From NCBI GenBank assembly GCA_963692915.1, contig OY843584.1:661186-693185 (forward strand): 32,000 bases of DNA, given 5' to 3'. The first letter of the stretch is position 1. Every line of letters starts with the position of its first letter. Source of the stretch: Cenarchaeum sp. (lineage in GTDB: Archaea; Thermoproteota; Nitrososphaeria; Nitrososphaerales; Nitrosopumilaceae). Under the pieces are notes generated by a model that searched no databases, was not told the DNA's origin, and saw nothing but the letters and a program-made list of their open reading frames with translations. Shown piece by piece: positions 1-32,000 of this stretch. The translations under genes and the position numbers were made by a program.

Positions 1-128
1 AATTTATGCTCAAGAAGGAGCTTGAGGAGCGGAGCCGTGTTTGGATCGGGAATTTGTGGATCACTCAAAATACCCGGCATGTCTTCCGTGGCACGCTCGG
101 ATACTGTACCATATGCAGTGGAAGCCAT
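1..128 (-). CDS. Orphan ~190-aa protein family, copy 1 (N-terminal 42 codons only; gene runs off the left window edge)
   Basis: Minus-strand ATG at 128-126 reads MASTAYGTVSERATEDMPGILSDPQIPDPNTAPLLKLLLEHK. This is collinear with the N-terminus of the 2075..2635 paralog (MVSTAYGTVSERAIADIDSFLNDPFVADPNTAPLLKLLFEHK). DNA 1-128 aligns with about 2493-2620. Confidence 0.55.
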   Translation of the reverse strand, partial: MASTAYGTVSERATEDMPGILSDPQIPDPNTAPLLKLLLEHK

Positions 129-184
129 GCTATGGCACCCCACAGACCCAGTCTGCTCCCCGCGTCACCATGACTCGGCATAAT

Positions 185-287
185 GGCCCAAATGATTTAA
201 CTGTTTTTGGAATTCCACGCGCGGGAATCGGGCATTCCTGCCCATTTTGGCCAAACGGGCGCGATCCCGCCGATCCGTTTACCGCAA
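185..287. repeat. Repeat R, copy A (~100 bp; candidate mobile-element end or promoter module)
   Basis: Sequence: ggcccaaatgatttaactgtttttggaattccacgcgcgggaatcgggcattcctgcccattttggccaaacgggcgcgatcccgccgatccgtttaccgca. It recurs at 1207-1309 and 2677-2742, and in split form at 14944-14989 + 16097-16153. It contains the imperfect inverted repeat ggcccaaatg / cattttggcc. Confidence 0.8.
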
Positions 288-608
288 CGACGCCCGCCGG
301 GGGCGCCGTGGCCAGGCTCCACTGCGCCCTGCCGCGAATGTTCGCGTTCTGCACGTCGGCGTCGAGCCCACGAACGGCACCGCCGAGGGGGCGCTGCGGC
401 ACGGGGCCGTGCGCCGCAAGGCAGGCGGCCAGCGAAAGTGGAGCGCCGCCACGGCCGAGCGCATGCCTACCACCCCGGTATGCCTCTTCACGTGGGGATC
501 CACGGGATAGAGCACGGCCGGGGAGGTCATGCTGGCGATCCGGGTGCTGACCTCATGATGCACGTAACTCCAAATCAGTAAAAAGGCAGATTCGTGCCCA
601 ACTGCGCA

Positions 609-1193
609 TTAGCGCATATAGCCCAACTGGAGTAGCTCGTCATAAACTTGCTCTACCTGTTTTTTTGTGTAGGTTGGTTTTGTGGACGCAACGTATTTGG
701 GCAATTCTGGTCCAACAATCCTATCGCGGAATTCAACATGAATTAGCGTACTTGCAATTTCAAGCCAAGTGAGATCATGCGTATGCGCAAACTGTAAAAA
801 TTCGTCCATGCGAGACCAATAGGCAATATACTGGGAATCCGCCTCAGATATGTCAGGTAAAAGACGATAGTCACTGACAAGTCCCGGGGAATGTGCCCCA
901 TGTCTAAAAAGCACATGATAATAGCTGAATGCCAGATCAAACACATTTTGGGCAAAAAAGACACACAGTTGGATTTTGATGCGGTCGTTTTCTGACGCAT
1001 CTCTGGGGTTTTTGTCACAGTCGATCAATTTGTGCTCAAAAAGGAGCTTGAGGAAAGAGGCTGTGTTGGGATCGGGAATTCGTGGATCATTCAAAATACT
1101 TGGCATGTCCACCGTGGCACGCTCAGACACTGCTCGATATGCCGGAGGAACAACGTAGTACCCACAGTCCCAGTATGCCCTCCACGCCATCAT
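609..1193 (-). CDS. Orphan ~190-aa protein family, copy 2 (start uncertain: ATG-ATG at 1193/1190, or the internal Met of ..VDMPSILNDP..)
   Basis: 194-aa ORF. From ..AVSERAT.. to the C-terminus it is collinear, and at most positions identical by eye, with 2075..2635. A shared stretch is FLQFAHTHDLTWLEIAS.LIH.EFRDRIVGPELPKYVA..KPTYTKKQVEQVYDELLQ. I recognise no family. Confidence 0.7.
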   Translation of the reverse strand: MMAWRAYWDCGYYVVPPAYRAVSERATVDMPSILNDPRIPDPNTASFLKLLFEHKLIDCDKNPRDASENDRIKIQLCVFFAQNVFDLAFSYYHVLFRHGAHSPGLVSDYRLLPDISEADSQYIAYWSRMDEFLQFAHTHDLTWLEIASTLIHVEFRDRIVGPELPKYVASTKPTYTKKQVEQVYDELLQLGYMR

Positions 1194-1206
1194 GTCCCAA
1201 CAGAAT

Positions 1207-1309
1207 TACCCAAATAATTTAACCGTTTTTGGAATTCCACGCACGGGAATCTGGCATTCCTGCCCATTTTGGCCAAATGGGCGTGATCCTGCCGATCCGT
1301 TTACCGCAA
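1207..1309. repeat. Repeat R, copy B
   Basis: Sequence: tacccaaataatttaaccgtttttggaattccacgcacgggaatctggcattcctgcccattttggccaaatgggcgtgatcctgccgatccgtttaccgca. It differs from copy A by only a handful of substitutions after the first 10 nt. Confidence 0.8.
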
Positions 1310-1401
1310 TGGGGGGAATTCCTGCCCATGTGCGCCATAGCGCCACCGGAGAGCTTAATCGTGCAAGGACCGCATCAGGCCAAAGTCCACGGCTCAGGGC
1401 A

Positions 1402-1420
1402 GGCTATATCATATATAGCC
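1402..1420 (+). promoter_or_regulatory. Palindromic TATA-like element upstream of the 2-TM gene
   Basis: ggctatatcatatatagcc is a perfect 8-bp-arm palindrome. Its AT core ends about 21 nt before ATG 1441. Confidence 0.4.
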
Positions 1421-1440
1421 GGGCAGCGTGGAATTCGTGC

Positions 1441-2049
1441 ATGACGTCTGCCTATTGGAAAGCGCACGGCGACCCGCCAATAGTCGTGGGGACTGCGGCG
1501 ACCACGATATACATGCTAGGCATCATACTGGCCATAGCAAGGGTCACCGGAATCGTCCACGACGTCGGATCGTTTGGCGCCGTCATTGGGACCATGGCGT
1601 TGGGGTTTATGGTCTACATATTTGTGAATAACACAACGCGCGACAACAAGGCCGAGCGGGGCAAAGAGTATGAATTGAGGGAGGCTGACAGTGAAAACAT
1701 CAGTCGATTAACACACATAATCGAGAAGTGTGCGATAACGCTGCGAAAATTAAATCAACATAAAGAAACATCCAAGGAAAGACCAGACATGGCAATACAA
1801 CGCCTGCTAGGACTGATAGACAATATTTCAACGAATTATGAGAAGTATTTGAGTCTAGACGGCCAGAAACTAGTCGGAATTATTAGGGACACAGTTGATG
1901 AGATGATGTTTAACGATCAAGAAGGAAAGATACACATGGATGACGCGATTAAAAATATCGTACAATTAAAACAACACGTAATGGATGTAGATGATCAAGA
2001 GCTTAAAAGAAACAGAGAGTCAACCATGCATGGAGTGCCAAATCAGTGA
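1441..2049 (+). CDS. Hypothetical membrane protein: two N-terminal TM helices plus a charged, helical (coiled-coil-like) C-terminal domain
   Basis: This is the in-frame ATG at 1441 of ORF 1192..2049; the upstream part of that ORF merely reads across repeat R. Hydrophobic stretches are IVVGTAATTIYMLGIILAIARVTGIV and FGAVIGTMALGFMVYIFV. A K/E/D/Q-rich domain follows. Low GC (24/60 on line 1861-1920). No family recognised. Confidence 0.65.
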   Translation: MTSAYWKAHGDPPIVVGTAATTIYMLGIILAIARVTGIVHDVGSFGAVIGTMALGFMVYIFVNNTTRDNKAERGKEYELREADSENISRLTHIIEKCAITLRKLNQHKETSKERPDMAIQRLLGLIDNISTNYEKYLSLDGQKLVGIIRDTVDEMMFNDQEGKIHMDDAIKNIVQLKQHVMDVDDQELKRNRESTMHGVPNQ

Positions 2050-2074
2050 AGGCAGATTCGTGCCCAACTGCGCA

Positions 2075-2635
2075 TTAGCGCATATGGCCCGACTGGAGCA
2101 GCTCGTCATAAACTTGCTCTACCTGTTTTTTTGTGTAGGTTGGTTTTAAGGTCGCAACATATTTGGGCAATTCTGGTCCAACAATCCTATCGCGAAATTC
2201 AATATGAATTAGCCTACTTGCAATTTCAAGCCAAGTGAGATCATGCGTATGCGCAAACTGTAAAAATTCGTCCTTGCGAGGCCAATAGTCAATCTCCCGG
2301 GAATCCGCCTCAGATATGTCAGGCAAGAGATAGTAATCACGTGCAAGTTGCGGGGAATGTGGCCCATGTTCAAAAAGCCCATGGCGATAGGTAAATTCCA
2401 GACCAAACACATTTTGGGCAAAATAGACATACAGTTGGATTTTGATGCGTTCGTGTTCTGACGCATCTCTGGGGTTTTTGTCACAGTCGATCAATTTGTG
2501 CTCAAAAAGGAGCTTGAGGAGCGGAGCCGTGTTGGGATCGGCAACGAACGGATCGTTCAAAAAAGAGTCTATGTCCGCTATTGCACGCTCAGATACTGTA
2601 CCATATGCCGTGGAAACCATGCTATGGCACCCCAC
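2075..2635 (-). CDS. Orphan ~190-aa protein family, copy 3 (ORF-track start 2635 is GTG; the in-frame ATG at 2620 matches the copy-1 start)
   Basis: 186-aa ORF, paralogous to 609..1193 and 1..128. Same 3' flank and same upstream repeat R. Confidence 0.7.
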   Translation of the reverse strand: MGCHSMVSTAYGTVSERAIADIDSFLNDPFVADPNTAPLLKLLFEHKLIDCDKNPRDASEHERIKIQLYVYFAQNVFGLEFTYRHGLFEHGPHSPQLARDYYLLPDISEADSREIDYWPRKDEFLQFAHTHDLTWLEIASRLIHIEFRDRIVGPELPKYVATLKPTYTKKQVEQVYDELLQSGHMR

Positions 2636-2676
2636 AGACCCAGTCTGCTCGCCGTGTCACCATGACTCGGCAGAGT

Positions 2677-2742
2677 GGCCCAAATGATTTAACTGTTTTT
2701 AGAATTCCACGCGTGAGAATCGGGCATTCCTGCCCATTTTGA
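2677..2742. repeat. Repeat R, copy C (left two-thirds well conserved; the right part decays to weak similarity up to ~2795)
   Basis: ggcccaaatgatttaactgtttttagaattccacgcgtgagaatcgggcattcctgcccattttga aligns with copy A 185-250. Further right only gatcc and acgcccgcc islands remain. Confidence 0.7.
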
Positions 2743-2943
2743 CCAGGCAGCAGATCCTCGTGCGCCTGCCCCCTAGCCCACAGACACGCCCGCCACGCCC
2801 CCGCCAATGCGCGACGTGGCCGCAGGCAGGATCATGGGATGCCCGAGGCGACCGCACGGCTCACCCTGGCGGCCCCACGCCATGCCAGGATCACGCGAGT
2901 CGCGCCGCAAGCAAGATATGTGCCGGTGCGGCGCAGTCATGCG

Positions 2944-3189
2944 ATGAGCGCAAACACGATCAAAAAGGCCAAGAGGCTCGTAGAGTCTGGCGGCGTGGCC
3001 AAGATCGAGGACGACATCTACCAGGTCAGGTCATCAAGTGACGCCTCAAAGTCGTACATTGTTGACGGCGAGTCGTGTGACTGTCCCGGATACGCCAACT
3101 TTTACAAGTTTCACGGCGGCAAGGGGATAAAGGCAAACTGCTCGCACCTAGAGGCAGTCAGGCTGTTCCGAGGCGACGAGGAAGCTTAG
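2944..3189 (+). CDS. Small SWIM-type zinc-finger protein (81 aa)
   Basis: CDCPGYANFYKFHGGKGIKANCSHLEAV fits the SWIM CxCx(n)CxH signature. Start taken at the in-frame ATG 2944 (MSANTIKKAKRLVESGG..). The upstream part of ORF 2839..3189 is Arg/Pro/Ala-rich GC-rich read-through. Confidence 0.7.
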   Translation: MSANTIKKAKRLVESGGVAKIEDDIYQVRSSSDASKSYIVDGESCDCPGYANFYKFHGGKGIKANCSHLEAVRLFRGDEEA

Positions 3190-4037
3190 GCGCCGGCGCG
3201 CATGCCGTCGCTGGCCATCCTGTACGCGATGTTCTTTACCATCACGTTGAGCGACTTCATGAGGTCGCTGCCCTCCTCATAGTTGCCCGTGTATGGCCCC
3301 ACTGTCGTGCGTCGCGCAAGTGCCAGCGCATGGCCGGCCCGAAACGTCGGGTCGCCGGCTATGCCTATGCACTGCCCACCGTTGTTCTGCACGGCAGAAA
3401 AGCATGGCACGTCATTCTTGCTGTCGCCAACATAGATCATGTTGCCAAACGGTATACGGCGACTTGCGTCATCCTTGAACGAGTTGACGAGGTATGGGTT
3501 TTTGCGCAGCTTTGCCCCGCCGATGCCCTTGTTTATCGCATGCAGGAACTTTGTCTTTTCGGTGAACGTGACGGCCGATTTTATGGCGTGTATCTTGCCA
3601 TTCTCATCCTCGGCAAACGTGCCGCCAAACACGTCATTGAACGTGTCAGCAAACGGCGCGCCCCGTATGATCTCCTCAAATCCCGACGATATTATGTAAA
3701 ACTCTACGCCTATTCCGGCATCGGCAATGTCAGGGTCAGAGTCGACCATTGCGCGAACTCGCGACACGAGATCCATGACACCTGGATTGGGCGATATCCT
3801 GCCGCCGAGCCCTCGCAGCAGGGCGTTGGTGTCCTGCGCTATGTCCCCTGTGCGAATCTTGTCGAGTATCATCGTCATCCACGCTATTGGCGGATCCCAC
3901 CCGTCGGCCACGAGCGACTTGTGCGCGTCCCAGAATGCGCGCGTGTCAACGCCGTTGCTCTCGAGCAAAAAGTTAGTCGTGTCTGGCGCGAGCGTGTCAT
4001 CACAGTCACACACCACGGCTATCGTGCTCTGGGCCAT
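3186..4037 (-). CDS. HAD-superfamily hydrolase / phosphatase-like protein
   Basis: HAD motif I is VVCDCDDTL (DxDxT). Motif IV is YVGDSKNDVP (GDxxND). Start taken at ATG 4037 (MAQSTIAVV..), which lies about 22 nt downstream of a TATA-like gttttaatat (4060-4069, minus strand). Confidence 0.75.
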   Translation of the reverse strand: MAQSTIAVVCDCDDTLAPDTTNFLLESNGVDTRAFWDAHKSLVADGWDPPIAWMTMILDKIRTGDIAQDTNALLRGLGGRISPNPGVMDLVSRVRAMVDSDPDIADAGIGVEFYIISSGFEEIIRGAPFADTFNDVFGGTFAEDENGKIHAIKSAVTFTEKTKFLHAINKGIGGAKLRKNPYLVNSFKDDASRRIPFGNMIYVGDSKNDVPCFSAVQNNGGQCIGIAGDPTFRAGHALALARRTTVGPYTGNYEEGSDLMKSLNVMVKNIAYRMASDGMRAGA

Positions 4038-4059
4038 GCGCAGCGGTCCGTGACGGCGC

Positions 4060-4069
4060 ATATTAAAAC
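4060..4069 (-). promoter_or_regulatory. TATA-like box for the HAD gene
   Basis: Minus-strand gttttaatat lies about 22 nt upstream of ATG 4037. Confidence 0.4.
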
Positions 4070-4135
4070 GGATTCGGCGCGCGTGCGGCAGCGGCGCCCA
4101 AAGGTACATAATCCCAAAGCCGGCCCGCGCGTCCC

Positions 4136-4297
4136 ATGGTCATGCCGCTTGTCCACGAGAGCCGCCCAAAGTGCCACGTGTGCTGCGAGTCCTTTGAGGA
4201 CATTGACGCGCTAAGGGAGCACAAAAGGGCAGCCCATGAGGACGCAGAGGGCCGCCGCGAGATGGGGCCGGCCCCAGGGGATGTCAGCGTGTTCTAG
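4136..4297 (+). CDS. Candidate 53-aa C2H2-type zinc-finger mini-protein (below the ORF-track length cut-off)
   Basis: Hand translation: MVMPLVHESRPKCHVCCESFEDIDALREHKRAAHEDAEGRREMGPAPGDVSVF*. CxxC-x12-HxxxxH matches a C2H2 finger. It sits in the gap between the HAD and J-domain genes. Confidence 0.45.
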   Translation: MVMPLVHESRPKCHVCCESFEDIDALREHKRAAHEDAEGRREMGPAPGDVSVF

Positions 4298-4808
4298 GGC
4301 GCCGTGGATCGCCGCATGCGCGGCGGCCATGGCCACACACGCGCCGGCTGCCCATGCGCAGCAGGGCACGGCAACAGTCAGCAACGAGACGCTTGCAGTC
4401 CTCGTCGCCTCGATCGTCGCAGTGGTCGCCCTGGCCCTGTACGTCTCGCGCGCCGCCATCATGCGCAAAAAGACCGACTATGACGGCGCAGACTATGCCT
4501 CAAAGTCAGACCGAACGGGCGAAAAGTACAGCTCGGGATGGCATGATGACTATGAGCGGCCCGAGGCCGAGTCCGCAGCCAATGATGACCACTATGCGAC
4601 GCTGGGCATTGGCAAAAAGGCCACGGCGCGCGACATAAAGGAGCGCTATAGGGAGCTCGCAAAGAGGCACCATCCGGACAGGGACGGCGGGAATGCCGCC
4701 GAGCTCGTGCGCATAAACAGGGCATACGGCGTGCTCTCGGATCCCGAATCGCGCCGCGAGTACGACAGGTCGCTAGGGCAGGGCACGCTCGGCTCGAATG
4801 ACCCTTAG
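4281..4808 (+). CDS. Membrane-anchored / secreted J-domain (DnaJ-like) protein
   Basis: C-terminal J domain: DHYATLGIGKKATARDIKERYRELAKRHHPDRDGGNAAELVRINRAYGVLSDPESRREYD, with HPD. N-terminal signal-like MSACSRAPWIAACAAAMATHAPAAHA, then TM LAVLVASIVAVVALALYV. The start is uncertain (4236, 4281 or 4329 are all in frame). Confidence 0.75.
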   Translation: MSACSRAPWIAACAAAMATHAPAAHAQQGTATVSNETLAVLVASIVAVVALALYVSRAAIMRKKTDYDGADYASKSDRTGEKYSSGWHDDYERPEAESAANDDHYATLGIGKKATARDIKERYRELAKRHHPDRDGGNAAELVRINRAYGVLSDPESRREYDRSLGQGTLGSNDP

Positions 4809-5114
4809 CGAGAGCACGACGGTGCCGGACTGCTGCGAATAGCCCGTCAGGTTTGCGTGCATTCGCATCGGCTCATCGCCAAAGGAGCGAACCTCGATCT
4901 CGGCGAACTCGGTGCTCGGGCCGAGCATCGCGCCTGTCAGCATAGGGAGCATGGACGCATCGCGCATGCTCGCCCTGATCGTCGGCCATGGGCCTTCCGG
5001 ACCGGCCTCTAGTGCCGCCGTGGCCACGCCGTGTGCGGTGCCGCCGAGGATCACCTCGTATCGAGAGCCCTCATGCGCGCGCTCTATCTCGCCGGGAAGC
5101 ACGCCTGTGTCCAT
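4773..5114 (-). CDS. Hypothetical protein (113 aa)
   Basis: It fills the gap between the J-domain gene and the HD gene. TTTAAA (5142-5147) lies 28 nt upstream of ATG 5114, which fits a leaderless transcript. No recognisable domain. The 3' end overlaps the J-domain gene by 36 nt. Confidence 0.4.
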   Translation of the reverse strand: MDTGVLPGEIERAHEGSRYEVILGGTAHGVATAALEAGPEGPWPTIRASMRDASMLPMLTGAMLGPSTEFAEIEVRSFGDEPMRMHANLTGYSQQSGTVVLSLRVIRAERALP

Positions 5115-5141
5115 TGCAGGGCGCGTGCGCGCAAATACAGA

Positions 5142-5147
5142 TTTAAA
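5142..5147. promoter_or_regulatory. Palindromic TTTAAA TATA-like box, possibly bidirectional
   Basis: It lies 28 nt upstream of minus-strand ATG 5114 and about 85 nt upstream of plus-strand ATG 5232. Confidence 0.4.
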
Positions 5148-5231
5148 GAATGCGCAGGCGCGCGCACCCTGTTGCGGGAGTCAGGCGACACTCATGGGCT
5201 AAAGTCACGCATACTCGAGGCCGCCGAGGGC

Positions 5232-6488
5232 ATGGGCATAGGCGAGGACGTGTATACCGAGATGCTAGACTATACGATAGAGCTCTTTGAGTCACAGGGC
5301 CTTGGAACCGACTATTACGGGTACCACAACATCACCCACGAGCTCGAAGTCACGTACGCGACGCTCATAGCGATGCGCGGGCACGGCGGCGGGGGCGAGT
5401 TTGGCCACACGGACGCTAGGCACATGTATGCGGCCGCGCTGTTTCACGACTTTGAGCCGCAAAAGGACGCCGACAAGCCCCACGAGGAGGCCGTCCTCCG
5501 CTTTATCGACGCGGACAGAAAGGTTAGCGACCTTGTGGACAGGGCAGGCCTTGACCTAGACTACATACGCGCGCTCATACTGCGCACGACGTACCCCTTT
5601 GAGGGCAAGAACCGCGAGCATGCCGGGCGCGAGATTGGCGCGTGCCATGACCGCATGGGCCTTGATGCCCAAGGGCGCGCGCGCAACCTGTGGAGGGGCT
5701 GGTTTCTCTCCGTCCTTGACCGCGTGTGCGGGTATGCGCTCGGCCCGTTCCCAAAGGCCATGGAGATGGCAAAGATGAACGCGCATGCACTTAGGTGGCA
5801 TCCAAGCCTCATCGTGCGCCGGTCAGTGTCGTACTTTGAGCGCCTCCTCAATGACGAGACGGACATGACGCGCATCGTGCTCGGCGCGCTGCCGCGCGAG
5901 ATGCGCAAGTGCTTTATGGACAACGTTCTTGAGTTCCTCAACTTGCGCCAGCACGAGATACGCATAGAGTCTGACTATATCTACGAGAACGTGAGGCTGC
6001 ACCCGTTCATAGAGAGCCACAAGGCGCGCACGGATCCAGAATTTGCGCGCAAGCTCCTGGCCATATATGACGAGCTCCCAAATCCCCTCCAGGTTGCGCG
6101 CCACACGTTTGCCGAGACGCTGTGCGATCCCGAGTTTGTGGTCAACACGCTGCGCCTGGGTGACGGGAACGGGGAGATCGTCGGCTTTGCCAAGGGTGGC
6201 CCACTTGAAAAGTACCAGCTCCGGCCGGAGATCCGTGACGAGTTTCGCGGCAGCGGCAACACGGTCTTTTTGGAGCCGATCGCCCTAAAGATGGGATACT
6301 GGGGCATGGGGGGCGGCAGCGGCATGAGGAGCATGTTTGCGATGCAGGCCCACACGCGAAATTTCCGCTACATGACCAGCTTTGCGCTCCGCGAGGTCGT
6401 CCAGGCTCGAATAGACAGTGGTGAGAGGATCGAGTTTGTCACAAGGTTTGACCCCGAGAGGTGGGACTATTACCGTATGGAGATATGA
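5232..6488 (+). CDS. HD-domain phosphohydrolase-like N-terminus fused to a GNAT-like (acetyltransferase-fold) C-terminus
   Basis: H..HD pattern: YHNITHELEV ... AAALFHDFEP. The C-terminal IVGFAKGG...VFLEPIALKMGYWGMGGGSGMRSMF resembles the GNAT motif-A glycine loop. Start taken at the first ATG (5232); the ORF-track start 5031 overlaps the minus-strand gene and the promoter region. Confidence 0.55.
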   Translation: MGIGEDVYTEMLDYTIELFESQGLGTDYYGYHNITHELEVTYATLIAMRGHGGGGEFGHTDARHMYAAALFHDFEPQKDADKPHEEAVLRFIDADRKVSDLVDRAGLDLDYIRALILRTTYPFEGKNREHAGREIGACHDRMGLDAQGRARNLWRGWFLSVLDRVCGYALGPFPKAMEMAKMNAHALRWHPSLIVRRSVSYFERLLNDETDMTRIVLGALPREMRKCFMDNVLEFLNLRQHEIRIESDYIYENVRLHPFIESHKARTDPEFARKLLAIYDELPNPLQVARHTFAETLCDPEFVVNTLRLGDGNGEIVGFAKGGPLEKYQLRPEIRDEFRGSGNTVFLEPIALKMGYWGMGGGSGMRSMFAMQAHTRNFRYMTSFALREVVQARIDSGERIEFVTRFDPERWDYYRMEI

Positions 6489-6568
6489 TCGCAGCGTAAT
6501 GCGATTTGCCAATGTGTGAACAATTTTTAACTGTATCTTGATAATATCATGGAAGTGGTCGTATTGGC

Positions 6569-6712
6569 ATGACGACGGGGTACTGCGTAAAGTGCAGAAC
6601 CAAGCGGGAGATCAAGGGCGCAAAGCCTACGGTCATGAAGAATGGCAAGCCCGCTGTCAGCGGCACGTGCTCAACGTGCAGCACCCGGATGTTCAAGATC
6701 GGCAAGCTCTGA
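6569..6712 (+). CDS. 47-aa four-cysteine zinc-ribbon protein (resembles DUF5679-type mini-proteins, from memory)
   Basis: Hand translation: MTTGYCVKCRTKREIKGAKPTVMKNGKPAVSGTCSTCSTRMFKIGKL*. CxxC-x23-CxxC. AT-rich promoter-like sequence at 6521-6550 (caatttttaactgtatcttgataatatc). Oligo-T run just downstream. Confidence 0.65.
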   Translation: MTTGYCVKCRTKREIKGAKPTVMKNGKPAVSGTCSTCSTRMFKIGKL

Positions 6713-6726
6713 ACATCCGAGTTCTC

Positions 6727-6732
6727 TTTTTT
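6727..6732 (+). terminator. Oligo-T tract (archaeal-type terminator candidate)
   Basis: A tttttt run starts 15 nt after the TGA at 6710-6712. Confidence 0.3.
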
Positions 6733-6792
6733 GAAATGCGCACGGTTCACTGACAGTCAAGCTAAAAAATGAACTAGTTGTGCTATTCGACC

Positions 6793-8220
6793 CTATTGAA
6801 AGGGATCTATGAATGGGCAGTTAACAATGTGGTCCGAGTCCATCGGGCGCGCGAGCGTGATGCTCACCTTGCCCTCTGACCTCATGGCCTGTATGTCACC
6901 GACATTCTCAAGAAGGCGCGCATCATGCGAATCCTCCCACGTGACTACGGATATGCGCCACATTGGCGAGTATCCGGCGTCTCCCAGAGCCGCCGTGGCT
7001 ATGCCCGGCTGGAAGCCGAGAGGCCCGGGACCCTTGAGTCCGTTGGTGAACTGGAACAGGTCAACTGCGGCCGAATTTGCGATCAGGCTTGCCGACGTGG
7101 GCGTGTGTGGCACTCCCATCCCGTCTGCAGGGCCGGCCGGCGTGGCATCAGTCACGATATAGTATATCGTGCGGCCATCCGGACCCCAGCCCCTGTGAGC
7201 GACAAACGTCACAGTCATGGCATCAGTGTCGATCTCGGTGACCTGGCCGCCCCCATAGGGCAGCTTGTCATCGATCTCGGCCTCATTTACCATGAGCTGT
7301 CCGCCAGGCCACATGACATGTGGCATGTTGATCACGACATCAAGCTCGGTGAGTATTATCTCACCAGCATCGCTTGCGGCCATGATCTCGGCCTCTGACA
7401 TTAGAACCCGAGGCGTTGTGTCAGCGTTCCACGTGACATGGACGTGACTCTTCAGCGCACTGTACGTGTCTGGCATTGCCGGCGTCGATGTAAAGACTTC
7501 ACCCTGGTATCCGTGCACTCCGTTTCCCTCCATGCCGTTTGTGAACATGTAGGTCTTTGAGAGAGCCGCATCTGGCGCATTGGCCAGTGTCGGGGCAAGC
7601 TCTACCTTCCAGCCCTGGCTCTCCGTGATTACGGTGGCATGGGTTGGGTCGCTAGAGTCCGTTATGACAAAGTATACACTCTGTCCGTCATGGTATCCCT
7701 CGTGTAGCGGCAGTGTTGCCGGAACGCTTGCGCGTGAAAGCAGCAGCTTGTGCGCATATGAGCCATCCTTGTCGTGCATGCGGTCCATCTTGTCGTGATC
7801 CATCATTTTGTCGTGGTCCATCATCTTGTCGTTGGACATCCTGTCGTGACCCATCATCTTGTCTTGATCCATCATCTTGTCGTGGTCCATCATCTTGTCG
7901 TGGTCCATCATCTTGTCGTGGTCCATCATCTTGTCATGTTCCATCTCGTCGTGCATGCGGTCATTCATCGCGTCGTCAGATTCCATGTGTTTGTCCATCG
8001 CGTCATCATGGTCAGACATTGCCGATTCCATCGCCGGTTCTGATGGCGAGATCATCGACTCCATTGTCTTTGTCAGGTAGTCTGGCCCAACCTCGGAGCA
8101 CAGCCTGTCCCCACAGACGACACGCGCAGCATCAGCAGCCGTAAGGCTACCGGCGGTCAGCGAAATGGCCATTGCTGGCACTATCGCAAATAGCAGCATT
8201 CGTTTCTGCAATGTGTTCAT
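6793..8220 (-). CDS. Secreted protein with a Met/His/Asp-rich tandem-repeat region (putative metal, probably copper, binding) and an internally duplicated C-terminal domain
   Basis: Signal peptide MNTLQKRMLLFAIVPAMAISLTAGSLTAADA. Then ~100 aa of M/H/D-rich sequence including (DHDKMM)n. Two related halves follow: (SVYFVITDSSDP...MFTNGMEGNG) and (TIYYIVTDATPA...QFTNGLKGPG). A TATA-like ttttaa (8245-8250, minus strand) lies 24 nt upstream of ATG 8220. Confidence 0.8.
   Translation of the reverse strand: MNTLQKRMLLFAIVPAMAISLTAGSLTAADAARVVCGDRLCSEVGPDYLTKTMESMISPSEPAMESAMSDHDDAMDKHMESDDAMNDRMHDEMEHDKMMDHDKMMDHDKMMDHDKMMDQDKMMGHDRMSNDKMMDHDKMMDHDKMDRMHDKDGSYAHKLLLSRASVPATLPLHEGYHDGQSVYFVITDSSDPTHATVITESQGWKVELAPTLANAPDAALSKTYMFTNGMEGNGVHGYQGEVFTSTPAMPDTYSALKSHVHVTWNADTTPRVLMSEAEIMAASDAGEIILTELDVVINMPHVMWPGGQLMVNEAEIDDKLPYGGGQVTEIDTDAMTVTFVAHRGWGPDGRTIYYIVTDATPAGPADGMGVPHTPTSASLIANSAAVDLFQFTNGLKGPGPLGFQPGIATAALGDAGYSPMWRISVVTWEDSHDARLLENVGDIQAMRSEGKVSITLARPMDSDHIVNCPFIDPFQ
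7783..7941. repeat. About 9 tandem units of an 18-bp (two are 15-bp) coding repeat
   Basis: The plus-strand unit catcatcttgtcgtggtc is the reverse complement of gac cac gac aag atg atg (DHDKMM). Three consecutive perfect copies lie at 7870-7923. Confidence 0.9.
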
Positions 8221-8244
8221 TACATCGGTGGAGCCAAATGAGGG

Positions 8245-8250
8245 TTAAAA
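8245..8250 (-). promoter_or_regulatory. TATA-like box for the Met-rich protein gene
   Basis: Minus-strand ggcttttaaccc; the hexamer ends 24 nt before ATG 8220. Confidence 0.4.
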
Positions 8251-8387
8251 GCCTTTTTCCACATGCGCAGGCGTGCATGGTGCGTGCCCACAGATCACGG
8301 CCAAGATCCACCCCGCGAGTCGGCGCTGCCCGCATGGGCACCCCCAGACCCCGTCATCGTGACGTCAGGTGAGGGAACGACCTGTCC

Positions 8388-10109
8388 TTACTTTGAGCGA
8401 AGCATGTCCTGGATTTGGGCAAGTATGAGCTGCGCCTTTTCCTTGTTCTCAAATGTCTGAACCTTGTCATCGAGTATCGTGTCGATCTCGTAGCTCTTGT
8501 TGACGAGTATGTCTGCGACATGCTCATCAAGGGTCCGGTTGCCTATGAGATAGTACGCAAAGACCGTGTTCTTTTGCCCGATGCGGTGGAGGCGATCCTC
8601 GGCCTGTTGGTGGACAGCCGGACTCCAGTCAAGCTCGGCAAAGATGACATAGCGGGCCTTGCTAAGGTTGATCCCAACATTGCCTGCGCGAAGTCCGGCG
8701 ATCATGAGGTTAGACTCGCCCCCCTGAAACGAGTCGATGTTGGCCTGACGAGCCTTGTCAGTCTGGCCTCCAATTACCGTTGTGGGCTCAAACTCGGCGA
8801 GCTTTTCGTTGAGGAGCTTGTGTATTGACTTGTGGTGGCAAAAGACCACAACGCTCTCCTCTATCTCCATGATATTTTGCACAAAATTGATGACATGTGG
8901 CATCTTTGCCAGTCCGGCCACTTGTCGCTCGCTTTGGATCGCGCGCTGGTATGACGAGTACTTGTCGAGTGTGGATTTTGAGGCGAGCTGCTCCTCCTCT
9001 AGGCGAGTCCATATTTTCCTGAGCTCTGCCCTGTAATAGTCAATGTCAGCATCAATGTACTCCTGGTATCGAACCTTGTCCTGCAGGTCCTTGAGGACAT
9101 CGCCCTTTTTGCGGCGCAGCATGACGTGCTTGTGCAGCTTTTCGCGCAAGAGCCTGCGCTTGTTCTCCAGCACTAATGACTTGCCACGCTCGTTCACATA
9201 GCAAAAGTACTGGCAAAACTCCGAATAGCTTCCAAGGAGTCCGGGGCTGAGGACATCCACGATTGGCCATATCTCTGAGCCGTGGTTGAATATTGGCGTG
9301 CCGGACAGGCCAATCCTGTGCTCAAGTGACGGCATTGCGGAGATCTTTCGTATTGCCGAGTGCTTTTTGGTAGTCTTGGAGCGCATATGGTGAACCTCGT
9401 CGCACACAAGCGTCTTTAGGTTTATCTTTAAAAAGTCCGGAACACGCTTTTCAAGAAGCTCATAGTTGATAACGTAAAAGTCGCTCTTTTCAAGTATCTT
9501 GCGACGACCTCGCCTGATGAGCTTTGATGTTGGTGATGATGAGTCCACCATACGGCCATTCTTGCTCCTCTTTTTGAGAAACTTGTCAATCTCGCGCTCC
9601 CAGTTCTTGAGCGTGACGAGCGGTGCGACTACCAGTACCGGAAACGCATTCTTTTCGGTCGCAAGGTACGCAAGTGTTTGGACCGTCTTGCCAAGACCCA
9701 TCTCATCGGCAAGGAGGGCGTTGCCATTGGACTTTATCAGAAAGTCAAGACCCTCGCGCTGGAATCCCAAAAGCTTGCCGCGAAACTGCGATCCAGGATT
9801 GACCTTTGAGAGCTTTTCGATGGGTGCGCGCACCTTGGGACGAGAGACGCTGGCCTTGCCGACCCTGCGCTGCCATGCCGACTTTGAGAGCACGTCAAGC
9901 TGGCAATGGCCCATTATCTGCTTTATGCGCTCGACATTCTCGGGCTTGTCTGGCACGATGACCTCGTCAGGTCCGTCACCATACCACGACTGTGGTATGA
10001 GCTGCGAGGCCATTCCAACGGCGCGACTGCCGGTGAGCTTCCAGCTCCATGCGTTGGAGTACTTGTCCATGACATACTCTAACTTGCCTGCGCTTGCCAA
10101 CTCATGCAC
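8388..10109 (-). CDS. SNF2/SWI2-family helicase-like ATPase
   Basis: Motif I is LLADEMGLGKTVQTLAYL. Motif II is VCDEVHHMRS (DExH). Motif III is LSGTPIFN. C-terminal helicase motifs are LRAGNVGINLSKARYVIFAELDWSPAVHQQAEDRLHRIGQ. The ORF-track start 10109 is GTG; the first ATG is at 10070 (MDKYSNAW..). GC is markedly lower than in flanking genes. Confidence 0.9.
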   Translation of the reverse strand: MHELASAGKLEYVMDKYSNAWSWKLTGSRAVGMASQLIPQSWYGDGPDEVIVPDKPENVERIKQIMGHCQLDVLSKSAWQRRVGKASVSRPKVRAPIEKLSKVNPGSQFRGKLLGFQREGLDFLIKSNGNALLADEMGLGKTVQTLAYLATEKNAFPVLVVAPLVTLKNWEREIDKFLKKRSKNGRMVDSSSPTSKLIRRGRRKILEKSDFYVINYELLEKRVPDFLKINLKTLVCDEVHHMRSKTTKKHSAIRKISAMPSLEHRIGLSGTPIFNHGSEIWPIVDVLSPGLLGSYSEFCQYFCYVNERGKSLVLENKRRLLREKLHKHVMLRRKKGDVLKDLQDKVRYQEYIDADIDYYRAELRKIWTRLEEEQLASKSTLDKYSSYQRAIQSERQVAGLAKMPHVINFVQNIMEIEESVVVFCHHKSIHKLLNEKLAEFEPTTVIGGQTDKARQANIDSFQGGESNLMIAGLRAGNVGINLSKARYVIFAELDWSPAVHQQAEDRLHRIGQKNTVFAYYLIGNRTLDEHVADILVNKSYEIDTILDDKVQTFENKEKAQLILAQIQDMLRSK

Positions 10110-10410
10110 CTGATTTGAGCCAAGATCAACTGCGTGGTTTATGAACCTTGGCGTTGGGGGCGTGATCGCAGCGGTTTCACGTGCCGAACCTAGGCGTGGC
10201 CCTCAGGGCCATGGGGGCCTGTAGAGGCGTCATGGCAATCACACGAGCAATCGTGAGTGGAGTGACTGCTGAGGCAGTCTATGCACCGATAGTGCTCACG
10301 CCTCTCGCACGCCGAGCAGATCATGGTGCCCGTGGCACGGGTGGCTTTTGTTAAGTTTTGCCCATAGGCACGCCTGCGCCGGCGAGCTCAACTATCGCTA
10401 TTGTCCCATG

Positions 10411-10420
10411 AAATTTAATA
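10411..10420 (+). promoter_or_regulatory. TATA-like box (aaatttaata) upstream of the 10460 gene
   Basis: An AT-rich decamer in GC-rich surroundings, 40 nt upstream of ATG 10460. Confidence 0.4.
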
Positions 10421-10459
10421 GACAAGGGGGGTTATGACGCGAAGGCCAGAGATCCATGC

Positions 10460-11557
10460 ATGAGGGCACCCATTATGGCACTTGCCGCAGCCGTCATCCT
10501 GGCCCCCATGGCCGCCGGAGACGCCGAGGCCATCCTGTGGGATCTCCTCATCGACGCCAACGTCACAGCAGACGTGTCCTACGGCAGCAGCATGACGGTG
10601 GCAGGCACCGTGACCAACCATGCCGGCTGGCCGGTTTCAGAGGCCACCGTGACGCTCAGGGCAGGCCCACACACGGCCATGGCAATGACCGGGAGTGACG
10701 GGACGTTTGAGGCGACAGTTGACAGGACAGACATGATACCTGGCCTGCACGCCGCACAGATGCGCGCGAGCACAGATGATGGACTTCTTGGCATGGCGAG
10801 CATACAGGTCTCTGTTGCCGGTGATGTCAGCCCATCGGCACACACTGCGCGCCTTTTGGCAGAAGAGCACGCGATGCGCTATCTGGCCGCAGACGCGTCT
10901 GACTTTGAGGATGATCCAATTGGCGCAAAGCTGTACGAGCACTATCAAAAGCTGCAGAAACGACTGCTAACCGAGCGCGCAATCGAGGACATGGAGCAGG
11001 AGCGCAGGGAAGAGCTTGTGCGCATGCAGGCAATGGCTGACACACAGCGCGTGAAAATGCTCGAGGACGAGACGCATGGTGATGGCACGTATGAGGGGCG
11101 CGCACGCAACGTGTTTGTGGACAGCCTTGACAGGTCAGTTCGCCCCACAATCGTCTCGCAGCTCGACTATACACTAGAGGCGTACAGGGTAGGCAAGGCA
11201 GCCATGCGAACCGTGCTAGATCGTGGCGGAAGCATGGCCGAGGCCATAGAGGCGCGCAATGCGGCAGCGGCAATACCACGCCATGTCATGGAGAGGCTCT
11301 CACCAGAGGTTGGATTTGACATAGATGACTATCCATGGGCAGCGGCCCACATGACAAACTCCACGGCCGGCCCCGTTGAGGCCGTGCCAGAGGATGACAC
11401 TCCAGAGCCAGGGCCACGCAACGCCACGAGCGCGCCTGCGGGCACGGCCGCGCAGGGAGTCGAGGTCGGGCCGGGCGTCACGACCGTGTACATGAGCGTC
11501 AACGGCGAGCTTGTCAGGCACGTCTTTAACGGCACGCACTGGACTCCCGAAGGGTAG
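10460..11557 (+). CDS. Secreted hypothetical protein with an N-terminal Ig-like / carboxypeptidase-regulatory-like beta domain
   Basis: Signal peptide MRAPIMALAAAVILAPMAAGDAEA. SSMTVAGTVTNHAGWPVSEATVTLRAG...TGSDGTFEATV is the typical CarboxypepD_reg-like pattern. The rest is helical and charged. Confidence 0.6.
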   Translation: MRAPIMALAAAVILAPMAAGDAEAILWDLLIDANVTADVSYGSSMTVAGTVTNHAGWPVSEATVTLRAGPHTAMAMTGSDGTFEATVDRTDMIPGLHAAQMRASTDDGLLGMASIQVSVAGDVSPSAHTARLLAEEHAMRYLAADASDFEDDPIGAKLYEHYQKLQKRLLTERAIEDMEQERREELVRMQAMADTQRVKMLEDETHGDGTYEGRARNVFVDSLDRSVRPTIVSQLDYTLEAYRVGKAAMRTVLDRGGSMAEAIEARNAAAAIPRHVMERLSPEVGFDIDDYPWAAAHMTNSTAGPVEAVPEDDTPEPGPRNATSAPAGTAAQGVEVGPGVTTVYMSVNGELVRHVFNGTHWTPEG

Positions 11558-11576
11558 GCACAGGCCATCTCAAAAT

Positions 11577-11586
11577 CGTTATATGC
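11577..11586 (+). promoter_or_regulatory. TATA-like box (cgttatatgc) upstream of the first permease gene
   Basis: It ends 23 nt upstream of ATG 11609. Confidence 0.4.
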
Positions 11587-11608
11587 CAACGTGCGGCGTG
11601 ATGCGACC

Positions 11609-12658
11609 ATGCGCCTAGTGCGCTATGCGCTCATGCGGGCGCTTGCCATGGTTGGTGTCCTTGTCGTGACGCTGTTCATCACCGTCGCGCTAGTCGGCTC
11701 GGGCATGGACAGCATACTCGAGCGCTCCGTTGCCTTTCACATCCGCTCCGAGATTGCGGCCAATCCCGCCCTGGCCGGCTCGTTTGCCGACGCCGCCGCG
11801 CTCGAGGAGCACATAGCCGCGCGCATAGAGGAGCGTACGCGCGAGATCGGCCTGGACAGGCCATGGTGGGCACCGGATCGCATAGCGACGTCCATGTGGC
11901 GCATACTCGTGCTCGACTTTGGTCGTGCGACCTTTTTGACCTCGGACACAGGCTCGACGGCCGTGGCAGACATACTCGGCGAGCGACTCCCAAAGACCAT
12001 CCTCCTGTTCACTAGCGCAACTGCGGTCATATCGGTGATCGGCGTGGTTCATGGAGCCATGGCGAGCAGTCGCGCACGATCCGTCGCCGACCGCCTCACC
12101 TCGGCGTTTGCCGTGATAAGCTCAAGCTTTCCGGTCTGGTGGGTGGGTCTCCTAATGATATTTGCGTTCTCGTTTATGTGGCAGGTGTTTCCCCCACGCG
12201 CAACGCCAGACGTGCCACCTGGCGATCCCGGATATGTCGCATCGCTCCTGTATCACATGGCCCTTCCCCTGGCAACGATCGTCCTGATAGGGTTTGGCGC
12301 ATGGTCGTACCTTGTGCGAAACTTTATGGTGGGCATATTGCAGGAGGATCACATTGCAGCAAGGCGTGCGATCGGCGTGCGCGAGGGGAAGGTGGTCTAC
12401 TCGCACGCGTTGCGCAACGCCGCGCCACCGATCCTCACGGTCATGGCACTAAGCCTGTCAGGCTCGCTTGGTGGCGCAATAATAACAGAGGCCGTCTTTG
12501 ACTGGCCTGGCATGGGGCGCCTCTACTTTGAGGCCGTCACGGTAATGGACCTGCCCGTGATAATCGGCTCAACGTACGTGCTCACGGCGTTCTTTCTTGT
12601 TAGCGTGCTTGTCGCAGACCTGCTCTATATGCGCCTCGACCCGAGGACTGCGCGATGA
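11609..12658 (+). CDS. ABC transporter permease, DppB/OppB-like (peptide/nickel family)
   Basis: Multi-TM protein. N-terminus MRLVRYALMRALAMVGVLVVTLFITVAL. EAA-loop-like EDHIAARRAIGVREGKVVYSHALRNAAPPIL. Start taken at ATG 11609 (the ORF-track start 11591 is GTG). Confidence 0.8.
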   Translation: MRLVRYALMRALAMVGVLVVTLFITVALVGSGMDSILERSVAFHIRSEIAANPALAGSFADAAALEEHIAARIEERTREIGLDRPWWAPDRIATSMWRILVLDFGRATFLTSDTGSTAVADILGERLPKTILLFTSATAVISVIGVVHGAMASSRARSVADRLTSAFAVISSSFPVWWVGLLMIFAFSFMWQVFPPRATPDVPPGDPGYVASLLYHMALPLATIVLIGFGAWSYLVRNFMVGILQEDHIAARRAIGVREGKVVYSHALRNAAPPILTVMALSLSGSLGGAIITEAVFDWPGMGRLYFEAVTVMDLPVIIGSTYVLTAFFLVSVLVADLLYMRLDPRTAR

Positions 12659-13983
12659 GCTACGGACGCATATCCATTCGCGACGAGATACTGCGCAGTC
12701 GCATGGGAGTGGCCGGAATTGCCATACTCGTCGCGCTCCTTGCGCTCTCGGTGGCCACGGTGGCCTCAGGACTCGGAGACGCGATCCGCGAGTGGAACGA
12801 TCCGGCCGCCTGGCTCACGCTCCCAAAATCGGCAATGCCGGCGTGGGCAAATGTCGGGCCTGACAGACTAGCCGAGCACACAGTCGTTGAGGGCAGTGCG
12901 GCACGAGGCGGGCAGTCACATGCGACTGCGATCCACGCCTTTGAGCTCATGGCCGGCGGGCTGCCGTCTGATGTGATGTTCGAGTATGCGGCACGCTACT
13001 CGGGCTCGCCGCTCCTTGAGCTGCGCGTGCTGCGGCCCGACGGAGTCGAGCTCGGCATTGCCGCCGTCGCCCTCCCCGGCTCGGACGGCGAAGTGGTGCG
13101 CCACGGGCGCATCTTTTCGACTGACGCCTCGGTTCGCAGGATGGTGGCGATGCAGGCCGGCGGTGCAGGTGCCGAGGAGGCAATGTTTGGGGACTCGCGT
13201 GGCCAAACCCTGGCAGGCGCCTATGCCGTGGCCGCCACGATATACGGGACGGGTCACGCCCCCGAGATCGTCTCCTCGCGACTCGTCGTTAGCGGCGGCG
13301 CGTATGGCCTTATGGGAACCGACGAGATGCGCCGCGACCTCGCCGTTGGCCTCGCCTGGGGCGCCCCACTAGCGCTATTTGTTGGCGTGAGCGTCGCTGT
13401 CGCCTCGGTCATGATCGGCCTCGCGTACGGCATGTATGCCGGATACAGGGGCGGCAGGGCCGATGAGACGATGATGAGGGCAAATGACGTCGTCTATGCG
13501 CTCCCCGCACTGCCATTCCTAGTCATACTCGCAGTCACGCTGAGCAACAGCATATTCGTCATGGTCGCGTTTCTCGTCATGTTTGGCTGGGTTGCAGTGG
13601 CAAAGGTGTCGCGAAGCATGGCCCTGCAGGCCAGGGCGCGCGGGTACGTCGAGGCTGCCAGGATAATGGGCCAGCGCGACTCGAGGACGATACTGCGCCA
13701 TGTCATGCCGCAGCTCCTGCCATACGCGCTGGCAAGCATCGCGATATCGGTTCCGGCGGCGATAACGACGGAGGCCGGACTCAGCTTTTTGGGCCTGGGG
13801 GATCCCGAGTATCCCACATGGGGCCAGATGCTGCGCGATGCGAGCCTTCACGGTGCGGCAGCACGCGGCCTCTGGTGGTGGGTCGTGCCGCCGGGACTGA
13901 TGATTGCGCTGACTGGCCTGGCGTTTGTGTTCATTGGCGGATCGCTTGATGCGGCGATAAACCCAAGGCTGCGTCGCCGCTAG
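12655..13983 (+). CDS. ABC transporter permease, DppC/OppC-like, with a long (~200 aa) extracytoplasmic loop after TM1
   Basis: The ATGA start/stop overlap with the upstream permease (12655-12658) indicates an operon. EAA-like YVEAARIMGQRDSRTILRHVMPQLLPYAL. Multiple TM segments in the C-terminal half. Confidence 0.8.
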   Translation: MSYGRISIRDEILRSRMGVAGIAILVALLALSVATVASGLGDAIREWNDPAAWLTLPKSAMPAWANVGPDRLAEHTVVEGSAARGGQSHATAIHAFELMAGGLPSDVMFEYAARYSGSPLLELRVLRPDGVELGIAAVALPGSDGEVVRHGRIFSTDASVRRMVAMQAGGAGAEEAMFGDSRGQTLAGAYAVAATIYGTGHAPEIVSSRLVVSGGAYGLMGTDEMRRDLAVGLAWGAPLALFVGVSVAVASVMIGLAYGMYAGYRGGRADETMMRANDVVYALPALPFLVILAVTLSNSIFVMVAFLVMFGWVAVAKVSRSMALQARARGYVEAARIMGQRDSRTILRHVMPQLLPYALASIAISVPAAITTEAGLSFLGLGDPEYPTWGQMLRDASLHGAAARGLWWWVVPPGLMIALTGLAFVFIGGSLDAAINPRLRRR

Positions 13984-14324
13984 GATCGCTCAAAGGCGCG
14001 TATGGCCTCTAGCGTTGCGCCGCCAAGCTTTACCGTGTATGCGGCCGCAAGGTTGTTGCCGTTTTTCTCCTCGGCGTTGGCCTCGAGCTCCTCGGCAAAG
14101 GACGTCTTGTCACGTCCGCGCGAGTATTCGCCGCCGGCCTCCTTTATGCAGAGTGGAAACTTTTTGAGCGCAACATTTTGCTCGAGGAGGTGCGCGATAA
14201 ACCCCTTGTACGCCGCAATGTCATACCACTCGCGCGAGCGCTCGCCGCAAAAGGCGATCCACGTGTCTATCGTGTTCTGGTATATCGCCCTGTCCCGCAA
14301 CGCCTCTAGCATCATCTGCGCCAC
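13980..14324 (-). CDS. Hypothetical protein (114 aa; the start at 14324 is GTG, alternative ATG at 14315)
   Basis: ORF MAQMMLEALRDRAIYQNTIDTWIAFCGERSREWYDIAAYKGFIAHLLEQ.. has protein-like composition. It follows the 14329..14652 gene on the same strand after a 4-13 nt gap. No family recognised. Confidence 0.5.
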   Translation of the reverse strand: MAQMMLEALRDRAIYQNTIDTWIAFCGERSREWYDIAAYKGFIAHLLEQNVALKKFPLCIKEAGGEYSRGRDKTSFAEELEANAEEKNGNNLAAAYTVKLGGATLEAIRAFERS

Positions 14325-14328
14325 AGCC

Positions 14329-14652
14329 TCAAAAGTGCGCGCTAGTCGCCCGTGATCCGCAGACGGGGCACTCGCGCCCCTTGTAGACCTTGCCGCACCT
14401 CATGCAGGAGAACTGCGCAGACTCTGTCTCGCGGTTCATTCCAAAGAGGCCGCCGCCGAGGCCGGAGCGCTGCGAGCCAAGCCCCCCGCGAAGCTGGCCC
14501 ATGTAGCGCCGGCGCAAAAAGAGCGGAAACGCGATGAATATGGCAAGGGCGATGCCAAGGCCGTACGGGAACGGCAGGACCATCTGCAGGCCTATCGATA
14601 TTCCAAGCGACACAAAGAGGAACAGGAGGTAGTGCCTGTATGTGAATGCCAT
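14329..14652 (-). CDS. Small membrane protein (2 TM) with a C-terminal CxxC...CxxC zinc ribbon
   Basis: MAFTYRHYLLFLFVSLGISIGLQMVLPFPYGLGIALAIFIAFPLFL, then a Gly-rich linker, then FSCMRCGKVYKGRECPVCGS. Start taken at ATG 14652, downstream of a TATA-like gttatatgtaaaatc (minus strand, ~14671-14685). Confidence 0.6.
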   Translation of the reverse strand: MAFTYRHYLLFLFVSLGISIGLQMVLPFPYGLGIALAIFIAFPLFLRRRYMGQLRGGLGSQRSGLGGGLFGMNRETESAQFSCMRCGKVYKGRECPVCGSRATSAHF

Positions 14653-14750
14653 GTCCCACGCACGAAGGGATTTTACATATAACACTTTGCCCTGCGTGCC
14701 GCATCATGGGCGAGGCATCCACCGTGGGCCCTATTGGGCTCTGGGTTCGC

Positions 14751-14933
14751 CTACCTGCGCCTGCGCCGCTGGCCGGGCTTGTTTTGACCCGGAACCCTGC
14801 TTAGCACAAAGCGCTTCTTAAAGTTGGACTTGTTTCTCACGCTGGCGTTGGTTCCGACTCGCTTTCGACCCTCAACCTTGGGGGTCTGACCGCGAACCTT
14901 GCCGGCCTTTGTGAGTGATCCGTGAGTCGCCAT
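14751..14933 (-). CDS. rps30e: Ribosomal protein eS30 (S30e)
   Basis: MATHGSLTKAGKVRGQTPKVEGRKRVG... matches the conserved eS30 N-terminus (HGSLTKAGKVRxQTPK). It is 60 aa and very basic. Confidence 0.9.
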   Translation of the reverse strand: MATHGSLTKAGKVRGQTPKVEGRKRVGTNASVRNKSNFKKRFVLSRVPGQNKPGQRRRRR

Positions 14934-14957
14934 TCTGCAGCAGCGCCAAATGGCGAC

Positions 14958-14966
14958 AATTTAAGG
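14958..14966 (-). promoter_or_regulatory. TATA-like box upstream of rps30e (inside repeat R copy D)
   Basis: Minus-strand ccttaaatt lies 25 nt upstream of ATG 14933. Confidence 0.45.
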
Positions 14967-14972
14967 ATTTAT

Positions 14973-14989
14973 GGCCCTTTCCACGTATG
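14973..14989. repeat. 17-bp direct repeat flanking the IS (left copy)
   Basis: ggccctttccacgtatg is identical to 16080-16096. Confidence 0.9.
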
Positions 14990-16079
14990 CCTTGTACGAA
15001 AAGTAGTAGACTGGGCAGGAATGCTTGCCGGGCGCAGATCCGGGAGCCCCGGGGGCGCCCCGGGATCCGGCAGGCTGCCGAAACATACGTTTGGGGGGCT
15101 CCGCCGCCGGCGCGCCATGCCGGTCAGGAGGCTTGACGACAGGGCGCTCCGGTACGTGGCCAGGACGCTGGCGACGCGGAGCGCCGAGGAGGTGGCGCGC
15201 GAGCTGGGGATCTCCAGGGCGTGGTCGTACAGGCTTCGCGCGCACTGCCGGCGCACCGGCGCGCCGCCGGAGCCGCGGCCGATGGGAAGGCCGCGCAGGG
15301 ACGTCACCGACGGCGAGGTGGCCGAGGTCCTCGGCGAGCACGCCGACCGGCCGGCCGGCGTCGTGCGCGTGGCCGAGGGGCTGCGCGGCAACAACTCAAA
15401 AATAACGTACTGGTCGGTGTACCGCATCATGCTGGCGGAGGGGCTCGTCACGAGGTCGCGGGCGAAGTCGCGCAGGCGAAAGTGGGTCAGGTTCGAGCGC
15501 GCGCACTCCGGCGCGCTGTGGCACGTGGACTGGCACATAATGAAATACGGGCCACTTGCGGGCTCGCACCTCATAGTGTTCCTCGACGACGCGTCGCGGT
15601 GCGTCACGGGCTTTGGCGTGTTCGCCGAGGCCACGTCGGAAAACTCCGTGCTTGCGCTGCGAAAGGCGATCAGGATGTTTGGCGCGCCGGCGCAGATCCT
15701 CTCGGACCACGGCACGCAGTTCACGGCAAGCCGGCGCGGCACGCCGAGCCGCAGCTGGACGCCGACGCTCTTCGAGCGGGAGCTGCTGGACCGCGACATA
15801 GCGCACCTCATGGCGCGCGTCCGCCACCCCCAGACCAACGGCAAGGTCGAGAGGTTCTTCCAGACGCTCGAGACGGAGATCGGCCACTTTGGCGGGGTCC
15901 CCGAGTTCATCGCGTACTACAACGAGAGGCGCCTCCACTTCGCCCTGGACATCAAGGGCGGCGAGACGCCCCTGCTGGCCTACAGGAGGCGCAGGGCCGA
16001 CGGGCGGGTCCGGGCGGAGAACCCGAGGTGGATGGAGGTGGACTCGAATGAGTGAGTCTACTACTTTTCGTATAAAACA
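14990..16079 (+). mobile_element. Insertion sequence (~1.09 kb) with a single DDE (rve) transposase; IS481/IS3-like
   Basis: Perfect 18-bp inverted-repeat core: tacgaaaagtagtagact (14995-15012) / agtctactacttttcgta (16055-16072). It is flanked by a perfect 17-bp direct repeat. An intact transposase ORF fills the interior, and its stop codon (16053-16055) abuts the right IR. Confidence 0.9.
15117..16055 (+). CDS. DDE transposase, integrase-core (rve) type, with an N-terminal HTH-like region
   Basis: Catalytic-core pattern: WHVDWH ... IVFLDDASR ... ILSDHGTQFTA ... HPQTNGKVERFFQTLE. In-frame ATGs at 15021 and 15117. The ORF-track start 14922 lies outside the left IR and overlaps rps30e, so it is rejected. 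Confidence 0.85.
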   Translation: MPVRRLDDRALRYVARTLATRSAEEVARELGISRAWSYRLRAHCRRTGAPPEPRPMGRPRRDVTDGEVAEVLGEHADRPAGVVRVAEGLRGNNSKITYWSVYRIMLAEGLVTRSRAKSRRRKWVRFERAHSGALWHVDWHIMKYGPLAGSHLIVFLDDASRCVTGFGVFAEATSENSVLALRKAIRMFGAPAQILSDHGTQFTASRRGTPSRSWTPTLFERELLDRDIAHLMARVRHPQTNGKVERFFQTLETEIGHFGGVPEFIAYYNERRLHFALDIKGGETPLLAYRRRRADGRVRAENPRWMEVDSNE

Positions 16080-16096
16080 GGCCCTTTCCACGTATG
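16080..16096. repeat. 17-bp direct repeat flanking the IS (right copy)
   Basis: ggccctttccacgtatg is identical to 14973-14989. Confidence 0.9.
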
Positions 16097-16153
16097 AGGT
16101 CAGCACCCCCGCCCCATTTGGTCAAATAGGCGCGATCCTGATCCATTTACCGC
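16097..16153. repeat. Repeat R, copy D, right half
   Basis: aggtcagcacccccgccccatttggtcaaataggcgcgatcctgatccatttaccgcg aligns with copy A 231-286 (ggaatcgggcattcctgcccattttggccaaacgggcgcgatcccgccgatccgtttaccgca). Confidence 0.65.
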
Positions 16154-16171
16154 GGTGGCGCCCGCCAGGGC

Positions 16172-16438
16172 ATGGCTGGCCGACGGCGCGGGAACCTGGA
16201 ACACGTGGTGGCGGAGCTCAGCGGCAGGCTCATGGCCGTGGAGGAGCGGGCCGGGGAGCGCGACCTGCGGATCAGGGAGATGCAGAAGAGGATTACCGGG
16301 CTGGAGGATGCCGTCGAGGCGCTGGACTGGAGGATCGCCGAGCTGGAGGCGGAGAACGACACCGTGAGGCGCACGCTGTCGTACTACCAGAACTCCAACA
16401 CGCCGCCGTCGCCGGCGTCGCTGGAGCACCTCCAGTAA
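16172..16438 (+). pseudogene. Truncated transposase-like N-terminal fragment (coiled coil followed by an NSNTPPSP motif; reminiscent of IS66-family leucine-zipper N-termini)
   Basis: The 88-aa ORF is heptad-like: LMAVEERAGERDLRIREMQKRITGLEDAVEALDWRIAELEAENDTVRRTLSYYQNSNTPPSPAS. No catalytic domain follows. It starts about 20 nt after R copy D. The family assignment is from memory of similar N-termini and is tentative. Confidence 0.35.
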
Positions 16439-16716
16439 GTACAGCAGATGCGCCAAGCCCGCCATTAATCTTTTCGTCTAGCGTTACCAGGACAGAGCTA
16501 GTCGTCGCACCGTTGCTTATCACAGCAGACAGCATCACCGGACCTGCCGTGTCCTCAGGGTGTGTTGCCCTGACCGTCGCAGCAGAGGCGGAGCGTGGCG
16601 TTCCGGTCGTGTCAGTGACAGTGTCGGGGATTGTGAGTGTCCACGTTCCTGCGCGTGCGCTAGGGCCAGGGGGAAATGTCATCACTGAGCCGGCCACCGT
16701 GGGCACGGCAGTCACG

Positions 16717-17136
16717 CTAGCAGGGTCTCTCATCGACGATGCGGATCGGCGCGCCAGAGCTGCCCCAGGCGCATATGTCGCCCTCCTCGTACGGGTATGC
16801 GACGATGACTGAGACGAGGCCAAAAAAGTTGTGCAGGTCAGGAACCGAAGGGCGCGCCGTCCCGCTAGGGTGCGAGTGGAACATGCCAACATAGCTCTTG
16901 TCAAACGGGAGAAACGAGTGCGGAAACCCCGCAAACGTCGGGCCGCTGTGCGAGAACGGCGGCACGACGAGGCCATCGACTGCAATGCCGGCCCCCTTTG
17001 ACTTTCCGCGAAGTATGAGGATCGCCTCGTTTGGGTGCCGCATCTTGCTGTACGAGAGTATGCCGTCGCGCACGTCCCCTGATATCCAGAGCGTGCGCTC
17101 AGGCGGGGGCGACTTTGGCTTTCTAGAAAAGAACAT
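16717..17136 (-). CDS. JAMM/MPN+ metalloprotease-family protein
   Basis: The JAMM motif is MFHSHPSGTARPSVPDL (HxHx7Sx2D), with the upstream conserved Glu in HPNEAILILRG. 139 aa. Confidence 0.8.
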   Translation of the reverse strand: MFFSRKPKSPPPERTLWISGDVRDGILSYSKMRHPNEAILILRGKSKGAGIAVDGLVVPPFSHSGPTFAGFPHSFLPFDKSYVGMFHSHPSGTARPSVPDLHNFFGLVSVIVAYPYEEGDICAWGSSGAPIRIVDERPC

Positions 17137-17266
17137 CGCCGGATCAGCGCCCTGACGCGTGCGGCACGGGCATGGCTAGCGCCACATGTCGACTTGCCAT
17201 CACGAGGCGTGTGCGCGCTGACCCGTATAAGCCTGCCGAGCGGACGCGCGCTGCCCCATCAGTTGG

Positions 17267-17274
17267 TTTTTAAG
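17267..17274 (+). promoter_or_regulatory. TATA-like box (tttttaag) upstream of the MBL-fold gene
   Basis: It ends 23 nt upstream of ATG 17297. Confidence 0.4.
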
Positions 17275-17296
17275 CGCCACCACGATCCTCGCACGC

Positions 17297-18691
17297 ATGA
17301 AACTCGCGTTGGCCATGGCCATCTGCCTCGCCGCAGTCGCCCTTCCGGCAGCATATGGGGAGAAGGGCATGGAAAAGTACGTGGGGGAGTCCTTCTCGTT
17401 CATGTATCCTGAAAAATGGACCATATACGATGAGGGTGTGGCACAGTGGGACAGCTGGACGGTCCCTGTGTGGGCATTTGGATCCGACGCGTACGAGGTT
17501 GACTCGAGGCTCTATGTCGCCGAGATACCCCCTGTCATACTCGATGACGAGAGATGGAGCGACTCGAAATACATTGCGCGCATTTCAACATCAGAGGCCG
17601 AGTTTTGCGCCAGCGGCGCGATTGCGTGGGGGCGCTATGCGTGCGTTGACTTTGAGGTGGTTCACGCGTCACACTATTCCACGAACCACCCATACTATCT
17701 TGTAGTGTTCGAGTGGGTTCGCGAGTATGCCGACGGGACAAGGGTCGAGGCCACGGCGGCGCGAATCGACGTGCCCGGCGAGTCTGGAACGATGGTGATG
17801 TTTGCCGAGGCACCTTCCGAAAAGTGGGATAAACTTGGGCTCCTCGACTCGATCAGGTCGTTTGCGCCATCTGGAGGGGTCGGTGGTCCATCTGAGCCCA
17901 TGATGACCATGCTAGCCGAGAACGTCTACCATTATTATGACTCGTACGGAACCCTAGTCGTCATCGGTGAAGACGATGTCCTCATCACAGATACGGCAAA
18001 CGTGGATAGGGCAGAGAGCCTAAAGAAGGCCATCACCAAGATCACCGACACCCCGGTGACGATGATCGCGCTCTCACATGAGCACTATGACCACGTTGGC
18101 GGGACGGGTGTCTTTGAGGACGCCAATGTCATATGCCACATAAACTGCGCGCCAGTCTTTGAGCTCTCGACGTTCATGGACGTGCCAGACAAGGTTGACA
18201 TTGAGTTTGACGAGTATCACGAGATCGACGTTGGCGGCATAACAGTGGAGCTCCACCACATTGCTCCAGCTGACGGCGATGCGACAACGGTTGTCTACCT
18301 GCCAGATCACGGCATTGTCGTAACAGCAGACCTCTACACTCCCGGGGCCCTCACGGACGGAAGGTGGATAACTGACACAAACCTCCTCGGCACGCGAAAG
18401 GTTCTCAACGAGATGGCCTCGTGGGATATTACACACGAGATAAACAGCCACTATCCGGGCACAGACCCCACAAACCTGCGCAAGGCCGCGACGTTCTTTG
18501 ACGATCTGCACGATGCCGTCACTGACGAGCTTGCAGCCGGACTCGAACGAGGCGGCATTTTCGGCGTGTACACGGCAATGGCCACTATGCCTGACACGCT
18601 AGAGCTCCCCGAGTATGCCTCATGGGGCAACTATGAGGACCTTCCGCGCTATATCCAGAGAATGGCCGAAGCGATAACGCACGGTGACTAG
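17297..18691 (+). CDS. Secreted metallo-beta-lactamase-fold hydrolase with an N-terminal extra domain
   Basis: Signal peptide MKLALAMAICLAAVALPAAYG. MBL HxHxDH motif in IALSHEHYDHVGG. Later metal ligands are plausible (VELHHIAPADGD.., INSHYPG). Confidence 0.8.
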   Translation: MKLALAMAICLAAVALPAAYGEKGMEKYVGESFSFMYPEKWTIYDEGVAQWDSWTVPVWAFGSDAYEVDSRLYVAEIPPVILDDERWSDSKYIARISTSEAEFCASGAIAWGRYACVDFEVVHASHYSTNHPYYLVVFEWVREYADGTRVEATAARIDVPGESGTMVMFAEAPSEKWDKLGLLDSIRSFAPSGGVGGPSEPMMTMLAENVYHYYDSYGTLVVIGEDDVLITDTANVDRAESLKKAITKITDTPVTMIALSHEHYDHVGGTGVFEDANVICHINCAPVFELSTFMDVPDKVDIEFDEYHEIDVGGITVELHHIAPADGDATTVVYLPDHGIVVTADLYTPGALTDGRWITDTNLLGTRKVLNEMASWDITHEINSHYPGTDPTNLRKAATFFDDLHDAVTDELAAGLERGGIFGVYTAMATMPDTLELPEYASWGNYEDLPRYIQRMAEAITHGD

Positions 18692-20139
18692 TATCCGCGC
18701 GCAAAGAGCGGTGCCGAACCGGCGCATGCCTCACCGCACACGACGCACTTGCCACCGCTCTCTCCACCAAACGGGATGACCCTAATCTCGGCGCCCGTTT
18801 TGTCCTTGACCTTCTCCTCGCATGTCAGAGAGCCGCACCACGCCGCCTCGATAAACCCGCCAGACTCGACCAGGCGCGCAAGCTCGTCGTACGAGGAGGC
18901 ACGATGCGTCATTGCGTCCTGCGCCTTGCGCGCGGCATCGAGCATCTCGGCGTGCATCGTGTCCATGATGCCCGTGACTGTGGCAATATCACCAAAGGCG
19001 ACGCGAGACTTTGTCCTGTTGTGCCTCGTCACGACGACGGCCTCGCCGGACTCGATGTCCTTGGGACCGACCTCTATCCTGACGGGCACGCCGCGCAGCT
19101 CCCAGTCGTTGAACTTGAAGCCCGGCGTGAGGCCCTCGCGCGAGTCGACGTGTGCCCTCACGCCGGCGCCAGACAGGGCATCGCGCAGCTCGGCGGCCTT
19201 GGCCATGACGAGCGACTCGGCGTCACTGTCATAGTATATTGGCACAATGACGGCCTGAATCGGCGCGACGCGTGGTGGCAGGACAAGGCCCTTGTCATCA
19301 CCATGGATCATTATCATCGCGCCAATAAGCCTCCACGAGACTCCCCAGGACGTCTGCCAGGCGGGCTGCTCGACATTGTTACGGTCGGCGTACTTTATCC
19401 CAAACGGGACAGAAAAGTTTTGGCCCAAAAAGTGCGACGTGCCCATCTGGAGAGCCTTGCCGTCAGGCATCATGGCCTCGACGGCGAGCGTGTGGACCGC
19501 GCCGACAAACTTTTCACGTTCGCTCTTTGTGCCGCGCACAACCGGGATGGCAAGCTCGCGTTCCATGACGCTTGCGTACGAGTCGAGAACGTGCGCAGTC
19601 TCTGCCTCGGCCTCCTCACGCGTCTCGTGGACAGTATGGCCCTCCTGCCACAGGAACTCGGACGTGCGCAGGAACGGGCGCGTCGCCTTTATCTCGGCGC
19701 GCAGTGCCGTGTTCCAAAAATTGATGCGAAGCGGCAGGTCGCGCCAGCTCTTTATCCACCGTGAGTACATCTCATATGCAAGTGCCTCAGACGTCGGGCG
19801 CAGCGCGAGCCTGTCGCCGAGTTCGGCGTTGCCAGAGTGTGTGACCCAAAAGACCTCCGGGGTAAATCCCGCAAAGTGATCGGCCTCGCGCGACAGGAGT
19901 GACTCGGGTATGAGCGTGGGCAGGAACGCGTTGCGCACGCCGTTCTTTGCAAACTCGGCATCAAATGTGGATCGGAGGGACTCCCAGATGGAGTATCCGT
20001 CAGGGCGCAGAACCATGAGGCCCTTGACGGGCGCATAGTCGGCAAGCTCGGCCTTTAGGACCACCTGCGTGTACCACTCGCTAAAATCCACTGACTTTGG
20101 CGTGGTTATGCCAACGAGCGGCGCGTTTCGCTTTGCCAA
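18688..20139 (-). CDS. proS: Prolyl-tRNA synthetase (archaeal/eukaryotic type)
   Basis: Class II core: LRPTSEALAYEMYSRWIKSWRDLPLRINFWNTALRAE..RPFLRTSEFLWQEGHTVH. C-terminal Zn-binding domain with Cys cluster (AWCGSLTCEEK..CVVCGE) and terminal ..FARGY. The start codon at 20139 is TTG. Confidence 0.92.
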   Translation of the reverse strand: MAKRNAPLVGITTPKSVDFSEWYTQVVLKAELADYAPVKGLMVLRPDGYSIWESLRSTFDAEFAKNGVRNAFLPTLIPESLLSREADHFAGFTPEVFWVTHSGNAELGDRLALRPTSEALAYEMYSRWIKSWRDLPLRINFWNTALRAEIKATRPFLRTSEFLWQEGHTVHETREEAEAETAHVLDSYASVMERELAIPVVRGTKSEREKFVGAVHTLAVEAMMPDGKALQMGTSHFLGQNFSVPFGIKYADRNNVEQPAWQTSWGVSWRLIGAMIMIHGDDKGLVLPPRVAPIQAVIVPIYYDSDAESLVMAKAAELRDALSGAGVRAHVDSREGLTPGFKFNDWELRGVPVRIEVGPKDIESGEAVVVTRHNRTKSRVAFGDIATVTGIMDTMHAEMLDAARKAQDAMTHRASSYDELARLVESGGFIEAAWCGSLTCEEKVKDKTGAEIRVIPFGGESGGKCVVCGEACAGSAPLFARGY

Positions 20140-20167
20140 TGCGGCAGACTGCGCGAGTGTGCGTTAA

Positions 20168-20629
20168 TTAGCCTTGCGAGGGCGTGCCCGTCTTTAGGGG
20201 GCGGCCCATGCACAGAACCTTGCCACGCACGCGGCTCTGAAAGTTAGAGCACACAAAGCACTTTAGGAACTGCACGTCACGGCCAAGGACAGGACAGTCC
20301 ACATACTCCCGTCTCATGCGTCGCAGCATCTTGGCGCTCACGCCCTTTATGTTGATCTTGCCGCCGGGCATCATGCCTGCCGCCATGAGCTCCTCACGCG
20401 TCTCGACGTCGATCTTTGGGGCGACCTCGTGTTCGTATATCACAACCTCGTGCTTGTGCGTCGTGGTGTTGCCCTTGCCATCAGCAGGACTAGGCGCGCC
20501 ATCCTGTGCGGTCTCTGGCGCAGCTCCCTGCGCGTCAGCTACTGATTCCACCACGGCTGAAGTGTCCTGCCCCTCCGGCGCTCCTGTCACGTCAGGCTGT
20601 GGCGACACGTCACTCCGCTCCTCGCTCAA
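20168..20629 (-). CDS. Hypothetical protein: acidic, disordered N-terminal half plus a Cys-containing C-terminal domain
   Basis: A TTG start overlaps the ppdK stop (TTGA at 20626-20629), which suggests translational coupling. The C-terminal part is REYVDCPVLGRDVQFLKCFVCSNFQSRVRGKVLCMG. No family recognised, and the start is uncertain. Confidence 0.5.
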   Translation of the reverse strand: MSEERSDVSPQPDVTGAPEGQDTSAVVESVADAQGAAPETAQDGAPSPADGKGNTTTHKHEVVIYEHEVAPKIDVETREELMAAGMMPGGKINIKGVSAKMLRRMRREYVDCPVLGRDVQFLKCFVCSNFQSRVRGKVLCMGRPLKTGTPSQG

Positions 20630-23376
20630 TCCCGCTTATCCCTCTTTTTTGGAGCCTGCGCGTTAGGGGTCGCACGTGATCGCGATGGCTTTTTGCGTGC
20701 AGAGCCAGTCGAGGCCTTGTGCGAAGACGCCTTTGCCTCTCCAAGGGCTGCTTGCGCTGCGGCCACTAGCGCTATGGGAATGCGGTGCGGCGAGGCGCTC
20801 ACATAGTCGACTCCGGCAGCATGGCAGAACGCTATTGAGGCCGGATCGCCCCCGTGCTCACCGCAGATTCCGACCTCCATGCCGGCTCGTGCGGCGCGTC
20901 CTGAGGACATGCTGATCCGCATGAGCTCGCCGACGCCGGCCTCGTCTATTGACTGGAATGGGCTAGTCGTGATGATCTCCTTTTCCATGTACTCTGGCAG
21001 AAACTTGCTCTCAGCGTCCTCGCGGCTAAAGCTGAAAGTCGCCTGCGTGAGGTCATTGGTGCCAAAGCTGAAAAACTCGGCCGTCTTTGCAAGCTCGCCA
21101 GAAGTCAGGGCTGCTCGAACCACCTCGATCATGGTGCCAAAGCTGATGCGCGGACTAACTTTGTGCTTTTTGGCAATGTCATCAGAGATGCGGTCATAGA
21201 TGTCACGCACGAGGAGCAGCTCGGCGGCAGTGCCGACCTGTGGAACCATTATCTGCGCTATTGCGCGAATCTTTTTGCGCGAGAGCGATATGGCCGCCTC
21301 AAACACGGCACGTATCTGCATCTCGTATATCTCAGGGAACGTCACGCCGACACGGACTCCCCTGTGACCCATCATCGGATTGACTTCAGAGAGGTCAACG
21401 GCGCGCTGCTGAAGGGCCTTTTCGACCTCCATCTTTCTCTTGGCCTTTATCTTGCGCAGGTGGGACATGCGCGCACCAAACTCGGCAGGGTTTGGCAAGA
21501 ATTCATGGAGCGGCGGGTCGAGGAGGCGTATTGTCACGGGACGGCCGTCCATTGCACGGAGTATCTTTGCAAAGTCGTTGCGCTGCAGAACCTCGAGCTT
21601 TGCGAGGATTGCGCGGCGCTTCTCCTCGTTGTCGGCCATTATCATGTCGACAAAGAGGCCGATCCTGTCCTTTTCGTTAAACATGCGTTCGGTCCGGCAC
21701 AGGCCTATTCCTTCGGCGCCGTTCTCGCGCGCTGCGCGCGCAGCCTCTGGCGTGTCGGCGTTGGCCCGCACGCCAAGCTTCTTGGAGGCGCGAGCCCAGC
21801 CGAGGATAGTCTTAAAGTCGCGCGTCACGCGCGGTGCGTTGGTCTCGACTTCCCCCGCATAGACGGTTCCGCTGTTGCCGTCGATCGTTATCGTGTCGCC
21901 CTCCCTTATCCTCGACTCGCCTGAGACGCATATGCGCGAGTTGGTGTCGATCCTCATGGCCGAGGCTCCAACTATGCAAGGCTTGCCCATACCGCGCGCG
22001 ACGACTGCCGCATGTGACGTCTTGCCGCCCTTGCTAGTGAGTATGCCGACTGACGAAAAGAACGCTGGCACGTCCTCTGGCCGCGTCTCCTCGCGGACAA
22101 GAATGACGGGCTTGCCAGACTCGGCAGCCGCCGTAGCGCGCCCCACGTCGAGGATTGCGATTCCCGTGGCAGCGCCCGGCGAGGCCGCAATGCCGGAGGT
22201 TATCTGTTGTGCGGCGCGCGCAGCAGACATGCTGATCGTCGGGTGGAGGAGCTGCTCAAGCTGCTGTGCGCCAAGGCGCATTATTGCGCGCTCGCGCCCG
22301 ATGAGGCCTTCAGAGACCATGTCAACTGACGTCTTTACCATGGCAGCGGCGTTCATCTTTGCGTTACGCGTCTGCAGGAGGTAAAAGCTGCCTGTCTCTA
22401 CGGTGAACTCTATGTCCTGTGGCTCTTTAAAGTGCGTCTCGAGGAGCTTGCATGTCTCCTCGAGGCGCGCGTACATCTTTGGCATGTCCTTGCGCATCTC
22501 TGAGACTGGTTTTGGCGTCCTGCTGCCAGCAACGACATCCTCGCCCTGCGCATTGACGAGGTACTCGCCAAATATCCTCTTTTCTCCCGTGCCGGGATTT
22601 CGCGTAAAGACCACACCAGTCGCGCTGTTTGTGCCCCTGTTGCCAAAGACCATTGTCACTATGTTTATCCCCGTCCCGTCGGCTATGTCCTTGGTGATGC
22701 CATTCTTTTCACGATAGACGACGGCACGTTCGCCCATCCAGCTGCGAAAGACGGCCTTGATCGCAAGCTCGAGCTGCTCAGTCGCGTCTGAGGGGAACGC
22801 CCTGCCGGCATGCTTTGAGAATATCTCCTTGTAGCGCGTGACGAGGCGACGCAGCGATATGTCGTCGAGTTGAGAGTCGAGCTCCACCTTTGCTGCCCTC
22901 TTTGACTCGGCTAGTGCGGCCTCAAAGAGCGAGTCATCGATCCCAAAGACAACCTTGCCAAAGAGCTGCACGAGTCGCCTATACGAGTCCCACGCAAAAC
23001 GCCGGCTCCCCGAAGATATAGCAAGGCCCTCGACGCTAGAGTCGTTGAGGCCAACGTTGAGGATCGTGTCCATCATGCCGGGCATGGAGATTGCCGCCCC
23101 CGAGCGAACCGAGACGAGGATGGGGTTGTTGCGCGAGCCCCATGTCTTGCCGGTTCGCTCCTCGAGCTTTGCCATACTCTTGCGAACCTGGGCCATGAGC
23201 GTAGGCGGGAGCTTGCCGCCGGCAGCATAGTAGGACTTGCACGCATCTGTCGTTATGACAAAGCCGGGCGGAACTGGCAGGCCCATGCGCGTCATCTCGC
23301 AGAGTCCGGCACCCTTGCCGCCTAGGAGCCTCCTGTTTGAGGGGTCACCCTCGTCAAAAAAGTATATTGGCTTCAT
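20626..23376 (-). CDS. ppdK: Pyruvate, phosphate dikinase
   Basis: N-terminus FDEGDPSNRRLLGGKGAGLCEMTRMGLPVPPGFVITT. Phospho-His site GGKTSHAAVVARGMGKPC. C-terminal PEP-utilising signature GICGEHGGDP. It carries an extra ~35-aa basic tail. Confidence 0.95.
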   Translation of the reverse strand: MKPIYFFDEGDPSNRRLLGGKGAGLCEMTRMGLPVPPGFVITTDACKSYYAAGGKLPPTLMAQVRKSMAKLEERTGKTWGSRNNPILVSVRSGAAISMPGMMDTILNVGLNDSSVEGLAISSGSRRFAWDSYRRLVQLFGKVVFGIDDSLFEAALAESKRAAKVELDSQLDDISLRRLVTRYKEIFSKHAGRAFPSDATEQLELAIKAVFRSWMGERAVVYREKNGITKDIADGTGINIVTMVFGNRGTNSATGVVFTRNPGTGEKRIFGEYLVNAQGEDVVAGSRTPKPVSEMRKDMPKMYARLEETCKLLETHFKEPQDIEFTVETGSFYLLQTRNAKMNAAAMVKTSVDMVSEGLIGRERAIMRLGAQQLEQLLHPTISMSAARAAQQITSGIAASPGAATGIAILDVGRATAAAESGKPVILVREETRPEDVPAFFSSVGILTSKGGKTSHAAVVARGMGKPCIVGASAMRIDTNSRICVSGESRIREGDTITIDGNSGTVYAGEVETNAPRVTRDFKTILGWARASKKLGVRANADTPEAARAARENGAEGIGLCRTERMFNEKDRIGLFVDMIMADNEEKRRAILAKLEVLQRNDFAKILRAMDGRPVTIRLLDPPLHEFLPNPAEFGARMSHLRKIKAKRKMEVEKALQQRAVDLSEVNPMMGHRGVRVGVTFPEIYEMQIRAVFEAAISLSRKKIRAIAQIMVPQVGTAAELLLVRDIYDRISDDIAKKHKVSPRISFGTMIEVVRAALTSGELAKTAEFFSFGTNDLTQATFSFSREDAESKFLPEYMEKEIITTSPFQSIDEAGVGELMRISMSSGRAARAGMEVGICGEHGGDPASIAFCHAAGVDYVSASPHRIPIALVAAAQAALGEAKASSHKASTGSARKKPSRSRATPNAQAPKKRDKRD

Positions 23377-23405
23377 TCTCGTGCGCGCGCGTGATTTAGC
23401 GGTGC

Positions 23406-23411
23406 TTTAAA
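23406..23411 (-). promoter_or_regulatory. TATA-like box (cctttaaag) upstream of ppdK
   Basis: TTTAAA lies 30 nt upstream of ATG 23376. Confidence 0.45.
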
Positions 23412-23650
23412 GGATTGCCCACTTTCATGGTTTTCCAATGTGCCGTGGCGGGATTGGCCACCGGTGGACGCGCCGGCCATGGGCTCGCGGGATGGCCACG
23501 CCGGAGAGGTGGCGCGTGGGGCCGACGGGCATGGGGGCCGCCATGGGCCTGTCGTCTCAGCGGTGCCGGCCAGGCTCGTCCCATGAACGGCGCCCCGTCA
23601 TGCGGCACTAGCCTGCTCCAAGGGCGGTAGGCGCGCATACGCAGAATCAG

Positions 23651-23659
23651 AGATATATT
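23651..23659 (+). promoter_or_regulatory. TATA-like box (agatatatt) upstream of the 23683 ORF
   Basis: It ends 24 nt upstream of ATG 23683. Confidence 0.4.
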
Positions 23660-23682
23660 CGCGCGCCGTGGCGGGGTGCTGC

Positions 23683-24039
23683 ATGGAGTTTCACCCGTCG
23701 ATGGTGCCCCTGGGCCCGACGTACGATGTGGCCGACGAGCGAGGGGCCGCCGAGGCCGCCGGTGAGATCGCCTCGGCATGGTCGCCTGGATCAGGCAAGG
23801 GCTTCAAGGTCCTCATGCCAAAGGAGAAAAAGCTCGCACAGCGGATGGGCCACACGGTCATGACGACGGTCAGCTATATGCTGCGAAAGGCCGGCATGGA
23901 GCGCGACGTCAGGTACTGGGTGTACCACGAGGACGCCGAGCACTATGCCATAGTCCTCGTCGACTCGGCGACGCTAGCGGGGATCGAATCCAAGGCGGAG
24001 CTTGCCGGAGATGAGTCCGGCGATGAGAAGCCCAAGTAG
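23683..24039 (+). CDS. Hypothetical protein (118 aa)
   Basis: ATG 23683 (MEFHPSMVPLGPTYDV..) has a well-placed TATA-like box. The central part has protein-like composition (KGFKVLMPKEKKLAQRMGHTVMTTVSYMLRKAGMERDVRYWVYHEDAEHYAIVLVD). The last 66 nt overlap the convergent PAP2 gene. Confidence 0.45.
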   Translation: MEFHPSMVPLGPTYDVADERGAAEAAGEIASAWSPGSGKGFKVLMPKEKKLAQRMGHTVMTTVSYMLRKAGMERDVRYWVYHEDAEHYAIVLVDSATLAGIESKAELAGDESGDEKPK

Positions 24040-24669
24040 CGCACCGCCAATGACATCAGACGGATAGTGCTGCAGGACATACACGCGCGAGACCGAGACC
24101 ATTGCCGGATAGAGCAGCATGAGGTACGCGGCCGCGCCCAGTCTGGGGTACAGCGCAGCCCCAAGAACGAGCCCAAAGACTGCGGCGCGCGAGGCGTGGC
24201 CTGACGGGAATGACGCCGAGTATCCGCCCTCGCAAAAGAGCGAGTACGTGTCTGCGCCAATTCCGAGCGGCAGCGTTGCGCCCATGTACTCTAGGCCTGG
24301 CCTGTCACGCTCTATGCCACACTTTGCGTATCCGGTGGCGAGTGTCGCGATGACAAGGGAGATCATTATCGCGAGGCCAATTTTCCGTGTTGGCCTGATG
24401 ATAAGTATTATGACGCCAAAGATGAACATATAGTAAATGTCGCCAGTCTCGGTGATCACGTGCATGATGAGGTCTGCCGTGTCGTTCTGCCCGCTGACTG
24501 TCTGTGTGGCCTCGATGACTGCCTCGTCGAGTGGCGTGAGGACGCCCTGCATGACTAGGAGCGTCGTGGCCACGAGGAGGACCGAGAGAAGCGCCGTGGG
24601 ACGTGACCTCACCTCGAATGCCCAGCTACGCATGATGGGCGAGAGGCAAAAGGCCGTGTTTTTAATCAT
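23974..24669 (-). CDS. PAP2-family (type 2 phosphatidic acid / undecaprenyl-PP) phosphatase, integral membrane
   Basis: All three PAP2 motifs are present: KCGIERDRP (Kx6RP), FPSGH, SRVYVLQHYPSD (SRx5Hx3D). Multiple TM helices. A TATA-like catttttacc (24692-24701, minus strand) lies 23 nt upstream of ATG 24669. Confidence 0.85.
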   Translation of the reverse strand: MIKNTAFCLSPIMRSWAFEVRSRPTALLSVLLVATTLLVMQGVLTPLDEAVIEATQTVSGQNDTADLIMHVITETGDIYYMFIFGVIILIIRPTRKIGLAIMISLVIATLATGYAKCGIERDRPGLEYMGATLPLGIGADTYSLFCEGGYSASFPSGHASRAAVFGLVLGAALYPRLGAAAYLMLLYPAMVSVSRVYVLQHYPSDVIGGALLGLLIAGLISGKLRLGFDPR

Positions 24670-24950
24670 TTAGGCACGGAAAAGCAATGTTGGTAAAAAT
24701 GTAACGTGTGTAAGGACACCTGATCAGGGTTTGGAGAATATGTGTAAGTTTGTATAATTAATGGACAGAGTCTCGCAACATCACCACGTCTTTATCGATT
24801 GTGATAACCCAGCTGATTTTTCTGCAGTCATGAATAAAAGCTGCCAGTGGGGCAAAGGGCACACTAACATTTATGCTAGGAACTGGCATGGGCATCAGCA
24901 CAACGTCAACAAATGTTTGATGCGTGTAATTGTTGTCACTATTGCGCACA

Positions 24951-25544
24951 CTATATCGGAAACTTCATCCCAAGAACTCGTCTTGTGGTGTCATGTGCGC
25001 CTGCCAGGCTCTTGACTACTTCCCAGTTGTGAGGTTCGGCGATGATATCGCTCACCTTTGGAGGAACGCCGTGCCTCCAGTCGTCATTACCGCCCAGAGC
25101 CGCCACGTACATCCTCTCACGCACACCTGTCGCCGAGACGGACTTGCGCGCTCCCACAATTGGCCGCAGGCCGTAGGCCTTTAGCGCAAACCACTCGGCT
25201 CTGTCACCGGTGTATGTGAAATAGTCATCACCAGCCTCGGCCGCTATGCTTCGCCGCAGGCTCCAGGATGCGCGTGAGAGCAGCGGCGGCAGGTATCGAG
25301 AAAAGGGAGCCGTGAACGTGTATGCGCGCGAGACGAAGACCGAGTCTCCAAATAGCGCCCTTATCATCCGCTTGCGAGCATCATACGTGAACGGAAAGCT
25401 GCGGCTGTTGACCTCGATCCCGTCACGCATGAACGTGACGGGCATGACGATGACCGAGTCGGCCATGCCGCGCAGCTCGGAGATTATCTGCTCGTGAGCC
25501 ACGGTCACAGGATTTACGTGCGCAAGATACAGGGCAGTCTTCAA
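24951..25544 (-). CDS. Nucleotidyltransferase-fold (cytidylyl/adenylyltransferase-like) protein; specific function unknown
   Basis: N-terminal LYLAHVNPVTVAHEQII sits where the (T/H)xGH motif lies in this superfamily. SATGVRERM resembles the ISSTxIR motif. The start is TTG (25544), with a TATA-like ccttgaaatac 24 nt upstream. Confidence 0.5.
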   Translation of the reverse strand: MKTALYLAHVNPVTVAHEQIISELRGMADSVIVMPVTFMRDGIEVNSRSFPFTYDARKRMIRALFGDSVFVSRAYTFTAPFSRYLPPLLSRASWSLRRSIAAEAGDDYFTYTGDRAEWFALKAYGLRPIVGARKSVSATGVRERMYVAALGGNDDWRHGVPPKVSDIIAEPHNWEVVKSLAGAHDTTRRVLGMKFPI

Positions 25545-25612
25545 CGCCCCACGAGCGACGCGTTGCCGTATTTCAAGGTGTGGCGTAAGTCCGGAGACCC
25601 GGCGCCCAAACG

Positions 25613-25620
25613 GTTTTTAG
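25613..25620 (+). promoter_or_regulatory. TATA-like box (gtttttag) upstream of the YHS mini-gene
   Basis: It ends 24 nt upstream of ATG 25644. Confidence 0.4.
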
Positions 25621-25643
25621 CTCGCATCATCGGCACGCACGCC

Positions 25644-25784
25644 ATGAAGGATCCCGTCTGCGGAATGGAGGTCAGCGAGGGCTCTGAGGCAGTCACGGGT
25701 CCGGATGGCAAGACACATCGTTTTTGCTGCGCGGCGTGCCGCTGGGCCTTTGAGCGAGACCCCGAGAGGTTCTCTAGACCATGA
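25644..25784 (+). CDS. 46-aa YHS/TRASH-type metal-binding mini-protein
   Basis: MKDPVCGMEVSEGSEAVTGPDGKTHRFCCAACRWAFERDPERFSRP has the DPVCGM..V....FCS..C...F pattern typical of YHS domains. Start taken at ATG 25644 inside ORF 25494..25784. Confidence 0.7.
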   Translation: MKDPVCGMEVSEGSEAVTGPDGKTHRFCCAACRWAFERDPERFSRP

Positions 25785-27627
25785 GCTGTGCGCGTGCCGA
25801 GAGGAGGCGCGGCAGGTTGGGCGCAGATGCCGGCATGCCTTGCGTGACTAAAGATATCGCGCCGGCGAGCTCGTCGACTGACATGTCAGACGTCTGGCCG
25901 GTCATGCGAGAGCGCACGCTGAGCTTGCCGGATTCGGCCTCGGCGGCGCCTATCACGACAATGTGGTGAATCCACTCCTTTTCGGCCTGCCTTATGCGCT
26001 TGCCGATGCTCTCAGAGCGGTCATCAATGTCAACGCGCGCGCCAGAGGCGGCAAGCGCGTCGGCGACCTCGATGGCGCGCGCGTTGTGCTCGGCCGAGAG
26101 CGGGATTATGCGAGCCTGCGTGGGCGAGAGCCAGAGCGGAAGCGAGGGCTTTGAGCCGGTCCGAGAGTCGCGCGCGGCGTTCTCTAGGAGCGCATACATT
26201 ACGCGCTCGACGGCCCCACTGGGAGAGTTGTGCAGGATTATCGGGTACTTTAGCGAGCCGTCAACGGCGGCAAAGCGTATCGCATAGCGCTCGCCGTTCT
26301 CGACGTCTATCTGGTCAGTCGAGAGCGCAGAGGCCTTGCCGGACGCATCGACATAGTTAAACTCCCACTTTAGGACAAAGTAAAAGAACCGCTCTTGCCA
26401 CATCTCGACTAGCATGGGCCGGCCGTGGCGCTCAGCAAGGCGCCTGACGGCATCGCCGTTGCCCTCGTAAAACTCGCGCGTGAGGCGAACGGACATTTCA
26501 TAGTCTGATGACGCAAGGCCGATTCCCTCCATGACCGAGCGAGAGAGATCAAACCGCGTCTCTAGCTCGGATATCGCCTGGTCCATGTCCGCGCAGAACG
26601 CATGGCAGTCCGGCATTGTGAACGCGCGCAGTCGGCGCAGGCCAACTAGCTCGCCGGACTGCTCGCGCCGAAAGCTATAGCGCGTGAGCTCGTACAGCCT
26701 GTACGGCATGTTGTGGTGCGAGAGCTGGGCCTGCGCGGCTATGAGAAACTGGCCAAAGCACGCCGCAAAGCGCAAAAAGAACCGCCTGCCCTCAGAGTCA
26801 ATGTTGTACTGGCGTGCCGGAAAGCGGTCAAAATAGCTCTTCATGCTGGGGTGCGCCGAGTCGTACATTATGGGAGTCTCGACCTCTGATGCCCCGTACG
26901 CGCGCACGCGCTCAGTCACATAGCGCTCGATGAGCGACTTTACGAGGCGGCCGTTGGGCAAAAACCTCATGTTGCCCGAGTCAGATGCCGGCTCATAGTC
27001 GGCCATGCCCATCTTTTTCATCAGCGCCACGTGGGCAGGGGCGTCATCGGCGCTGCGCGTGCCAGACTCCTCGTGCGCATATAGCCTGCGCAGCGAGTCA
27101 TGGGCAGCAAAGTCAAATCCGGCCGCATCGTGGAGCGTGCCGTCCGGCGTGAGGACATGCCACGTCGACTCTAGGCGCGACTCGGAGCCTAGCGCAGACG
27201 GCACGTCGGCCTCGGCAGGCTCGCCGGGCTCAAAGACGCGCAGGCTCTCGGCGAGGGGGTGCGCCTTTACGCGCACGGCGTATGACTTTGTCCAGCCAAA
27301 CGGCGCGCGGCTCACCTCGGTGGCCTTGATTGCGGATGCTACCTCGCGCAGCACCCCAAAGGCGTCCTGCGGCGGCGCAAGCGACGAGCTCAGGTGCGCG
27401 TACGGGTACACGAGGACGCGCGCGCACCCAAGGCGCGAGGCCAGTGACGTAATGTCCTCGGCCGCACGCGCCGCAGTGCCCGAATCATCGCCGGTCTCGA
27501 CTGCGATAAAGGCGACGAGAACGTTCTCGAGGCGCACCGTGCCGCCGTCGGCCTCCTCGGCGGACTCTATCTCCTTGGCAGTGGCCGTGTACTCTATGCT
27601 GTCACAGTGCAGCTGCAGAACCCTCAT
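25774..27627 (-). CDS. thrS: Threonyl-tRNA synthetase (archaeal type with an N-terminal editing domain)
   Basis: The N-terminus MRVLQLHCDSIEYTATAKEI.. is typical of archaeal ThrRS editing domains. Class II motif 2 is FRREQSGELVGLRRLRAFTMPDCHAF. Motif 3 region is ILHNSPSGAVERVMYALLE. The anticodon-binding C-terminus is present. Confidence 0.92.
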   Translation of the reverse strand: MRVLQLHCDSIEYTATAKEIESAEEADGGTVRLENVLVAFIAVETGDDSGTAARAAEDITSLASRLGCARVLVYPYAHLSSSLAPPQDAFGVLREVASAIKATEVSRAPFGWTKSYAVRVKAHPLAESLRVFEPGEPAEADVPSALGSESRLESTWHVLTPDGTLHDAAGFDFAAHDSLRRLYAHEESGTRSADDAPAHVALMKKMGMADYEPASDSGNMRFLPNGRLVKSLIERYVTERVRAYGASEVETPIMYDSAHPSMKSYFDRFPARQYNIDSEGRRFFLRFAACFGQFLIAAQAQLSHHNMPYRLYELTRYSFRREQSGELVGLRRLRAFTMPDCHAFCADMDQAISELETRFDLSRSVMEGIGLASSDYEMSVRLTREFYEGNGDAVRRLAERHGRPMLVEMWQERFFYFVLKWEFNYVDASGKASALSTDQIDVENGERYAIRFAAVDGSLKYPIILHNSPSGAVERVMYALLENAARDSRTGSKPSLPLWLSPTQARIIPLSAEHNARAIEVADALAASGARVDIDDRSESIGKRIRQAEKEWIHHIVVIGAAEAESGKLSVRSRMTGQTSDMSVDELAGAISLVTQGMPASAPNLPRLLSARAQLMV

Positions 27628-27647
27628 GCGGCACGGCGCGCAGGCAC

Positions 27648-27659
27648 AATTGAATTAAG
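27648..27659 (-). promoter_or_regulatory. TATA-like box (cttaattcaatt) upstream of thrS
   Basis: An AT-rich dodecamer 21 nt upstream of ATG 27627. Confidence 0.4.
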
Positions 27660-27718
27660 TGTTGTGGGGAATGCTGGCCTGTGCGCCACAGTCATCACAG
27701 ACGACAGGCACCCGATCC

Positions 27719-30598
27719 CTACTCGACGAGGATCGCCGGCTTGAACGCGCGCGCAGTCTTGGCCTTGCCGCGCGGGTCATCCGGGCCGGCATCAGACTCG
27801 GCGAGAACGACAAGGCTGGCGCCAAGCTCGGCCTGAACGAGCGGGCCGAGGCCCGACTCGTATGTCGCTGCCTCATCAAGCGGGCCGGCCCCCGCCATGA
27901 GGTGCCTGTTACGGGGAGTCTCGGAGAGAATGTCAGCAAGCGTCTTTTTGACAAATGCCGCATCGCGGCGCACGTCTGCCGTGCCGGCATCCTCGCCGAG
28001 CGCGCGCATCATCGAGCCCAGGTCGGCGGCCCCGCCCTCGGCTGCCCCGAGCATAAGCGAGTGTGCGCGCGACTTTGCCTCGCCGGCCACGTAGAGCGTG
28101 ATCCTCGAGGCCTCTATGCCCGTAGTCTTTAGTATCTTTTGAATGTCGGCCATCGCCGAGGAGACGAGTGACTCGGCGAGGAGCATTCGCGCATCGCCCT
28201 CGTGCGGGGTCACATCAGGCCACGGCGATGATGACACCATGCCGGCGTTTCCAAGGGCCGCCCACATCTCCTCGGCGGCATGCGGTGCAAACGGGGAGAG
28301 GAGTGCGGCGCGCGCAGACCACGCCTCGCGCAGTGCGGCCACGCCTGCGCCGCCGGTGGAGCCGGCGCGGCGCGCGTGCCATGCGAGATCAGAGTCAAGG
28401 CCGGATATAACGTGACGGACGGCCTCGCGGAGGCGCATCTTTTCGACGAGCTCGGAGACTGTTGCCGCAGTCTCGCGCACGCGCGCGCCGAGCCACACGT
28501 CAGCTGGGGTTGCGTCGCCCTGTGCTGCCGCACCAAGGCGCGCGCACTCGGCCATCATCGACTCGAGGTGCCTCGAGGATGAGCGCACAAGATCCATCTT
28601 AAAGTCCGCATCCTGCAATAGCTCTGCAGACGACAGGATCGCCAGGCGTATGGGGTCGGCCCCGTGCTCGCGAACCGCCTGCCGGAGCGGGATTATATTG
28701 CTCATCGACTTTGACATCTTTTTGCCCTCCATGAGGACAGAGCCGTTCACGACTATCTGGCGCGGCCAGTGTCCCTCGGGGAAGATGAGCGCGTGGTTGA
28801 AGACAAAGAACGAGAGGTGGTTTGGCACGAGGTCACGGCCCGAGTGCCGCGAGTCGACGGGATAAAAGTACTCAAACTCTGCCCTTATCTCGGAGATCGT
28901 GCGCTCATCTGATCCACAAGATGCTGCCACGGACGCCGCATCGCCGAGGCCAAGAAACACGTGGTCAAAGAACGCGTCATCGAGTGACTCGGTCTCGATG
29001 AGGCCCTCGTTGACAAAGCGCGAGACGACATAGTATGCCATGTATATGACCGAGTCTGACAGGCTCTCGACTATCCAGCCGTCATCCCACGGCAGGCGCG
29101 TCCCCAGGCCGCTCTGGCGCGCGCACGCGCGCTCGCGCAGCCACCCAAACACGTGGTCAAACTCTGGCCTCATGTCAGCGGGGACTATCTCGAGGCGCCC
29201 AAGGGCGCGGCGCGCAGTCTCCTTCCACTCGGGGCTCGAATAGTCAAGAAACCACTGGTTGCTCAGGACATGGACGACGCACTCGGTCCCGCAGCGGCAC
29301 ACTATGGGCGGATTGGAGAACTCGTACATTGCGCCCGGCGGGCCGTCCTGCACGCGCGCAAGCCACGCAGAGGCGGCCTCCTTTGCGTCCTGCGCGCCCA
29401 TTCCCGCAAGGTCACCGGTGTTCTCGAGCATCGTGCCCCCATAGTACTCGGCAGCATAGAGCTTTTTTGTGAGCTCCTCGAGCCTCGCGTCATCCTGCGA
29501 GGCCACGCCGGCGCCAGAGACGAGGGATGCTGCCGGATTGTCGCCATGGCCGTCAGTGGAAATTATGCGGATGGGCTCGATCTGCGCGGCGAACGAGGCG
29601 GCCTCGCCGGAGGCGCCGCGCAGGTCGGCGAGTGCCGCATGGTCATATGGCGCGTGGGCAGGCACGGACATTACGGCACCTGTCCCGACGTTGCCGCGCA
29701 CAAAGCTCGCAGGCAGGACACGCACGTCTCGCCCGATGCCTGGAATGCGCGCGACGCGCCCAACGAGCTCCGAGCCGGCCACGGCCTCGCCGCCAAGCGC
29801 GCGCGCGCCGGCATCAAGGTGCGCAAGCTTGGAGGCGCACTCGGGACTCACAAGCCACACAGAGCCGCCTACGTCGACCTTGACGTATCCAATCTCGGGG
29901 TTTATCCACATGTTCGTCACCCCGTATATCGTCTCTGGCCTCATCGTTGCTGCCGGCAGGACCGTCCCGTCATCGAGCTCCACGCGCACGATCGAGTATT
30001 CCACAAAGTCCGGCTCGACGTCCCCGCGCGTGTCATGCTGCGAGACAGGGTTGGAGTCACGCGGGCACCACCCCACGGGGTGCGAGCCCTGCACAATGAC
30101 GCCGCGCTTGCGCAGGAGGCGAACCTGCCACGCGATGAACTTTTGGTATGCGGCATCTATCGTCGTAAACTCGCGGCTCCAGTCAATAGAGTAGCCCATC
30201 TCGACCATGCCAGAGCGTATCTCGGCGTGAAAATAGCGCGCAATGTTGACCGGTTCGGTGAACTCGGCGATCCGCTCGTGCGGAACCCCATACAGGTCAA
30301 CGAGGCCAGATATCAGGCCCTCATCACCGGACTCTATTCGCGCGGCCATTCCAAGTATTGGCGTGCCCGTGTAGTGGAACGCCATCGGAAAGAGGACGTT
30401 GCGGCCTCGCATGCGCTCAAAGCGCGCATGGACGTCGGCCAGCGTGTACGTCCGGCCGTGGCCTATGTGCTGCGGAGAGTTTGGGTAGGGGTACGCGACG
30501 GTGATAAAGCGCTTTTCGCGTGACGCGTCGACTCGCGCGGCCTCTGTGCCGCTCCATCGCGCGCGCCACTTTGACTCTATTGCGCCCCAGTCGGCCAT
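27719..30598 (-). CDS. leuS: Leucyl-tRNA synthetase (archaeal type)
   Basis: HIGH motif in PNSPQHIGHGRTY. KMSKS motif in GKKMSKSMSN. Start taken at ATG 30598 (MADWGAIESKWRARW); the ORF-track start 30640 would overlap the alaS 3' end. Confidence 0.95.
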   Translation of the reverse strand: MADWGAIESKWRARWSGTEAARVDASREKRFITVAYPYPNSPQHIGHGRTYTLADVHARFERMRGRNVLFPMAFHYTGTPILGMAARIESGDEGLISGLVDLYGVPHERIAEFTEPVNIARYFHAEIRSGMVEMGYSIDWSREFTTIDAAYQKFIAWQVRLLRKRGVIVQGSHPVGWCPRDSNPVSQHDTRGDVEPDFVEYSIVRVELDDGTVLPAATMRPETIYGVTNMWINPEIGYVKVDVGGSVWLVSPECASKLAHLDAGARALGGEAVAGSELVGRVARIPGIGRDVRVLPASFVRGNVGTGAVMSVPAHAPYDHAALADLRGASGEAASFAAQIEPIRIISTDGHGDNPAASLVSGAGVASQDDARLEELTKKLYAAEYYGGTMLENTGDLAGMGAQDAKEAASAWLARVQDGPPGAMYEFSNPPIVCRCGTECVVHVLSNQWFLDYSSPEWKETARRALGRLEIVPADMRPEFDHVFGWLRERACARQSGLGTRLPWDDGWIVESLSDSVIYMAYYVVSRFVNEGLIETESLDDAFFDHVFLGLGDAASVAASCGSDERTISEIRAEFEYFYPVDSRHSGRDLVPNHLSFFVFNHALIFPEGHWPRQIVVNGSVLMEGKKMSKSMSNIIPLRQAVREHGADPIRLAILSSAELLQDADFKMDLVRSSSRHLESMMAECARLGAAAQGDATPADVWLGARVRETAATVSELVEKMRLREAVRHVISGLDSDLAWHARRAGSTGGAGVAALREAWSARAALLSPFAPHAAEEMWAALGNAGMVSSSPWPDVTPHEGDARMLLAESLVSSAMADIQKILKTTGIEASRITLYVAGEAKSRAHSLMLGAAEGGAADLGSMMRALGEDAGTADVRRDAAFVKKTLADILSETPRNRHLMAGAGPLDEAATYESGLGPLVQAELGASLVVLAESDAGPDDPRGKAKTARAFKPAILVE

Positions 30599-30608
30599 CG
30601 TGGAGCCC

Positions 30609-32000
30609 TCACGCCCCTGCTGAGGCCATCGCCTCAGCACGCTTTACGGCCTCTTGGGCGCGCGAGACGTCAACGCCGCCGCCCTGCCCAAAGCGCGCAC
30701 TGCCGCCCCCCGAGCCGCCAAGTATCGCCGATGCCTCCTTTGCCAGCTCGCCGGCCCTGACGACCTTTTCGGCCTCAGAGCCCGAGTATGCGATAATGCG
30801 CTCACGCTCACCGTCACGAACGAGCACAAAGTAGACGAGGCGCGGCTCGGCCTTTATGGCCGCCTCGCCGACTGCAATGTGATAGTCAGCGTCAAGCTCG
30901 CCGTCGATGAGCGTATAGAGCCTCACAGGGCCGACATCGCGCGCCGAGCCGACAGCAGCCGCGGCGGCCGCATCGCGCGACCTCCTCGTCAGGGACTTTA
31001 GGCGGCTTCGCGCAGCATCCCCCGAGGAGAGCTTGCGCTCAAGGGACTCGGGAATCTTTTGCCGGTCTGCGCCGATCTTGCCGGCGACCCACTCTAGTGT
31101 CCGGTCATGATCCTGCACGTGCGAGAGTGCGGGCTCGCCGGCCTTGAAGACGAGGCGTATCACGCCGTCCTGCACGCGCTCTGTCTGCGTTATCTTTAGG
31201 AGGCCGATCTCGCCGGTTCGCCGCACGTGCGTTCCGCCGCACGCCTCGACGTCAAAGTCGCCAACGCTCACTATGCGAACCGCGTCGACTGGGACCACGC
31301 CGCCCTGGTATATCCTAAACCCAAATCTCGACTCGGCCTCCTCTCGCGCATACTCGCGAATTCGGACCTCGAGATTTTGGCGCACTATCGAGTTTGCCAT
31401 CGACTCTATCCTTGCGACATCATCGGGCGTGAGGGCCGAGTGGTGCGTGATGTCAAGGCGCGCGTGATCCTCGTCCTTGAATGCCGAGTGCTGCCAGACC
31501 CACGATCCCAGGACGCTCCGTGCCGACGAGTTTAGTATGTGCGTTGACGTGTGGTGAACCGTGACTGCCTCGCGGCGCGCCGCGTCAACGACGCACCTAA
31601 CGGTCTCGCCGACGCGCGGGAGGTCGCCTTTGATCGTGTGCGCAATGACGCCATCGTGCGACGTGACGTCAGTCACCGTGGCCGCGCCTATCGTGCCATA
31701 GTCAGGCTCCTGGCCCCCGCTGCGCGCATAGAATGACGTGCGGTCCAGGACTACAGTCCCGCCGGCCGCATGGAGGACACGCGCGTCAAACTCGCCGGGG
31801 TCGTCTGCGTGAAAGAGCGCAACGGTGCGGTCCAGGCCGGCGAGTCCGGCGGGTGCTGCCTCGGCGGCCTTTGAGGCCGACTGGTGGAGCTCAGAAAGGC
31901 GCTCATAGAACTCGGGCGGTATCTCCTCAATTGCGCCGAGCTCCTTGAGATAGTCAGGCGGCACGCCGTCAGACTCGTAGAGCGTGATGAGCTCGTCGAC
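30609..32000 (-). CDS. alaS: Alanyl-tRNA synthetase, C-terminal part (5' end lies beyond the right window edge)
   Basis: Editing-domain motifs HHTSTHIL (HxxxH) and EACGGTHV (CxxxH). C-terminal DHHA1-like GGSGGGSARFGQGGG. The frame stays open to position 32000 (..VDELITLYESDGVPPDYLKEL..), and the M at 31964 in the ORF track is a GTG-encoded Val. Confidence 0.9.
   Translation of the reverse strand, partial: VDELITLYESDGVPPDYLKELGAIEEIPPEFYERLSELHQSASKAAEAAPAGLAGLDRTVALFHADDPGEFDARVLHAAGGTVVLDRTSFYARSGGQEPDYGTIGAATVTDVTSHDGVIAHTIKGDLPRVGETVRCVVDAARREAVTVHHTSTHILNSSARSVLGSWVWQHSAFKDEDHARLDITHHSALTPDDVARIESMANSIVRQNLEVRIREYAREEAESRFGFRIYQGGVVPVDAVRIVSVGDFDVEACGGTHVRRTGEIGLLKITQTERVQDGVIRLVFKAGEPALSHVQDHDRTLEWVAGKIGADRQKIPESLERKLSSGDAARSRLKSLTRRSRDAAAAAAVGSARDVGPVRLYTLIDGELDADYHIAVGEAAIKAEPRLVYFVLVRDGERERIIAYSGSEAEKVVRAGELAKEASAILGGSGGGSARFGQGGGVDVSRAQEAVKRAEAMASAGA

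Follow-up and report, generated by a model that had tools for sequence, protein, structure and literature searches.

A tandem array of a putative toxin–antitoxin-like gene cassette in a Cenarchaeum-type thaumarchaeon

Organisation of the array

Cenarchaeum is a sponge-associated ammonia-oxidising archaeon. The window, which is the whole 32,000-nucleotide stretch of DNA analysed here, begins within a tandem array that holds three diverged copies of a 181-aa gene, g181 (82–95% nucleotide identity), each flanked on its 5' side by a repeat, R. Between the g181 copies lie one intact 202-aa gene for a protein with two transmembrane helices (2-TM), g202, and one GC-rich filler. A tandem cassette of a ~190-aa gene, R and a 2-TM gene had already been described in the first-pass annotation, and repeat comparison within the window agrees with it: positions 583–882 and 2049–2348 are 92% identical over 300 nt, and 1–253 and 2493–2745 are 87% identical, a length and identity far beyond chance. 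The array is truncated by the window start, and beyond that edge this genome has another intact copy of the 202-aa gene (P0009). The three units of this genome are u2-, u5- and u6-like when numbered after those of related assemblies.

All three g181 copies are on the minus strand. Copy 1 (unit-6 type; 1–128) is represented only by its N-terminal 42 codons, the gene continuing beyond the window start, and its translation, MASTAYGTVSERATEDMPGILSDPQIPDPNTAPLLKLLLEHK, is the beginning of the database protein P0003. Alignment of 10 R copies places a 13-codon uORF ahead of it (130–171, minus strand), the ATG of which lies ~24 nt downstream of a TATA-like box and the TAG of which lies 1 nt ahead of the g181 ATG, an arrangement that may reflect a leaderless start and coupled re-initiation. 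Copy 2 (unit-5 type; 609–1193) is a 194-aa ORF without an intact partner gene; its canonical family ATG is gone, and a 4-nt deletion joins the upstream 13-codon uORF in frame (MMAWRAYWDCGYY...). Its nearest copy is unit 5 of the related locus L002 (dN 0.045). Copy 3 (unit-2 type; 2075–2620) encodes 181 aa and is identical to P0002. The ORF at 2075–2635 reads as 186 aa from a GTG, the length given previously, and this is corrected by the family start, the ATG at 2620. Sequence and R-copy alignment again reveal the 13-codon uORF (2622–2663, minus strand; MVTRRADWVCGVP followed by a stop codon).

The R copies, delimited by repeat comparison and the 10-copy alignment, occupy 139–287, 1161–1309 and, at the end of the array, 2631–2779 in the 5' regions of the g181 genes, copies 2 and 3 being 86% and 77% identical to copy 1. 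In copy 1 a TATA/BRE-like element, ATTTAACTG (195–203), is followed by the inverted repeats GGAATTCC-N6-GGGAATC (209–229) and GGGCA-N4-TGCCC (230–243). The TATA-like box and the two inverted repeats lie at 1217–1225, 1231–1251 and 1252–1265 in copy 2 and at 2687–2695, 2702–2721 and 2722–2735 in copy 3. Copy 3 is homologous to ~2745 only, with unique flank past that point, and departs from the internal copies over its distal 40 nt, a divergence also seen in the terminal copy of L002. The R core is nearly invariant across the 10 aligned copies and is more conserved than the genes; no RNA covariation was detected among the copies tested, and R has no Rfam match. R probably carries the g181 promoter, and its two inverted repeats are a candidate operator.

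The g181/g202 block has a GC content of 45–46% in a genome of ~60%, which upholds the foreign composition suggested for it previously. In 500-nt steps the GC content is 43–46% at 501–1000 and 1501–2500 and 55–73% in the rest of the window, and by element it is 46% for g181, 45% for g202, 51% for R and 73% for the spacer at 288–557. The block was said to abut mobile-element ends, but none were found; its flanks consist of housekeeping-type genes that are conserved and keep a fixed synteny in relatives. The sole mobile-element trace is a weak resemblance to IS66 transposases within the GC-rich spacer.

The g202 gene and the GC-rich segment

The g202 gene (1441–2049, plus strand) encodes a protein identical to P0007, with two N-terminal transmembrane helices (hydrophobic segments at residues ~14–36 and ~45–62) followed by a 140-residue cytoplasmic domain that is 34% charged. 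Its stop codon is separated from the convergent stop codon of g181 copy 3 by a 25-nt spacer (2050–2074), the sequence of which is common to 583–608. No family was found for g202 in Pfam, NCBIfam, PADLOC, PHROG or PDB searches. The transmembrane hairpin is under strong constraint, with a pN/pS of 0.21 compared with 0.50 for the whole gene. Upstream lies a segment termed 'pre202' (1310–1440, plus strand), which unit comparison with relatives shows to be absent wherever g202 is not intact and which is a likely promoter region for that gene. It opens with a second, incomplete copy of the R core (1314–1337) and contains TATATCATATATA at 1405–1417, centred ~30 nt upstream of the g202 ATG, a spacing that suggests a leaderless mRNA.

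In 'type B' units a GC-rich segment (288–557, plus strand; 73% GC) takes the place of the g202 promoter along with the 5' three-quarters of that gene. It is followed at 558–582 (plus strand) by the last 25 nt of the destroyed gene, a 76% match to 2026–2050; relatives retain ~150–160 nt of this tail. Far from being unique junk, the spacer is a conserved element in four of the six units of relatives, with 83–96% identity in four units of L002. It has indels, and its reading frames are not kept between copies. It has no match in Pfam and no inverted repeats in the repeat search within the window, and its weak tblastn matches (E 0.07–0.7) fall in five of seven cases inside IS66 transposase genes, in the C-terminal region. 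The segment is thus probably a relic of the C-terminus of an IS66-family transposase.

The g181 protein family

A profile built from the g181 paralogues recovers 361 relatives at E<1e-3, and with hmmsearch 79 matches at E<1e-10 span query residues ~30–180. The relatives have the common motifs R-x-K-x-QK ... GPYSP ... WLE(I/V)A(S/T)T, and some are named YwgA by JGI. With similarity over this ~150-aa domain and the motifs, g181 belongs to the large YwgA-like family, so that the earlier view of a 190-aa orphan with no recognisable family does not hold. Amongst 100 relatives, 84 match the PADLOC DarG model (best E 1e-8) and 55 match NCBIfam antitoxin_DarG, the DarG-model matches beginning at profile position ~169 of 329, past the macrodomain. 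The only PDB match by family profile is 7yk3_B, the DarG C-terminal domain (E 0.0024), and the same chain is the top Foldseek match of the AF2 model of g181 copy 3 (pLDDT 92.3), a weak match by E-value (0.15) with a probability of 0.98 and TM-scores of 0.53/0.51 over 192 columns. The g181 proteins of the window have no direct match in DarG, Pfam, NCBIfam or PADLOC models, and the DarG link is therefore transitive via the family profile, with the sequence match limited to a core motif of ~35–60 residues. Judged at the family-profile level and from the predicted fold, g181 is a YwgA-like protein homologous to the DarT-binding C-terminal domain of DarG. According to PMC11825919, which cites Deep et al. 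2023, and to PMC8832971, this domain of DarG binds and inhibits DarT. The g181 protein is a proposed neutraliser of g202. The plasmid and phage collections searched contain no relatives, a point against this proposal.

DarG (7YK3 chain B) shares with g181 the core motif LxIQKxxYxA ... YGPYS, a C-terminal domain with a helical fold that is similar overall, and an adjoining toxin-type gene. Unlike DarG, g181 is a stand-alone protein of 181 aa without a macrodomain or NADAR (no Pfam or NCBIfam domain), and no DarT (DUF4433) ADP-ribosyltransferase gene lies nearby (no Pfam match), the neighbours being the 2-TM gene, R, and SWIM-like and HAD genes. Its partner is a 2-TM protein in the window, whereas the wider family is paired with a PIN protein, and the window pair is convergent rather than a DarTG-type operon.

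A precedent is offered by the Panacea (PanA) antitoxins, which counteract a wide variety of unrelated toxins, some of them membrane-spanning and with coiled-coil regions (PMC8832971). The PanA/PanT and g181 systems are alike in having one small antitoxin-type domain with unrelated partners and a superficially similar 'QK...GP' motif, but Panacea pairs are operons whereas the pair in the window is convergent. Panacea homology of g181 is not detectable: the window proteins do not match Panacea/SocA (PF13274) in Pfam or NCBIfam, the 100 relatives give one SocA_Panacea match in Pfam (E 0.09) and one in NCBIfam (E 0.009), and the hhalign probability against a Panacea protein is 0.2. There is also a likeness to PDC-M19, a candidate defence system in PADLOC, in that the first ~45 residues of the profile for its protein A (PDC-M19A) are matched by 42 of the 100 relatives; PDC-M19A has ~294 residues, and the window g181 proteins do not match it. 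A literature search found no descriptive paper on PDC-M19.

Partner genes and orientation of the pair

Gene neighbourhoods were compared in 80 metagenomic loci and 4 others, where 47 of the 49 tightly adjacent downstream genes encode PIN-domain proteins. These were called with Pfam PF01850 above threshold in L010–L012 and with a custom profile for the remainder; the latter yields 41 clusters, of which 31 are convergent and 10 are co-directional, and the D/E/D/D residues are conserved. PIN partners are present in 53 of 70 loci and convergent in 42 of these 53, an association measured on a subfamily picked by a single peptide pattern. The tight pairing of YwgA-like proteins with PIN proteins of ~170 aa, in which the acidic catalytic residues are retained, recalls VapBC. 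These pairs differ from VapBC in that the antitoxin-like partner is not of the AbrB, CopG, Phd or MerR type, unlike VapB, and most of them are convergent, with overlapping 3' ends. The pair in the window differs further in its partner, as the g202 family matches the PIN-partner profile only at E 0.28–0.57 and has no Pfam PIN match.

In the nearest thaumarchaeal relatives a 2-TM and helical partner replaces the PIN protein. One of these loci, L095, holds a 196-aa g202 homologue (31% identity over 186 aa, E 2e-28) in a single-copy, convergent pair with a g181 homologue across a 36-nt gap, so that both families do occur together elsewhere, as the first-pass annotation had proposed to check. Two more, L093 and L094, have a co-directional 204-aa partner of the same architecture across a 3–4-nt gap. 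Adjacency is thus conserved, as in type II toxin–antitoxin pairs generally, from the L095 pair to the L093/L094 architecture and the PIN partners. The pair has 45% GC in genomes of ~60% GC in two lineages and at different loci, and with its restricted distribution this marks it as accessory.

The pair had been read as divergent. The functional pair is, on comparative grounds, the convergent, tail-to-tail one, because the L095 pair, most PIN partners and the neighbours conserved between genomes are all convergent: copy 3 and g202 of the window match unit 2 of L002, whereas the divergent neighbour differs, being u5-like in the window and u3 in L002. The ancestral unit postulated earlier consequently stands as a cassette of g181, R and a 2-TM gene, and falls as regards its divergent pairing. 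Classical type II toxin–antitoxin pairs are co-transcribed as one operon, whereas the genes are convergent both in the window and in L095, a feature that counts against a toxin–antitoxin-like reading.

Proposed function of the cassette

On balance, the block is probably the terminal part of a tandem array whose unit is a two-gene toxin–antitoxin-like cassette, amplified and partly decayed, in a Cenarchaeum-type thaumarchaeon. The unit would consist of a cytoplasmic helical protein (g181), a convergently encoded membrane hairpin that carries a charged cytoplasmic domain of 140 residues (g202, the proposed membrane effector and toxin-like partner) and R. The g181 protein would bind the cytoplasmic domain of g202 and hold it inactive; upon loss or titration of g181, for instance when a virus infects the cell or the island is lost, g202 would be freed to damage or depolarise the membrane and so arrest the cell. 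The earlier guess at an accessory conflict module has thereby gained homology and gene-neighbourhood evidence, whilst the binding by g181 and the toxicity of g202 are predictions.

A different function, considered rather unlikely, is that g181 is a winged-helix-type regulator acting on the R palindromes and g202 an ordinary membrane protein under its control, such as a sensor or anchor, the array being a regulatory or adaptive gene family of a symbiont and not a conflict system. The AF2 model has a helix-helix-beta-hairpin core, weak partial Foldseek matches to Fur/Zur-type regulators were obtained, and two nearly invariant inverted repeats lie directly upstream of each g181 TATA-like box. The antitoxins of toxin–antitoxin systems often also bind DNA, so that this reading overlaps with the toxin–antitoxin-like one. 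However, the one significant relative, whether by structure or by sequence, is a domain that binds a toxin and not a DNA-binding regulator, near-obligate pairing with a PIN nuclease would not be expected of a generic regulator, and an accessory element is what the low GC content, the patchy distribution and the variation in copy number fit.

More tentatively, YwgA-like, DarG-C-terminal-domain-like proteins may form an undescribed, widespread class of conflict module with a swappable convergent partner, the Cenarchaeum array being a possible orphan-antitoxin immunity repertoire. If so, the hallmark would be a partner gene that is convergent and overlaps at its 3' end, coding for a PIN nuclease in the majority of lineages and for a 2-TM membrane effector in Thaumarchaeota, and the array would hold diversifying 'orphan antitoxins' serving anti-addiction or anti-toxin immunity rather than simply decaying.

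Copy number, selection and history of the array

Six units are found at the same syntenic site, between CofH/PGK and SWIM-like/HAD/DnaJ genes, in the chromosome-level assembly of Cenarchaeum sp. OY843768.1 and in a second, separate 119-kb contig. Copy number therefore varies, with three units here and six in the relatives, where four of the six g202 copies are destroyed. Both findings bear out the amplification and partial decay put forward in the first-pass annotation, and the family is multi-copy rather than a conserved single-copy one. At >60% identity, all members of the family lie on three Cenarchaeum contigs.

The history begins with acquisition of the cassette as low-GC DNA, followed by tandem duplication. 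One unit had its g202 promoter, together with the 5' three-quarters of the gene, exchanged for the GC-rich, probably IS66-derived, fragment, and this crippled unit was amplified in turn; unequal recombination between R and gene repeats then led to the three units here and the six in relatives. The g181 copies have remained intact and are evolving rapidly. With most g202 copies destroyed and g181 intact, there is a surplus of antitoxin-like over effector genes.

It is improbable, though much of the array may be drifting, that it is merely a neutral segmental amplification of functionless genes decaying under relaxed selection in a host-restricted symbiont. Drift is suggested by a g181 dN/dS of ~0.72 (0.5–1.0 between many copies) and by a coding divergence of 12.5%, close to the 14–15% of non-coding sequence; the g202 losses, one frameshifted L001 g181 copy and the lost ATG of window copy 2 point the same way. 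Set against this, the g181 ORF is exactly 546 nt in 12 of 13 copies, and the chance of no stop codon arising over at least 173 substitutions is P~0.005; the ORFs are maintained, unlike the filler, which gathers indels and has no conserved frame. The lost ATG of copy 2 is itself paired with the 4-nt deletion that restores the frame from the uORF ATG. The constraint on the g202 hairpin, the conservation of the R core above that of the genes and the retention of the pair in the distant thaumarchaeal lineage of L095 likewise argue against neutral decay.

That the triplication is an assembly artefact, arising because repeats were collapsed or expanded or because the MAG is chimeric, is scarcely credible even for error-prone tandem repeats in a genome that is, from its relatives, probably metagenome-assembled, since the copies differ by 5–18%, and so at many unique positions each, and the same ordered units and flanks recur in two independent assemblies, OY843768.1 and the 119-kb contig, with clear unit-by-unit orthology (window copies 3, 2 and 1 corresponding to u2, u5 and u6).

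Anatomy of the array

The tandem arrangement described in the first-pass annotation, in which paralogues of an orphan gene each carry a repeat on their 5' side and a membrane-protein gene occupies one spacer, is matched by the sequence in repeat searches, ORFs and GC content. The orphan gene, g181, is located on the minus strand as two ORFs at 609-1193 (copy 2) and 2075-2635 (copy 3) and as the N-terminus of a third paralogue at 1-128 (copy 1), and the two-transmembrane (2-TM) gene g202 is found on the plus strand at 1441-2049. The repeat R occurs at 139-287, 1161-1309 and 2631-2779, and a 25-nt remnant at 558-582 corresponds to the last nucleotides of g202 (2026-2050). Within the window, the repeat search aligns 583-882 with 2049-2348 at 92% identity over 300 nt and 1-253 with 2493-2745 at 87% identity. 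The array genes, which are annotated as hypothetical and without a domain, have a GC content of 43-46% and the remainder of the window 55-73%; by element the values are 46% for g181, 45% for g202, 51% for R and 73% for the spacer at 288-557. A BLAST map with these elements found no further array copies in the remaining window. Integration at a tRNA or att-type site is unsupported, with zero tRNA genes in the window.

The array in Cenarchaeum genomes

Close relatives of the g181 and g202 proteins are confined to three contigs, the window's genome included. The other two are a 1,976,240-bp chromosome (a MAG, Cenarchaeum sp. OY843768.1) and a 118,781-bp contig, from one sample. In both, the array is flanked by CofH and PGK on one side and by a SWIM-like ORF, a HAD phosphatase and DnaJ on the other, the latter being the flank present in the window. 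The SWIM-like ORF, which in the window encodes 116 residues at 2839-3189(+) and adjoins the array there as in both relatives (L001 and L002), has a CxC...CxH pattern (CDCPGYANFYKFHGGKGIKANCSH) that recalls SWIM zinc fingers, and no Pfam hit at E<=1.

When mapped by BLAST with the window's elements, the relatives have six units. Type A units (u2 and u6) consist of g181, an intact g202, "pre202" and R, and in type B units (u1, u3, u4 and u5) a GC-rich segment replaces the promoter and the 5' three-quarters of g202, leaving a tail of about 150-160 nt. Window copy 3 is the counterpart of u2 (dS 0.048 to u2 of L002), copy 2 that of u5 (dN 0.045 to u5 of L002) and copy 1, which encodes P0003, that of u6. 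The second 202-aa protein of the window's genome, P0009, is encoded by an intact gene of the u6 type that must lie just outside the window start. The window's genome has three units against six in its relatives, and the variation in copy number for which the first-pass annotation had advised looking is therefore present between close relatives; nor are the relatives identical to one another, and one g181 copy is frameshifted in L001. Because copy number varies between genomes and the copies diverge by 5-18%, it is very unlikely that the array is an assembly error. None of 84 non-Cenarchaeum loci has a second YwgA-like gene (the family to which g181 belongs), so the tandem amplification is peculiar to this Cenarchaeum lineage.

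The GC-rich spacer is conserved as part of the type B units. It was rejected as a coding gene, since its frames are not conserved among copies and Pfam returned nothing. In one frame the spacer is similar to the C-terminal part of IS66-family transposases, and five of seven weak plasmid tblastn matches (E 0.07-0.7) lie in IS66 transposase genes. An IS66 relic is, tentatively, the likely origin of the fragment that destroyed g202 in the type B founder.

Between paralogues dN/dS is about 0.72 for g181 (range 0.31-1.03) and about 0.50 for g202, in which the TM hairpin is under strong constraint (pN/pS 0.21) and the cytoplasmic domain is variable. Coding divergence, at 12.5%, is close to the 15% of R and the 14% of the GC-rich filler, so overall constraint is weak. 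This similarity is what neutral decay of the array would predict, and part of the array may simply be drifting. Against decay, however, 12 of 13 g181 copies keep a length of exactly 546 nt and are stop-free, the absence of stops having P~0.005 under spectrum-matched random substitution with at least 173 substitutions; the filler varies from 259 to 279 nt and does not keep a reading frame. The g181 copies are therefore read here as maintained, fast-evolving genes.

Family and fold of the array proteins

Compared directly with Pfam, NCBIfam, PADLOC and PHROGs, the g181 and g202 proteins of the window gave no meaningful match; PglZ, Cas1 and Monellin appeared only as weak hits, far under the cut-offs, and were rejected. 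A profile of seven g181 paralogues searched against 1.84 billion cluster representatives recovered 361 proteins at E<1e-3, 79 of them at E<1e-10, which are mostly 145-170 aa in length. The family motifs are R-x-K-x-QK, GPYSP 27 residues on and then WLE(I/V)A(S/T)T. Some relatives are named "uncharacterized protein YwgA" by JGI, and no Pfam model was found for them. The PADLOC DarG model matches 84 of 100 family members (best E 1e-8), NCBIfam antitoxin_DarG matches 55 and the N-terminus of PDC-M19A, a candidate defence protein, matches 42, with the DarG-model match beginning at about position 169 of 329, past the macrodomain. Nothing useful on YwgA or PDC-M19 was found in the literature searched, no relatives were found in plasmid and phage collections, and a BFVD search gave no significant viral analogue.

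Against the PDB, a 100-sequence profile had a sole match, to the core motif only (E 0.0024), in 7yk3_B, the DarG fragment of the M. tuberculosis DarT-DarG complex. The AlphaFold2 model of g181 built from 100 relatives is confident (pLDDT 92.3), and in a Foldseek search of the PDB it matches the same chain best (probability 0.98, TM 0.53/0.51 over 192 columns, with an E of only 0.15). An earlier model from seven close paralogues (pLDDT 73, no fold match) is superseded by the larger alignment. The C-terminal domain of DarG is the antitoxin part that binds and inhibits the toxin DarT (Deep et al. 2023, as cited in PMC11825919), and PMC8832971 summarises how DarG acts by a dual mechanism. The g181 protein is not a DarG: unlike DarG it has no macrodomain, and unlike the DarTG system it has no DarT neighbour. 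Membership of Panacea/SocA, raised by the QK...GP motif, was rejected by model scan and alignment. One 210-aa relative, P0166 (44% identity), is encoded on contigs of a 66%-GC thaumarchaeon MAG immediately after ORFs that look like fragments of transposases, with no recognisable 2-TM partner.

The g202 protein has hydrophobic segments at residues ~14-36 and ~45-62, followed by 140 residues of which 34% are charged, a composition that suggests a helical or coiled-coil character. A g202 profile gave chance-level matches only against the PDB.

Partner genes and their orientation

At four loci obtained by protein look-up the YwgA-like gene adjoins a PIN-domain gene, with PF01850 above threshold in three. 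A metagenome scan with a narrower alignment (A5) added 80 loci, with ORFs called crudely and PIN neighbours sought using a profile grown from Pfam-confirmed partners. In this subfamily, which was picked by one peptide pattern, PIN-like proteins of about 170 aa account for 53 of 70 downstream neighbours and for 47 of the 49 tightly adjacent ones. The PIN partners, in which D, E, D, D acidic residues are conserved, form 41 clusters at 70% identity, 31 convergent and 10 co-directional. Gaps in the convergent pairs are mostly -29 to +30 nt, the 3' ends overlapping or lying a few nucleotides apart, in contrast to the operons of classical type II toxin-antitoxin systems. No description of a YwgA-like and PIN pair was found in the literature searched. 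On one short contig (L012) a SocA_Panacea gene (PF13274) at 57-554(+) is located two genes upstream of such a pair, so that two antitoxin-type genes are clustered there.

In the relatives nearest to the window the partner is not PIN. P0163, with 43% identity to g181, has, starting 3 nt after it, a neighbour of 204 aa with a pair of TM helices at the N-terminus and a charged domain at the C-terminus, and P0012 has the beginning of the same arrangement. The 204-aa partner in locus L094 has no sequence similarity to g202, and architecture alone is in common. A sequence homologue of g202 is found beside P0013, on a 62%-GC thaumarchaeal contig (L095): this 196-aa 2-TM protein has 31% identity to g202 over 186 residues (E 2e-28) and is convergent with P0013 across a 36-nt gap. 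The pair has a GC content of 45% and occupies a different genomic location, with PFOR and AmoB-like neighbours. L095, a Logan contig, also contains long poly-G runs (4926-4945 and 6568-6580), its end included, that are suggestive of sequencing artefacts.

The g181 and g202 families thus co-occur outside Cenarchaeum, a point on which the first-pass annotation had wanted evidence, although the divergent pair that it proposed gives way to a conserved tail-to-tail geometry. Within the array, the intact g202 converges on the u2 orthologue in both genomes, whereas the divergent neighbour across R is u5-like in the window and u3 in the relative, which supports the tail-to-tail pairing. The convergent layout is a feature of the entire YwgA-like family and no accident of the Cenarchaeum array.

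A proposed toxin-antitoxin-like module

The best-supported reading is that g181 and g202 constitute a toxin-antitoxin-like module, with toxicity, binding and any defence role presumed. In such a module g181 would act as the neutraliser, being homologous to an antitoxin domain known to bind toxin, and g202 as the membrane effector. The module would have been acquired as foreign low-GC DNA and then amplified through unequal recombination, giving an array now dominated by what would be neutraliser-only units. The exchange of a PIN partner for a 2-TM partner has a parallel in the Panacea antitoxins, which act against unrelated toxins, membrane disruptors included (PMC8832971). A rival reading makes g181 a winged-helix regulator that controls a membrane protein.

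As a toxin-antitoxin-like module, the pair is of a kind already known, namely gene pairs with a DarG-type toxin-binding domain at their core, and is not a categorically new system. The array is nonetheless real and more interesting than a plain set of paralogues. To our knowledge, very few toxin-antitoxin or defence systems have been characterised in ammonia-oxidising archaea. The link to the DarT-binding domain of DarG gives hypothetical genes a testable function, which extends to 361 YwgA-like relatives, most with a PIN nuclease and an unusual convergent layout, and it reveals a partner swap to a membrane protein. With intact beside toxin-less units and a copy number of 3 to 6 in close relatives, the Cenarchaeum array is a natural experiment in which it can be asked whether the extra antitoxin genes persist by selection or as mere leftovers.

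The repeat R and expression of the array

In an alignment of ten R copies, the core of R (GGCCAAAATGGGCAGGAATGCCCGATTCCCGCGCGTGGAATTCCAAAAACAGTTAAATCATTTGGG, in g181 orientation) is more conserved than the genes. It contains two inverted repeats, GGGCA-N4-TGCCC and GATTCC-N7-GGAATT, that closely precede an A-rich stretch and CAGTTAAAT; the latter resembles an archaeal BRE/TATA element and is found again about 30 nt before the start codon in the L095 homologue. An RNA gene was rejected, as RNAalifold detected no covariation in R and Rfam has no match across the window; we therefore read R, partly by inference, as a promoter and possible operator DNA.

The alignment also reveals a conserved 13-codon uORF in every R copy, in the window at 130-171(-) and 2622-2663(-) and, in copy 2, at 1155-1193(-). 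In the Cenarchaeum R copies its ATG is about 24 nt downstream of CAGTTAAAT and its TAG 1 nt before the g181 ATG, a layout that suggests a leaderless transcript with coupled re-initiation. Copy 2 has lost the g181 ATG and a 4-nt deletion joins the uORF in frame, which accounts for its odd N-terminus (MMAWRAYWDCGYY...) and suggests the uORF ATG as the transcript start. The g202 gene has its own TATATCATATATA, centred about 30 nt upstream of the ATG, in type A units only. A T7 run at 2126-2132, inside the g181 coding sequence and 77 nt past the stop codon of g202, could end g202 transcripts within g181 and so produce an antisense overlap.

Other genes of the window

The other genes of the window, among them DUF7482, an archaeal-type ProRS and PPDK, fit a thaumarchaeon. 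An SNF2-family helicase is encoded at 8388-10109(-). The DUF7482 gene (ORF 6793-8220(-)) contains an 18-nt tandem repeat at 7786-7945, with nine copies and 84% matches, whose unit ATGGACCACGACAAGATG on the coding strand encodes MDHDKM, a His/Asp-rich hexapeptide repeat.
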